Source: Octopus vulgaris (Eukaryota). From it: DNA of 64,000 bases. Numbering within the stretch: the first letter of the stretch is position 1; each line of letters opens with the position of its first letter. Location of the stretch: positions 32,612,001 to 32,676,000 of the forward strand of contig OX597823.1 in assembly GCA_951406725.2 (NCBI GenBank). The letters run 5' to 3'. The notes beneath the pieces are model-generated. The model was given only the letters and a program-made list of their open reading frames with translations. It was not told the origin of the DNA and searched no databases. A program made the translations under genes and the position numbers. Of this stretch, positions 1-64,000 are shown piece by piece.

Positions 1-1160
1 CGTATGTATATATATATGTGAGTATGTATATATATATATATGTGTGTGTGTATGTATATATATATATATGTGTGTGTGTTTGTATATATATATGTGTGTG
101 TGTTTGTATATATATATGTGTGTGTGTTTGTATATATATATATGTGTGTGTGTGTATGTATATATATATATTTGTGTGTTTGTGTGTGTGTATGTATATA
201 TATATATATTTGTGTGTGTGTGTGTGTGTATGTATATATATATGTGTGTGTGTATGTATGTATGTATATATATTTGTGTGTATGTATATATGTATGTATA
301 TATATATGTGTGTGTGTATGTATATATATATTTGTGTGTGTATGTATGTATGTATATCTATATGTGTGTGTGTGTGTATGTATGTATATATATGTGTGTG
401 TATGTATATATGTATGTAGATATATATGTGTGTGTGTATGTATATATGTGTGTGTGTATGTATATATGTGTGTATGTATATATATATGTGTGTGTGTGTA
501 TGTATATATATGTGTATGTGTATGTATATATGTGTGTATGTATATATATATGTGTGTGTGTGTATATATTTATATATGTGTGTGTGTGTATATATTTATA
601 TATGTGTGTGTGTGTATATATTTATATATGTGTGTGTGTGTATATATTTATATATATGTGTGTGTATGTATATATACGTGTGTGTATGTATATATATGTG
701 TATGTATATATATGTGTGTGTATGTATATATATATATGTGTGTGTATGTATATATATATATATATGTGTGTGTATGTATATATATATATATGTGTGTGTA
801 TGTATATATATATATATGTGTGTGTATGTATATATATGTGTGTGTATGTATATGTGTGTGTGTACGTATATATATATATGTGTGTGTACGTATATATGTG
901 TGTCTGTACGTATATATATTTGTGTGTATGTATATATATTTGTGTGTATGTATATATGTATGTGTGTGTATGTGTGTGTATGTATATATATGTGTGTGTA
1001 TGTATGTATATATATATATGTGTGTGTATGTATATATATATATGTGTGTGTATGTATATATATGTGTGTGTGTGTATATATGTGTATGTATGTATGTATA
1101 TGTGTGTGTATGTATATATATATACACACATTATACACACACACACACACATGTATATAT
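1..1160. repeat. Compound (TA)n/(TG)n/(TATG)n microsatellite array
   Basis: Continuous alternating TA, TG and TATG blocks; the Y/I/C/V-only ORFs here are artefacts. Confidence 0.97.
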
Positions 1161-3190
1161 AGGGTGAGAGTTAACGAAAAGAACAAAAGGTGAAGACAGG
1201 TGGTGTAGAAAACTAAAAGATGTATTAGTATAACACTCAGGATTTGAAAAAGTCTTTCTCCAGAAAGGAACACAGAAAGAAGCAAGGAGAGAAAAAAATG
1301 CGTGTAGTGGTTACCGATCTATCATGGCGACTGCCGGACAGAAGGGTCACACAGGAGAGCGATGAAGTAGGGGAGATAAAGTAAAGATGATCCCCAAAAC
1401 GAAGGTGCATGTATGTATAAGAGAGTACATATGTGCGTGTGAAAGAGGGCTGTTGGTCTTGACTTGTGTAGGTGTGAAAATATGGGGATGGGAATTGGTC
1501 AGTGCTGGTTCGTGGGTGGTGTGTTGTGCGATATGTAGTGTGGTGTGGTGTGATGTTGTTGAGAGGTGGGGAAAGCACGGGTGGGGTTAGGCTGTGGGCT
1601 GGGGTATGTCGGTAGGCAGAGGGTGGGGTTTATGGGTAGGCAAAGGGTGGGGGTAGAGATGGGGTATGTGGGAGAGGGTGTAAGGGATGGGATGGGAAGG
1701 ATTGGGAATGTGGATTCGGAACGTGTAGGGGTAGGATGGGCTTATGGGGGTGGGTTGACGATGAAGGAGGAAGGGGAAGGTGGGTATGTGAGAAGAGAGA
1801 AAAAGAGTAGGGGTGAAGAAAAGTAGGAGTAGGCTCGTTTGAAGGAGGGGAGGGGTCGGTTAGGGAAGATGTGTGAAGTGGACAGGTCGGACTGGAAATG
1901 CTGGAAAGCTCAGAGAATGGTGCGTTGGAGAGGTAGGGTGGTAGGTGAGAGGAAAAGGGAGGTGGGAGACTATGGGGCAGGTTTGGGAGGAGAGAGCAGA
2001 TGCACTGTCCATGGAATGTGCTCTAGCAAGGGCGGTGTGGATAGTGGTGAGGGGATACCCACGTAGGATGAAGTGTTGAGACTGAGTCTCAAAGTCATGG
2101 TCGTCACTACAGAACCTGCGTAGACGGAGGTATTGGGAATAGGGGATGGAAAGCTTGGTGTGTTTGAGGTGGGAGGAGGAGAAGTTGAGGTATGAGTGTC
2201 AGTCTGTGTGTTTGTAGTGGATGGAGATGGTAAAAGGGGAGTGATGAATGCTGACCGAAATGTCAAGAAAGGAGACAGAGGTGTCAGAGATAGTGCAGAA
2301 GTGGAGGGCAGGATGGAAAGATTTGACAAAAGAGAGGAAGGAGTCTAGATGTTTGCGGGATAGTGAGGTGGCACCGATACAGTTGTCAATATAATGGCCA
2401 TATAGTTCGGGAGTGGGACCAGTGAAACTTGAGGATATTTGGGCCTCAACATAGCCAACGAACAGGTTCGCATAGTTGGGGCCCATTGTCGTTCCCATGG
2501 CTACTCCCGGAACTGCTGGTAGAAATCACCCGTGAACGAGAAGCAGTTGAGTGAGAGGACAAGTTCAGCCAGACGAACGAGTGTGGAGGTGTCGGGTTGG
2601 GAATTGGGTTAGAGATCAAGGACGTGTTTCAGTGCACACAGCCCCTCGTGGTGAGGGATCACCGTGTAAAGGCTCTGGATGTCGAGAGTGAAGAGAAGTT
2701 TAGAGGGGCCAGGAGGGAAGGAGAAAGAGTTGAATAGACGAAGAGCATGGTTGGTGTTATGGATGTGAGAAGGGAGAGAAGCCACTAGGGGGGCAAGGAC
2801 ACGGTCGAGATATTTGGAAATAAGCTCAGTGGAGCAGTTACAGGCGGAGACAATGGGGCGGCTAGGGTTGTTAGGGTTTTGGATTTTGGGGAGGAAGTAA
2901 ATGGTGGGGGTACGGGGTGTTTGGACAATGAGGTTGGAGGTGGTGTGGGGGAGACGGGAGGACGAGATAACGTCATGGATGGTGGAGGACACCGTCTGTT
3001 GGTAGCTGGGCATGGGGTCAGAGGGCAGAAGGTGGTGTCATGAAGTTGGCGGAGAGCTTCGGCCTTATAGAGGTCCGCGCGCCATACCACCACGGCCCCA
3101 CCCTTGTCGGTCGGTTTTATAATGATGTCAGTGCGGCGTCGGAGGAAACGAAGAGCCGAGAGTTCGGCTGGGGAGATGTTGAGACGACAG
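1161..3190 (-). mobile_element. Decayed Penelope-like retroelement (Neptune-type RT + thumb, 5'-truncated, with 3' terminal segment)
   Basis: Frameshifted minus-strand peptides: ADKGGAVVVW, TPTIYFLPKI..RPIVSACNCSTELISKYLD, LFTLDIQSLYTVIPH, MGTTMGPNYANLF, YIDN (for YIDD), IPYSQYLRLRRFCS, RGYP, PLTYHP. The terminal segment abuts (TA)n at about 1160. Confidence 0.9.
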
Positions 3191-3192
3191 GG

Positions 3193-3378
3193 AAATGCTT
3201 AGTGGTATTTCGTCTACCACTATGTTCTGAGTTCAAATTCCACTGAGGTCGACATTGCCTGCCTTTCATCCTTTTGGGGTCGATTTAATAAGTACCAGTT
3301 GTGCACTGGGGTCAATGTAATTGACTTAGTCCTTTTGTTTGTCCCCTCTATGTTTAGCCCCTTGTGGGCAATAAAGAA
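3193..3378 (+). mobile_element. SINE with Meta-like central domain (5'-truncated)
   Basis: B-box-like GAGTTCAAATTCC followed by GCCTTTCATCCTTTTGGGGTCGAT..AAGTACCAG; more than 10 related copies in the window. Confidence 0.8.
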
Positions 3379-3831
3379 TGAATTTAATATATATATATAT
3401 ATAGGTGCACAAACACTCACTCACATACACAATATATATATATATAAGGATGTATGTAGCTGAGCTGCACCAATACTCATTTGGGAAATTCACCTGTTCA
3501 GTCCTTGCCTGTTTTCCATCCCTTTGTCACTACTTTCGTTAATCAGCCTCTCAGGTACACTACACTGGACACATCATGCCTAATACATATCACATCTCTC
3601 TTTAGATCTACACTCAGCTGATTCTTTTGGAAACTGAGACAGACACACAAATAAATAACGGGAAAAAGGAAGAATGGAGTGCAATAGAGAACTGTTTGTT
3701 TACTGAGCCTGACATTTCGATAGGCAAAATTAACCTAGGTAGTATCTGAATTCAGTGAGCAGAGAGTTAGGATGCTTACAGCAAAGTAATGATTCTGCTA
3801 TTCTGTCGGCTACCTATATGTATATCTATAC

Positions 3832-4270
3832 AGGTATAGGCATGGCTCTGTGGTTAAGGAACTTGCTTCCCAACTATGTGGTCTCCGGTTCAGTCTCACT
3901 GTGCAGCACCTTGGGCAACTGTCTTCTACTATAGCACCTGCCTGACCAAAGCTTTGTGGTTGAATTTTGTAGGAGATTGAAAGAAGCCTGTTGTATGTGC
4001 ATGTATGTATATGTGTATGTGCATGATCCTCTTGTCTTGATATCATATTTAGAATGTCACTTAGTATCACTGGCAGACGAGATGTGTTGTTCATTTCCTG
4101 TGTTCCATGGAAAACCTGTCTGGTCATGGAGAAATATTATTGTTTGGAAACAGTTGGAGGGTGGTGACAGAAAGGACATCCAGTAGTGGAAAAATCTACC
4201 TCAACAAATTTTGTCTGACCTATGCAAACATGGAAAAGGGGACTTTAAAATGATGATGATAATGATGATG
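3832..4270 (+). mobile_element. tRNA-headed CORE-type SINE with RTE-like (GAT)n tail
   Basis: Head TGGCTCTGTGGTTAAG..GGTTCAGTC, CORE-like CACCTTGGGCAA, tail CCTATGCAAACATGGAAAAGGGGAC..ATGATGATG. Confidence 0.8.
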
Positions 4271-4309
4271 TTTAAATATATATTTATATATTTCATCTTC
4301 ATTGTAAAT

Positions 4310-4755
4310 ATCTTCCTTTTCCATGCTTGCATGCAATTCGTCTGACAGAATTCGTTGATGTAGATTTCCTACAAGATGCCTTTCCTGTCCCCAACCATCA
4401 CCTATTTCCAAACAAGGTAATATTCCCCCCCTACACACACACCCACACCCGTGAGCGGAGGGTGGGGGATATTACAAATCTTGTTTGCTGTTCATGCTCA
4501 TTTACAACCTTCATGTGATGTCAAGACAAGGGGACAGCTATACTCGCACGCTAATAAACACATACACACTGCGCGCGTGCGCGTGCGTGTGCGTACGTGA
4601 TACACACACTCACAACAAACTTCTTTTAGTTTCCATTTATCAAAACCGCTCAATGATTTGGTCTGCCCAGATCCGAAGTGAGAAGTCACCCAAGGTGTTG
4701 CACAGTGGCACTAAATCCGAAATTGCTGGGTTGGGAAGGAAGATTCTTACCCACA
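4310..4755 (-). mobile_element. Same SINE family as 3832-4270, opposite orientation
   Basis: Reverse complement of the tail (TTTTCCATGCTTGCATG), body and a degenerate head. Confidence 0.75.
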
Positions 4756-6238
4756 ATTTCTCTCTTTCTCTCTCATATATATGTGTGTGTGTGCATATGT
4801 ATACATGTCTATATAAATATGTATATATGTGTGTGTGTGTATGTACAAATATATGTATGTATATATGTATCCGTGTGTGTATATATATATATATAATGTA
4901 CATGTATAATGTTTGTGTAATTGGGTTTGTATAAAGTATATATGCGTATATGTATCATGCATTTGTAGATATGTATGTAGTTGTATATGTACATGTTTAC
5001 TAATGTATTTATCTTTTTTTAAATGTGTATGTATATAACTGAGTGTGGTGTGTTAGTATGTATATACATATTTCTATGTAATGTGTGTGTGTGTGTGTGC
5101 AGTGTGTAGCTGATTAATTGCTACATCTAACCTTTCATTTCACGTTATTATTACAAAATATGTCTCATCCTTCGGTGCTCTTCGTATTTCTGTGTTTATG
5201 ATAATTATGGTGACCAACAATATCCCAGAGAGAACTCTGAATATATTTCGTTCCAATATATATATTTTTTCTTTAATCTTTCTCTACCTGATGAAATATG
5301 TCGTATCTATTCCCAGTCGCTTTCATTCTTTACATAATGCCTAAATACACCTAAGCCTTTCTACATATAATAATATAAATGTTATTTGGGTATATGTCTG
5401 TGTGTACGTATGTAAAATGCTAACCAATTATATATGTGTATATGTTGATTATAAAGATCTCCGTAATATTTTTTTTCCTAAGTGGTTACGAAATGGTGGG
5501 TCTGTTGGTAATTTATTATAAAGTGTCATTCAATACATTCTCATCTCTACGCTCTCTCTCTCTCTTTCTCTCTCTCTTTTGTCGCATATACAGTGTCTCA
5601 GTGTGTGCGAGGTATGCGTGTATAATGTATGTACGGTGTGTAATGTCTATGTAGTGTGAGATCGTAATGTCATTGTGTCTGAGTGTAATGTCGTGTGTGA
5701 TGTGTAAGCCACCCTTTATTCTCTTCTAATTAAGTCCCCCGCCGTCAGCTTCATTTCCTTCCTCTATAAATGTTCCCACTGTCTGCCCCACACTCCCCAA
5801 CTTCCAGCCCATCTTGTATGTTACACCTTGGTCACTCGGTCATATAACGTTATATTTTCTCTCAATATGAGACGTTTTATTTTTAAGTAGGAAGTAAAAA
5901 CTGGATATACTGAAGACAGCGGTTATAGAATTAATACGTAGCTTGCCTATTATCTAATTTATCTGTTCATCTCTGGTATGATGTATATATACACTCACAC
6001 ACACACATATCTTCTCTACTGCATCATATCCATAACAATATTAAATATAATAATAATGATGATGCTGTTGGTGTCGATGATCACTGTTACATTATGGTTT
6101 TTACCTTGTCTAATTCTCTTCGCCTCGGAAGATGTTGGAAGTAGATGTTTTCACGAACGATGTGAAAATGCAGGCGTATAACAATGTCTAATGATTACTG
6201 TTATGATCTGAAGACTTCTTCTACCTTCTTCCTCTCGC

Positions 6239-6269
<31 letters not shown>

Positions 6270-8099
6270 TACGTATAAATTAATAGCAACGACGGTGACC
6301 ATTACACACACACATATATATAATGTAATCAGCCTTCCTTCGGCAAGGTGGCTGATTCTGTAGCTTATATTCTTCTCACCGTGTAGTAGCAGAGCTACGT
6401 TCATGTGCCACTCGAAGTGCTAGTATGACCATTTTCGCATTGGTAGCAAGCTCTGGTGGTTCTACTAAGTTGTACCAACGCCTAGACAGTAGCCTAACCA
6501 CTTTAACTACCTCTTTACCATCCATCAATCTTTCTTCCCTCATCACCGTCATATAGACAACTATCATCTCCACACTGACGACGACGTCATTTATTTTGTT
6601 TGTTCACCCTCTTCCTTGTCACTGACCACACATACATAATGATGTCTCTCTCTCTCTCTCTATCTCTCTCTCTGCCTGTTGACATTATAGCATCACAATA
6701 GCATTATATTTCGTCTTCCCCATCAAACATGACTTCACATAGAAATGACTTGTTGGTTTCCGTTATTCCAATCGTAAACATTTCTCTTTGCTCTTTCCAG
6801 CCAGACAATTCCTTCTTCTTAACACTTCCTCCCCGCCAGATATTTCACCTTGGTCTCCCCACCTGCTCTACATTATCTATTCACACACACACACACACAC
6901 GTTTAGTCTGAAATCTTACCATTATTATTTACCCTTGTCTTCATCTCGCTTCATTCCTTTATTATTATTATTATTATTATATGATTGAAGAACCATTTCT
7001 TCTCTCAATGGAATCTCGTGAAAACCGACTCTCTAATTGCCATCACCTCTAAAGATATAACTATACCAATGACAGCAATAAAATAGAACTACCATCACAA
7101 TTTTCTGCTGTATTTTTCCTTGCTTCTTCCTCTCATAGCTGAGCGTATTTATTTATTTATTTATTTGTATGCAATTTCCGATCCGTTAATGTCTTGTGAG
7201 AATATTTTACCAATTCCAAGTCGATATAAAACCGAGGCTTGTTCCAACAAACATCTAGTATTTCATTCCGACAATTATAAACCTTGCGATATTTCAGAAA
7301 ATACAACTTTATATTTTCGACATCGTAAAATTGGATAATAATAAATAATTAAATAAATAGCAATAGACCGTTTAATAAAAAAAAAAAAAAAATTCTAAAT
7401 TGATGTGGTGGTGCTCTCTACCTATCTGTCTGTATATGTGTATATATATTATATTGTGGTGTGATAAGCGAGGAAATAAAGCATATCGCACACAGTTATG
7501 AGATTAGTTATAGAAAAGAAAGATATTAAATGAAAGGTGGCATATTATGTAATGAGGTAGTTGTTAGTTGGAGTAAATGCTATTAAATGAGCTTTGTTTA
7601 TCATGTTCTGGGTGTGTGTGATGATGATGTACATAACGATATTAATTAAAAGGTCGCTTTCTTATATATGTTTTGTATGTATGTGTGATATGATATTAAA
7701 CGAAAGGTCGATTTATTAACTGTGCATGTATGTGGGATATAATGATACGAAAGGTCGGTTTAAGTGTGTGTATATTAACGATAGGAAAGGTCGCCTTAGG
7801 TGTGTATGTGGTAATCCATGTTTTTTCTTAAACATTTAATAAAATTTGTGTTCCTTCTTGTTATATGGATATGAAAATGGTATTTATTATTGTACGTATG
7901 TTGTTACGTGTGTGTGTGTGGGTATCTCGCGTATCATTAAATATACGTCGATGATGATGACAGTATATAGTAATTTAGACACATATATCTTTAACAAAAA
8001 CATAAACTACGCATACGTATATACAGGTACACGCGCGCGCTCATGAACTTGTATGTTATATGTATGTATCGCGCACGCACTCGTACACACATACTCCTA

Positions 8100-8765
8100 C
8101 TCACTCGAAGGGGATTTTTAGCCTTACAAGTTAAACGATCTCACTAGTGCTGGTGTCACCAAACGGAAGAAAAAGAGACTTTACATGCTGTAAATTGGAT
8201 GGCGTCAAGAAGGGCCTCCAGCCATAGAAATCAGGCCAAAGCAGACACTGTAGCACAGTACTATCCTCAGACCCGCCAAGTCCTGTCCAACACATGCCAG
8301 CATAGAACGCGGACATTTAATGATGATGGTGATGAAGACATGTATTTGTGTGTTCGTGTCTTTTAGTTTTCGTATCATATATTTGTAAACAAGCATCGCA
8401 GTCATACAAACTGTTATTCATTTCCAACCTTCAACAAAAACATGTCTAGCCATGGGGAAATTATTACCTTACTTGGAAATAAGTGAGGCTTGGTGACAGG
8501 GCACTTAGCTGTAGAAAATCTACCTGAACACTATGCAAGCATGCAAAAGTATATATTAAAACGATGATGATGGTATATACACACACACACACACACACAG
8601 GTGCAGACATGACTGTAGTTGAGAAGCTTGCTTCACAGCCATGTGGGCTTGGATTCAGTCCCACTGCAAAGTACATTGGGCAAGTGTCTTCCATTATAGC
8701 TCCAGACTGACCAATGGCTTGTGAGTGAATTTGGTTGATGGAAACTGTGAAGAAGCCTGTTTGAT
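8100..8765 (+). mobile_element. Cluster of SINE fragments (two RTE-type tails and one CORE-type head)
   Basis: GGCGTCAAGAAGGGCCTCCAGCCATAGAAA..CATGCCAGCATAGAACGCGGACATTTAATGATG; second tail at about 8390-8570; head at about 8600-8760. Confidence 0.7.
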
Positions 8766-8978
8766 ATATATATATATATACAAACCTGGTGCCATCCACA
8801 ATTGGGGTATATTTCTGCAGGATGACACCAGGTAGCCCAAACTGTGAACGTGCTTTACTCAACACTAACTGACCTAAAAATTACATGTATAAATATATAT
8901 GTACATATGTATGTCTCTATGCATGTGTATATACAAATGCCTATACTTCTTAATATGTGAATGCAATATATCTATACA

Positions 8979-9018
<40 letters not shown>

Positions 9019-9159
9019 TACAAGCATGCATATAAATAATAAAGTACACATACTTTCCCCACTGCTGTACAGACATATGCATGCATTTCCAGTCTGCTAT
9101 AATTTTCATTAAAGTATTATACTGTAATATGTTGAGATTAAATGTGATTTTTTTTTGTG

Positions 9160-9740
9160 TTGTTTCGGAGGGAAGGGTTTAAAGTTTCAAAGGATTTATG
9201 TAGTGTGTAACTGACAAGGTTTTTGGTTGCCAGAGTAATGTTTGGAGAAGGAGAGTATTTTTCAGTTTATGTTAAAAGGGTTTTGTTTTGTTATCTTTTA
9301 GTGACCAGATGTATTATGATAGGGTTGTATCATTTCTGTTATAATTACAGAATGTGTATGTGCTGTTATACCAGTTTTTTTAAATGTGTTGACTGCAAGA
9401 AGAATGTTTTAGATTTGAAGAGTTAGTGTGGAAAGTAATCAAGTGAACTAATTTTTTGACCAAGCACTTTCAGTCTAAGGAGTATATATTCCGGTCAGTG
9501 TGTTTGCATGTAGGCTGGTCAGTATTTTGTGAAGAAAGTTGGTTTATTAATGTCTGTTAATATTTGTTTGGAATTTGTTAATGGCAGAGCAAGATAATTT
9601 AATATTTTTACTCTTAAGAAGGTTGTGGTATTTGTGTGTGGGTGGAAAATATATGTGTAGGAGGTTAAAGAATATTTTGGCAGTTGGAGTACCTACTTAT
9701 AGGTAGAAGTGGGGGTTGAACCAGATTATTTTCTCCATTA
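9160..9740 (-). mobile_element. Decayed Penelope-like element C-terminus (Naiad-type linker + GIY-YIG endonuclease)
   Basis: Manual translation: KIIWFNPHFY..KIFFNLLHIYFPPTHKYH..IKLSCS, LD*KCLVKKLV, NDTTLS*YIWSLKDN. These match the IIWFNPP, PLxGxCL and TxLSxYIWxLK motifs. Confidence 0.75.
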
Positions 9741-10598
9741 AGTATATAATGTCTGTGAGCTTGTTTCTGTTTATATATAAATGTATGTATGTTTGTTTAT
9801 ATATTTGGTCATATAACTTAATAACTTACATTTTTCCTTATTCCATCCTTGTCTATTTGGTGGAAAGCAACTATCCTAAAACTTTTTGAACCACAACATA
9901 GTAGCTAACCTTTAGGAATGTAGGAACTGAACTTCCCTCTAAAAATATTAACTTCAATCTTTTGAACCAGAATGAAGGCAGTCCCTACAGTTAAACCTTC
10001 CTCTAAAAATTCCAATCCAGTTCCAAGTTAGTGCTATGCATTCAAGGAGAGCAAGACAACCCATCCCTCTAAAAACTACAAACCTTTTATACACCTCATT
10101 GTTATGAACAGTCCATCCTGGGATGAAACTCAGATTTGACTACTGACTTTTGGTGCAATGAACCTATGTTCATGTATGTGTGTGTGTGTCATATAATTAT
10201 CTTTTAATGTTCATCTTGCATTTGACAGGATCAAATAGTTCTAAAGACTGCATTATGCTCCAATGTCTGATTTGGCATGGTTTCTATGCTTGGATGACCT
10301 CCCGAATGCCAACCACTTTTCAATGTGTCCCGACTGCATTTTTTTTTATGACACCAGCCCTAATGAGGTTCCCAAGCAGCTTCCATGACTTAGAACACCT
10401 TCAAATGAGTGAGCTGCTGTAGAAAGAAAGACAAATTTATGCCTAGAAATGTAGTATTAAAGAGGAAGGGCCCGAGACAGAAGTGGTTTCTTTTATTGAG
10501 AAGGAGGTTCATGACTATTCACATTACAGAAGAGTGGGTGAGAGTAACTGACATGGAACTAGAAAGAGAGAAAAAATATATATATGTATATATGTTTG

Positions 10599-10631
<33 letters not shown>

Positions 10632-10746
10632 GTACATGTGTTTGTATATATATATATATATTTATGTTTGTGTATATATATATATATTTATGTTTGTGTA
10701 TATATATATATGTATGTTTGTGTATATATATATATGTACATGTGTT

Positions 10747-10788
<42 letters not shown>

Positions 10789-10892
10789 CATGTGTTTGTA
10801 TATATATATATATATGTATGTATGTACATGTGTTTGTATATATATATATATATGTATGTATGTATATATGTTTGTATATATATATATATATG

Positions 10893-11006
10893 TCATCATC
10901 ATTATCGTTTAACGTCTGCTTTCCATGCTAGCATGGGTTGGACAGTTCAACTGGGGTCTGATCTGGCAGTGTTTCTACAGCTGGATGCCCTTCCTAACGC
11001 CAACCT
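10893..11006 (-). mobile_element. SINE 3' fragment (RTE-type tail)
   Basis: CATCATCATTATCGTTTAACGTCTGCTTTCCATGCTAGCATGGG..GGATGCCCTTCCTAACGCCAACC. Confidence 0.8.
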
Positions 11007-11051
11007 TATATACATATATATATGTGTTTGTATATATATATATATATATAT

Positions 11052-11604
11052 AGCATAAAGCTTGAAACTTTTCAGCATTGAACTGCATGCTATTCTTTTC
11101 AGCCCACTTGTATATTTTGTCCAGCTCACATTGCAGGTACATAGTGTCTTCAGGTTCTGTATTACCTGTGAAACTTTTGTATCATCTGCATAACTTGTGA
11201 TCGTGGCTCTCTGTGTGGCTGAGGGCATGTCTGAGAGGGCCGTTATGAACAGCAGTGGTCCCAAAACAGTGCCTTGCGGAACACCACTCACTGTTTGCGT
11301 GTTATTGGAGGTGGCCCCATTGGCTACTACTACCTGACTTCTATCCTTCAGAAAGCATGAAGCCATTCTCCCAATTTTCCAACTATGCCAAGATCACGCA
11401 GTTTGTGACATATCATTCCATGATCGACTTTATCAAAGGTCTTTGCAAAGTTGAGATATATTACTTCCACATTTGAGTGGTTGAGCAGTCGTTTCAGCAC
11501 CCAGTCATAGTGTTGTTGGAGCTGAGTTAGGCAGCTTCTTCCTGGTCGGAAACCATGTTGGGTGTCAGGCAGCAAGTCATTTTCTTCTAGGAAGGTGATT
11601 AGTC
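11052..11604 (-). pseudogene. Internal RT fragment of a second CR1-group LINE family
   Basis: QHGFRPGRSCLTQL, IYLNFAKTFDKVDH, SGVPQGTVLGPLLF, SYADDTK; frameshifted; flanked by TA repeats on both sides. Confidence 0.9.
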
Positions 11605-11731
11605 TATTTATATTTGTATATATAATTTTATATATATTTTTATATATATTTTTATATATAATTTAATATATATTTTTATATATATAATTTTATATATGTA
11701 TATTTGTATATATAATTATATATATATTTAT

Positions 11732-12008
11732 TGATAAAAATCGTAAGACAACAAAAGAATGAAAGAGACTTCAATATTATGTAAATAGAGAAATTTATCT
11801 GTATATTTAATATGTGACACTTATTCGGTAGCCATGATAAAACTCCGAGTTTCGGATGCCTTGGTGGTAATCCACACCGCCATCTCTTCAGTTATCCCAC
11901 CATTGGAAAAATGCTATGAAAATGACCTTTTTTTACACACTGAATCCAAAACTTGGAGTTTTATCATGGCTACCGAATAATTGTCACATATTTCATTTAC
12001 ACATAATA
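11732..12008 (-). mobile_element. PLE terminal-repeat-like cassette with internal inverted repeat
   Basis: Inverted arms at about 11809-11856 and 11944-11992; contains a hammerhead motif; flanked by TA repeats. Confidence 0.7.
11836..11896 (-). ncRNA. Minimal type I hammerhead ribozyme
   Basis: Minus strand reads GAUAA-CUGAAGA-GAUG..(GGUG/CACC)..CAUC-C-GAA-ACUC-G-GAGU-U-UUAUC: 5-bp stem I, intact core, stem II, near-palindromic stem III, GUU triplet. Confidence 0.8.
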
Positions 12009-12072
12009 TATATATATATTTTTATATATATATATTTATATATATATATTTATATATATATATATATTTATA

Positions 12073-12276
12073 TTACGGAGATGTACTCGCATAGCAAGTA
12101 ATTTGTTCTGAGATCGTGTGCTGAAACGAAAACAATTGCAGCGTGGGAGGTGTTTATAAGCCATTTAAGAAACACACAAAAGCCGTTCGATTCACTCCAA
12201 CATTTAAGTTTAATTTGTCAAAATATTTTCGTCGCTAAAATCCGCGACCTGTTCACTGACAAAGTCCGTGCTGCAT
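12073..12276 (-). mobile_element. About 205-bp non-coding cassette (probable PLE solo terminal repeat), copy 1
   Basis: Same sequence and same ends as 40828-41031; both copies embedded in (TA)n. Confidence 0.8.
12214..12263 (-). ncRNA. Variant type I hammerhead fold with G3:C8 core
   Basis: UUUGUCA-GUGAACA-G-GUCGC-GGAUUUUA-GCGAC-GAA-AAUAUU-U-UGACAAA: 7-bp stem I, 5-bp stem II, palindromic stem III. Confidence 0.7.
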
Positions 12277-12296
12277 CTCTATATATTTATATATAT

Positions 12297-12334
<38 letters not shown>

Positions 12335-12463
12335 TTTATATATATATTTATATATATATATTTTTTTATATATATATTTATATATATATATTTTTATATA
12401 TATATTTATATATATATATTTTTATATATATATTTATATATATATATTTTTATATATATATTT

Positions 12464-12508
<45 letters not shown>

Positions 12509-12743
12509 TATATATTATATATATATATATATACATATTTTTATATATATACATATTTTTATATATATATATTTTTATATATTATATATATATATATATA
12601 TACATATTTTTATATATATACATATTTTTATATATATATATTTTTATATATATATATTTTTATATATTTATATATATATATATACATATTTTTATATATA
12701 TATATTTTATATATATATATTTTTATATATATATTTATATATA

Positions 12744-12994
<251 letters not shown>

Positions 12995-13229
12995 CCGACT
13001 CGTCGGACATTTAAAGATAACCACTCACATAAAAATAGCCGCGGCCACAGTCACCTGCGGTTCCCTAGACAGGAAACCACCTCTTCTTCCTCTTTTTTTA
13101 GCTATAATGAATCTAGCAAAAGAACTGGAAAAAAACATCCGAGCTATCACCCACCGCCATCCACCACTATTACCCCACTACACATGCCATTAAAAAGCAA
13201 TCAAATAAACAAATCACCAAAACAATTAA

Positions 13230-13765
13230 AACCATCCACTCTCGCTCTCAACATTTCTGCTTAATGCCCAAGGCATCAGCCCTTCCACCAATACACAAAA
13301 ATGGAAGATAAGATTCCTGGAGGACTGGGTCGAGGCCCATCCAAACCACATCCCTTTCTTCGTCCTCACTGAAACCCATCTTAGTGACCTCCACTTGGAA
13401 GCCGAGGTGAAAGTTAAAAATTTCAAAACCATTCGTGCTGATCGTGTTGGCAGAAGAAAGGGTGGGACTGCCATTTATGTCCATGATTCATTCTCAACAG
13501 AAGCCATGAACATATTTTCGAATGGATACTGCGAAGCAGTCGCTGTATTCAGTCAAACCAACAACTTAACAGTAGTTGGGCTCTACAGACCACCCCAAAC
13601 GCCCCTACCATGCTTCAAGGAATGCCTCAACAGCATAAAGTGTTTCATTCAGCAGTGTCAACCTGACAACATTTTAATGATGGGAGATTTCAACCTTCCC
13701 GGGGTTGACTGGTCTACAAACAGTCTGCCGCCAGGTTCTTCTCTCTCAACCCCTGACAGGAGGCA
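13230..13765 (+). CDS. APE-type endonuclease domain of ORF2 (separated from neighbours by frameshifts)
   Basis: LLNAQGI, VLTETHL, RADR..KGGTAIYV, GLYRPP, MGDFNLP in one open frame from 13230; no ATG at its start. Confidence 0.85.
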
Positions 13766-16201
13766 GTGGAATCGCTTCTTGACTTCATGGATGACTTCTT
13801 CTTGTCCCAACTGGTACTCGAACCAACGAGATGTCACAAAAACGTCTTAGACTTAATTTTCAGCAATCACACTGATACTATCCACAATATTGCAGTGGAG
13901 AAAACCCTACTCTCCGACCATGACATGGTTCTCTGTGATCTGAGATTTCACTGGCCAAAATGCAAAACAAATGTCATCCCTCCTGTTCATCCATTTGACA
14001 CTATGGATTTCCACAATGCAAACTGGGAAGCGATCAATAATGATCTTGCACAAGTCGATTGGTCCTTCACGCACACATACACACCCACTAACATCAAAAA
14101 GTCCTGGCAGTCACTTGTAGACACCATCACGAACATATGTGCAAGACACACCCCATTAAGATCTGCAAACAAATCTAAGTGTCGAATCCCTAGAAATAGA
14201 AAATCTCTCATAAGGAAAATTAAAAGAATCAACAAAAAGATCAACGTGCTGAAATACTGTCAACAGCAACACACCAACCTGACTGCCATCTCGTCGCTAG
14301 AGATTAAAAAACATAAACTCCAAAACAACATGATGTCTATCATCAATAGTCAGCGAAGAGCTGAAGAGGCCTGGGCCATTGAGAAGATCAAACTCAATCC
14401 CAAAGTGTTCTTTTCATTTGCAAAAAAACACAGAGTCACTGGTTCTACTGTTGGCCCTCTGATTGATGAAAATGGTATTCTTCAAGACAATGCCAAAACC
14501 ATGGGAGAAATATTGCAGAAACAATATTGCTCTGTTTTCAGCAATCCTGATATGACTGATCTGGGCTGTATCAGTGATGTTACTCCCCAATACACTTTAT
14601 CGGACATAACATTTGGCGCTCCTGATGTCTTAGCAGCAATAAAGGAAATGAAGCATAATTCAGCAGTAGGTCCCGATAGGTTCCCTGCTTGTGTCTTGAA
14701 GATGTGTCAAAACCAACTTGCACCCCCTCTAGCCAATCTGTGGCGGAACTCATTGGATGCTGGATATATACCAGAAGACCTTCTATCCCAGTCTGTTGTC
14801 CCAGTTTTCAAAAAAGGAAACAAATCGCTTGCCGTGAATTACCGTCCAATCTCACTCACCTCTCATATCATCAAGGTATTTGAGAGGGTGCTGAGATCGC
14901 GTATGACTCACTTCCTTGAGAGTCATAATATGCTGAACCCCAACCAGCATGGATTCCGTAATGGGAGAGATTGCCTGACGCAGCTACTGCATCATTTTGA
15001 TGACATTTTGAGAGCCTTGGGAGAGGGTTCCAACACTGATGTCATCTACCTTGATTTCAGCAAGGCCTTTGACAGGGTTGATCATAAGATCCTTCTGAGA
15101 AAGCTGTCCAATATTGGTGTCACTGGAAAGCTGCTGCAATGGATCAAGTGCTTCCTCTCTAACAGAACCCAACATGTTGTAGTCGAAGGAGTCAAATCCA
15201 GCCCAGCCAAAGTCAGCAGTGGTGTCCCACAAGGCACTGTGTTGGGCCCACTTCTCTTCATCATCTACATAAATGATATTACTGACACCATCAAACACAG
15301 CAACATCAGAACCTTCGCTGATGATTCCAAGCTCCAGAAGGTCATCAATGGCGTGGATGACCGAATAAACCTTCAGTCAGACCTACTAGCTGTTGTCCAA
15401 TGGGCGGAAAAGAATAACATGTTGCTAAATAAAGACAAATTCGAACTGATCCACTTTGGAAGGGAGGACGCTCTGAAACTCCCATACTCTCTTCCTTCTG
15501 GAGAAATTCTCATGGCATCCAACAACATCAGAGACCTGGGAGTAACAGTGGACAACAACATAAGCTGGGCTACACATATAAGCAGCAAAGTTGACATGGC
15601 CCGCAGAATGTGTTCCTGGATTCTCAGAACCTTCCAGTCGAGAGATTCCCACGCTATTATCCTTCTCTTCTCCACTTTTGCCCGACCCCACCTTGAATAC
15701 TGCTGTCCACTGTGGTCTCCCTACACAAAACAAAATATTATGAGAATTGAAGCTCCCCAAAGGTCAATCACAAAAAAGATAGATGGCATGTCAGACCTTG
15801 ACTACTGGGGTAGACTAGAGAAGCTGAATTTGTATTCACTCCAACGACGCCGTGAACGCTACATTATCTGTATGATGTGGAAAATATTCCATCAGCACTG
15901 TCCGAATGATGTTGGCATCACCTTCAAAATGCATCCAAGGCTTGGACCACGTGCCATCCGTCCACAACAAAAATCTAAATCGCATCACATAACGACAATA
16001 CGGCACAACTATTTCACCTCAATTGGACCCGCTCTCTTCAACATTACACCAGGACACGTCAAAAAAGAAACTGACCACACAAAATTCAAGAAGTCTTTGG
16101 ACAAATTCCTTCAAACAGTACCGGACAAACCATCCACACCCGGATATGTCTCCGCAAACAATAACTCTCTGCTCGAATGGGCCTTGGTGCCCAAATCCTG
16201 A
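13766..16201 (+). CDS. ORF2 remainder: endonuclease C-terminus + reverse transcriptase (811 aa open)
   Basis: LDLIFSN, SDH, NYRPISLTS, QHGFR, DFSKAFD, GVPQGTVLGPLLF, FADD, RDLGV, RPHLEYC. The listed start is a frameshift artefact. Confidence 0.93.
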   Translation: MESLLDFMDDFFLSQLVLEPTRCHKNVLDLIFSNHTDTIHNIAVEKTLLSDHDMVLCDLRFHWPKCKTNVIPPVHPFDTMDFHNANWEAINNDLAQVDWSFTHTYTPTNIKKSWQSLVDTITNICARHTPLRSANKSKCRIPRNRKSLIRKIKRINKKINVLKYCQQQHTNLTAISSLEIKKHKLQNNMMSIINSQRRAEEAWAIEKIKLNPKVFFSFAKKHRVTGSTVGPLIDENGILQDNAKTMGEILQKQYCSVFSNPDMTDLGCISDVTPQYTLSDITFGAPDVLAAIKEMKHNSAVGPDRFPACVLKMCQNQLAPPLANLWRNSLDAGYIPEDLLSQSVVPVFKKGNKSLAVNYRPISLTSHIIKVFERVLRSRMTHFLESHNMLNPNQHGFRNGRDCLTQLLHHFDDILRALGEGSNTDVIYLDFSKAFDRVDHKILLRKLSNIGVTGKLLQWIKCFLSNRTQHVVVEGVKSSPAKVSSGVPQGTVLGPLLFIIYINDITDTIKHSNIRTFADDSKLQKVINGVDDRINLQSDLLAVVQWAEKNNMLLNKDKFELIHFGREDALKLPYSLPSGEILMASNNIRDLGVTVDNNISWATHISSKVDMARRMCSWILRTFQSRDSHAIILLFSTFARPHLEYCCPLWSPYTKQNIMRIEAPQRSITKKIDGMSDLDYWGRLEKLNLYSLQRRRERYIICMMWKIFHQHCPNDVGITFKMHPRLGPRAIRPQQKSKSHHITTIRHNYFTSIGPALFNITPGHVKKETDHTKFKKSLDKFLQTVPDKPSTPGYVSANNNSLLEWALVPKS

Positions 16202-16295
16202 ACTGAAAGACTTCGCCAGGTGGTGCTATTAAGTTAGACATGGCCTGGGCCAATACTGGCCAAAAACCTTTCTAAGTTATTCTAAGTTATATATA

Positions 16296-16551
<256 letters not shown>

Positions 16552-16568
16552 TATATATATTTTATATA

Positions 16569-16599
<31 letters not shown>

Positions 16600-16630
16600 T
16601 TTTATATATATATATATTTATATATATATA

Positions 16631-16670
<40 letters not shown>

Positions 16671-16691
16671 ATATATATATATATATTATAT

Positions 16692-16723
<32 letters not shown>

Positions 16724-16724
16724 A

Positions 16725-17005
<281 letters not shown>

Positions 17006-17027
17006 TTTTTTTTTTTTTTTTTTTTTG

Positions 17028-17242
17028 TACTTGTTTCAGTCATTTTGACTGCGGCCATGCTGGAGCACCGCCTTTAGAGTGGTGAAAGAGTACAGCAGGG
17101 ATCACCACCTCCTGCCGGAGCCTCGTGGAGCTTTTAGGTGTTTTTTCGCTCAATAAACACACACAACGCCCGGTCTGGGAATCGAAACCGAGATCCTCCG
17201 ACCGCAAGTCCGCTGCCCTAACCACTAGGCCATTGCGCCTCC
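17028..17242 (-). mobile_element. Young tRNA-derived SINE with CR1-like tail
   Basis: Minus strand GGAGGCGCAATGGCCTAGTGG (A box), GGTTTCGATTCC (B box), tail GGCGGTGCTCCAGCATGGCCGCAGTCAAAATGACTGAAACAAG then poly(A); CpG-rich. Confidence 0.9.
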
Positions 17243-17436
17243 ACGTATATATTTTTTATATATATTTATACGTATATTTTTTTATATATATTTATACGTA
17301 TATTTTTTTATATATATTTATACGTATATATTTTTTATATATATTTATACGTATATTTTTTTATATATATTTATACGTATATATTTTTTATATATATTTA
17401 TACGTATATTTTTTTATATATATATATACGTATATA

Positions 17437-17832
17437 GGCGCAGGAGTGGCTGTGTGGTAAGTAGCTTGCTAACCAACCACATGGTTCCGGGTTCAGTCCC
17501 ACTGTGTGGCATCTTGGGCAAGTGTCTTCTGCTATGGCCCCGGGCCAACCAATGCCTTACGAGTGGATTTGGTAGACGGAAACTGAAAAAAGCCTGTCGT
17601 ATATATGTATATATATATGTGTGTGGGTTTGTGTGTCTGTGTTTGTCCCCTAGCATTGCTTGACAACCGATACTGGTGTGTTTACGTCCCCGTCACTTAG
17701 CGGTTCGGCAAAAGAGACCGATAGAATAAGTACTGGGCTTGCAGAGATTAAGTCCCTGGGTCGATTTGCTCACTGGGGGCGGTGCTCCAGCATGGCCGCA
17801 GTCAAATGACTGAAACAAGTAAAGGAGTAAGA
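17437..17832 (+). mobile_element. Full-length CORE-type tRNA SINE (octopus OR-like)
   Basis: GGCGCAGGAGTGGCTGTGTGG..GGTTCAGTCCC..CTTGGGCAAGTG, internal microsatellite, tail GGCGGTGCTCCAGCATGGCCGCAGTCAAATGACTGAAACAAG. Confidence 0.9.
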
Positions 17833-18264
17833 GTATATATTTTTTATATATATTTATACATATATATTTTTTATATATATTTATACGTATATATTTTTAT
17901 ATATATATTTATACGTATATATTTTTTATATATATATTTATACGTATATATTTTTTATATATATATTTATACGTATATATTTTTTATATATATATTTATA
18001 CATATATATTTTTTATATACATATTTATACGTATATATTTTTTATATATATATTTATACGTATATATTTTTTATATATATTTATACGTATATATTTTTTT
18101 ATATATTTATACATATATATTTTTTTATATATTTATACGTATATATTTTTTATATGTATTTATATATATATATTTTATATATTTATACGTATATATTTTT
18201 TATATGTATTTATATATATATTTTTTATATATTTATACATATATATATTTTTTATATATTTATA

Positions 18265-18624
18265 CTCTCTTTTACCTGTTTCAGTCATTTGACTGCGGCC
18301 ATGCTGGAGCACCGCCTTTAGTCGAGCAAATCGACCCCGGGACTTATTCTTTGTAAGCCCAGTACTTATTCTATCGGTCTCTTTTGCCGAACCGCTAAGT
18401 GACGGGGACGTAAGTATACCAGCCAGCATCGGTTGTCAAGCAATGTTAGGGGGACAAACACAGACACACATACACACACATACATATATATATATACGAC
18501 AGGCTTCTTTCAGTTTCCGTCTACCAAATCCACTCACAAGGCATTGGTCGGCCCGGGGCTATAGCAGAAGACACTTGCCCAAGATGCCACGCAGTGGGAC
18601 TGAACCCGGAACCATGTGGTTGGT
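18265..18624 (-). mobile_element. Same SINE family as 17437-17832, inverted and slightly 5'-truncated
   Basis: Closely matching reverse complement of 17437-17832. Confidence 0.9.
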
Positions 18625-18801
18625 TATACATATATTTTTTATATATATTTATGTATTTATACTTATTTTTATATATATATATTCATGCATATTTTGATAT
18701 ATTTATATATATGTATTTATATATATATATGTATTTATATATATATATATATATGTATTTATATATATATATATATATGTATTTATATATATATATGTAT
18801 T

Positions 18802-18934
<133 letters not shown>

Positions 18935-18983
18935 TTATATATGTATATATATATGTATTTATATATGTATATATATATGTATT

Positions 18984-19053
<70 letters not shown>

Positions 19054-19095
19054 TATATATATATATATATGTATTTATATATATATATATGTATT

Positions 19096-19130
<35 letters not shown>

Positions 19131-19134
19131 GTAT

Positions 19135-19247
<113 letters not shown>

Positions 19248-19639
19248 TTATGTTTATATATATTTATATAGATATACATATATATTTGTATATATATTTA
19301 CATATATATAAAAAATACAAAATGGGACAAGAATGCAAAATATCCGGTCAGCCAAGTGATACAAAAAGGGACAACAAACCATCCAGTTAAAAATATAAAT
19401 ATTTTTGATAACATTATTACATAAAATATGGTTTATTATGTATGTCAGTCAAGTTTATGGTGACAGGAAGGGCATCCAACCGTAGAAATCAAACTAAAAT
19501 GAAAGAGATGATTGCTAGTCTATGAAGGTAGTGTCAGCTTGGACAGTGGATGAAAACCAATGATGGTGATGTGTACATGTGAAACATGAGGAAAATGACA
19601 ATATAAGGAACAGTACTTGTAGAGCCCTTTTTGGATGGA

Positions 19640-20295
19640 TTATGTGTTTCTGGTGTGTGTGTGTGTTTGGATGCATGTGTATCTGGAGTGTGTTCACATT
19701 TATCTGTTATGTGTTTGTGTATGCAAACGTGTATCTAGTGTGTGTACATGTGCGCATGCATCTGGTGTTTGCACATGTGTATTCGATGTGTGTGCATGTG
19801 CATATGTGTATCTGGTGTGTGTGTACATGCATGCCTGTGTATTTAGTGTGTGTGTGTGCATGCACACATGTGTATTTGGTGTGTGTTCATGCATGTGTGT
19901 ATGCACTTATTTGGTGTGTGTGTGTCTTTGTGCATGCATGCATGTGTATCTGGTGTGTGTGTGCGTGCACATGTCTGTGTATCTAGTGTGTGTGTGTCTG
20001 CACTTGTATATCTGGTGTGTTGTGTATGTGCGTGCGCATGCCTATTTGGTGTGTGTGTGCATGCATGTGTATCTAGTGTGTGTGTGTGTGAGTGCATGCA
20101 TGCATGTCTGTCTGGTGTGCATGTGTGTGCATGCATACATGTATGAGATGTATGTACATGTACATATATCTTGTGTGTGTGTGATTGTGCATGTATGTCT
20201 ACCTGGTGTTGGTACATGTATATCTGTGAGTATGTGTGTCTGGAGTGTGTCTCTGTCTTGTATATTTGTGCACACACATCTGCTGTGTGTGTTTA
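19640..20295. repeat. Degenerate 25-30-bp minisatellite derived from (TG)n
   Basis: Recurrent unit GTGTATCTGGTGTGTGTGTGCATGCAT. Confidence 0.85.
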
Positions 20296-20939
20296 TTTGT
20301 TGATATATGAAAATATCATTAGTCCATTCTTTACGATACCTGCTTCCCCCCTCTCCTCTCACTTCTATCTTATAAATATCAAATCAATTATTTTAATATT
20401 TCAAAGAAGTCAGTCAGTATAATCATATGATTTTTTTCCTCTCTTCTTCATCATATCAACCTTCCCATCCATTCTGTGTAATGCAATCTGCCCCTTTCTT
20501 TCCATTATTTATTTTACAAATTTTTAAGGCAACCGGTTGACTTTTGATTCAACAACCCCCTTTTATTGTCCCTATTCCCCTTCCTTTCTTCCCTACCACT
20601 TCACATGTCTATTTTGTTTTGCTCTGTTAAATGTCAGCATCCTGTTGGTAGGGTTACTTAATTGTTGTTGTTTAGACCCTGGTCACCCCTTATTAAACAG
20701 ACCTATAGGACCTTGGACTTGGTGATTATGATGTTGAGGTAATAACAGCAAAGGGTGGGGTGGAAAAGGACACAAGCAGAGATGTAGTTGAATTCCTGTT
20801 GCCGTAATTACTCGTCCTCACTTTGTCAACTTAATAAGGTCAGGATATGTGCAGTGTAACACTGGACTTGATACAGTAACATTAAATTGCCCAGCTGTAA
20901 CTTCTGTCACAGAAACTTTTCTTATTAGTATTTATTATT

Positions 20940-21144
20940 ATCATCATTTAAAGTCCTCTTTTCTATGTTTGCATGGGTCATGTGGAATTTATTGAGGCAA
21001 GTTTTCTCTAGCTTGATGCCCTTCCTGATGGCAGCCCTCGTTTCCAAGCAAGGTAATATTCCCCATAGAAGACAAGAAACAAACTACATCACTTGTATGA
21101 TGGTGATGCTCATTTACAGTTATTGCATGATGTGAAGACAAGTG

Positions 21145-21177
<33 letters not shown>

Positions 21178-21352
21178 GCATACACATATATGCAACAGGC
21201 TTCCTTTAGTTTCTATCAACTGAAGTTTTGCACAAGGCTTTGATCAACCTGAGGTCAATAGTAGAAGACATTTACCTGTCCTAGGTGCCAAGCTGCAAGG
21301 TTGAACCCAAAACCTCATTGTTGGGAAGCAAGCTTCTGAACCACACAGTCAT
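20940..21352 (-). mobile_element. CORE-type SINE with RTE-like tail
   Basis: Same family as 3832-4270 in reverse orientation. Confidence 0.75.
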
Positions 21353-21764
21353 GGCAATGCCTTTTAGCAGGTTTCTAATTTGTTCTGTGACATTGTAATG
21401 TTGATGCTTTTTTTCAACAGAAGTAGCTTCGACCAGAAATTAAAACCTGTTTGTATATATGGCTCCCAGACATTGTTCCACAATGTCCTGTAATAATGAT
21501 TCTCAACTCAAGTATAACACCTCAGATTTTGTAAGGATTGCGTAATAATGTATTGTGATATTTATACCTTTTTCTGTTTTATTTTTGCCTTTTGTAACAC
21601 ACCAACTTAGAATGAATTTCACTATCTTTCAACCACCATCCTCCTTAAAAATCTGACAGAAGTAATGACTCACCACCTCTCCCTTGTCATTTATGTATTT
21701 TAATACAATGTATGAAGATTACACAATATCATTTCTTTCAATATTACCTGACACTTTCTAAAGA

Positions 21765-21957
21765 CAGCAAGCTGGCAGTATGCCAGGCAAAATGCTTAGC
21801 GGTATTTCTTCTGTCTTTATGTTCTGAGTTCAAATTCCACCAAGGTTGACTTTGCCTTTCATCCTTTCAGGGTCAATAAATTAAGTACCAGTTGTGTACT
21901 GGGGTCGATCTAATCTCCCCCAAAATTATGGGTTTTGTGCCTTGAGTAGAAAAGAAT
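21765..21957 (+). mobile_element. Meta-like SINE
   Basis: GCAAGCTGGCAG..AAATGCTTAGCGG..GAGTTCAAATTCC..GCCTTTCATCCTTTC; an inverted 3' half lies at about 22444-22575. Confidence 0.8.
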
Positions 21958-23820
21958 ATTACCTGACATTTTCTGCTTGTGTCAAGCACTTACTATATAC
22001 AGCGACAAACCCAGTAATACTGAATTAAATGTCCAACAGTTTCTCTGTGTTGGAACTTTGCCATGGTTGACAAAATAAGTAGAATAATGAAGAACTGAGA
22101 AGTAATGGGTCAATTGTACCTGCATCCTCCCCTAAAATTTGTGGCCTTATACATCTTAGAATTTGTTATAATTTTTTTTAATGATTTAGTCATAAGAGGA
22201 AGGGCAGTTCCCAGCAGCTGCCACAACCCTTATCCTGACCTCAGATTGGTGTGAGGAAGTTCTCTTCAAGCATTGTCTGCATACTTGCAGCACAGCATAT
22301 TCTGCCGTTGTAACTGTAGGATATCATTAAAGATGATATCCTACAAACTCCTTGGTTTGAAAGCAAATTTTACTTGGATTAACTCTGCCTCTCATCTTCT
22401 GAACCAACAGAATATGTAACAGTAATATTCTCATATAGTTTATATTCTCTTCTACTCTAGGCACAAGGCCCGAAATTTTGGGGGAGGGGGCCAGTCGATT
22501 AGATCGACTCCAGTACACAACTGGTACTTAATTTATGTACTCCAAAAGGATGAAAGGCAAAGTCGACCTCGGTGGGTCATATAGTTTATACTGACTGTTC
22601 CTCTTCATGAAAATACTGACCCCTACATTCTGAGTTCAAATTCCAGATAATCTGGCTTTGCCTCTCATTCCTTTAAGCTACATCAGTCAGTTACTGGGGT
22701 TGATATAATAAAACAAAACGACGATACTTGCGCCTCTGTCCCTCATTCTTTGCCGTTGTGACAATGAAATAGCTTGACCTCAAGCCAATATTCCTCATTG
22801 ATAACTGAGAGATTGGTTTTTACCCTCCAGATCATGAGTTTAAATAGTGCTGCTGTCATTGTGGTGTCCCTGGATAAGACAGATAAATGGATGTTTAGAC
22901 ATTAGAAGTAACCAACCCGTCATTTGAGTTAGGGGCCTTGTGTGAAATCTCAGTAGGAACTGCTTATACTAATATCTAGAGAAATGCTATGAACACCAAG
23001 TCCACATCTCTATTTTGAGTTTTATTTGTCATCATTATTATTGTCATCATCATCAGTAATGAGTCAGTGCATGGAGCTGCTATACTCAAACTATTAGAAA
23101 TAGCAGCCAAATCATCCTTAAGGGAAGAACATGTTAGACAGTGTAATTGGGGTTATACAAAAAGGCAGGATGCTCAGAACTAGGAAGCCTTTAATAACTC
23201 TTAGTCTCCAGACCTTTAGCGAGATAACAAAACCACCATCAGTAATTCTATTACTACCACTACCACTCTTCATTGTCATCACAGCACTACCCCACCCACC
23301 CACAGTCGACACCGTACCACCCACAAACGACACCACCACCTCAGCCATTGACACTGTACTATCATTATCAGCAACACCACCACCACAAATTAGCTCATGT
23401 CTCCACACCATTGCTAGACCTCCACCGCCATTTTCACACTACTTCCATCGTCATGAACACTGCACCACCATCATCGATAAGTAATATTGATCAGTTTAGC
23501 TGCTTTTGATGAAGAAAACGTATTTATTAAGGCAGAGGGGGAAAGGACGAGGAATGGTGGTAAACCTAGCCACTTCGATCTGTCTTCAAAATCAAGATCA
23601 ATAAAATAAGTACCAGTAATATCAGCGGCCGTGTGAATCATTGAATAATTGACTAAATCTGCTTCTCTAGGAAGGCATGCAGTTGTAGCAGAATTATTAC
23701 ATCACGGCAAAATTTCTGTATATTCAGTTAGAACTGCTTTACTCTATGTTGTTAATAATAAAACAAAACAATGACACTTGCGCCTCTGTCCTTCCTTCTT
23801 TGCCGTTGTAACAATGAAAG

Positions 23821-23856
<36 letters not shown>

Positions 23857-24176
23857 TGTCAGGTACTGGGGTCGATGTAATCGACTGACCCCTCCCCTCT
23901 AAAATTGCTGGCCTTATTCCAAAATTTGAAACCATTATTATTATTAGTGGTGAAAGGGAGTTGTAGGCTGGAGGAGGTGCTGCTGTTTTCCAGTAAATTT
24001 GTTGAGATGTCGGTAGCAGGGATGTCTGGCGGGTATGGCATGTGTAAATGTACCTGTTTTCAGGTTGCGCCCCTAAGCCATGAAACAGAGTTGCGAAATG
24101 GCAGTTACACTTAATAGTTTGGATAATTGTGGATCTGTAGGGATCCCTTGATGATTGCATTTCGCTTAAGACTCTC

Positions 24177-24265
<89 letters not shown>

Positions 24266-24634
24266 AATGTTTCTGTATTGCTGTATTGTTGGTTCTGTAG
24301 CAAATCGTTTGTTTCTGTTACTGGAAATAATAAAACACAATAAATAAAATGTCAATCATAATATATTGGATCGATTTAATCGATTAAAGTCCAACCAACT
24401 AATATGTAGTCTTGCACCAAGATAAGCAGTCGTCATTAGTAAGGTGGACTGATATAAGTGGTAGAGCGTCTTCCAGTATTTAGTTTGTGTTCTTTTTGCG
24501 CTTTCAGTAGAAATTCTGTCGGGGTTTAGTTTGTGTTCCATCCTTGCAAAGCTGGACAGAATAGGTATCAAGGGTCGAATAGACATTCATCCTACCATAT
24601 AAAAAAAATAAATAACCCCTTGCTTTGTGGTTGT

Positions 24635-25100
24635 GTTCCTTTCGGGGTCGATAAAATAAACACTAGTTGAGCACTGTGATCGATATAATGACGGCTAATA
24701 GCCCCCCACAAAATTTCAGGCCTTGTGCCTATGGTACAAAAGGATTATTATTATTATTATTATTATTATTCGACGAGCTGGCAGAATCGTTGGCACACCG
24801 GCAAAATGCTTAGAAGCATTTCGTCCGCTTGCACTTTGTCTTTCTTCCTTTCGGGTTCGATAAAATAAGTGCCAGTTGAACACAGGGGTCGATGTAATAG
24901 GTTTAACCCCTCTCCTAAAATTTCTGCCCTTATGGCAAAATTTGAAACCATTACTATTATTACTATTCAAATTCCGCCGAGGTCGACCTCGCCTTTCATC
25001 CTTTCGGAGTCGAAAAAAAAAGTACTGGTCAAGTCCTAGAGAGGTCGATGAAATCTCCCCTGCCAAAATTTCAGGTTTTGTGCTTGGAGTAGAAAGGATT
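24635..25100 (+). mobile_element. Tandem cluster of three partial Meta-like SINEs
   Basis: CCTTTCGGGGTCGATAAAATAA-like motif three times, separated by (ATT)n/(ACT)n tails. Confidence 0.75.
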
Positions 25101-25299
25101 TTTATTAAAATATTCTCCACCTCCCACACCACGTTCAGTCGTTATTTCGATAACATTTCTTCTTCAGTAGTTATTTGATTAATAAAGTACTCGGAGTCGT
25201 ACCACACACATACACACCCCTATAATACGATCGCTGCTACCACCTCATCCAAATTTTTATGGCTTTGCAGCAAATGTTTTTTGTTCTTTTTTCTTCACA

Positions 25300-26900
25300 T
25301 AAATTTTCTCTGATCAAATTCTATAATGTCGATTGTTCGTTATTTGCCAGTAAGGCTATTATTGTATGGCGAGTGGAGGGCTCTAGACCCGACCCTTCTT
25401 CGTTTTGGGTGGTTGGTTGAGGAAAGGTCTGTACATAACGGTAAGGTACTTGCTAATGATGAGCATCAAGAGCTAAGCTCCTAATAAACAGGTTGCGTCG
25501 CTCTGTTGTGTTTCACAGCTCGAGCTATTTCATTTCAATACATTGCAAATGTTTTTGAGAGACAAATGATTGTCACAAATTCTCATTGAGTTTTTCCTTT
25601 CCTAAAAATACTCTCAGTGTCTGATGTAAGGTAGCTGGCTACTTCCGCCTTCAGTTTGGTTAAATTTCATTTCCCGATGTTATGTCTTTCATTCCTCTAA
25701 CCAACTCAGTACAGTACTGATGCCCCCCCCCCCGCCTTTCCCCTCTCTCAGGAGAAAACCCAGTGTCACTTTATTTAATTACTATTTTTCACAGTTTCAC
25801 TGAAGTATGTCATAGCGTGTGTCTTTATACCTATCTGTCATTCTATTTCTCCATCTTTCTATCTCACTTTGTCTTTCTGTCTCATTTTCTCTCTCCTTCT
25901 TTCGCTTTATTATGCATACGCGCGCACACATACATACATACACTTTCATACACTCTCTCTCTCTCTTATTGTCTTTCTCTCTGTCAGTCCTTCTACCGCT
26001 CTGTTTTTATCACTGTTTCTGTCAACCCCCCCTCTCTCTCTTTCTGTTACACACACTTTTTCGATCAATCTCTCTCGCTCTATCACTCGTTTTACCTTTC
26101 TCTGTCGGTTTATTATTATTATTATTATTATTATTAATAAACAATCATCGTCTTCCGTTGCACCCACAAATAACTGTTGATCATTTACTCACCTTTTTAA
26201 TGGTGGTTTTTATACATTAATTAAAGGTTATCACCGAAATTAAAATTCTTCACGATATATCTTATCCAGCAGAACAACCATTATCTAAGTGTATCACGTT
26301 ATAAGGCTAAACTGTTTCTTTATTCCTTCCGTACACATTTTTAAAGGAAGAAATAAATTTCTATGTATTTTATATACAATATAATTTCGACCAACACTCA
26401 AACGGATTAATGGCAATTTTTTCCGAATCAATATTTCGGCCTTGCGATCTCCTGTCTATATGTGATACCATTTAACAGAATTGTTTTGCAATTGCTATTG
26501 TTTTATTTAATTCCTGATGCTAAAAATAATTGTTTTCTATAATAGCTACTTGTAGAAACTAGTTACCCCGGAAAACTATCGTTTGGGGTTTTTGTTGTGC
26601 TTTTTTTCCTAAGCGAGCAATGTGTTATTTGTAGAGAAACAATTATTGTTTCACTTTCATAGAGTTGGTTGAGGAAGCGAGAATTTCTACTGGTTTCAAT
26701 ATCGCTCGTCTCTTGCCAAGTTCTTGGCCACAAGTGTTGTTATCTTTCCAATACTTCACCTGATGCTGACTTTTAGCTTAATTGACTATTTTTGTCTTTC
26801 TCTCTCTAGCTGTCTCTCTGTCTTATTTCAGACTTACTTTTCCAATTTTTATCTTAATATTCTAGGTTTGTCTACCAAAACGCGTTTTATCAAACGGTAA
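25300..26900 (+). promoter_or_regulatory. Candidate promoter and 5'-UTR exons of an unidentified gene
   Basis: CpG-retaining unique DNA; donor CG|GTAAGG at 25441, CTAAT branch-like site, acceptor TTTCACAG at 25518, donor GTAAGG at 25626, mini-exon 26866-26896 (TTCTAG|..CG|GTAAAT). No ORF support. Confidence 0.3.
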
Positions 26901-28639
26901 ATAAATAAATAAAATTATAGTGCTAAGAATTATACTTAATCTGTTGAAACGTGTTGGTTTTTTTGGTTTTTTAATTTTTTTTTTAGCGTTCCTCAATGTT
27001 AAATTTATTAAGTTAAAGCCAATTTTTGCTGCTAAACATCATTATTACTACATCGAAATATGTCACCAATCCATCAACTCCAGCTGGCATCGCAGACATC
27101 GGTGGAATGACGGAGTTATTTTTCCTTGTGTAGGATTTCATAAATTACAGCTAAATACATTTCTCTTCTCTTTATCCAAATTGATAATTATCTACATCGT
27201 AGGTGGAATATTACCTCAAATGTCCTTTTGTATTTTTTTATATTTTATGAAATACTAAAACAAGGAATATTTAAACTATATATATTTATGTAATATCTCT
27301 GCTTGTGTGAGGAGAGAGAGAAAAAGAAAGAAACAAAGGTATCTTTCAAACAACATACATTAAAACGCCGTTCCATAGGGACTATATTGGTCGTGTTGAG
27401 GAACTTTAACCTTTTAGAACGGGTAAATATATTTAATAACATAAAGGTGATGAATTTAATTGCAACCATTTACATTCTAAATTCAAACCTCTTCACGTTT
27501 CGCAGGGATCGATAAAATAAAGTATCGGTCAAATATAGTTATATAGATCAATTGCACTATCTTTTAAAAAATGGGGCCTCGTAGGTAGATTTTACATACA
27601 CTTCTTCATGCTCTGAGTTCAAGTTCTGCTAAACGACTTGATCATCGGGTCTAAGGTCGATTTTACCATTAAAATGTTAAAATCGATGTAATCGATTACA
27701 CCCTTCCTCCAAAATCGTGGGCTTTGAACCAGTATGAGGAAATATTCAGAGTTTGAATGTAAGCTTACTTATATTAGAATAATTCTGAATTTTGGGTTTA
27801 TAATAGCTCCCTATTAAAAATATGTATTTATACTTATATATATATGCATATTATATTTTTATATACACATATACTTATGATAATGATATACTCTCTCACT
27901 CAATAATAATAATAGTAGTAATAGTTATAATAATAATAATTAATTTTTATACAGTGATCAGGTGCACCACATGTAAATATAAATATATATATATATATAT
28001 ATATGCATACACACATCATCATCATTTAATGTCTGTTTTCCATGCTGGACAGGTTGACAGGAACTGGTAGGGCTGGAAGCTGCACCAGACTCCATTGTCT
28101 GTTTTGGCTTGGTTTCTGCAGCTGGATGCCCTTTCTTGTGTCAACCACTTTACAGAGTGTACTGGATGTCCACAAAGATTGTGTAAAAAGACAAGTTTTA
28201 CATATCTGCCTATATATACAGTATTGGCAAAAAAGACATATACCATGTAGTACAGTATAGCACTCTAACACACAAAACTATGAATGCACCTGCAATCACC
28301 TGTCGGTCAACTTAAATTGCTGTCACAACTTTATTTCTTTTTTTAATCAAATTTTCCACAAGAAAATAAAATGAAGTTTGGGTGTATAAACTATCAAAGA
28401 TCTATGGCATTATGATAAAGCTGAAATACTCAGATACATGTATTGAATTTGGATTTACTAGTTGATAAAAAGACAGTGGATTTGTCACTGTTTGCCACTA
28501 GCTAATGACTTCATGAAGTTTGTTAAATTTAAACTTTGTTAGAAAAGTATCACCCATGCATAGTTTAAAAAAAAGGAAAAAAAGGAATGATTATTTCAAA
28601 TGTTTGTTTTCAAGTTTCCAGTTTTGGAGCTTTCTACAA

Positions 28640-29050
28640 AAGTGCCACTTGTGCCATGCAGAGGTTCCATGGTTTGCATAAAAGAATGCTCAACCAAAAA
28701 CATCTCGCATGTTTGGTGAGCAATGGCATGTGTAAAATGGATTGTAGAAATTGTTATTGGAAAAGATGCCACTGAGAAATTGAATGATATCTCTCTTTCC
28801 AGCAATACTCAACCAGATATAATAAGATGTCAAAAAGCATAGCAACCGAGTAATTAACAAAGTTATATACTTTTTTTTCTTCTTTCCCTCTGCAACTAAA
28901 TGAGTTCACTATTGTTGCTGCTTGTTCCCAGATACTGGCCTTTGTAATACATGTCCAGTACTAAATTTAAGGTGAATTCCTCATCTGCAAACTTCTGATC
29001 TTGACCAACCAAAGCTGCTGTTGTCATGACAAACTAAGTTTTCCAAGGCC
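28640..29050 (+). pseudogene. hAT (Buster/Charlie, ZBED5-like) transposase remnant
   Basis: IVEIVIGKDATEKLNDISLSSNT and FPLQLNEFTIVAACSQILAFV match the LSNNTxxR and FSLQLDESTDVxxxSQLLAFVRY motifs. Confidence 0.8.
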
Positions 29051-29099
29051 AAATAGTCTGGATGGGGAAAATCTAAGTTAGAAGTGTGGTAGATAAACC

Positions 29100-29520
29100 T
29101 TTGCTGGTTTATCTGCTATGCTTAATTAATAATGATCTTTTTTTTCCTGTATTTAAAATACCCCCCACCTCTACAATTAAATTTCAAATCCATTTGCAGT
29201 TTGCTTTGCAATTTCACCTTCCAAGTGTCAATGAAATAATAGGTAACATACCTCACAATGGTGTCACTGACTTTACATGGTCAGTGGTACTTTAACAGGA
29301 TTTCCAAAGAGTAATTCTATTAGCATTCTACCAGCATAGTGTGGTTGTCTCCTTGCAATGATAGTGAAATATATACTGCAGTACTAAAGAGGAATTTGGA
29401 CAGCGGTTTGAGGGCTTTCAAGGTCAGGAAGCAGAAACTACCTCTAGAGTCCCTTCAGTAGGCCACCAGATGCAACTCTTGAAAAGTATTAGCTAGAAAT
29501 AAACCTTCAGTCTATTGATG
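29100..29520 (-). pseudogene. Highly decayed RTE-like fragment
   Basis: LEILLKYH*PCKVSDTIV resembles the RTE thumb motif LRxLLxIxWxDKVxxTEV; weak. Confidence 0.35.
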
Positions 29521-29806
29521 CATTGAAAACTATTTTTAAAGAGTTTCATTGTCATCCACTTTTCCATAGGTCAGATGTAATTCATTGAAGAAGACATTCT
29601 ATGGCTGGATGGCCCTTCTTGTTGACAACCTTCTAAGCAGCGTGATTTCTCCCAATGGCTAGACATATTTCCATGGATGATTGGAAATAGATAACGCCTT
29701 TTGTATGATGGTGACTCTTGTTTATAACTAAGACATGATGTCAAGACAAGGATACACAAACACATGCACACACACACATATATACATACACATATATACA
29801 CACACT

Positions 29807-30027
29807 GCAAGCTGGCAGAATCATTAGCATGCTGGATGAAATGCTTAGCGTTATTTTGTCTGCCATTACATTCTGAGTTCAAATTTCATCAAGGTCGACT
29901 TTGTCTTTCATCCTTTCAGGGTGGATTAAATAAGTACCAGTTACGCACTGGGGTCGATGTAATCGACTTAATCCCTTTGTCTGTCCTTGTTTGTCCCCTC
30001 TATGTTTAGCCCCATGTAAGCAATAAA
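29807..30027 (+). mobile_element. Meta-like SINE
   Basis: Full head, central domain and GTTTGTCCCCTCTATGTTTAGCCCC tail, as at 3193-3378. Confidence 0.8.
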
Positions 30028-30819
30028 TATATACACACACACACAATGGTTTCTTTCAGCATGGAAAATGGATACTAAATGGTGATGATGATGATCATCA
30101 TCATTTAACATCTTTCAGGCTGACATTGGTTGAATGGTTTGGCAGGATCTGATGTATCCAAAGACTGCATCATGCTGCAGTGCATGGTTTCCAAGGCTGG
30201 ATGCCCTTCCTAATTCCAACCACTAATGCACAAACTAGGTGCTTTTAATCATTCCACCTGAACTATTGAGGTTACCATGCAGTTTACAAGAGTACGAATG
30301 CTGGGGGGGGGGGGAGTGGGTTGGGAAGGGTCAGCAGGTTTTTGATGGATCTGCATGGCTACTTACATGTAGGAGGGAAAAGAAGGAGAAAGGAAGGAGA
30401 AATGGTCTGTAGAAACTGCAAGAAATAAAGGCAATGAGGGGCCTAGGTGATACCACATGGCACAAGCTGAGTAGAAGTGGGTGTGTGGGTGGGTTGGCAA
30501 GATAGTATAGGAAGGAGAATGAATGGGTGGGGAGGCACACTGCCAAAATGGATTAAATTGAAGGATGGATGAACAAAGAACCATGAGCTAGGGAAGATAG
30601 AGGGATGCAGAAGGGGGAGTGTGGAAAGGGGCCAGCAACAGGAAGCAGTAGTAGTTAAGCTGATACAGTTGCCAACAGGGATGACAAGAGAGGTGACATG
30701 ATTAGATAGGCTGTAGAAGCTGGGACTGGGGTGGGATGTAAGTAGGCATAATGCATGAGAGTGGGGAAGACTCATAACATGGGTGGAGGGCGCAGAACAG
30801 CAGTTCCAGAGGATGAGTC

Positions 30820-31322
30820 TTTTCAAGACGTTTGTATCTTCAGAGATCCTAGTCCTTTGTCATCTCCTCTGTCAGGCTCAGGGTCTTCAGGTCAGCTTTC
30901 ACATCTTCATCCTATGTCTTCTTGGGTCTCACTCTTCCACAAGTTCCAACCACTTTTAAGTAATCAGTACTTTATATGGCCATCCTTATCCACATGCATC
31001 ACTGTCCATATCAGTGGAGTATTCTTGCTTGAACTCTTTATCGGATTCCTCTAATGCCCAGTTTTTCACTCAGCACCTTTGTACTAATTCTTTTATGCAC
31101 ATTCATATTGTACATTTAATGGAACATGCTTGCTTCATTTCTTTCCAGTCTTCTCAAGTCCTCTAGATTCAAGGCCCATGTCTCACTACCATGCAGTATT
31201 GCAGTTCTTACACAAGCATCATACAATCTGCATTTCACTGTTAGGGGAAAGGTCTTTGTTGTCAAAAGTGGTAGTAGCTTCCTGAACATTCTCCAAACAG
31301 TTTTTACTCTAACTATTATACC
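30820..31322 (-). pseudogene. RTE-clade LINE 3' fragment
   Basis: RLYDACVRTAILHGSETWAL..LERNEASM, then WxGH and RPKKT-like motifs. Confidence 0.85.
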
Positions 31323-33032
31323 TTCGTACACACACGCACAGACACAGAACATTCATCTTCATGCATCCCATACGTATATTAATGGGTTTAAGAGTATATA
31401 GTTGTGTGAATGTGGTTGTATATTTTTTCGTATGTTAATTCTTTTGTGCATGTGCTTCAATGTAAGTGTGGGTAGGATTTTGATTTCACTACAGTTCATT
31501 AAGCTAGCAAGTATTTTGAAGTGTACTTAAAAAATGTGATGAAAATTAGGGTCCAGAAACTTTTATGTGTGGTCTTCTAACCCTATTTGAAAATTACGGT
31601 TATTTAATGCTATTTCTTCTCCTGTTGTCTCAGGGCAATGCCTTATCTATTTTGTCTGCTAGTTCCATGAGAAATGTTTCTATATTGTGAAAGGCAAGAT
31701 TCTCCATTGTATATTTATTAATATATTTTGAGCAGACAGTGGACTTCAAGCATTGTCTATCTGTTTTCTTCCAATTCTCTTCTCTATATTCTTCCCTTGT
31801 TTAATTCACTTATATTATATTGTTTTTATATATGCTTTTGTATACTTTTTAAAGCTATTAATCTTTTAAATATTTACTATAACTGCTTTCTTTCCTCTTT
31901 TTAACCCTTCCTGCTTTTTGTTAACATTAAAGACAGTCAATTCCCTGAAATTAGATCCAACACCTTAATTGATATGAAAGGACATATCTTTATTTTTACT
32001 GACCATACCAAGATAATTTTATCTGGTCTTGGTCTTCCATACATTGTATATATAAAGAGAAAATTGTCTATGTATACTTAAAGATAAATCATTGGTGTAA
32101 CCATGACATTCTGGTGATCTGAAGAACTTCCTTTGTTTATTTGCATTGGTTTGTAAATATTCAACTGTATTGTATAATGTGTAACATGCATATTAGTGCA
32201 GACATGTAAACATAATTTATTATACGTTGAAATTATTAGTACCTGAGGAAGGCTGTGAAACAGCCATAACCTTAAAGATGTCAAGTGGTTAAATAAATAT
32301 ATTCACCTCTCATACCTCTTAACATTTCGTTAGCTATATACTCCTCATGAAATGATTTTTTCATCAACTGGATCTTCTGGATTTCAACTGCATGGAACTC
32401 TGCATTATACTCCCCTGTATTGGATTTCTGTGGTCTGTTAGCCAAGTCCATTAGCAGAGCTTTCTGTGATAGCCACACAATTCTGTGAATCCATTCATTA
32501 CACTATGTATGTATGTATATATGTATGTATGTATATATGTATGTATGTGTATATGTATGTGTGTATATATATATATATATAATTATCAGATGCTTCCAGG
32601 TTGGAGATGTTCAATCATAAATTTATTTTCTTTCAATTTTGTATACTAATGGCAGTTTGTCGTAACAAATTTGGTCATTTTGTTGCTATTTTACTAAATG
32701 TTAATTTAATCACTGGAATGGTTGTTAATCCAGGCATTTGAAGGGCCAAGAAAAAACCCATCCAACCTGTGACTCTCAATGCAAGTTTCTCTGAAGATGA
32801 AGATAGGAAGTGTGTTGTTGTCTTTGATGTTAAAACATCAATTTTAAAAATCCAGAAAATGGCAAGACTTTCAACATTTTTCAGTATTTTAAAGGTTTTT
32901 CTATATTCCCCATTCAAAAGTTCTTAATTTCTTGTGTTTTGTATTGTAGGGTTTAACAAAGTATTGGGATATGTTACAACTATTGGACAACTCAACTGAA
33001 TGTGTTTGTGTTCAGTTCTTTTGTCAATACTT

Positions 33033-33418
33033 AGGCACAGGTTTGGCTGTGTGGTAAAAAGTTTGCTTCCCAACCAAATAGTTCCAGGTTCAGTCCCACT
33101 GTATGGCACCTTGGGCAAGTGCCTTCTCTAACCTCAGGCCAACCAAAGCCTTGTGAGTAGATTTGGTAGACGGAAACTGAAAGAAGGCCATTTTATATAT
33201 ATGGTTGTGTGTGTGTGTTTGCTCTCCACCACCACTTGACAGCCGGTGTTGGTGTGTTTATGTCCCCACAACCTAGCAGTTCAGCAAAAGAAATTGACAT
33301 AATAAGTACCAAGCTTTTAAAAAAATAAGTTCTGGTGTCGATTCATTTGATTAAAAATTCTTCAAGGCAATGCCCCAGCATGGCCGCAGGCTAATTACTG
33401 AAATAAGTAAAGGATAAA
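33033..33418 (+). mobile_element. CORE-type SINE with CR1-like tail
   Basis: Older copy of the 17437-17832 family (GCCCCAGCATGGCCGCAG tail); another copy on the minus strand at about 34415-34680. Confidence 0.85.
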
Positions 33419-35776
33419 TATTAATGCTAGAAATTAATTTATTTCCTCATTAGAATTTTAAGTCATCAGGAGATTTTGATCAGAGTTATTGTACACTGAT
33501 CTTGTGTGTTAGTGAGCCAAGAGAAAGCCTATCTGATTTATCATTCTCAGTGCCAGTTCCTCCATAGGGAGAAGTCATACACCAGCTGAAGAAACAGACA
33601 GACCATCAATGTTCAATCAACAACTACTATCTTTTTTGCTTCAGTGTTGAATGCAACTTCTAATGGAAAATACCAATTGCAGCCACAAATGCCATTTTCA
33701 TTGTATGTTAGTTCTAATTATGGTCTGTGGATTTACTTTAGGATGTTCTAATAACCCTTCAGCCATTTTCTAAACTGAAGTTAGGGCCTTGTAAAGTAAA
33801 AAACAGTGGTTTATATTTTTGTTTTGAATGCCAGAAAGTAAAGACATTCTTCAACTTTTGGGTGCAAGCAAGGCTTTAGGGTTAAAAAGTTTATTTCAGG
33901 ATCATTTGATTTGATGTTCCATTCCACTATGGGATGGTTATAGAAGCTTCTGGTACCATAGCCTCAAAGTAATTCAAGCCTTGTGGAATCAGGTAGACGA
34001 AAATTGTACTGAAGCCTGTCAGATAGACAATGATGTTGTTGTGTAGTAAACTAAATCTAGCACTTGGCAAAGACCACTTCTGCACCCTCAGGTGCATTTG
34101 GCAGTGATCACTCTGTTGCAGTTATTTGGTTCAAGTTATCAGTCTGAAGATAACTATAGTGTTATAGTTTCTTCCTTTTCTTTCCTATTAGTCTGGGAAA
34201 TCCTGTTAGAAGATCATAAGTATTGTCTGTCTGTCTGTCTCTTCTAATGAACCCATAAAAACAGGCATCTTTTGACTAAGATGTTGTATTGCTGGTGAGT
34301 GAGTTTTGGGTTTTGCTTGTGCTACAGCCACCAAGCAATGTGAGAGATGTGTGTCAACTGTTTCAACCAGAAAAGTAAATATGCAAAAGAGAGAAGTAAT
34401 CTTTTATCTTTTACATGCTTCACTCATTAGACTGCGTCCATGCTGGAGCACTGAAAGATATTGTTGTTCAAATCAACTTCAGTACATATTTCTTTAACAT
34501 CTGGCACATTTCATTGGTCTCTTTTGTCAAACTGCTTAGTAATGGAAATGTAAACAAACCAACACTGGTTGTCAACTATTGGTGACAGACAAGCACACAC
34601 ACACACACACACACATGAAGGGCTTGCACACAGTTTCTGTCTACAAATTCAATTGCAAGGCATTTGTGAGCCTAAGGCTGAAGATTTTTAAGTTCTACGA
34701 GTCATTACTTTTTTTCCACCAAAGTATTGGTTCCAGAGAAGCCATTGCTCTACTGAACTTTTGCAGTTTGTCAAAGACATTTATCAAATGGCTTACAAAC
34801 AAATGTTGAATTACACATCTATTATAAACATTCATTTTTAACTATGAAGAATTAAGTGTAATGATAATGATTTTTAAGATTGGCATAAAGCCATGCATTC
34901 TGGAGAAGGAGTATAATTGATTAAATCAATATTCATTATATTACTGATACCTATTTTATTGATCCCCACCTCCAAGAGAGACAAAAGACAGATATGATTC
35001 CATTGAAATTTTGAATCCAAACATAAAGTGTTATGAGTATTTGGTCAGCTTATCTGCCATTCTCAACCTTATAACAGATGATGATGATAATAATAAGATA
35101 ATCTGTCTGTTTAATTAGCTGTCAGGTTGACAGATGTCAATATTGTTTAATTTATGTAATCTCCTAACCAAATTTATTACCACTTACAATCTAATTAGTT
35201 GCAGTTGCTTGTACTAATTTATCTATTAATGAAGTAGGTAATTTCACCTTTGTTTGTTATGGTTTGCAGAGGGAGCTCTTGGTGTATGTGGGGGGAGGGC
35301 AGGACTGAGCAGGTATTTTAATCAGTTGGCATTGAATCAGGAAAGGAGAATATGTTGTTGATTGAACCTAATTTAGTGAGGAATATGCAGTGGGGTGGGG
35401 TGGGGGTAGGCAGCCAGAGTCTGTGATATGGTGTGGGGGTAGTTGGGTGTTATTCTTCAGTACACTGAACCCCGGAGTATATCCTGTTGTCTATGTTTCA
35501 AAGATGTCCTCTGGAAGCAGGCTTTGCTATCTTGTAGAGCATCCTGTCTTTCATGACATTAACAAATATCAATGTACTATCATAGGTGTCACCCATAAGA
35601 AGATTGAACTCAAGTCTGTATGTTAACAACACTGTTAACATTGTACAGTGCCTCATTCTACTTTCATCAGGTCCCTAAACAAGATGGGGAGTTGACTGAC
35701 ATATTAGAATATTGGACAGAACACTTAGTGGTATTTGGTCCAATTCTCTGCAATTCATTATATATAGGGGTCATTG

Positions 35777-35965
35777 ATGTCTGTGAAGATATGGCAGCAG
35801 ATCATTATACCACTGTATAGAGGATGCTGATGTCTGTGTAGATATGTAATGTAGCAGACCACTATAGCACTGTACAATGGACCTGGATGAGTGTGAAGAT
35901 ATGACAGTGGACCACTATACCATTGTATAGAGGGCTTGGATGACTATGGATATGACAGTGGACTG
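35777..35965. repeat. About 53-bp minisatellite, roughly 3.5 copies
   Basis: Unit GATGTCTGTGAAGATATGGCAGCAGACCACTATACCACTGTATAGAGG repeated with divergence. Confidence 0.8.
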
Positions 35966-36024
35966 TGTGTTGAGAAGTCTGTTGTTCATTTCCTGTCACT
36001 AGAAATATGTTGCATGTGGCCAAC

Positions 36025-36706
36025 ATATGAGGTTGGGCTGAAAGGTTCATAGGCTGACCACAAAGGAATGATGCTAGAACTATAAAATCTTGCATGCATT
36101 AATTTCAACTCTCCTTATGAACAAACTGCATTGTTTCCTTCCAGGTAAACTGACATCTGACTGTTCAAGGAAGACTTCATAAGTAACTGGTTGCTATGTC
36201 TTTTGAAAATGGATAAAATTTGGTATTGTGGTGTTATTAAGTACCTGCAAGAAAAGGCTTTTGTCCTCAACGACAGTCATGCTGACATGCTTGCTATACT
36301 AGAGGATGATGTTCCATCTTTATCTGCCAAAAGTGGGCAGCTGAATTTAAGAGGGGAAAGGTAGAGTCATCAAGATCTGGATGCCCTACAACTTGCACCA
36401 CCAAGAAAAATATTGATTGTGTTCACCACATGGTAATGGATGACAGGTGATTGACTGTAAATCAAATAGCCAATGCCATCAGCAATGTCCCATGAGTGAG
36501 TTGAGAATATTCTGCACTATGAACTTGACATGATGAAAGGTTCTGCTTGGTGGGTGTCATGTCTTCTGACACCTGGTCATAAGTGCACCAGACTGATCAC
36601 ATCACAGGAAACTGAAGCAGATCCGGCTGGTTACCTCAAACATTTCGTAACCCAGGATGAGTGTTGGTTTCATCATTTTGAGTCAGAGACAAAGAGACAA
36701 TCAATG
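36025..36706 (+). mobile_element. Mariner transposon remnant (5' end and N-terminal half of the transposase)
   Basis: KWAAEFKRG, SAWWVSCLLT (for SARWVPRLLT), FVTQDECWFHHFESETKRQSM (first D of the DD34D triad). Confidence 0.88.
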
Positions 36707-36818
36707 TACCACACAACATTGACTAGTGATCAGTGAGTTCAAATTGTGAACTAGACAATCTGGAGATGGAAGGTATGGAAGCTGAAATATGCTAAAATCT
36801 AAGAAGTACTAGCCGACA

Positions 36819-37193
36819 TCTCTCTATATATAAACGGCAGTTTGTCTGTGCGTGTTTCTGTGTGTCTGTTTTCTCGTACCCTCACTCTGACCACGGCTTT
36901 CAACCGATTCTGATGAAACTTAACACACACATAGCCCAATGTCATAATTCAAAACTAACGCAGCGAAAATTTTGAAAAGTTCCCCCAGTTCTGAAAAAAA
37001 ATCGATAAATTCGACATGGGGTCGAGAATCAGAAACACAAACCGCAAACTGTCTAGGGGACGCAAATCCACCTTTTTTTACTCTCAAAAAAAAATTTACC
37101 ATAATTTTTTTCCATTTTTTGGCTATAACTCTCTAAAAATGCTTTATAGTTATTTCCCTTACAAACCCGAGCAACGCCGGGCGATACTGCTAG
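36819..37193 (+). mobile_element. Non-autonomous Helitron
   Basis: Inserted between A and T; starts TC(TCTCTATATATAAA); subterminal hairpin CCCG-A-GC-AAC-GC-CGGG at 37166-37181; ends CTAG; CpG-rich, so young. Confidence 0.88.
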
Positions 37194-37339
37194 TGTATGA
37201 TACAGAACAGAAGATAAGAGACTTTTGATATACAGTATACCAGTGAATTTCTACAAGACAACTTGCTGCAGGCTACAGACCAGATCTGTAGATGGAGCAA
37301 AGTTCCAGCCAGGCATGATGTGACATGGTGGTGGAATGA

Positions 37340-38860
37340 TACTGTAGATAGTCATAAATACTAAGATAAGCTAAGAAAGATAGGAAGAAAGGATGGGAGC
37401 AAATTAAGGCATTGTTAGGGGGAAATGTGTCAGGAATAATATGGGCACACTTGCCTTCACTGACACTGAGGAGGTGGAAATATTAGTAAGAGAGTTTATT
37501 GAATGGGGAGAATGTATGAAGCAGGGTGGGGAACAAAATGAAGTAAACTCAACAGAGGATCCAACCATTGAAGATGTTAGTCTGATTAAGAGGTGCAGCT
37601 GGACCTTCAGGGTCGTCTCTGATGTACAGTAGACATTTAGTGATGTAGGACACATGCTAGTCTTAGTCAATCAGATTATTGTCATTATTAAGATTATCTG
37701 TGACATTATAGGCCATCTATGGCCAGAGCCATTCTAACACTGATCATCTCAACTTTCCAGTGGTATCCAAAATTACATATCTTATGTGCTTTTTTTTTTT
37801 ATCTCTTTTAAGACATAGAGGTGTGGCTTGAAGGAATTTTTCAGCTATATCAGATAGGCTACTTCACCTACTGACTGACTAGCATGGCAATATTATAAAC
37901 AAGGTCAAAGGAGATGTCCAAAGCAGAGGCATCAAAAGGATGGAATACGTCATGAAAGTAAATGAAACAGTCTTAACACAACTGATTAGGAAGAAAATTG
38001 ACTTTAGTGGAGATGCAGTTTGAGTTTGCAACAAGGTAGGATGCAACCAATGCTCTTGTCCAACTAAGATAATTACAGATGAACTTCTACTATACTCAAC
38101 AGTCACTGATCTGGAGAAGGCTATTGACAAGGTACCATATTCCTTAGTTTGATGGTTGCTAACAAAACTAGATGAATGGTTCAAGAGCTGTGCAAGCCAT
38201 GTTCAGTGATGTCATCAGCAAAATGAGAGTTAAGTGTTCAGTAAGAAATTTAGTGTGCAGTTAAGTGCCATTGGGACGCAGTTTTTCAGCCTGCTCCTGT
38301 TTGTTGTAATTTTCTTATAAGAGAAAAACCATAAGAGAGCTTAAAGCAGAATGTTCGTGGAAACTGCATTATGCCGATGTCTTAATTCTTGTAGCTAAAT
38401 CTGTTGAAGAATTAAAATATTTTAGAAATGGAAAAAATGATTTAGAATTGAGAAGCCTCAAAGTAATTTTAGCAAAAACAAGTTTTGGTTGCAGGAAAGA
38501 AGACTGGACTCTCCTGCCACTAGGGTCATGCATAATGTGATTAATGTGCAGAAAAGGAGTCAATAGGTACTCCATATGGTGTACCTCAAAGGGTGTGCAA
38601 GAGATGTAGTGGGACAGACTGATAGAGAAGAGAGGTTTCATATAAAGTCAACAGGCAATAAGTAGTAGCTAGCAGTAAGAGCACTCATAAAATAAATTCT
38701 TTCAAATGCTCAGAAGGTTTCCCACAAATAATTGGTGGCTTCCTTTATTTTGGTGATCAAATTAGCAGCGGAGGAAGTTATTTCAAAAGTGCAATAACTA
38801 CAGTAAAAATGGGGTTGAAACTGTTCAGGAAGTCACCGAATTTGCTGGTAACAAAGAGAT
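37340..38860 (+). pseudogene. Decayed RTE-clade LINE RT region
   Basis: DLEKAIDKVPYSLV*W, RAVQAM, FSLLLF, LHYADVLILVAKSVEEL; many frameshifts. Confidence 0.8.
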
Positions 38861-39477
38861 TCTCTTTTTGAAATTTTGTTTGACCAATGCAGGCATGGAG
38901 AAGTGGACATTAGATGACAATGGTGGTGATGATTATGAGCAGAATATAAATTCTTTTTGATAACTTTGTGGCAAATTATTTAGGAGTTAACAGTACTTGA
39001 ATTGCAATGAATTCAACGATCCATCTCCTCCTTGCATGTGTCATCCAGTTGCTTGCCTCTGGGGACCCCAATATTAGACTAGACAGAAAAAATTTCATAG
39101 ATACATAATTTAAACAAAACAGTAGTCATTGTTATGAGCAGCTGGTTTAAAAAAACAAAAAGAAACAAAATCAGTGCATTATAAAATGTCTATATTTTCA
39201 GAAAATCTGGGAGAGACATGCAAATTTACAATGTCAAAGGTTATACTTCAACCTTCATGAAAACTAATTTTGTAGTCAAAATAAATACATAAATAAACAA
39301 TCTGTTCTAGTACCATTTCACTATTATTTGTTCATTAGTAAGAATGGTACTCTGAGGTTAAAATGTTCCAATAATTCAAGTAATAGTTTGTTAATGCTCA
39401 GAACCAGTCATTGTATTGTGAGGAATGTAGCATATAGATGATTGAAAATATAAGGTATAGATCTATCAGCTTACAAG

Positions 39478-39690
39478 TTTAATCTCCACTTTTCCATGCT
39501 TGCTTGGGTGACAGAATTTGTTGAGGTAGAATTTCTATGGCTGGATGCCTTTCCTGTTGCCAACCCTTACCTGTTTCCAAGCAACATAATATTTCCCCAT
39601 GGCTAGACATGTTTTTTATGAAATAATAGAGATAATCAGCATCACTTGTATGAAGGTGACAGTCAAGACAAAGGTACACACACACTCACT
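39478..39690 (-). mobile_element. SINE 3' half (RTE-type tail) next to (TG)n
   Basis: TCCACTTTTCCATGCTTGC..GGCTGGATGCCTTTCCTGTTGCCAACC. Confidence 0.75.
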
Positions 39691-39743
<53 letters not shown>

Positions 39744-40090
39744 GGAAAAGTCAAATTTTTGTGACCATTTTTTAAGGTGAAATTTATGGGGTTGACTATT
39801 CCATGGATACTATTTTTGAGGGGCTGAAATTCAAGCTAGAATCCGAAGTACCGTATCTGTAGCAGAAGCTCAACTGATCACTAAGCAAATAAAATCAAAA
39901 ACACAATGAATTACAGCTTCGAGCAGTCCATAGTAAATATAAAAAAAAGAAAACTTTCAGGAACAATAGCAGATTATTGAGATGGAATTCTTTTTTTTTT
40001 CTTTATCAAAGAACGATGAGCAAAAAAGTTCTTTTTATATTCCACGGTAGGCAACCAGGGTTGCTGAGTGTGCGAAAAAGAATACAAGTG

Positions 40091-40439
40091 TTACAGAGTG
40101 GAGCATAAAAAATCCAGGCTACATGTGATCATAGCGAGTGGAACATCAGAAGTGATAAAGTCCAAGTGAGGTGTATACCATTGGCTACTCTTCAGGCCAA
40201 GGATAACTTGATTGAAGCAAAGAAGGTTCAATCAAAATGTGTGGAGGGCACACATTCCAATTGAATCCTCTTTGTGTCAGCATGTACCCACTTACGACAA
40301 TGTAGCCTTTAATCTAATTAAGTTATCCTTGGCCTGAAGAGTAACTGGTGGTATACACCTCACTTGGACTTTACCACTTCTGAGGTTCTACTCACTATGA
40401 AATATATGTAGCCTGGATTTTTCCTACTCCATTCCGTAG
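40091..40439. mobile_element. Inverted pair of PLE terminal-repeat-like segments, each with a decayed hammerhead
   Basis: Arms at about 40091-40213 and 40316-40439. Plus copy 40331-40413 reads GGC-CUGAAGA-GUAAC..CUAU-GAAA-UAUAU-GUA-GCC; minus copy 40117-40198 reads GGC-CUGAAGA-GUAGC..GCUAU-GAUCACAU-GUA-GCC. Confidence 0.7.
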
Positions 40440-40732
40440 GATTTCTTCTAGGCATTACCCATCATTCTTGTGTTTGGCTGAAAGGCTGTATTTATTCCGT
40501 CTTCATCTATTGTTTCAAATTACATTTCTTTACTTACGTACATCCCCCTGTCTTGTCTCGTTTGCTTGAGCCCTAATTCTCCACAAATTTTGTGGGTGCC
40601 ACCAATATATGAAGTTCTCATTCTTATCGTTAAAGGTACAAAACTGAGTATTAGTATTTTTGGTTGATAACTGATGAAGAATTAGGGTCCTGTGTCTTTC
40701 CTACGTGTACGTTTGGTAGTATTTAATGCATT

Positions 40733-40827
<95 letters not shown>

Positions 40828-40831
<4 letters not shown>

Positions 40832-41031
40832 GCACAGATTTTTGTCAGTGAACAGGTCACGGTCTTATAGCGATGAAAATATTTTGACAAATTAAACTTA
40901 AATGTTGAAGTGAATCGATCGGCTTTTGTGTGTTTCTTAAATGGCTTACAAACACCTTCCACGCTGCAATTGTTTTCATTTCAGTACACGATCTCAGATC
41001 AAATCACTTGCTATGCAAGTACATCTCCGTA
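40828..41031 (+). mobile_element. About 205-bp cassette, copy 2, with G3:C8 hammerhead fold at 40841-40891
   Basis: TTTGTCA-GTGAACA-G-GTCAC-GGTCTTATA-GCGAT-GAAAATATTT-TGACAAA; two CpG-type transitions in stem II relative to copy 1; (TA)n on both sides. Confidence 0.8.
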
Positions 41032-43739
41032 AATATATATATATATATATGATAGGCTTCTTTCAATTTCTCTGTGCCAAATCCACTCACAAGGCCATAA
41101 TCTGCTCAGGACTATAGTGAAGACACTTGCCCATGGTGCCACACTGAAACTGAACCCAAAGTCATATGGTTGAGAAGCAAACTTCTTAAGCACAAAGCCA
41201 CACCTATTACCTCAGTTCATTAGAAATTGGTTTTAAGTTATTTAGAAATGTATTTTTGGCTGGAAGAATGGTTTGCTCTGTTATTGAAATAGTTGATGTC
41301 TTTAGCTCAGTCTTTATATTCCAGTAGGTATAAATGATTTACCTTACACGCCCTTACTGCAATTAAAGTTTTGGAGAGGAATAAATCATATTGATATTAT
41401 TGCTAGCAATAATATAGTATTAGTGAATTCTAAGATTTAGTTTTCAATGACTCAATAATGAATAATGAATGATAATAATTAATAATGAATAATAAATGAT
41501 AATAATTAATAAGATGTCATGTGCTTTTATACTTTGGTTGCATATTTCATCTGTTATTCATCATGCCGTTCATCATCATAAACCAAAATCATTACAACTA
41601 TAAAAGGCAAAGATTTCCAGAATACTTCCATTACAATGTTTTCTGTCTTTTTTTTTTCCTTCTTTTTCTTCTCTTCAATGCAGTTCCTAAGACAATTTTA
41701 TTTCCATGTTTCCTTGAATCTTGCTTAGTTTCCTCCTATTGTTCTGGATGTCATGAAACATAAAGTATATTGTACATGGTTCAGTACATTACTGAAGAAA
41801 TTCCACATAGAGGGAACATAAACTGTGCTACATGTTTGTGGAAGTAAATAACATGTATAGAAAGCAAAGGACACAAGCTGTGCTACAAGCGTAAAAGTAA
41901 AGAATATAAGCTGTGCCAACAATGATGATTCTTTTGAGTGAAGTTAGTGACTTATTCATTCAAGTGCGACACGTACTGTTTCTCTTTTTAGCTTCCACAC
42001 ACATGTAGAAGGATTTGTGATTTGTATTTTTACATATGTATAGCACAGTTGGCATTCTTTATTTCTACATACATGTAGCAGGTTTTTGTTTGTTTTTTCC
42101 AAACATGTAGCTCTTCAGTAAAATTAGTTGCTAACTTCACTTGAAAGCAGAGCTATCCTTTCCTTTTTCTCCAGATATTTTAATGATACGAATGCCAATC
42201 TTATTTCATTATTCTCTAAATACCAACTCTTTGAGAATTCAGGTAATTTATGTAATCTACAAGATGAATCTAGTTTTAATAGAATTTCTTCAATTCTTAA
42301 AATTTTATTTTTTAACCACAAATTAATCTCAGGATAATTACCAAGTGATTTCGTTTCTAAATGAAACACTTATACAACTCGTACCGAAGTATTTTTAAAA
42401 GTAAAAGTCTGTTAAATTTTTAGAATGTTTCCACACATCATATATTAGAGCTAGAAAGTTAGAAAGCTGTCATGTAATGGAGATTTAACAGGACACTGTA
42501 TCTATGTAATCAAATAAGAACCATTTCTCTTGAGTGCTCTGAAATCTAATAGCAGATGATATGGCATTAAACAAACTGCTATCCATATGACCAGTCCGCT
42601 GCCTTTAGAGACAACGATTGCAATATTGGTCTGAACTGCTGGCTTTGTTATTTCACTGCTTATTCCATGCTATTATATTAATAACATTGTGACATTTCTA
42701 TGGCTCTTGTATTGTCTGATAAGTGTTTTGCTAATTATCATCTTAAATTAATTATATTTGCTTATATTTTTCTGTTTATTGAATCAGTCCCAATACTATT
42801 TAGGTCTACAATACACTTGTTTTATCTTAAACAGAAAGCACTTAATGGTATTTGTTAGCTATTTCTCTTTTAAGAATATCTTAATAAAAATGCATACATG
42901 TGTGTGTGTGTGTGTGTGTGTGTAATATGAGTAACATCTCTTTTATTGATATAACTATAAATTTCACACCAATTGATTCTGTAATGATGATGGATCCACC
43001 ATCAGTTTTGATGATAAGCAATCAACTGAATTATCTCTGCATTAAATTAACAAGTATGTGGCTGAGTATTCCACAGATGTGCATGCCCTTGATGTAACTC
43101 TCAGGCAGAACCAGTATAACACAATATGTGATGAGTCAGGATGTTTTGAATTACCAGAACAATTGATTCAGCAGGTTTCCTTACAATTTCCACTTGCTCA
43201 CCTTCACTCTGTGAGGCTATTGACCTGAGGCTGTGTAATAAAATATATTTTCCCAAGTTTGCTACACAGTGAAATCGAACTTGAGATCTCATGGTTGCAA
43301 AACAAACTTCTTAACTGTTTGGCCATATCTGAATCCAGATGATTATGTATTATTAGGTTGGATAAGATTAAGGTGAATGTAAATCATTCTAAGATAAATG
43401 CTATAAAAGGTGTATGGGCATGTTAGATACACTAAGAACTTTTTCCTGGTGAAATTGGGGTGCATGAACCCTTTAGCCCAGATATTCCTAACTGTTTTAG
43501 CTCAAACTGGCCAAATCTGACCTCTTACACCTGCCCTACAGTGTCATTCTAAAAATAAAAAAATCTCATCATTGATTTCTGCTGGCTTTTTGGAATCCAC
43601 AAAACGACACTACAGCCAGAAGCCAATAGCCAAAGCTGAAAGGAGACAATCATTTACCTTCATGGTTCTTTAGTGACCAAAAGCTCAAGCATTGAGCTTG
43701 GCCAAAGCTCAATGGTTAATGGCGAAGGGAGGTAATCAC

Positions 43740-44042
43740 CAAGTATTTACCTTTATAGTGAGGCATTTCCCCCTCCATATTTTGAAGAGGTCTTAGGCCA
43801 GCAGTGTTTAGAGTCTGAAGATATACCATAATACTCTCCTGCTAAACAAACATTACTTCTTACCTCAGATAACCCTTGCGTGATGAAGGTTGGGGAAAGG
43901 GTGTTATTGTGGGATGCTATGGATGTGTTGTTGATGAGAAGTTGTGGGTTCTGTTGAGGGAGACTGTAGGCATGTTACTGATAGAGTTGTAGAGTGTGTC
44001 TGTGTGGGATGTTATTGAAAGTGTTGTGGAGTGCGTATGGAA
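43740..44042 (-). pseudogene. Second decayed Naiad-type PLE fragment
   Basis: PYALHNTFN..LY, and GKCLTIKV resembling the PLxGxCLxxxVIY motif. Confidence 0.45.
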
Positions 44043-45074
44043 GGCTAAATTTTTTATAAAATGTAAAAAAAATTTTAAAGTTCGTGCAAATTTTTAAATT
44101 TGTAGAAATCTCTGACCAAATTACATTAGAATAACAGCTAAAACAAAACAGCAAGTAATTAGCAGACATGATTTTCTTGTCTTATTTGCTATATATTTTG
44201 TCAAAACAAACAAGTTTCTACAAGGTCACTAGACCTACTAACCATAACAAATATCTTTTTAACATAACCATCAAAGGAACCTCTACATGGAGACATGATC
44301 TGCTAGCAATAACAGTTAATGTTTATCATTTCAGAAATGATCAAATATATTGCAGAAGTCTGTAATTTTCTTTAAGGCTTTACTGGGGTTAGTGGATAGC
44401 AAAACAAATACTAAAAATTCAATAAACAAAACATGCATACACACACACACTGTATACGTGTGTACTTACACACACACACACACACAATGTATACATGTGT
44501 ACTTACACACACGTCATACTTAACAGACATGTTTACATATACATCACACTTACATACACACTGTGCTTATATACATCATGGTTATTTATATACATGCTGA
44601 CTTACATAGATGCATACATGCTTACTCAAGTGTGTATTTACTTACCCATATGTGTTTGTGTGTTTCTTTGCTTTTTCATGTACATACATGCCTAGTTTCA
44701 TATGTACATGGGTGCATATTCACATGTATACATACTTTAGAATTTATACACGTTAACAAAAGTAAAAGAAATTGGTGGAATGTACCCATTTGAACATCAA
44801 GAAAATGTAAACATAACAGAACAGACGTGGTTGTTCTTGGACAGAGAATTATAAACATATACAGCTGCACAAGTTAGTTGGAGATGTAAATATTTTTTTT
44901 CTAGAATAAATGAGAGAACACCAATGGAGAACTAATGAGGAATTTACTAATTCTGTGAATTTACTAATTCTGTGAATTTACTCATTCTGTTCTCACCATT
45001 TGACTTAATATTTGTGGTTGTTGTTACTGGGTCACTTTGAAATGTTGATAACTACCTTATCGTCATAAGGAGCA

Positions 45075-45430
45075 TTATCGTAACGTCCACTTTTCAATCC
45101 TTGCTTGGGTCTGATGGAACTTGTAGAGGCAGATTTTCTACAGCTGGATGCCCTTCTTTTCATCAACCTTCACCTGTTTCCAGGCAAGTAATATTTTCCC
45201 ATTGGTCTCACATGTTTTTCACAGAAGACTGGAAGTGAGCTGCATTGCTTATGTGACGGATACACAATCAAACATAACGCAATAAATTTCTTTCAGCTTC
45301 TATCTGGCAAATCTACTTTGGTCAGCCCAAGGCTATCATAAAAGACACTTGCCCAAGCTACCTTGCAGTTAAACTAAACCTAAAAACCGCATGGTTAGGA
45401 AGCAAGTTCCTTAACCACACACCTGCACCT
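45075..45430 (-). mobile_element. CORE-type SINE with RTE-like tail
   Basis: AACGTCCACTTTTC tail through AGACACTTGCCCAAG to the head. Confidence 0.75.
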
Positions 45431-45500
45431 ACTTCAATACCAGAGTATTTTTCCATAAATTAGGCTTCTTAAAAATGGGAAGAATTTAATTAAATCTTAA

Positions 45501-45721
45501 CCCTTTACCATTCCAATTACTCTGTCAAACATGATGCTTATTTATTCACATTATATTGACTTAATCCTGCATTAATTATCTCATAAATTCAAGATTTTGA
45601 TATGGTTGTTCATTTTTAGAATGACATTGTAGGGTAGGTGTGAAAGACTGGATCTGGCCAGTTTGAACATAAAATATGTAAAATATTTGGTCCTGATATG
45701 ACCAATTTATATACTAAGGGG
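45501..45721 (-). mobile_element. piggyBac-type MITE
   Basis: TTAA-CCCTTTA...TAAGGGG-TTAT; inverted homologue of 59088-59307; a partial copy lies at about 43469-43575. Confidence 0.75.
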
Positions 45722-46132
45722 TTATGTAAAATAATTATTTCACAGATAGGTGCAAAGCTATAAATATTTGGGGTGTTTAGGAACAGTTATTCATCTAATC
45801 AATGCAAGCATGGAAAAACAGGTGTAAAACAAATGAACAAACAACATTTGATGACTAGCCCCCATTATAAACCCCATAGTATAACAACTGAATTTTATAT
45901 GGGAAACATTTCTTCAGCTGTTTAAATCTTCTTCCGTTGTAAAATTTAAAATATGTCCATTGTGTTGTTCAACTCCAGGTCAGCTCTGATTGAGAGACCT
46001 GTGGTCAAAGGGGTTAAAATTTGATTGTTTTGTCATTTAACAGGCTTGGGATATCTAGGAATACGTTATCTAATCTGTTCTTTCTGGACAGACAAGTAAT
46101 TTCAGGGAGATTCTGTTATCATATATGTATAT

Positions 46133-46177
<45 letters not shown>

Positions 46178-46204
46178 CATACATACATACATACATACAT
46201 ACAT

Positions 46205-46495
46205 GACTGATTCCTGTGCCGCCTGACTGGCATCTGTACCAGTGGTATGTAAAAAGTACTATCTGTATGTGGCCAATGTCAGTGCCGCCTGACTGGCTCC
46301 TATACCAGTGGCACATAAAAATACACACTACACTCTTGGGATGGTTGGCGTTAGGAAAGGCATCCAGCTGTAGAAACCTTGCCAAATCAGATTGGAGTCT
46401 GGTGCAGCCCCCCCCCCCCCAGCTTGCCAGTTTTCAGTCAAACCATCCAACCCATGCCAGCAAGGAAAGCAGACATTAAACAAAGATGATGATGT
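46205..46495 (+). mobile_element. SINE 3' part with internal duplication and RTE-type tail
   Basis: GTGCCGCCTGACTGG twice; GGCGTTAGGAAAGGCATCCAGCTGTAGAAAC; CCCATGCCAGC..GATGATGATG. Confidence 0.75.
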
Positions 46496-47049
46496 ATACA
46501 TATATATACATACATTGTGTGTGTGTGTTCCTTTCACACTACTTGGTGTATTTGTATCACCATAACTCAATAGATGAAACATTAATAAAGATAAACCTCA
46601 TTGTATTATACTGTACAGACTTTAGCCAACACTTAAGGTTATAGACAGATGTGAACACCTTGTCTCTTTATGTGCAGTAAGTGTGTAGATAGAAAATAGG
46701 GATCTTTACTGATAATGCAATAGTTATTAATCAAATGAGTTACCAAGAATGCATTGTATATGCAACTTGGGCTGTTTGATTTATTTAGGTTTTAGTAGCA
46801 ATGTTTTTAAGTTGTGTCTCCATGAACAGTTGTCGATGGGGACAGAGGGAAATGCAGTGAACGGGGAGCATGGGTGGAGGTATGGGCAATACAATGATAA
46901 ACAAATACCCAGCATGAAATGTAACCAAGATATTGCTGATTTTGAAAGTAATGACATCATGTGTAAAAGTGACAAAAGTAATGCATTCATAATTGAGAAT
47001 AAGATGAATATTTTGCAAAAACTAAACAGTTTATTCAACAACAAAAATT

Positions 47050-48900
47050 TATTACAATTAAGATAATGCCATCCAATTAAAAGTTAAACTAATTACTTAA
47101 TAAGCACACAGCTAAAAGCCTCTTGTTCAGCTACTCCCCTCCTACACTGAAGAAGAATTCACTCCAGCAGATATCTACACAAACAAAACAACCCCACTCT
47201 ACCCATATCTCAATTATAACACCGATACCCAAGATCACTAAAGCAATCAGATAACATTATCAAACTACATACTGGAAAGATATGGAATATAGTCATCTGA
47301 AGAATTCTTGGAGGTTTTAGAAGGCAATGAAGTAGACAACTTCTCCATTCTAGATTTATAAAGTCTGTTTACTAGAATTCCAGTGGCAGAAATAATGGAA
47401 ATCATATTAAATGTATTCAAACATCCATGTATAAAAACAACCCATGATACAAGCTATTAGGGTACTTTTACAAGTTAGGTATTCTTTCAATGCCTGCAAG
47501 ACAAATTATATAAGCAAAAAAGTTGTTGTAGCCATAGGTTCTCCATTTGATCACGTGTTTGTGGCATTCTTTGTGACAACAATTAAAAACAGTGTTACCA
47601 TGGCAGAAATGTACAATATATACAAGGCATGTGTATACTCATAGTGAACACACCAGTCAACATTGAAAGATGACCTAGAAAACAACTGTACTAAAATTCA
47701 ACATTCAGAATAATGTAAATAAAACTCTAGTAATACAATGACTCCATTTCAGAACTTAATCTTTCAGGTAGAAGATAAGATACATCACGTCCATTTACAC
47801 CAAAGACAAATAAAGGCATATATTTTGCCTGGTGATGGTGAATGTCCACACAAATACAAAATGTCAGTGGTAAAATCCCTACTTTAAAAAGCATTTAGGT
47901 TCTCTTCCACAAACAAAGCACTAAATAAAGAAAGCCACAAAATAAAGCAAATATGCATTAACAACTGGTCTTCCAAGAAACATTAATTTGAGTGAACACT
48001 CATTGTTAATTTGACCAAGTTTTAAAACATTACCATTGTTGTAACAACTACTTTTCCATGCTTGCATGGGTCAGGCAAGAATACATTAGAACAAAGTTTG
48101 TATGACTGGATGCCCTTTGTTTCACTCCACCCCCATTGCTTCCAAATGGAGTAATAATCTCCCAGTCTATTTGTCAATCCAGACATGTTTTATGTGGAGA
48201 ACAGGAAACAAAGGATGCTATATGATTGAGCCCTTTGTTTGCCATGATTGTGCAACATGTCGAGACATAAGAACCCTGGACATGCTTTTGTCTTGGACTG
48301 CAAGCAAATGATACTGTCAGGAAGCCATTGTCTATGAACCAGCAAAGGTGAGGGAAATATGAACATGCACAAACACATGTACACAGATTCACAAACACAT
48401 ATGCAATACAGAAAGACAACGCAGATACAAATATACACTTTTGTTAAACATATACAATGCAACAGATATATCAGATGCTGTGTTTTTTCAAAAATACATA
48501 AACTACATATAAAATATATGGTTCAAATATATATGAACTATAGAATATAACATGTTATGAAAAACCTAATAAAACAACATAAAATGTATTACATCAAGTT
48601 ATCTTCAATAATGCACTACAAAAAAGAAACAAAACTCTTCCAAAATTCAGAACCTTCTTATCAATAACAAATACAAGCATGTAAAACTGTGAATGTGCTA
48701 CTAATGACCAACATGATTTATAAATTCAGTTGCAAACATGAAAGTTATAAACTTTGATTTCAACTTGGCTATGTGCATAGAACACTATCACCAGCTCACC
48801 ATTGACTTATGATGATGAACAATTGTGAGGTACTAACCACAATATAGAACAAAACTAGACAGGGAAACCTAAGTGGGTTCTCTGCAAAAAAGACAAATGT
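47050..48900 (+). mobile_element. Decayed Penelope/Poseidon-type PLE, interrupted by a SINE at about 48040-48200
   Basis: SSEEFLEVL..LDL*SLFTRIPV, VAIGSPF (for GVAMGSPL), TSIYTK, ECPHKYKMSVVKSL, and IYKFSC (start of a GIY-YIG domain). Confidence 0.75.
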
Positions 48901-49750
48901 TGGAAACAATATTTATTACATAGCACAATGCTAAAATATATGTACACATAAGAAACACAGCTGTAACCTACACCAGTGTCGCATAACCAGCACACTCAAA
49001 AGTACCTTGGATCGTAGGGTGACATGCCGTGCTTGAGGAGTCAAGGACATCAATATCAAAATCAAATCAAATGAAAATTGTAGCTGTGAGCCCCGTGCCA
49101 CTAACACATAAAATGCACCATCCGAACGTGGCTGATGCCAGCTTCTCTGGCCCCTGTGCTGGTCAGCCCGAGGCTATAGTAGAAGACACTTGCCTAAGGT
49201 GCCATGCAGTGGGACTGAACCCAGAACCATGTGGTTCGTAAACAAGCTACTTACCACACAGCCACTCCTACACCTATTGACAAGTAGTAATGATAATAAT
49301 AATAATAATAAAATAAGTAAAAAAAGAGCCTGTGTGTGTGTTTCTTATTGGCATAATAACTATCCCAAGATAGAACGAAAACAGCCTACATCTCCTTGTG
49401 TAGGTAAACTGTCAATCTCTTCAGATAAATAGTTGTGGATCACTCCAGTCATATCGGTTACAAATATGTTGATGAACATGTTCCTTAATTGCTATGTTTA
49501 TAATTGAACAGCTACCTTTGCGTAACTTTTTAGTATAGTTATTTGGTATTGCTATGTCTGTAATTAGAAGACTGTTGCTTTTGTCACAGGTGTCATTGAT
49601 GTCTGGCTTATTATTTTAACTGTATGATTCACTGCACAAAGCAAGTGCAGCTCCATGTGTCCCAGCTGTGTTGTTTCTCTCTTGTATTGGCAGTACTCTA
49701 TATAATGCAATGCTTTGTGATGCTATTTTGTGTCCCTATGACATATATAC

Positions 49751-49793
<43 letters not shown>

Positions 49794-49984
49794 AGTGTGT
49801 GTGTGTCTGTGTATATAATTAATTGTTAATTGACAAGTTTCATATATATCACTGTATTGACCAAACTTTTGGATATTGTTATACACTGCTGATCACTATG
49901 CACTTCTTTGCACTGTTGTACCTTTTGAATGATGTCACCCTGCTGCTGGTTTAGTGAGTAGAATGGCAGTCCATTTCAGAGTCT

Positions 49985-50122
49985 CTAATTTACAGCTGAG
50001 TGAACTGGAGCAGTGTGAAATGAAGTGTTTTGCTCAAGAACACAATGTAATGCCAGTCAGGGAATCAAATGTAAAATTGCAAGATCATGAGTGCAACGCC
50101 CTAACCACTAAGCCATGCGCCT
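49985..50122 (-). mobile_element. tRNA-headed SINE 5' part
   Basis: Minus strand GGCGCATGGCTTAGTGGTTAGGG..GTGTTCTTGAGCAAAACACTT..CACTCAGCTGTAAAT. Confidence 0.75.
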
Positions 50123-52187
50123 TTGAGGGTGTGTCCTGGCACAACTTCACCATCTTCTCTTTCTGTCTTCTATTGAGGTGGCCATGTATCTCCTCTACAG
50201 CATGACACTTGATCAATCTAGGTCAGGATTGCCTAGATGAGGGTGTATGTTGTTAGCCCCAAAACAACAGGTGATTCCCAAGATACAACACTGATGATGT
50301 GTCCAAACATTGCATCTGTAGATGTATGTTGAATAAGTGTTATATTCTTATTTTCTCAAATTCTTTAAAATCATTAGAAAACTAGTTTACTTCATAATTT
50401 TTTAATTATAATATTGGTTATTAATTTTTCCTTAATAAATCTAATTATATTCTTATGGCATATTTAATAAAATCTTCTTTAAAATTCATATTACATTTCA
50501 CCTAATTCAACATGGCTTTCATAATATAAAGAGTGGTTCTTTGCCCTTGGTTTTATTAAACCCTTTTGAACACCAACCTATTCACACCCACTCTTATTAA
50601 TCTGTTCATCGAAATTATAATTTTCGGACTATTTACATCATATTTAGAATGCATAAATATATTTGCACCTTTTTTCATTTCTTCAGTCGTTATCAGGTGT
50701 CTTATTACTCAATATGTACACCACTCACAGGTTGGATTCAAATGAGGAACTTTTGTCTCTAAAAGCAAATTGTAAACATCATTCATAGTCCTTGCTTAGA
50801 ATGAAGACACTTGATGCTGATTGACGCCATATACATATCTAACAATGAGGTAAATAGCCTAGCTAAGTTTCATCTCAGTGAATAACAATTCACCTTACAA
50901 TGATAAGGATTTAATCTGTTTTATATTTAAATTAAAATCCCAAATGAAATCTTGTTGAAAATCTTAATGTCAATCCAAATATGGATAAAACTGATTAAAA
51001 AAATTTTTTTTTTAATTACTAGTCACTAGGTTTGGGGATTTGGCTGTTCCTCATTCCTACCAGTAACGTCAGTATATACCCCTCAAGATCACCTGTTAGA
51101 TATTTAATGCTAGAACATGATGATAATGCTGCAAGTGAGAGCAGTCAATCATCTCAACCAAACATTTAATATTCTTATCTACTCTGGGCACAAGGCCGGA
51201 ATGAATACTGTTTCTAATTTAAGCTCAAGGCCAGCAATTTTTTATCTGAAAGGGTTAGTCAATACCATCTGACCCCAGTATTTATTTGGTTTTGTATTTT
51301 ATCATCACTGAAAGGATGAAAACCTCGATGAAATAGGCACAAGGCCAGCAGTTCAGGGGTTTAGTGGATACCATCAATCCCAGTATTTGAATGGTACTTT
51401 ATTTTATCAACTCTGAAAGGATTTAATATTGTAGACATTATCATCAGTTTCATTTAATGTCTGTATTCCATGCTGGCAGAGATTGGACAGATTGACAGGA
51501 TCTTATTTACCTGAGGATTGCATTGGTCTTCAATGTCTGCTTTGGCAATGTTTCTATGGCTGGATGCTCTTCCTCTTTACAGAATATACTGGGTGCTTTT
51601 TTCATGGCACTTGTGAGGTCACCAAGGAACTTGTAAAACAAGACCCTTTGACAGAGGGAGGTGGCTTTGTGCCAGATGTTTAGAGGCTAAAGTATGAAAG
51701 AGAAACATGAACAGGTATCTCGCTGTAGGAGAGATACATAGCTATCATAGCAGGAAAGAGAGAAAGGTTGATGGTTATCAGATATTGGGTGTACCCTCAA
51801 GGTACAAGAAGGTAAATAGAAAGTAGCATGGAGAACTGAGGATGGCTGGGTGGGTAGGTAGATTCACAAGAGTGTGAAAGACAAGTGACAGAGAGCTGAG
51901 ATGAGGACAGAAAGGAAAGTAGTGTAAAGTGAACATGGATTGAGATATGCGCAGTCTCTTTGAATTTATTTTGATTTGTCCAATGTTTTGAAGATTAGCT
52001 AATCAAAGATCAGCTCAAACAAAACAGAACCAAACCAACAATAAGCTAAATATTCATACAAGGAGTTGCTTGTATCTTGTTGGAAATATTTCTTTCATAT
52101 TTATAATTTTACTAAAACTTGATCAATAATTGTTTGCGTTTACTGTAAACCAATGCTGTTTCCTCAATAACTGATTGATTATATTTA

Positions 52188-52415
52188 TTTTTTTATTGCC
52201 CGCAGAGGGGGCTAAACATAGAGGGGACAAACAAGGACAGATAAAGGGATTCAGTTCATTACATCAAACCCAGTGTGTAACTGGTATTTATTTAATCAAC
52301 CCCGAAAGGATGAAAGGCAAAGTTGACCTAAGCAGAATTTGAACTCAGAATGTAATGGCAGACAAAATACTGCTAAGCATTTCACCCAGCATGCTAACAT
52401 TTCTGCCAGCTCACA
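52188..52415 (-). mobile_element. Meta-like SINE
   Basis: Reverse complement of the 29807-30027 family. Confidence 0.8.
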
Positions 52416-53009
52416 GCTCTATTGATTGATTATATCGATACTGTTACATATAAGATTAATAATGCTTTCAGCTTTACTGTAATATGCCACAGAATATTCT
52501 ACATTTACATGAAACGCATATATTTTTGCTCTAATTCTAGTTAATGCCTTGTGGTGTGACTGTCATCATCATCATCATTTAGCATCCATTGTCTATGCTG
52601 GCATGAGTTGGATGGTTTGAATAGGGCTGGCAAGTTAGAAGACTACACCAGACTCCAGTCTGATTTGGCATGGTTTTTTTTATGGCTGGATGCCCTTTCT
52701 AATGCCAACCACTCCAAGAGTATAATGGGTGCTTTTACATGCCACCGGCACAAGTGCCAATTGTGTGACACCAGTATCTGCCATGATTGTGATTTTACTT
52801 GGCTTGACGGGTCTTCTTCTCAAGCATGACAAAATGCCAAACTTCTCAGTCATTTGTCATTCCTCTGTGAGGCCTAACTTTTCACATGCCATCAGCATCA
52901 GCCATTTTTCCTCCGTGAGGCCCAACACTCAAAAAGTGCTTTTTTCGTACCTGTTACATGATACCAGCATCAGCTACAACTACAATTTCATTTAGCTTGA
53001 CTGGTGTCA

Positions 53010-54120
53010 GGTTCAGTCCCACTTCATGGCACCTCTTCTACAGTTGCTCTGTTTTGACCAAAGTTTTGTGAGTGGATTTGGCAGATCAAAACTGAAAAGA
53101 AACCTGTTGTGTATATCAATACATGTGTGTGTGTGTTCTTGTCTTGACATCATGTGATGGTTGTCAATGAGTATGACTGTCATATAAGTGATGTTGTTTA
53201 TTAACATTCTTCCATAGAAAACATGCTTAGCCATGGGAATATATTTTCTTGCTTGGAAACAAACAGGAGTTGGCAACAGGAAGACATCCTGCCTTAAAAA
53301 ATCAGCCTCAAGAAATTCTTTCTAACCCATACAGGCATGGGAAAGTACATATGAAATGATGATATTGTTTGCCACCTTGCCAAACCAGACATAGGAACAC
53401 AATGCAGTCTTCAGGTGCAAAGACCATCCTACTCATGCCAGCATAGGACATGGATGCTAAATGATTATGATGATGAGGATGATAGCAGTGTCAGTCATTA
53501 AATATCAAAGTTTTATTGAAATCTTTTTATTTTTGGCGAATAAATTATGGTGATGAGTATTAAATTTGATAACAAAACTAAATTAACAATTGAACTTTAA
53601 ATAGGAAATAAGATTTTCAATAGCATAAAATAAAATTTATAGTGGCATAATGTAATGTTATTTGAATGTCCACTTTTCCATGCTTGCATGGGTTAGATGA
53701 TATTTGAAGCAGACTTTCTACAACCTTGCAGAAATGTTAGTACACTGGATGAAATGTTTAGCAGTATTTCGTCTGTCTTTGCATTCTGAGTTCAAATTCC
53801 ACTGTGGTCGACTTTGGCATTCATCCTTTCTAGGTCAATAAATTAGTACCAGTTGCATACTGGGGTCAATCTAATCGACTGGCCACTCCTCCCCAAAAAT
53901 TTCGGGCCTTGTGCCTAGAGTAGAAAAGAATATTTCCCTATGGCAAGATGGGTTTTCCCACACATGTTGGACTTCTTTCAGTTTCCATCTACCAAATCCA
54001 CTTATAAGGCTTTAGTTGACCCAGGGCTACAGAAAACACTTGCTCAAGGTGCCAGTAGGTGTGAACCGAAAACCATATGGTTGGAAATTAAACTGCTTCA
54101 CCACATAGCCACACCTATGC
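53010..54120. mobile_element. SINE cluster: plus CORE-type 53010-53365, and a plus Meta-like copy 53725-53930 nested in a minus CORE-type copy
   Basis: Family motifs as above; the minus-strand SINE (tail about 53660, head about 54118) is split by the Meta-like copy. Confidence 0.7.
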
Positions 54121-55679
54121 TTGTGTGAATTAAAAACATGAATATTTCAACAGTAATTTGTTGACCAAATTTTTTATACTTTACAATTGATTTCAATGAT
54201 TTCTGTGTTATACAGGGGAAAGATTTTTCCATTTGGCTAAATGGGGGTTTTCCTGAGTAAGATTGAAGTTTCATAAAGTATTTTGTTTCTCGTCATAAAA
54301 AGTCGAAAGTATTACTGCCTCTAGCATGTAGAATATACAAATTATAATCAAATATTATATCACAGTCATGTTTTATGGATATTTTCATTTTCTTTAAATC
54401 CATTATCTGAGAGAATTGGTGAAAATATTCTCATTTAACAGTTTTTCCTACAACTGCTGGCAGTACTTTTAATGATAACTAAATATAACCATTTCTAACT
54501 GTAATTCCATATGTTAATCAGTTAAACTGGAAGCTTATTTTAAATTCAGCAAGTGACTTGATCTGTGACTGTATTGAAAGTATAGCAGCTAAATCATGAA
54601 AGAATCGTTCTAGGTATGTAATGACACAAAAATTGTTAAATTCACTTTTAATTAATTTCATGAGCTGCCAAAATTTTTGTTGTACAACTGTAACTTGGTT
54701 ACTGACACAACTGGACAGATGTGGAATTCTCAAAATTTTCTTTGCACATGTATTTCCAGTGCAGAGTTAAGGTCTGGGTCACAATTGTTGTCGTCATCAT
54801 CATTTTATATCCACTTTCCATGCTGGCATGGGTTGAACATGTCATCATGGTCTGAGACACTTCCCATAGGGAGCCCTAACTCTCAAAGCTTAGTATACAT
54901 ATGTGCCATCTGGCTTGGTTTCTACAGCCGAATGTCTTTCCTTCTATCAAACACTACAGAGTATACTGGCCTGCATTTTCCCATGGCATCAATGAAGTTT
55001 GCATATTCCTTGATGAGACAGAACAAGAGGATCTGCATAACCCTTCACTTTCTCTGCTCATTTAACTAACCACTTTATGGTATGAACAGTAGGTGGGGAT
55101 GTTTGTAGACAGTGATATAAATCTGTAAGTGCAGAAATGATTATAGAAGAATTGGGGTATAAGGGAGATGTAGGTAAAGAAAGCACTCAATATATTTGGG
55201 TGTTTACATTAGCAGGGATGACTGAGGAGGGAAACTAGAGAGGGAAGAAAAGACCAATGACATCAGAAGGACAGGAGGAGTGAGAGGATGGAAATAAAAC
55301 AGGGATATGAAGAGAAGGTCAGTGAGAGGAGTTTTTTTGGTTATAGCAGGTGGGACACAGTAGAGGTGGGTTATGAGATGAAGGTAAGAGTGTGTGAAGG
55401 ATGGCCATAGAAGTGAGGGCTGGTTGGTACAGGGTCTGAAGGAGAAGTGGATAGAAGTGATGAGGATGGTGAGGTCAGTATAGAAAGATGAGAGATGGAG
55501 GGCCATGAGTGATAAAAGAAATGGGTGAGAAGGGTGTTGAGCAATAGGTAGAAGTGATGTCAATGCTGTAAGGTGAGGGGGTCCAGAAATGTAGGCCTGT
55601 CAAGGAACAAATATTACAGCCTCTAAACACCATCCTTGAGTTAGAGTACTTGTAATAAGTTGATGGATCTTCTGCTGCA

Positions 55680-56215
55680 TCATGTCTCATTAATCAGTCT
55701 TGTATCATCTCCTTCATGAGATACAACTTCAAGTCAGCCTTCACCACTTCATCCCCTGTCTTCCTTGGTCTCCCTCTTCTATGGGTTCAACTAACTTGCA
55801 GTGCTCAACCCTTCTTTGTGCAGCAGTCACATTCCATGTGCATCACATGCCCATATCAGCATAGCATTCTCTCTTGTACACCACACTCATTCCTCTTATA
55901 CCCAATTTTCACCCAGTTCATTTGTACACTGAGGTTCATGCATATTCACATTTCACATTCAGTAGAACATACTTGCCTCATTCCTTTCTAAACTTCTCAA
56001 GTCTTCTGCATTCAAGGTCCACATCTCACTACCATGCTACATAGCAGTTTTAACACAATCATACAATCTATTCTGAATTTTCCTCAACCCGTTCTTACTC
56101 TGGTTGTTATACTTTCTGAACAGCCACCTCCCCTCCTAACTATATCACCTCGGTAGCTGAAGTTATTGACTACTTACAGTGAGCCAGTGAGATATTTAAG
56201 AAAGTCTATTTCCTT
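55680..56215 (-). pseudogene. RTE-clade LINE 3' fragment
   Basis: Homologous to 30820-31322; GRPRKTGDEVV, WYGHVM, HGSE, FSYRGD motifs. Confidence 0.8.
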
Positions 56216-56879
56216 ATCCAGTACGGTCAACCCATTTATTAACTCCTAAAGTCCTGTTGTGCTTTCTCTTTATAAATTCTTTTATCCTGTTAGAAATGAG
56301 AGATTTTGACAAAATATAGTCAGCCTGATATAAGAAAAAATCATAAAAATATTGCCTGAATTTGGTTGAAATTCACTGCTATTTTATGATTGTTGGTGTA
56401 AATTGTGAATGTGGTTTTTACCTTTTGTTGTTGACTTTCACCTGTTGTCATGCCACTTCCACCTACCTATGTGAAGTGAATACAGTTAAGTTTATTACAT
56501 GTGTTTTCACACCTATTTTATAATGTATCAACTACTGAGTATTGATTTTCCAATTCAAACATAAATAAATAAATAATATCACTGAGGTCTCACCACTTAG
56601 GGTATTACCTACCATTCATCATCATCATCATCATTATCGTCATTATGCTTAAAAAATTAAATATGAAAAGTTCAAGAAAATTGACTTGATAAAATGCTAA
56701 AAATGCTTGCATCATGCACGATGCAAGCAGAAAGTCTCATGACAAGAAATTCTTTCTAAAGTGAGGTTTAACTTTGTTTCTCACACAGAAGAGTATTTAG
56801 TTCCAACTGCAGTTTCATATGGTTTAAAATTTGGCAGCTGGTGTGCACATTTGTTACAGCTCTTCAAGAATTAAACCCC

Positions 56880-57325
56880 TCTTGTCCAATATGGTCAACC
56901 CATCTATTTAATTTTTATGGCTTGGTAGAAGGAAAAGGAAAGAAAAGAAAAAAACAGAACACATGATTTGGAACTTTACTAAAGGCATCCATGAACCATG
57001 CAGCCAATTCCTCCACTAGCATTCTTTCTCAACTTAATCAAATTCATAAGTGAGTTTCTAACATTGTTGGTCTTGTTTTGGCAGTTAAATTTCAAAACCT
57101 CTCTCATCACTGCCAGGACATTGCCTCTTTATCTCTATTCTATAAATACTTCCATGGTGTATTGTTCTGCCAAACTTTTTTCTCTTGTTCCTCCACTTAA
57201 TGTTATTAATAAAATGATTCATCTTTCCATTAACTCTCATCTTTTTGCTCTTCTTGTCCCCTCTTGTAAGAAGTATGTCTACTCTTGTGGTTTCTTTCCT
57301 TAGACGTCTCTCTAATGAAATTCTT
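56880..57325 (+). pseudogene. Decayed CR1/L2-like LINE 3' fragment
   Basis: YCSAKLFSLVPP..SH..YSCGFFP*TS resembles the CSxELxxLVP..SFFPRT C-terminus. Confidence 0.5.
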
Positions 57326-58379
57326 ATTTTTGGTTTCCAGATAGAAAGTTATCTTAATTCTTTATAATTTTTGGTAAATTTTTCTTTCATCTGTGTATAG
57401 GACTTCAAAAGTTAAATCTTCCTTTTCTAATATGGTTTACTAATTTATTAAACTTTTTTATGGGGTTGTTTGGTTATTGTTGCCAACTTGCCACTTTATT
57501 AGGAATAACTTCCATTTAATGAAAAAAAAGTCCCCAATCCAAGAACGGGTGCATCCAACAAACAGTCATATATTTTGCCTATCTACTCAATTTCACTCAC
57601 ATGGCTACAGTCAAGCCATAGCTATGACAGACATAATGTTTGCTCGGTACCTCACAGTGGAATCAAACTTGGAGCCATATGATTGTCCAGTCAAACTTCT
57701 TAACCACATGACTCTGCCTACTCCAAGTTTGTAATATGGTCAATGACATTCTAAGCCATTAATAAATTAAATGGAGTTGAGGAAATTCTTTTTTGTTGCT
57801 CAGATTAAACAGCAACACAGATGTTCCCTCATAACCTTAATTTGTTCAAGGATTAAATAACTGTAATTTATTTTCCTCAATTTATAGTCTTGAATATCAA
57901 GTAGCTTGTAACTAACACCATGCTGGAATACTAAATGTAGCATTATCCCCTACCCCTGACACACACTTTTGGTTTGTTTAGCCTATGCTGGAGCACCACC
58001 TACAGTAATTCAGTCTGTGTTTTTTTTGTGTGCATGATCTCCTTTGTATATCTTGTGGTTGATCAATTTTGTTTTTGTTTCTTAATTTTGTTCATATTAC
58101 TAATTCAGGGGTCAGTGAATTGGTGGGAGTTATTTTACCCTGCTTCTAACATTTAAGGGCTGAGTCATTGTGAGAGATCAGGCTTGAACTTTGGTGTAGT
58201 GGGTCACATGATGTTCACAAAATGTTTGAAGCCTTTTGAACACTTTGTGAATATCATGTGGCAGTGTTCAAAGCCTTTTCACAGCTTCTTTGACTAGGGA
58301 AGCGTTAACAATGCCCCGTTATCATTGGCAATGTGACATGCTTTAAGGTAAGATTTTGAGACATTTTATAACATCTTAC

Positions 58380-58815
58380 ACTGATCCCTTGGATACTAAT
58401 CCATTGGTTAATGCTCCATAAAAGAAATTTTAGTACTTGGCTTTTCTCCATTCAGACAGTATGTTGTACCCAGCTGGTCTTTAATGAGGAAATCTTCAGT
58501 GCCTTCAATCTCATACCATTCAATTGCAGTTGTATTAGATGCCTTACCCTTCTTTGAGGCACTGCAGATATTCCAGGGGAATCTTATGTGGAACTTGTCT
58601 AGGTCTTTTTCATATGTTGATGGAGCCATCTCTAGGTCTTATTGTTATGTAAAAGTCTGGTTAGAACAACTGTTTGATATGAAGCAAACTTCATTCTGTG
58701 GTGGTCCAGGATCAGATGGGCACCCTGTAGTGCAGGCTGCTGAAGACACTGCTTGCTTTCCCTATCCATGTTGTGGATATTGTGAGAAAAAGCCCTCCAA
58801 ATAGTAGAACTTCTG
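58380..58815 (-). pseudogene. Decayed RTE/BovB-like fragment
   Basis: LDKFHIRFPWNIC..KASNT..IEGTEDFLIKDQLG resembles the RTE thumb region. Confidence 0.55.
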
Positions 58816-58825
58816 TAGTCTTTAA

Positions 58826-59033
58826 CCCTTTCGTTACTGTATTTATTTTCAGAAGCTCTGTGTTTCTTTCAATTACTTTAAATATAACAAAGAATTTATT
58901 AAAATAACTTAGTTATCATTCAGCTAGTGTTAGGAACATAAATTGTGACTAAGGTTTGGTGGAAGATTTTAATTCAAAACTTATGCAAACAAGACATTTG
59001 TACTCAGTCAGAGCCGGGTTGGTAACAAAAGGG
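58826..59033. mobile_element. piggyBac-type MITE
   Basis: TTAA TSDs at 58822-58825 and 59034-59037; TIRs CCCTTTCGTTAC / GTAACAAAAGGG (11/12). Confidence 0.9.
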
Positions 59034-59087
59034 TTAATTGGTCTTGTTCTGAAACACTGGGAAAATATGCATCTAGACATCCTGTAA

Positions 59088-59307
59088 CCCTTTAGCATTT
59101 AAACCAGTCATATCCAGCCAACATATTCTGCCTGTTTTATGTTCAAATTGGCCAAAATCCAGCCTCTCACACCTACCCTACAATGTTATTCTAAAAATAA
59201 ACAGTCACATCATTAAAATCTCAAAGCTACAAGATTATGCATGATTAATTCAAACCAATGTGAATAAAAGACATCACATTTGACAGAAAAATCTTTATGC
59301 TAAAGGA
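59088..59307 (+). mobile_element. piggyBac-type MITE (second family)
   Basis: GTAA-CCCTTTAGCAT...ATGCTAAAGGA-TTAA. Confidence 0.8.
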
Positions 59308-59518
59308 TTAAATGCCCCTGAGAAAAGTTTGTTAAACTTCTTGGTCTTTGGTTATTTTTAGATAAATATCAATATTGTTAAATGTAGATATGGTTATTTT
59401 ATTATTAAATATCAATATTCACAGTATTTTAATGTAATCATAGGAACATTTTACAATATTGTTATCGGCAACATTGCATCCATATTGACATTTTAGCAAT
59501 ATTTCATCTATATAGACA

Positions 59519-59878
59519 TTTATTACCTCTGCCTTAGTGAAAGCAGAGGTATTGTTTTCAGTCCTGTTTGTCTGTGGACAAAATATCTCAAGAACCACTG
59601 AATGGATTCAGATGAAACTTTCAGGGTAGTTTGGCCTCATGACCTGACACAAACAAATTAGATTTTGGGATCAATCCGGTACTGGGCAAGGATTCTGGAT
59701 TATTTTTCCTGTTTTTTTACTTAATTTTTGAGAGCTGTCTGGTTCATTTTTGGTATTCTCATTTGTGAGAGCAGTCAAGTTTATTTCAGATATTCTCATT
59801 TTAAAAATCGTCTCTGGCTAATCATTGAGAAGATGGTGTTGCTTTGGCGGAGGTTTGCCTTCTCTAGGTGTTCTTGTT
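59519..59878 (+). mobile_element. Helentron-associated non-autonomous element (HINE/DINE-1-like)
   Basis: 5' TTATTACCTCTGCC with local hairpin partner GCAGAGGT; GTTTGTCTGT repeat; 3' sub-TIR GGCGGAGGT at 59846-59854 followed by a degenerate hairpin and TT. Confidence 0.75.
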
Positions 59879-60329
59879 AATATTACAATCATACGAACAT
59901 ATTATAATATTGTTACGAATCCTCTTTCCCAGGGGGTGCAGTCTTAACACTTCTGCTGTGGGGGACAGGTATATATATATATATATATAAGGGTAATAAT
60001 ACCCAATTTTTCTGCTGTTTTAACAATGATACTGCATTCAGAATATCACTTTCTTAACTGTATCATACAATACACATTCAATGGTTCTAAAAAACATTTG
60101 TTTATATACATATGTGGTTGTTACATGCATACATACATATATACATGTGTGTGTGTGTTTGTGTATACACATTCACAGTAACTACATTGTATTTGTTTTG
60201 GTGTTCACCCAGGATAGATTGTGCTGGTTCCAGCACATGAATCTACCGATCATCATGAACAGAAGTTGACCACACTTGACAATGACCAAACACCCAATAT
60301 ATCAACCAGTCATGATTCCAACAGCCGAA

Positions 60330-61170
60330 GCCACAAATGCTAGGATCAGATACTGATTCATGATCTAACTCAATCCTGCTCATCCACGTTTTCAGCTGTC
60401 TGCCTCATCTTTTGTGTTGTCTTGGGATACACTCAATTTTATTAATGATTTGCCTTGTGGATAGTGGAGTGCATGACCAAACTGATGGAAGCACCTTTTA
60501 TGTAAGAGTTATTGAGAGAAATTCATCTAGGAATGACAATGAACTTTGGAGTTTGATGCAAAATACAAGCTCACAATTATGGAGGATTTGATGAAGGCAA
60601 AAGTAGTCAAAGACTTTCTGTTTGTGTAAATTGTAAATCCATCACTTTCATTGGCTGCATCTCACAGCTGTGCAGTAGGACACTGTGAATGAGTGGTTGA
60701 CAGATGCAAATTCCATAGCATCTTGAATCATCAACTTCGACCAAAGCTCACTTTGAACACAGCATAAGCCCAGTGAATATGGACATTTTTTCCATGAGTG
60801 GTCTGGTCTGTTACAGTGAAGGCAGCACCAAGGTACTTGAATCAATCTATCACTTCTCAGATCTTGCCTGGACTTTTCCCTTTATCAACCACTTAGCCAT
60901 CATCAGTTATTTCACAAGTCATCAAAATCATCAAAGTAGGATCTTGTTCCACAATGACTCTTTGAAAATTCTCCAAAGCACACTTTGAAATTCAGTTCTT
61001 GGCAATATTTGAAGAGTTGGAAATAGAAGACAGCACTGCTGGACACTTGAATACATTTAGAAAAACTCAGAGTCCTCACTCTAACCTTTGATCATGTAGA
61101 GCTATAGTAGATCTAATTCATCCATCATCATGGTACCCATATAATGCTGTGATTAACAAAATCAAAGGTT
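60330..61170 (-). pseudogene. Decayed RTE-like LINE fragment
   Basis: FKYLGAAF, LLHSCE and DYFCLHQIL on the minus strand. Confidence 0.55.
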
Positions 61171-61366
61171 GCCATGTAGTCCTTAAAACAAGTGATGGTT
61201 CAGTGTTGTTAGCTCTACTTTTCTTCTAGAATCCTTTTCAAGGTGAAAATTTTAGCCCGTGCAACCCCAGCTAAGATCACACTGATTTTTAGTTACTATA
61301 TAAGTTACTAGACATATTGTCACATGCAAGAAAGACCTTTGTTCAATATAGTAATGCTTTTAGGGT

Positions 61367-61818
61367 AGCAAGCTGGCCGAATTGTTAGCAGGCCAGGTGA
61401 AATGCTTAGCAATATGTCATCTGTCTTTATATTCTGAGTTCAAATTCTGCCAAGGTCAACTTTGCCTTTCATCCTTTTGGGGTCGATAAATTAAGTACCT
61501 GTTGCACACTGGGGTCAATCTTTTAACTCAGAACATAAAGATGAAATACCACTAAGCATTTCGCCCAGCGTGCTAACAATTCTGCCAGCTCACCGCCTTA
61601 AAATTCTTTTCTATTCTAGGCACAAGGCCTGAAATTTTGGGGAGTAGGTCAGTCAATTAGATTGACCCCAGTGCGCAACTGGTACTTAATTTATTGACCC
61701 CAGAAAGGATGAAAGGCAAAGTTGACCTCAGCGGAATTTGAACTCAGAACGTAAAGACAAATGAAATACTGCTAAGCATTTTGCCCAGTGTGCTAACAAT
61801 TCTGCCAGCCCACTGCCT
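61367..61818. mobile_element. Three Meta-like SINE pieces (+ 61367-61520, - 61523-61598, - 61605-61818)
   Basis: Family motifs in both orientations, directly adjacent. Confidence 0.82.
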
Positions 61819-62433
61819 TTACATTTACAAATATTAACATATTTTTTGTATGTTATGTCTATCTTTGAAACTACTATCTTTTAATCGGTCATTGTAATAA
61901 GGAACAGAGTGATTAAAGGTTCTTTATAGGAGGATGTACTAAATATGTGCTAAACATTATTTATTGAATATTTCTTGTCACCTCTGTTTGTAAACACAGG
62001 CTCAAATGATAACCAACCTTTAAATGTATTTATTATTCATTTATTTTTCGTCCTTTTTATGTTAGCATGTGTTAGATGAATATATTATTGAGACATTGTT
62101 TTATAGCCAGGTGCCTTTCCTATCACTAATCCTTACCTGTTTTTCATGCTGCGGATTTCTTACTTCACACATCTTAGAAGGCCCAGAGCAAATGGACAAT
62201 TTGTTGATTGAGGAAGTGACAACAACACTGCTTGTAACAAGCAAGAATATAAAATATATATACATGCGCGCGCAAACACACACACACACACACACTGATC
62301 TTCTTTCAGTTTCCTTCTCCACATTCACTCACAAGGTTTTAGTTGCCCTTGTGCTATGAAAACATTTAGCCAAGAGTTTGAACCTAAAATCATGTAGTTA
62401 GGAAGCAAACTTCTCAACTGCACAACCTATATT

Positions 62434-62468
<35 letters not shown>

Positions 62469-62819
62469 TGCTATGCTAACCTACAGGTATATATGACAAC
62501 TATTATTTTCTTCTATGTAAAGCTGTTGTATTGAGTTACTCTGAGTAAACAATATAAAATGTAGAAATAAGTCTCATCATGTGATGAGATCTCCTAAGAC
62601 TGATAAGAATAAAGAGTAAAACAAAATTCTATTGATTTTTCAAAGACAGTTTGTTTGCCTGATTGTACTGATAATATATTTCTGTGGTGGATTGGTAAAC
62701 GTTTCATTCTGTGACCATATCAGCGATTTCACTGAACCGAATAGTGTGTATGTGTGTGTAGAACTGTGCATATGTAGATGGAAGGGAGGAGAGAAACAAC
62801 ACACACACAAATTCATAGA

Positions 62820-62962
62820 CTGTGATGACACAATGATTTGTTAGGCTGCGATGACAGGATGGTTGTTTGTTTGTGATGACAGAATAGGTTGTTGGATTGT
62901 GATGACAGAACAAGTTATGGGGTTTTGATGATGGAATGAGCTGTTTGATTGTGGTGAAAGTG
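62820..62962. repeat. About 26-bp minisatellite, 5-6 copies
   Basis: Recurrent TTGTGATGACAGAA core. Confidence 0.75.
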
Positions 62963-63692
62963 AATCCAAAGATGCAGTCTTATTTCTTGTGATTAAATAA
63001 AATAAAACATTTTGTTATTCCAAGCAGATTAAATACATTTGACAGAATTTCTGTGGGGTTTTCTTTCTTTAATTTCTAAATACCCTGAAACCAGGCTAGT
63101 CTACTGGTCCTGTCAAATTGCAAGATTAGTGGCTGGATTTCTTTCTTTAATTTAATGTCAAATTAAATTGAAATAGTTTATTTTCTTAAGAAATATATTT
63201 AATTTGTGTCTCTCTTAGGAACTTTATTTAAAGTTATAATTATTTACATAAACATGTTACTTTCTAATAACATTAAATTCTCTTTAATTCATGGCCAGCA
63301 TGTTGAAATTAAGAAACTTTGGTTTATTCTATAGCTGACCTAGAACTCAGGAAGTGGGATGGTGTTAATATTCTCATCATTTAATTTTTCATTCTGGTGT
63401 GGGTTGGATAGGTGTGGCATACAGCATATCAATCACTATTTCTCTGGATATTCTACCAACTCTCTCTATGAGTCCCAGCATCCTAAGATTCAACATAGTT
63501 GCTCCTTTTTGTACCATAGCCCTAAGCCTGTCTTTCATGCACCATGTCAGCTGATAACTTACACCTTGCATTTATGTTATCATTACACATTCAACAAATT
63601 ATACTCACCTTTTTCCCTCCAACTCCACTGATTTGCCATATTCAATGTCCACACCACCATGTAGTGTTACACACCTTATATATACCTTAAAC

Positions 63693-63983
63693 CAATGTTT
63701 CTCAAACTATCTGATGTGGGGTGCCAGCAGTTTTTTTCCTAATGTGCCAAGGACCAGTAATATTTCTTAGTAATATTAATTTATACCGGAAACAATATAT
63801 ATAATTAATATAATAAAAGTTGACAATTTTAAAAATCTTTTATTTATTTTGTAAACAAATAATACAGCAGTATTACATAAGCATTTTATAATGTTTCTTT
63901 CTTTTCTGGAAGCTCACTGCATACTGGTAGCTGATGGCTTGCAACCGGCACCAGTCCACAGACCACCACTTTGAGTAGCACTG
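63693..63983. mobile_element. hAT (Charlie/Buster-type) MITE
   Basis: CAATGTTTCTCAAA...TTTGAGTAGCACTG termini; 8-bp TSD CCTTAAAC/CCTTAAAG (7/8) with central TA. Confidence 0.85.
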
Positions 63984-64000
63984 CCTTAAAGAACACTGAA

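Follow-up and report, generated by a model that had tools for sequence, protein, structure and literature searches.

Positions 3 and 8 of the hammerhead ribozyme form a pair that belongs to its active conformation. Minimal type I hammerheads of metazoan Penelope-like elements (PLEs) were described by Cervera and de la Pena (2014; PMC4209133). They are weak in vitro (PMC4209133), and their extra nucleotide and dependence on dimers are also known (PMC4209133; PMC6765202). The 3:8 pair is stated in PMC3088659, and natural U3:A8 variants have been reported there and for the Schistosoma Cercyon PLEs (about 1,300 matches; PMC4209133). According to a review on other hammerheads, single 3:8 changes abolish cleavage and the double change partly restores it (PMC8495972). 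In the Poseidon hammerhead of Anolis, too, each single change abolished cleavage and C3G/G8C partly restored it; cleavage of this element was protein-assisted and not needed for insertion in vitro (PMC11167929). A G3-C8 variant was reported to be weaker with C17 (PMC3884650, data not shown there). PLE hammerheads are thus known as weak cutters that are dispensable for insertion in vitro (PMC4209133, PMC11167929). We found no natural G3:C8 hammerhead in the full texts and supplements searched, whose coverage is incomplete and leaves out figures, so that the gap is unproven; the literature on the host together with Penelope and hammerhead yielded no description of the family studied here.

The hammerhead motif in the window

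The 64-kb window, i.e. the whole stretch of DNA analysed, carries on the minus strand of 12276-12073 a minimal type I hammerhead with all parts present (Table 1): stems I and II, the G10.1-C11.1 pair, an extra nucleotide after position 9 and a palindromic stem III region. The literal CUGANGA core is absent; the core bears G3 and C8, and the Watson-Crick 3:8 pair is present as G:C. In folding predictions stems I and II form the minimum-energy fold (z -2.95; 2 of 200 shuffles equally good), with pairing probabilities of 0.71-1.0 in the context of the whole 204 nt. The complete type I fold with G3:C8, first proposed in a sequence-only reading of this DNA, is thus borne out. When positions 3 and 8 were left open, a scan returned this motif as the sole match in the window, and the control, 20 block-shuffled windows, gave 1 match of equal stem length. 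Rfam found nothing on the element at the gathering score and, up to E = 10, no hammerhead family, indicating that the G3:C8 motif escapes standard searches, as had been foreseen for those based on CUGANGA.

From hammerhead numbering, cleavage is expected between 12221 and 12220, and the AAUAUU hexamer is predicted to form stem III of a dimer. According to energy predictions, a one-pair stem III costs 5.4 kcal/mol, while the hexamer duplex by itself provides only -0.2 kcal/mol. The cost of the one-pair stem and the self-complementarity of the hexamer suggest that the hammerhead needs a partner or, as in the Anolis element, the help of a protein. In the young subfamily the unit opens with an ATG whose 7-codon frame (12253-12276, minus strand) is closed by the UGA within the hammerhead core; as older copies carry one more base, this frame is not conserved.

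Table 1. Features of the window, with positions counted from its first letter
Feature	Positions	Strand	Basis
Solo terminal unit (pseudo-LTR end and tail) of a Neptune/Nematis-type PLE, young subfamily, in a (TA)n tract	12073..12276	-	99.5% identity to 29 other loci; ORF-bearing copies end in it
Optional tail, element positions about 146-204, absent from shorter arms	12073..12131	-	3′ ends of 94 arms
Start of the parent RT-GIY-YIG ORF: ATG (12164) and first 30 codons	12073..12164	-	tandem copies L079 and L087 continue in frame
5′ G-AG; AG as in parent, G not in parent	12277..12279	-	sequence; free 5′ ends
Stem I, 5′ arm, 7 bp	12257..12263	-	sequence and predicted fold
Catalytic core, positions 3-9; G3 = 12256, C8 = 12251	12250..12256	-	sequence; family counts
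Extra unpaired G (12249), 5-bp stem II and 8-nt loop 2	12231..12249	-	sequence; subfamily comparison
Stem II arms, opened by a G-C pair	12248-12244 with 12235-12231	-	sequence
G12-A13-A14 (12230-12228), self-complementary AAUAUU (12227-12222), U17 (12221)	12221..12230	-	
Stem I, 3′ arm	12214..12220	-	sequence and predicted fold
Second, older solo copy in a (TA)n tract	40827..41032	+	91.7% identical to first copy
Non-LTR retrotransposon	13230-16198	+	domains of AP-endonuclease and RT on two frames (RT frame, 814 aa)
RT fragment of another non-LTR element	10950-11393	-	
142-aa frame resembling the N-terminal RT region of a Penelope/Poseidon-type element	2612-3037	-	motif resemblance; no Pfam match

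The second copy had been described as sharing core and ends with the first. Its core is indeed the same (G3 at 40848, C8 at 40853) and its ends fall at 40827 and 41032. The hammerhead, on the other hand, is not intact: two CpG-type transitions have left one A.C mismatch and one G-U in stem II, so we regard this as a decayed copy.

The parent element

The host is likely an octopus, as a database protein with this label is 100% identical to its genome over 132 aa. A DNA search of the element's own genome (2.8 Gb) with the 204-bp sequence gave 1,437 candidates, of which the 40 scored are full length and ~99.5% identical; the window copy is 99.5% identical to 29 other loci retrieved. In many copies an ORF end lies upstream, separated from the unit by a spacer of ~1 kb, and the 204-bp unit terminates these ORF-bearing copies. 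The ATG of the parent ORF corresponds to element position 113, the last 92 bases of the unit being the start of the ORF, and in the tandem copy L079 the repeat unit measures 4,261 bp (~4.26 kb). An origin as a solo PLE terminal repeat had been among the initial proposals, along with a search for a parent that ends in the unit. Such an autonomous parent exists and ends in the same 204 bp (ORF-bearing copies, L078, L079), which upholds the origin and at the same time removes the idea of an ORF-less family, as the unit itself closes with the parent's ORF start. In the parent, (TACA)n and (TA)n-like repeats, whose length differs from copy to copy, abound in the spacer (L034:8000-8945).

L078 contains a 1,025-aa open stretch with RT motifs and C-terminal GIY-YIG cysteines and histidines (CCHH), and a CX3CxxC linker motif lies at residue 869 of its translation. 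Pfam recognized GIY-YIG in the parent ORF (25.5 bits vs. a cut-off of 22.6); RVT_1 gave no match to this ORF, Pfam gave nothing for its 456-aa C-terminal part, and a search of solved structures returned nothing. The single ORF with RT and C-terminal GIY-YIG (CCHH) is that of an endonuclease-bearing PLE, the layout (partial tandem pseudo-LTRs, inverted 5′-truncated copies, an optional tail) is that of PLEs, and the linker agrees with the CX2-5CxxC motif of Neptune and Nematis as defined in PMC8557442. The element is almost certainly an endonuclease-bearing PLE, of either Neptune or Nematis type by these definitions. Both window copies are inserted in (TA)n tracts, and the parent is a recently active, (TA)n-targeting PLE.

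Probable origin and upkeep of the G3:C8 pair

The closest relative found is a second PLE family of the same genome (L199), with 56% protein identity and a sister position supported at 100/99 in an RT tree of 18 rows, from which the short rows L229, L232, and L235 were left out. Its hammerhead has C3:G8, the same extra G and U17, and was found by a relaxed scan, since the strict scan misses its C9. Outside the hammerhead, there is no clear DNA similarity between the sister family's repeat and the 204 bp. An older canonical family shares the sister family's downstream sequence. The sister family (L186-L210; motif at L199:2646-2690) is itself young and abundant, with open frames of ~1,310 aa; C9 replaces the conserved A9 in its young copies, and A9 is found in older ones.

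Among 32 metagenome loci, 26 were scanned downstream of the ORF; the scan demanded stem II pairing and left the 3:8 letters free. Seven of the 26 have a counted hammerhead (five C3:G8, two U3:A8) and 19 yielded none that was counted, many of these having <400 bases downstream; four weak off-position matches (G:A, A:U, C:C, U:A) were left uncounted, and the reverse-strand control gave 1 match in 15,383 bases. Both U3:A8 hammerheads (L212:2497 and L220:2426) lie behind related PLE ORFs on separate tree branches, suggesting a repeated origin of this pair. L212 combines U3:A8 with C9.

When ten motifs were aligned, positions 3 and 8 turned out to be paired in all ten cores (CG 7, UA 2, GC 1), two-sided changes occur at four of the five stem II pairs (a score attained by 0 of 500 shuffles), and the extra nucleotide G is common to 8 of 9 aligned relatives. 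As the sister has C3:G8 and other relatives C3:G8 or U3:A8, G3:C8 is most simply derived from C3:G8, and with 10/10 cores paired it is likely one derived compensatory change. The compensatory reading, as originally put forward, is supported by these comparisons; compensation at 3:8 would probably have occurred under selection, in a single evolutionary event. The U17 of the sister may have eased the swap, given that the G3-C8 variant is weaker with C17 (PMC3884650). To judge from the aligned motifs, the self-cutting fold is likely still under selection, the cutting being predicted.

Within its own genome the pair is a fixed family trait, as surmised from the two window copies: G3:C8 is found in 94 of the first 100 family-pattern matches and in 7,106 motifs genome-wide. 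The latter number comes from a single looser pattern, which also gave 1,892 C3:G8 and 397 unpaired motifs vs. ~3,250 unpaired if the positions were independent; this table reflects two lineages and amounts to one event, not thousands. Thousands of motifs in a single genome can thus escape CUGANGA descriptors and Rfam, a point of relevance to PLE groups reported without hammerheads (PMC8557442). Sequencing runs that bear four species labels (20 of 24 rows, from 10 studies), none of them listed as RNA, also contain near-identical sequence, and contigs labelled as species B and D show the same core.

The family pattern with positions 3 and 8 free had 8,494 matches (each arm counted), including 287 non-G3 and 509 non-C8. 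Changes at both sites were seen in nine of the first 100 non-G3 copies, i.e. ~26 by extrapolation vs. 17 expected, and the single C3:G8 among these doubles is also listed in the canonical family. The sequence-only reading had named independent variation of 3 and 8 across copies as an outcome that would speak against it. Among copies this is literally what we observe, with doubles close to chance, yet it is no refutation, because it reflects neutral decay after insertion and the lineages are the informative comparison. Covariation of the stems, likewise called for, is absent inside the family, where stems I and II are unchanged, and present for stem II in the ten-motif alignment.

Columns were compared over 54 loci with 76-99% identity to the window copy, after six near-identical loci had been dropped. 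Shared non-CpG variants were found in 0 of 42 structured hammerhead columns vs. 10 of 70 other non-coding columns (p = 0.013), and four of these ten variable columns lie in the 8-column loop 2. Loop 2 differs among subfamilies, while stem II is constant apart from CpG decay. As the loci were chosen through an 18-base core pattern, the test is weakened; without the 18 pattern-fixed columns the comparison is 0/24 vs. 10/70 (p = 0.06). These column counts are therefore suggestive only of constraint on the structured hammerhead within the family.

Alternatively, the fold could be a relic that does not cut, with G3 and C8 fixed sequentially by drift or hitch-hiking in a master element and the stems kept in the 5′ leader as a structure for protein binding or translational control. 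Two chance changes would, however, yield the exact reciprocal pair in only 1 of 9 cases, the other core letters (U4, G5, A6, A9, G12-A14, A15.1, U16.1) are untouched, and 10/10 relatives pair at 3:8. This has to be set against copies that retain the uncut motif, a hammerhead that is dispensable for insertion in vitro (PMC11167929), core changes tolerated in the sister, whose young copies have C9 for A9, and the long protein branch of the G3:C8 family (0.41 changes per site). On balance we consider a relic fold unlikely and prefer compensation under selection.

Copy ends, template, and comparison with known elements

Copy layout was analysed in 60 loci, sampled as the first pattern matches on contig C1. 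The parent's upstream sequence is present in only 7 of them, and 34 have two or more arms, mostly head-to-head. The 3′ ends of 94 arms fall at 195-204 (49 arms), at 140-149 (40), or elsewhere (5), and (TA)3 follows 28 of 43 long 3′ ends. These two end classes match the PLE tail, which results in vitro from RT starting at two internal sites (PMC11167929). Pseudo-LTR promoters, solo repeats and head-to-head palindromes are known from PLEs (PMC2377424, PMC3846280), which makes the copy layouts ordinary for this group. One fold-back copy was co-amplified in a larger repeat, with 93-98% identity over 1 kb or more of its surroundings at nine C1 loci (L137, L139, L174, L175, L179, L180, L183, L104, and L125).

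An anchored start at position 1 was found in 35 of the 60 loci, 29 of them without the parent's upstream DNA. AG is retained in 19 of these 29 free 5′ ends, and in 11 of the 19 it is preceded by G, a site occupied by T or C in the parent (p = 0.002 vs. one in four). Genome-wide, 1,039 G-AG starts were counted vs. 819 parent-continuous starts. Reverse transcriptases can copy the cap as an extra base. One dominant start, to which an untemplated G is often added, suggests that the template was a capped transcript left uncut, and the extra 5′ G of the window copy (12277..12279) is likely such a cap-derived base. We lean towards a capped transcript that started at the A at -2 and had its cap copied as G.

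Free 5′ ends that finish in AG (19 of 29) also look like exon ends, and the unit could begin at a 3′ splice acceptor whose intron is still present in long copies, as in Penelope of Drosophila virilis; the AG dinucleotides newly made by G3 and C8 could then be splice signals, not catalytic compensation. The Penelope intron ends at helix I (PMC4209133), and the parent spacer closes with a branch-point-like pentamer, a pyrimidine tract and YAG directly before position 1, in young and old subfamilies alike, but the 974-base spacer lacks a GAG-GT donor (the best donor matches 6/9), the free 5′ ends share no common upstream exon beyond G-AG, and their extra bases often repeat the element's own start. 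Contigs from four sequencing runs, compared with the ORF end, the spacer and the unit, show neither a GT-AG joint nor an accumulation of ends, a result that for contigs weighs neither way. A spliced RNA as source of the unit appears highly improbable; the acceptor itself, as judged by sequence, may be real for full-length transcripts. An independent non-LTR retrozyme, cut to monomers, circularised and amplified by rolling circle, is hardly credible, and the stand-alone retrozyme-like family first considered for this DNA is dropped: length near 200 nt and a type I hammerhead do fit animal retrozymes (PMC7229834) and one partial head-to-tail repeat occurs at L169, but an autonomous coding parent exists, copies in the 60 sampled loci are solo or head-to-head (two or more arms, mostly head-to-head, in 34), their ends at 1, about 145 and 204 lie away from the cut site, and stem III is minimal. 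The one arm of 94 that starts at 51-62, around the predicted cut site, was left out of the argument as a biased count, the loci having been picked by a pattern upstream of the cut.

The reading that we consider probable is that a PLE terminal repeat with the ORF start was copied from a short uncut transcript, by the reverse transcriptase and endonuclease of the element itself, and bears a fixed, once-arisen G3:C8 core of predicted weak, assisted cleavage. Its observed points are the parent element, the tandem and fold-back layouts, the two 3′ ends, the one dominant 5′ start, the fixation of G3:C8 and the paired relatives. Between these, transcription would begin at the A at -2 relative to the unit, and an extra G would result from copying of the cap. 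The RT-endonuclease would bind the ORF-start region and nick (TA)n DNA, cDNA synthesis would set in at one of two internal sites, about 145 or about 204, to yield arms without or with the tail, and template switching would produce head-to-head fold-backs, short terminal-repeat transcripts being the source of solo and fold-back copies. Two hammerheads would pair via the self-complementary hexamer, with G3 paired to C8 and slow cleavage after U17; slow cutting would leave most templates to be copied uncut, which fits the uncut motif seen in the copies. G3:C8 would restore the core pair, and selection on master elements would retain it. Measurable cleavage by the G3:C8 hammerhead, assisted by a dimer or a protein, is reasonably likely on this model. 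It is doubtful, by comparison, that a working G3:C8 hammerhead is attenuated by the swap, leaving capped, uncut terminal-repeat transcripts to persist and multiply as a SINE-like 204-nt unit. If true, such attenuation would account for the almost fourfold excess of the G3:C8 family over its canonical-core sister, and the activity of PLE hammerheads would be tuned by selection.

As the 3:8 pair is part of the active conformation, a lineage in which both letters were transverted and the pair was kept provides natural evidence for the importance of this conformation to the element. An abundant, recently active family and its canonical sister in one genome also offer a ready comparison for assays.

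Short, hammerhead-bearing, PLE-related repeats are shared with non-LTR retrozymes (PMC7229834; bioRxiv 10.64898/2026.07.22.740005), from which the present family differs in having no tandem arrays, ends off the cut site and 99% identity to an autonomous parent. With Neptune/Nematis PLEs (PMC8557442) it has in common the C-terminal GIY-YIG with CCHH, the CX2-5CxxC linker, tandem and inverted layouts and microsatellite targets; the variant ribozyme core, the ~1-kb microsatellite-rich spacer and the strong excess of one-point starts set it apart. The minimal hammerheads of PLEs (PMC4209133) show the same pseudo-LTR position, extra nucleotide between 9 and 10.1, G10.1-C11.1, palindromic stem III region, U-rich lead and thousands of mostly single copies, so that the extra nucleotide and the palindrome are ordinary features. 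In contrast to them, the motif described here has G3:C8 instead of C3:G8, a stem I of 7 bp vs. 4-5, and as extra nucleotide a G, outside the published consensus H. A natural two-sided 3:8 change is also seen in the U3:A8 hammerheads (PMC3088659, PMC4209133), as in the relatives L212 and L220, yet U3:A8 requires two transitions and keeps a purine at 8, whereas G3:C8 requires two transversions and places a pyrimidine there. The engineered C3G/G8C of Anolis (PMC11167929) has the same pair in a PLE hammerhead, a tail with two RT starts and AT-rich targets. That pair is a laboratory mutant in the Penelope/Poseidon clade, whereas here it is natural and fixed, in an element with the hammerhead wholly upstream of the ATG, a linker zinc finger and a tail of ~59 bases. 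The class of the element is therefore ordinary; what is new is a G3:C8 core that is both fixed and polarised, in a family that is young and abundant and has a canonical sister.
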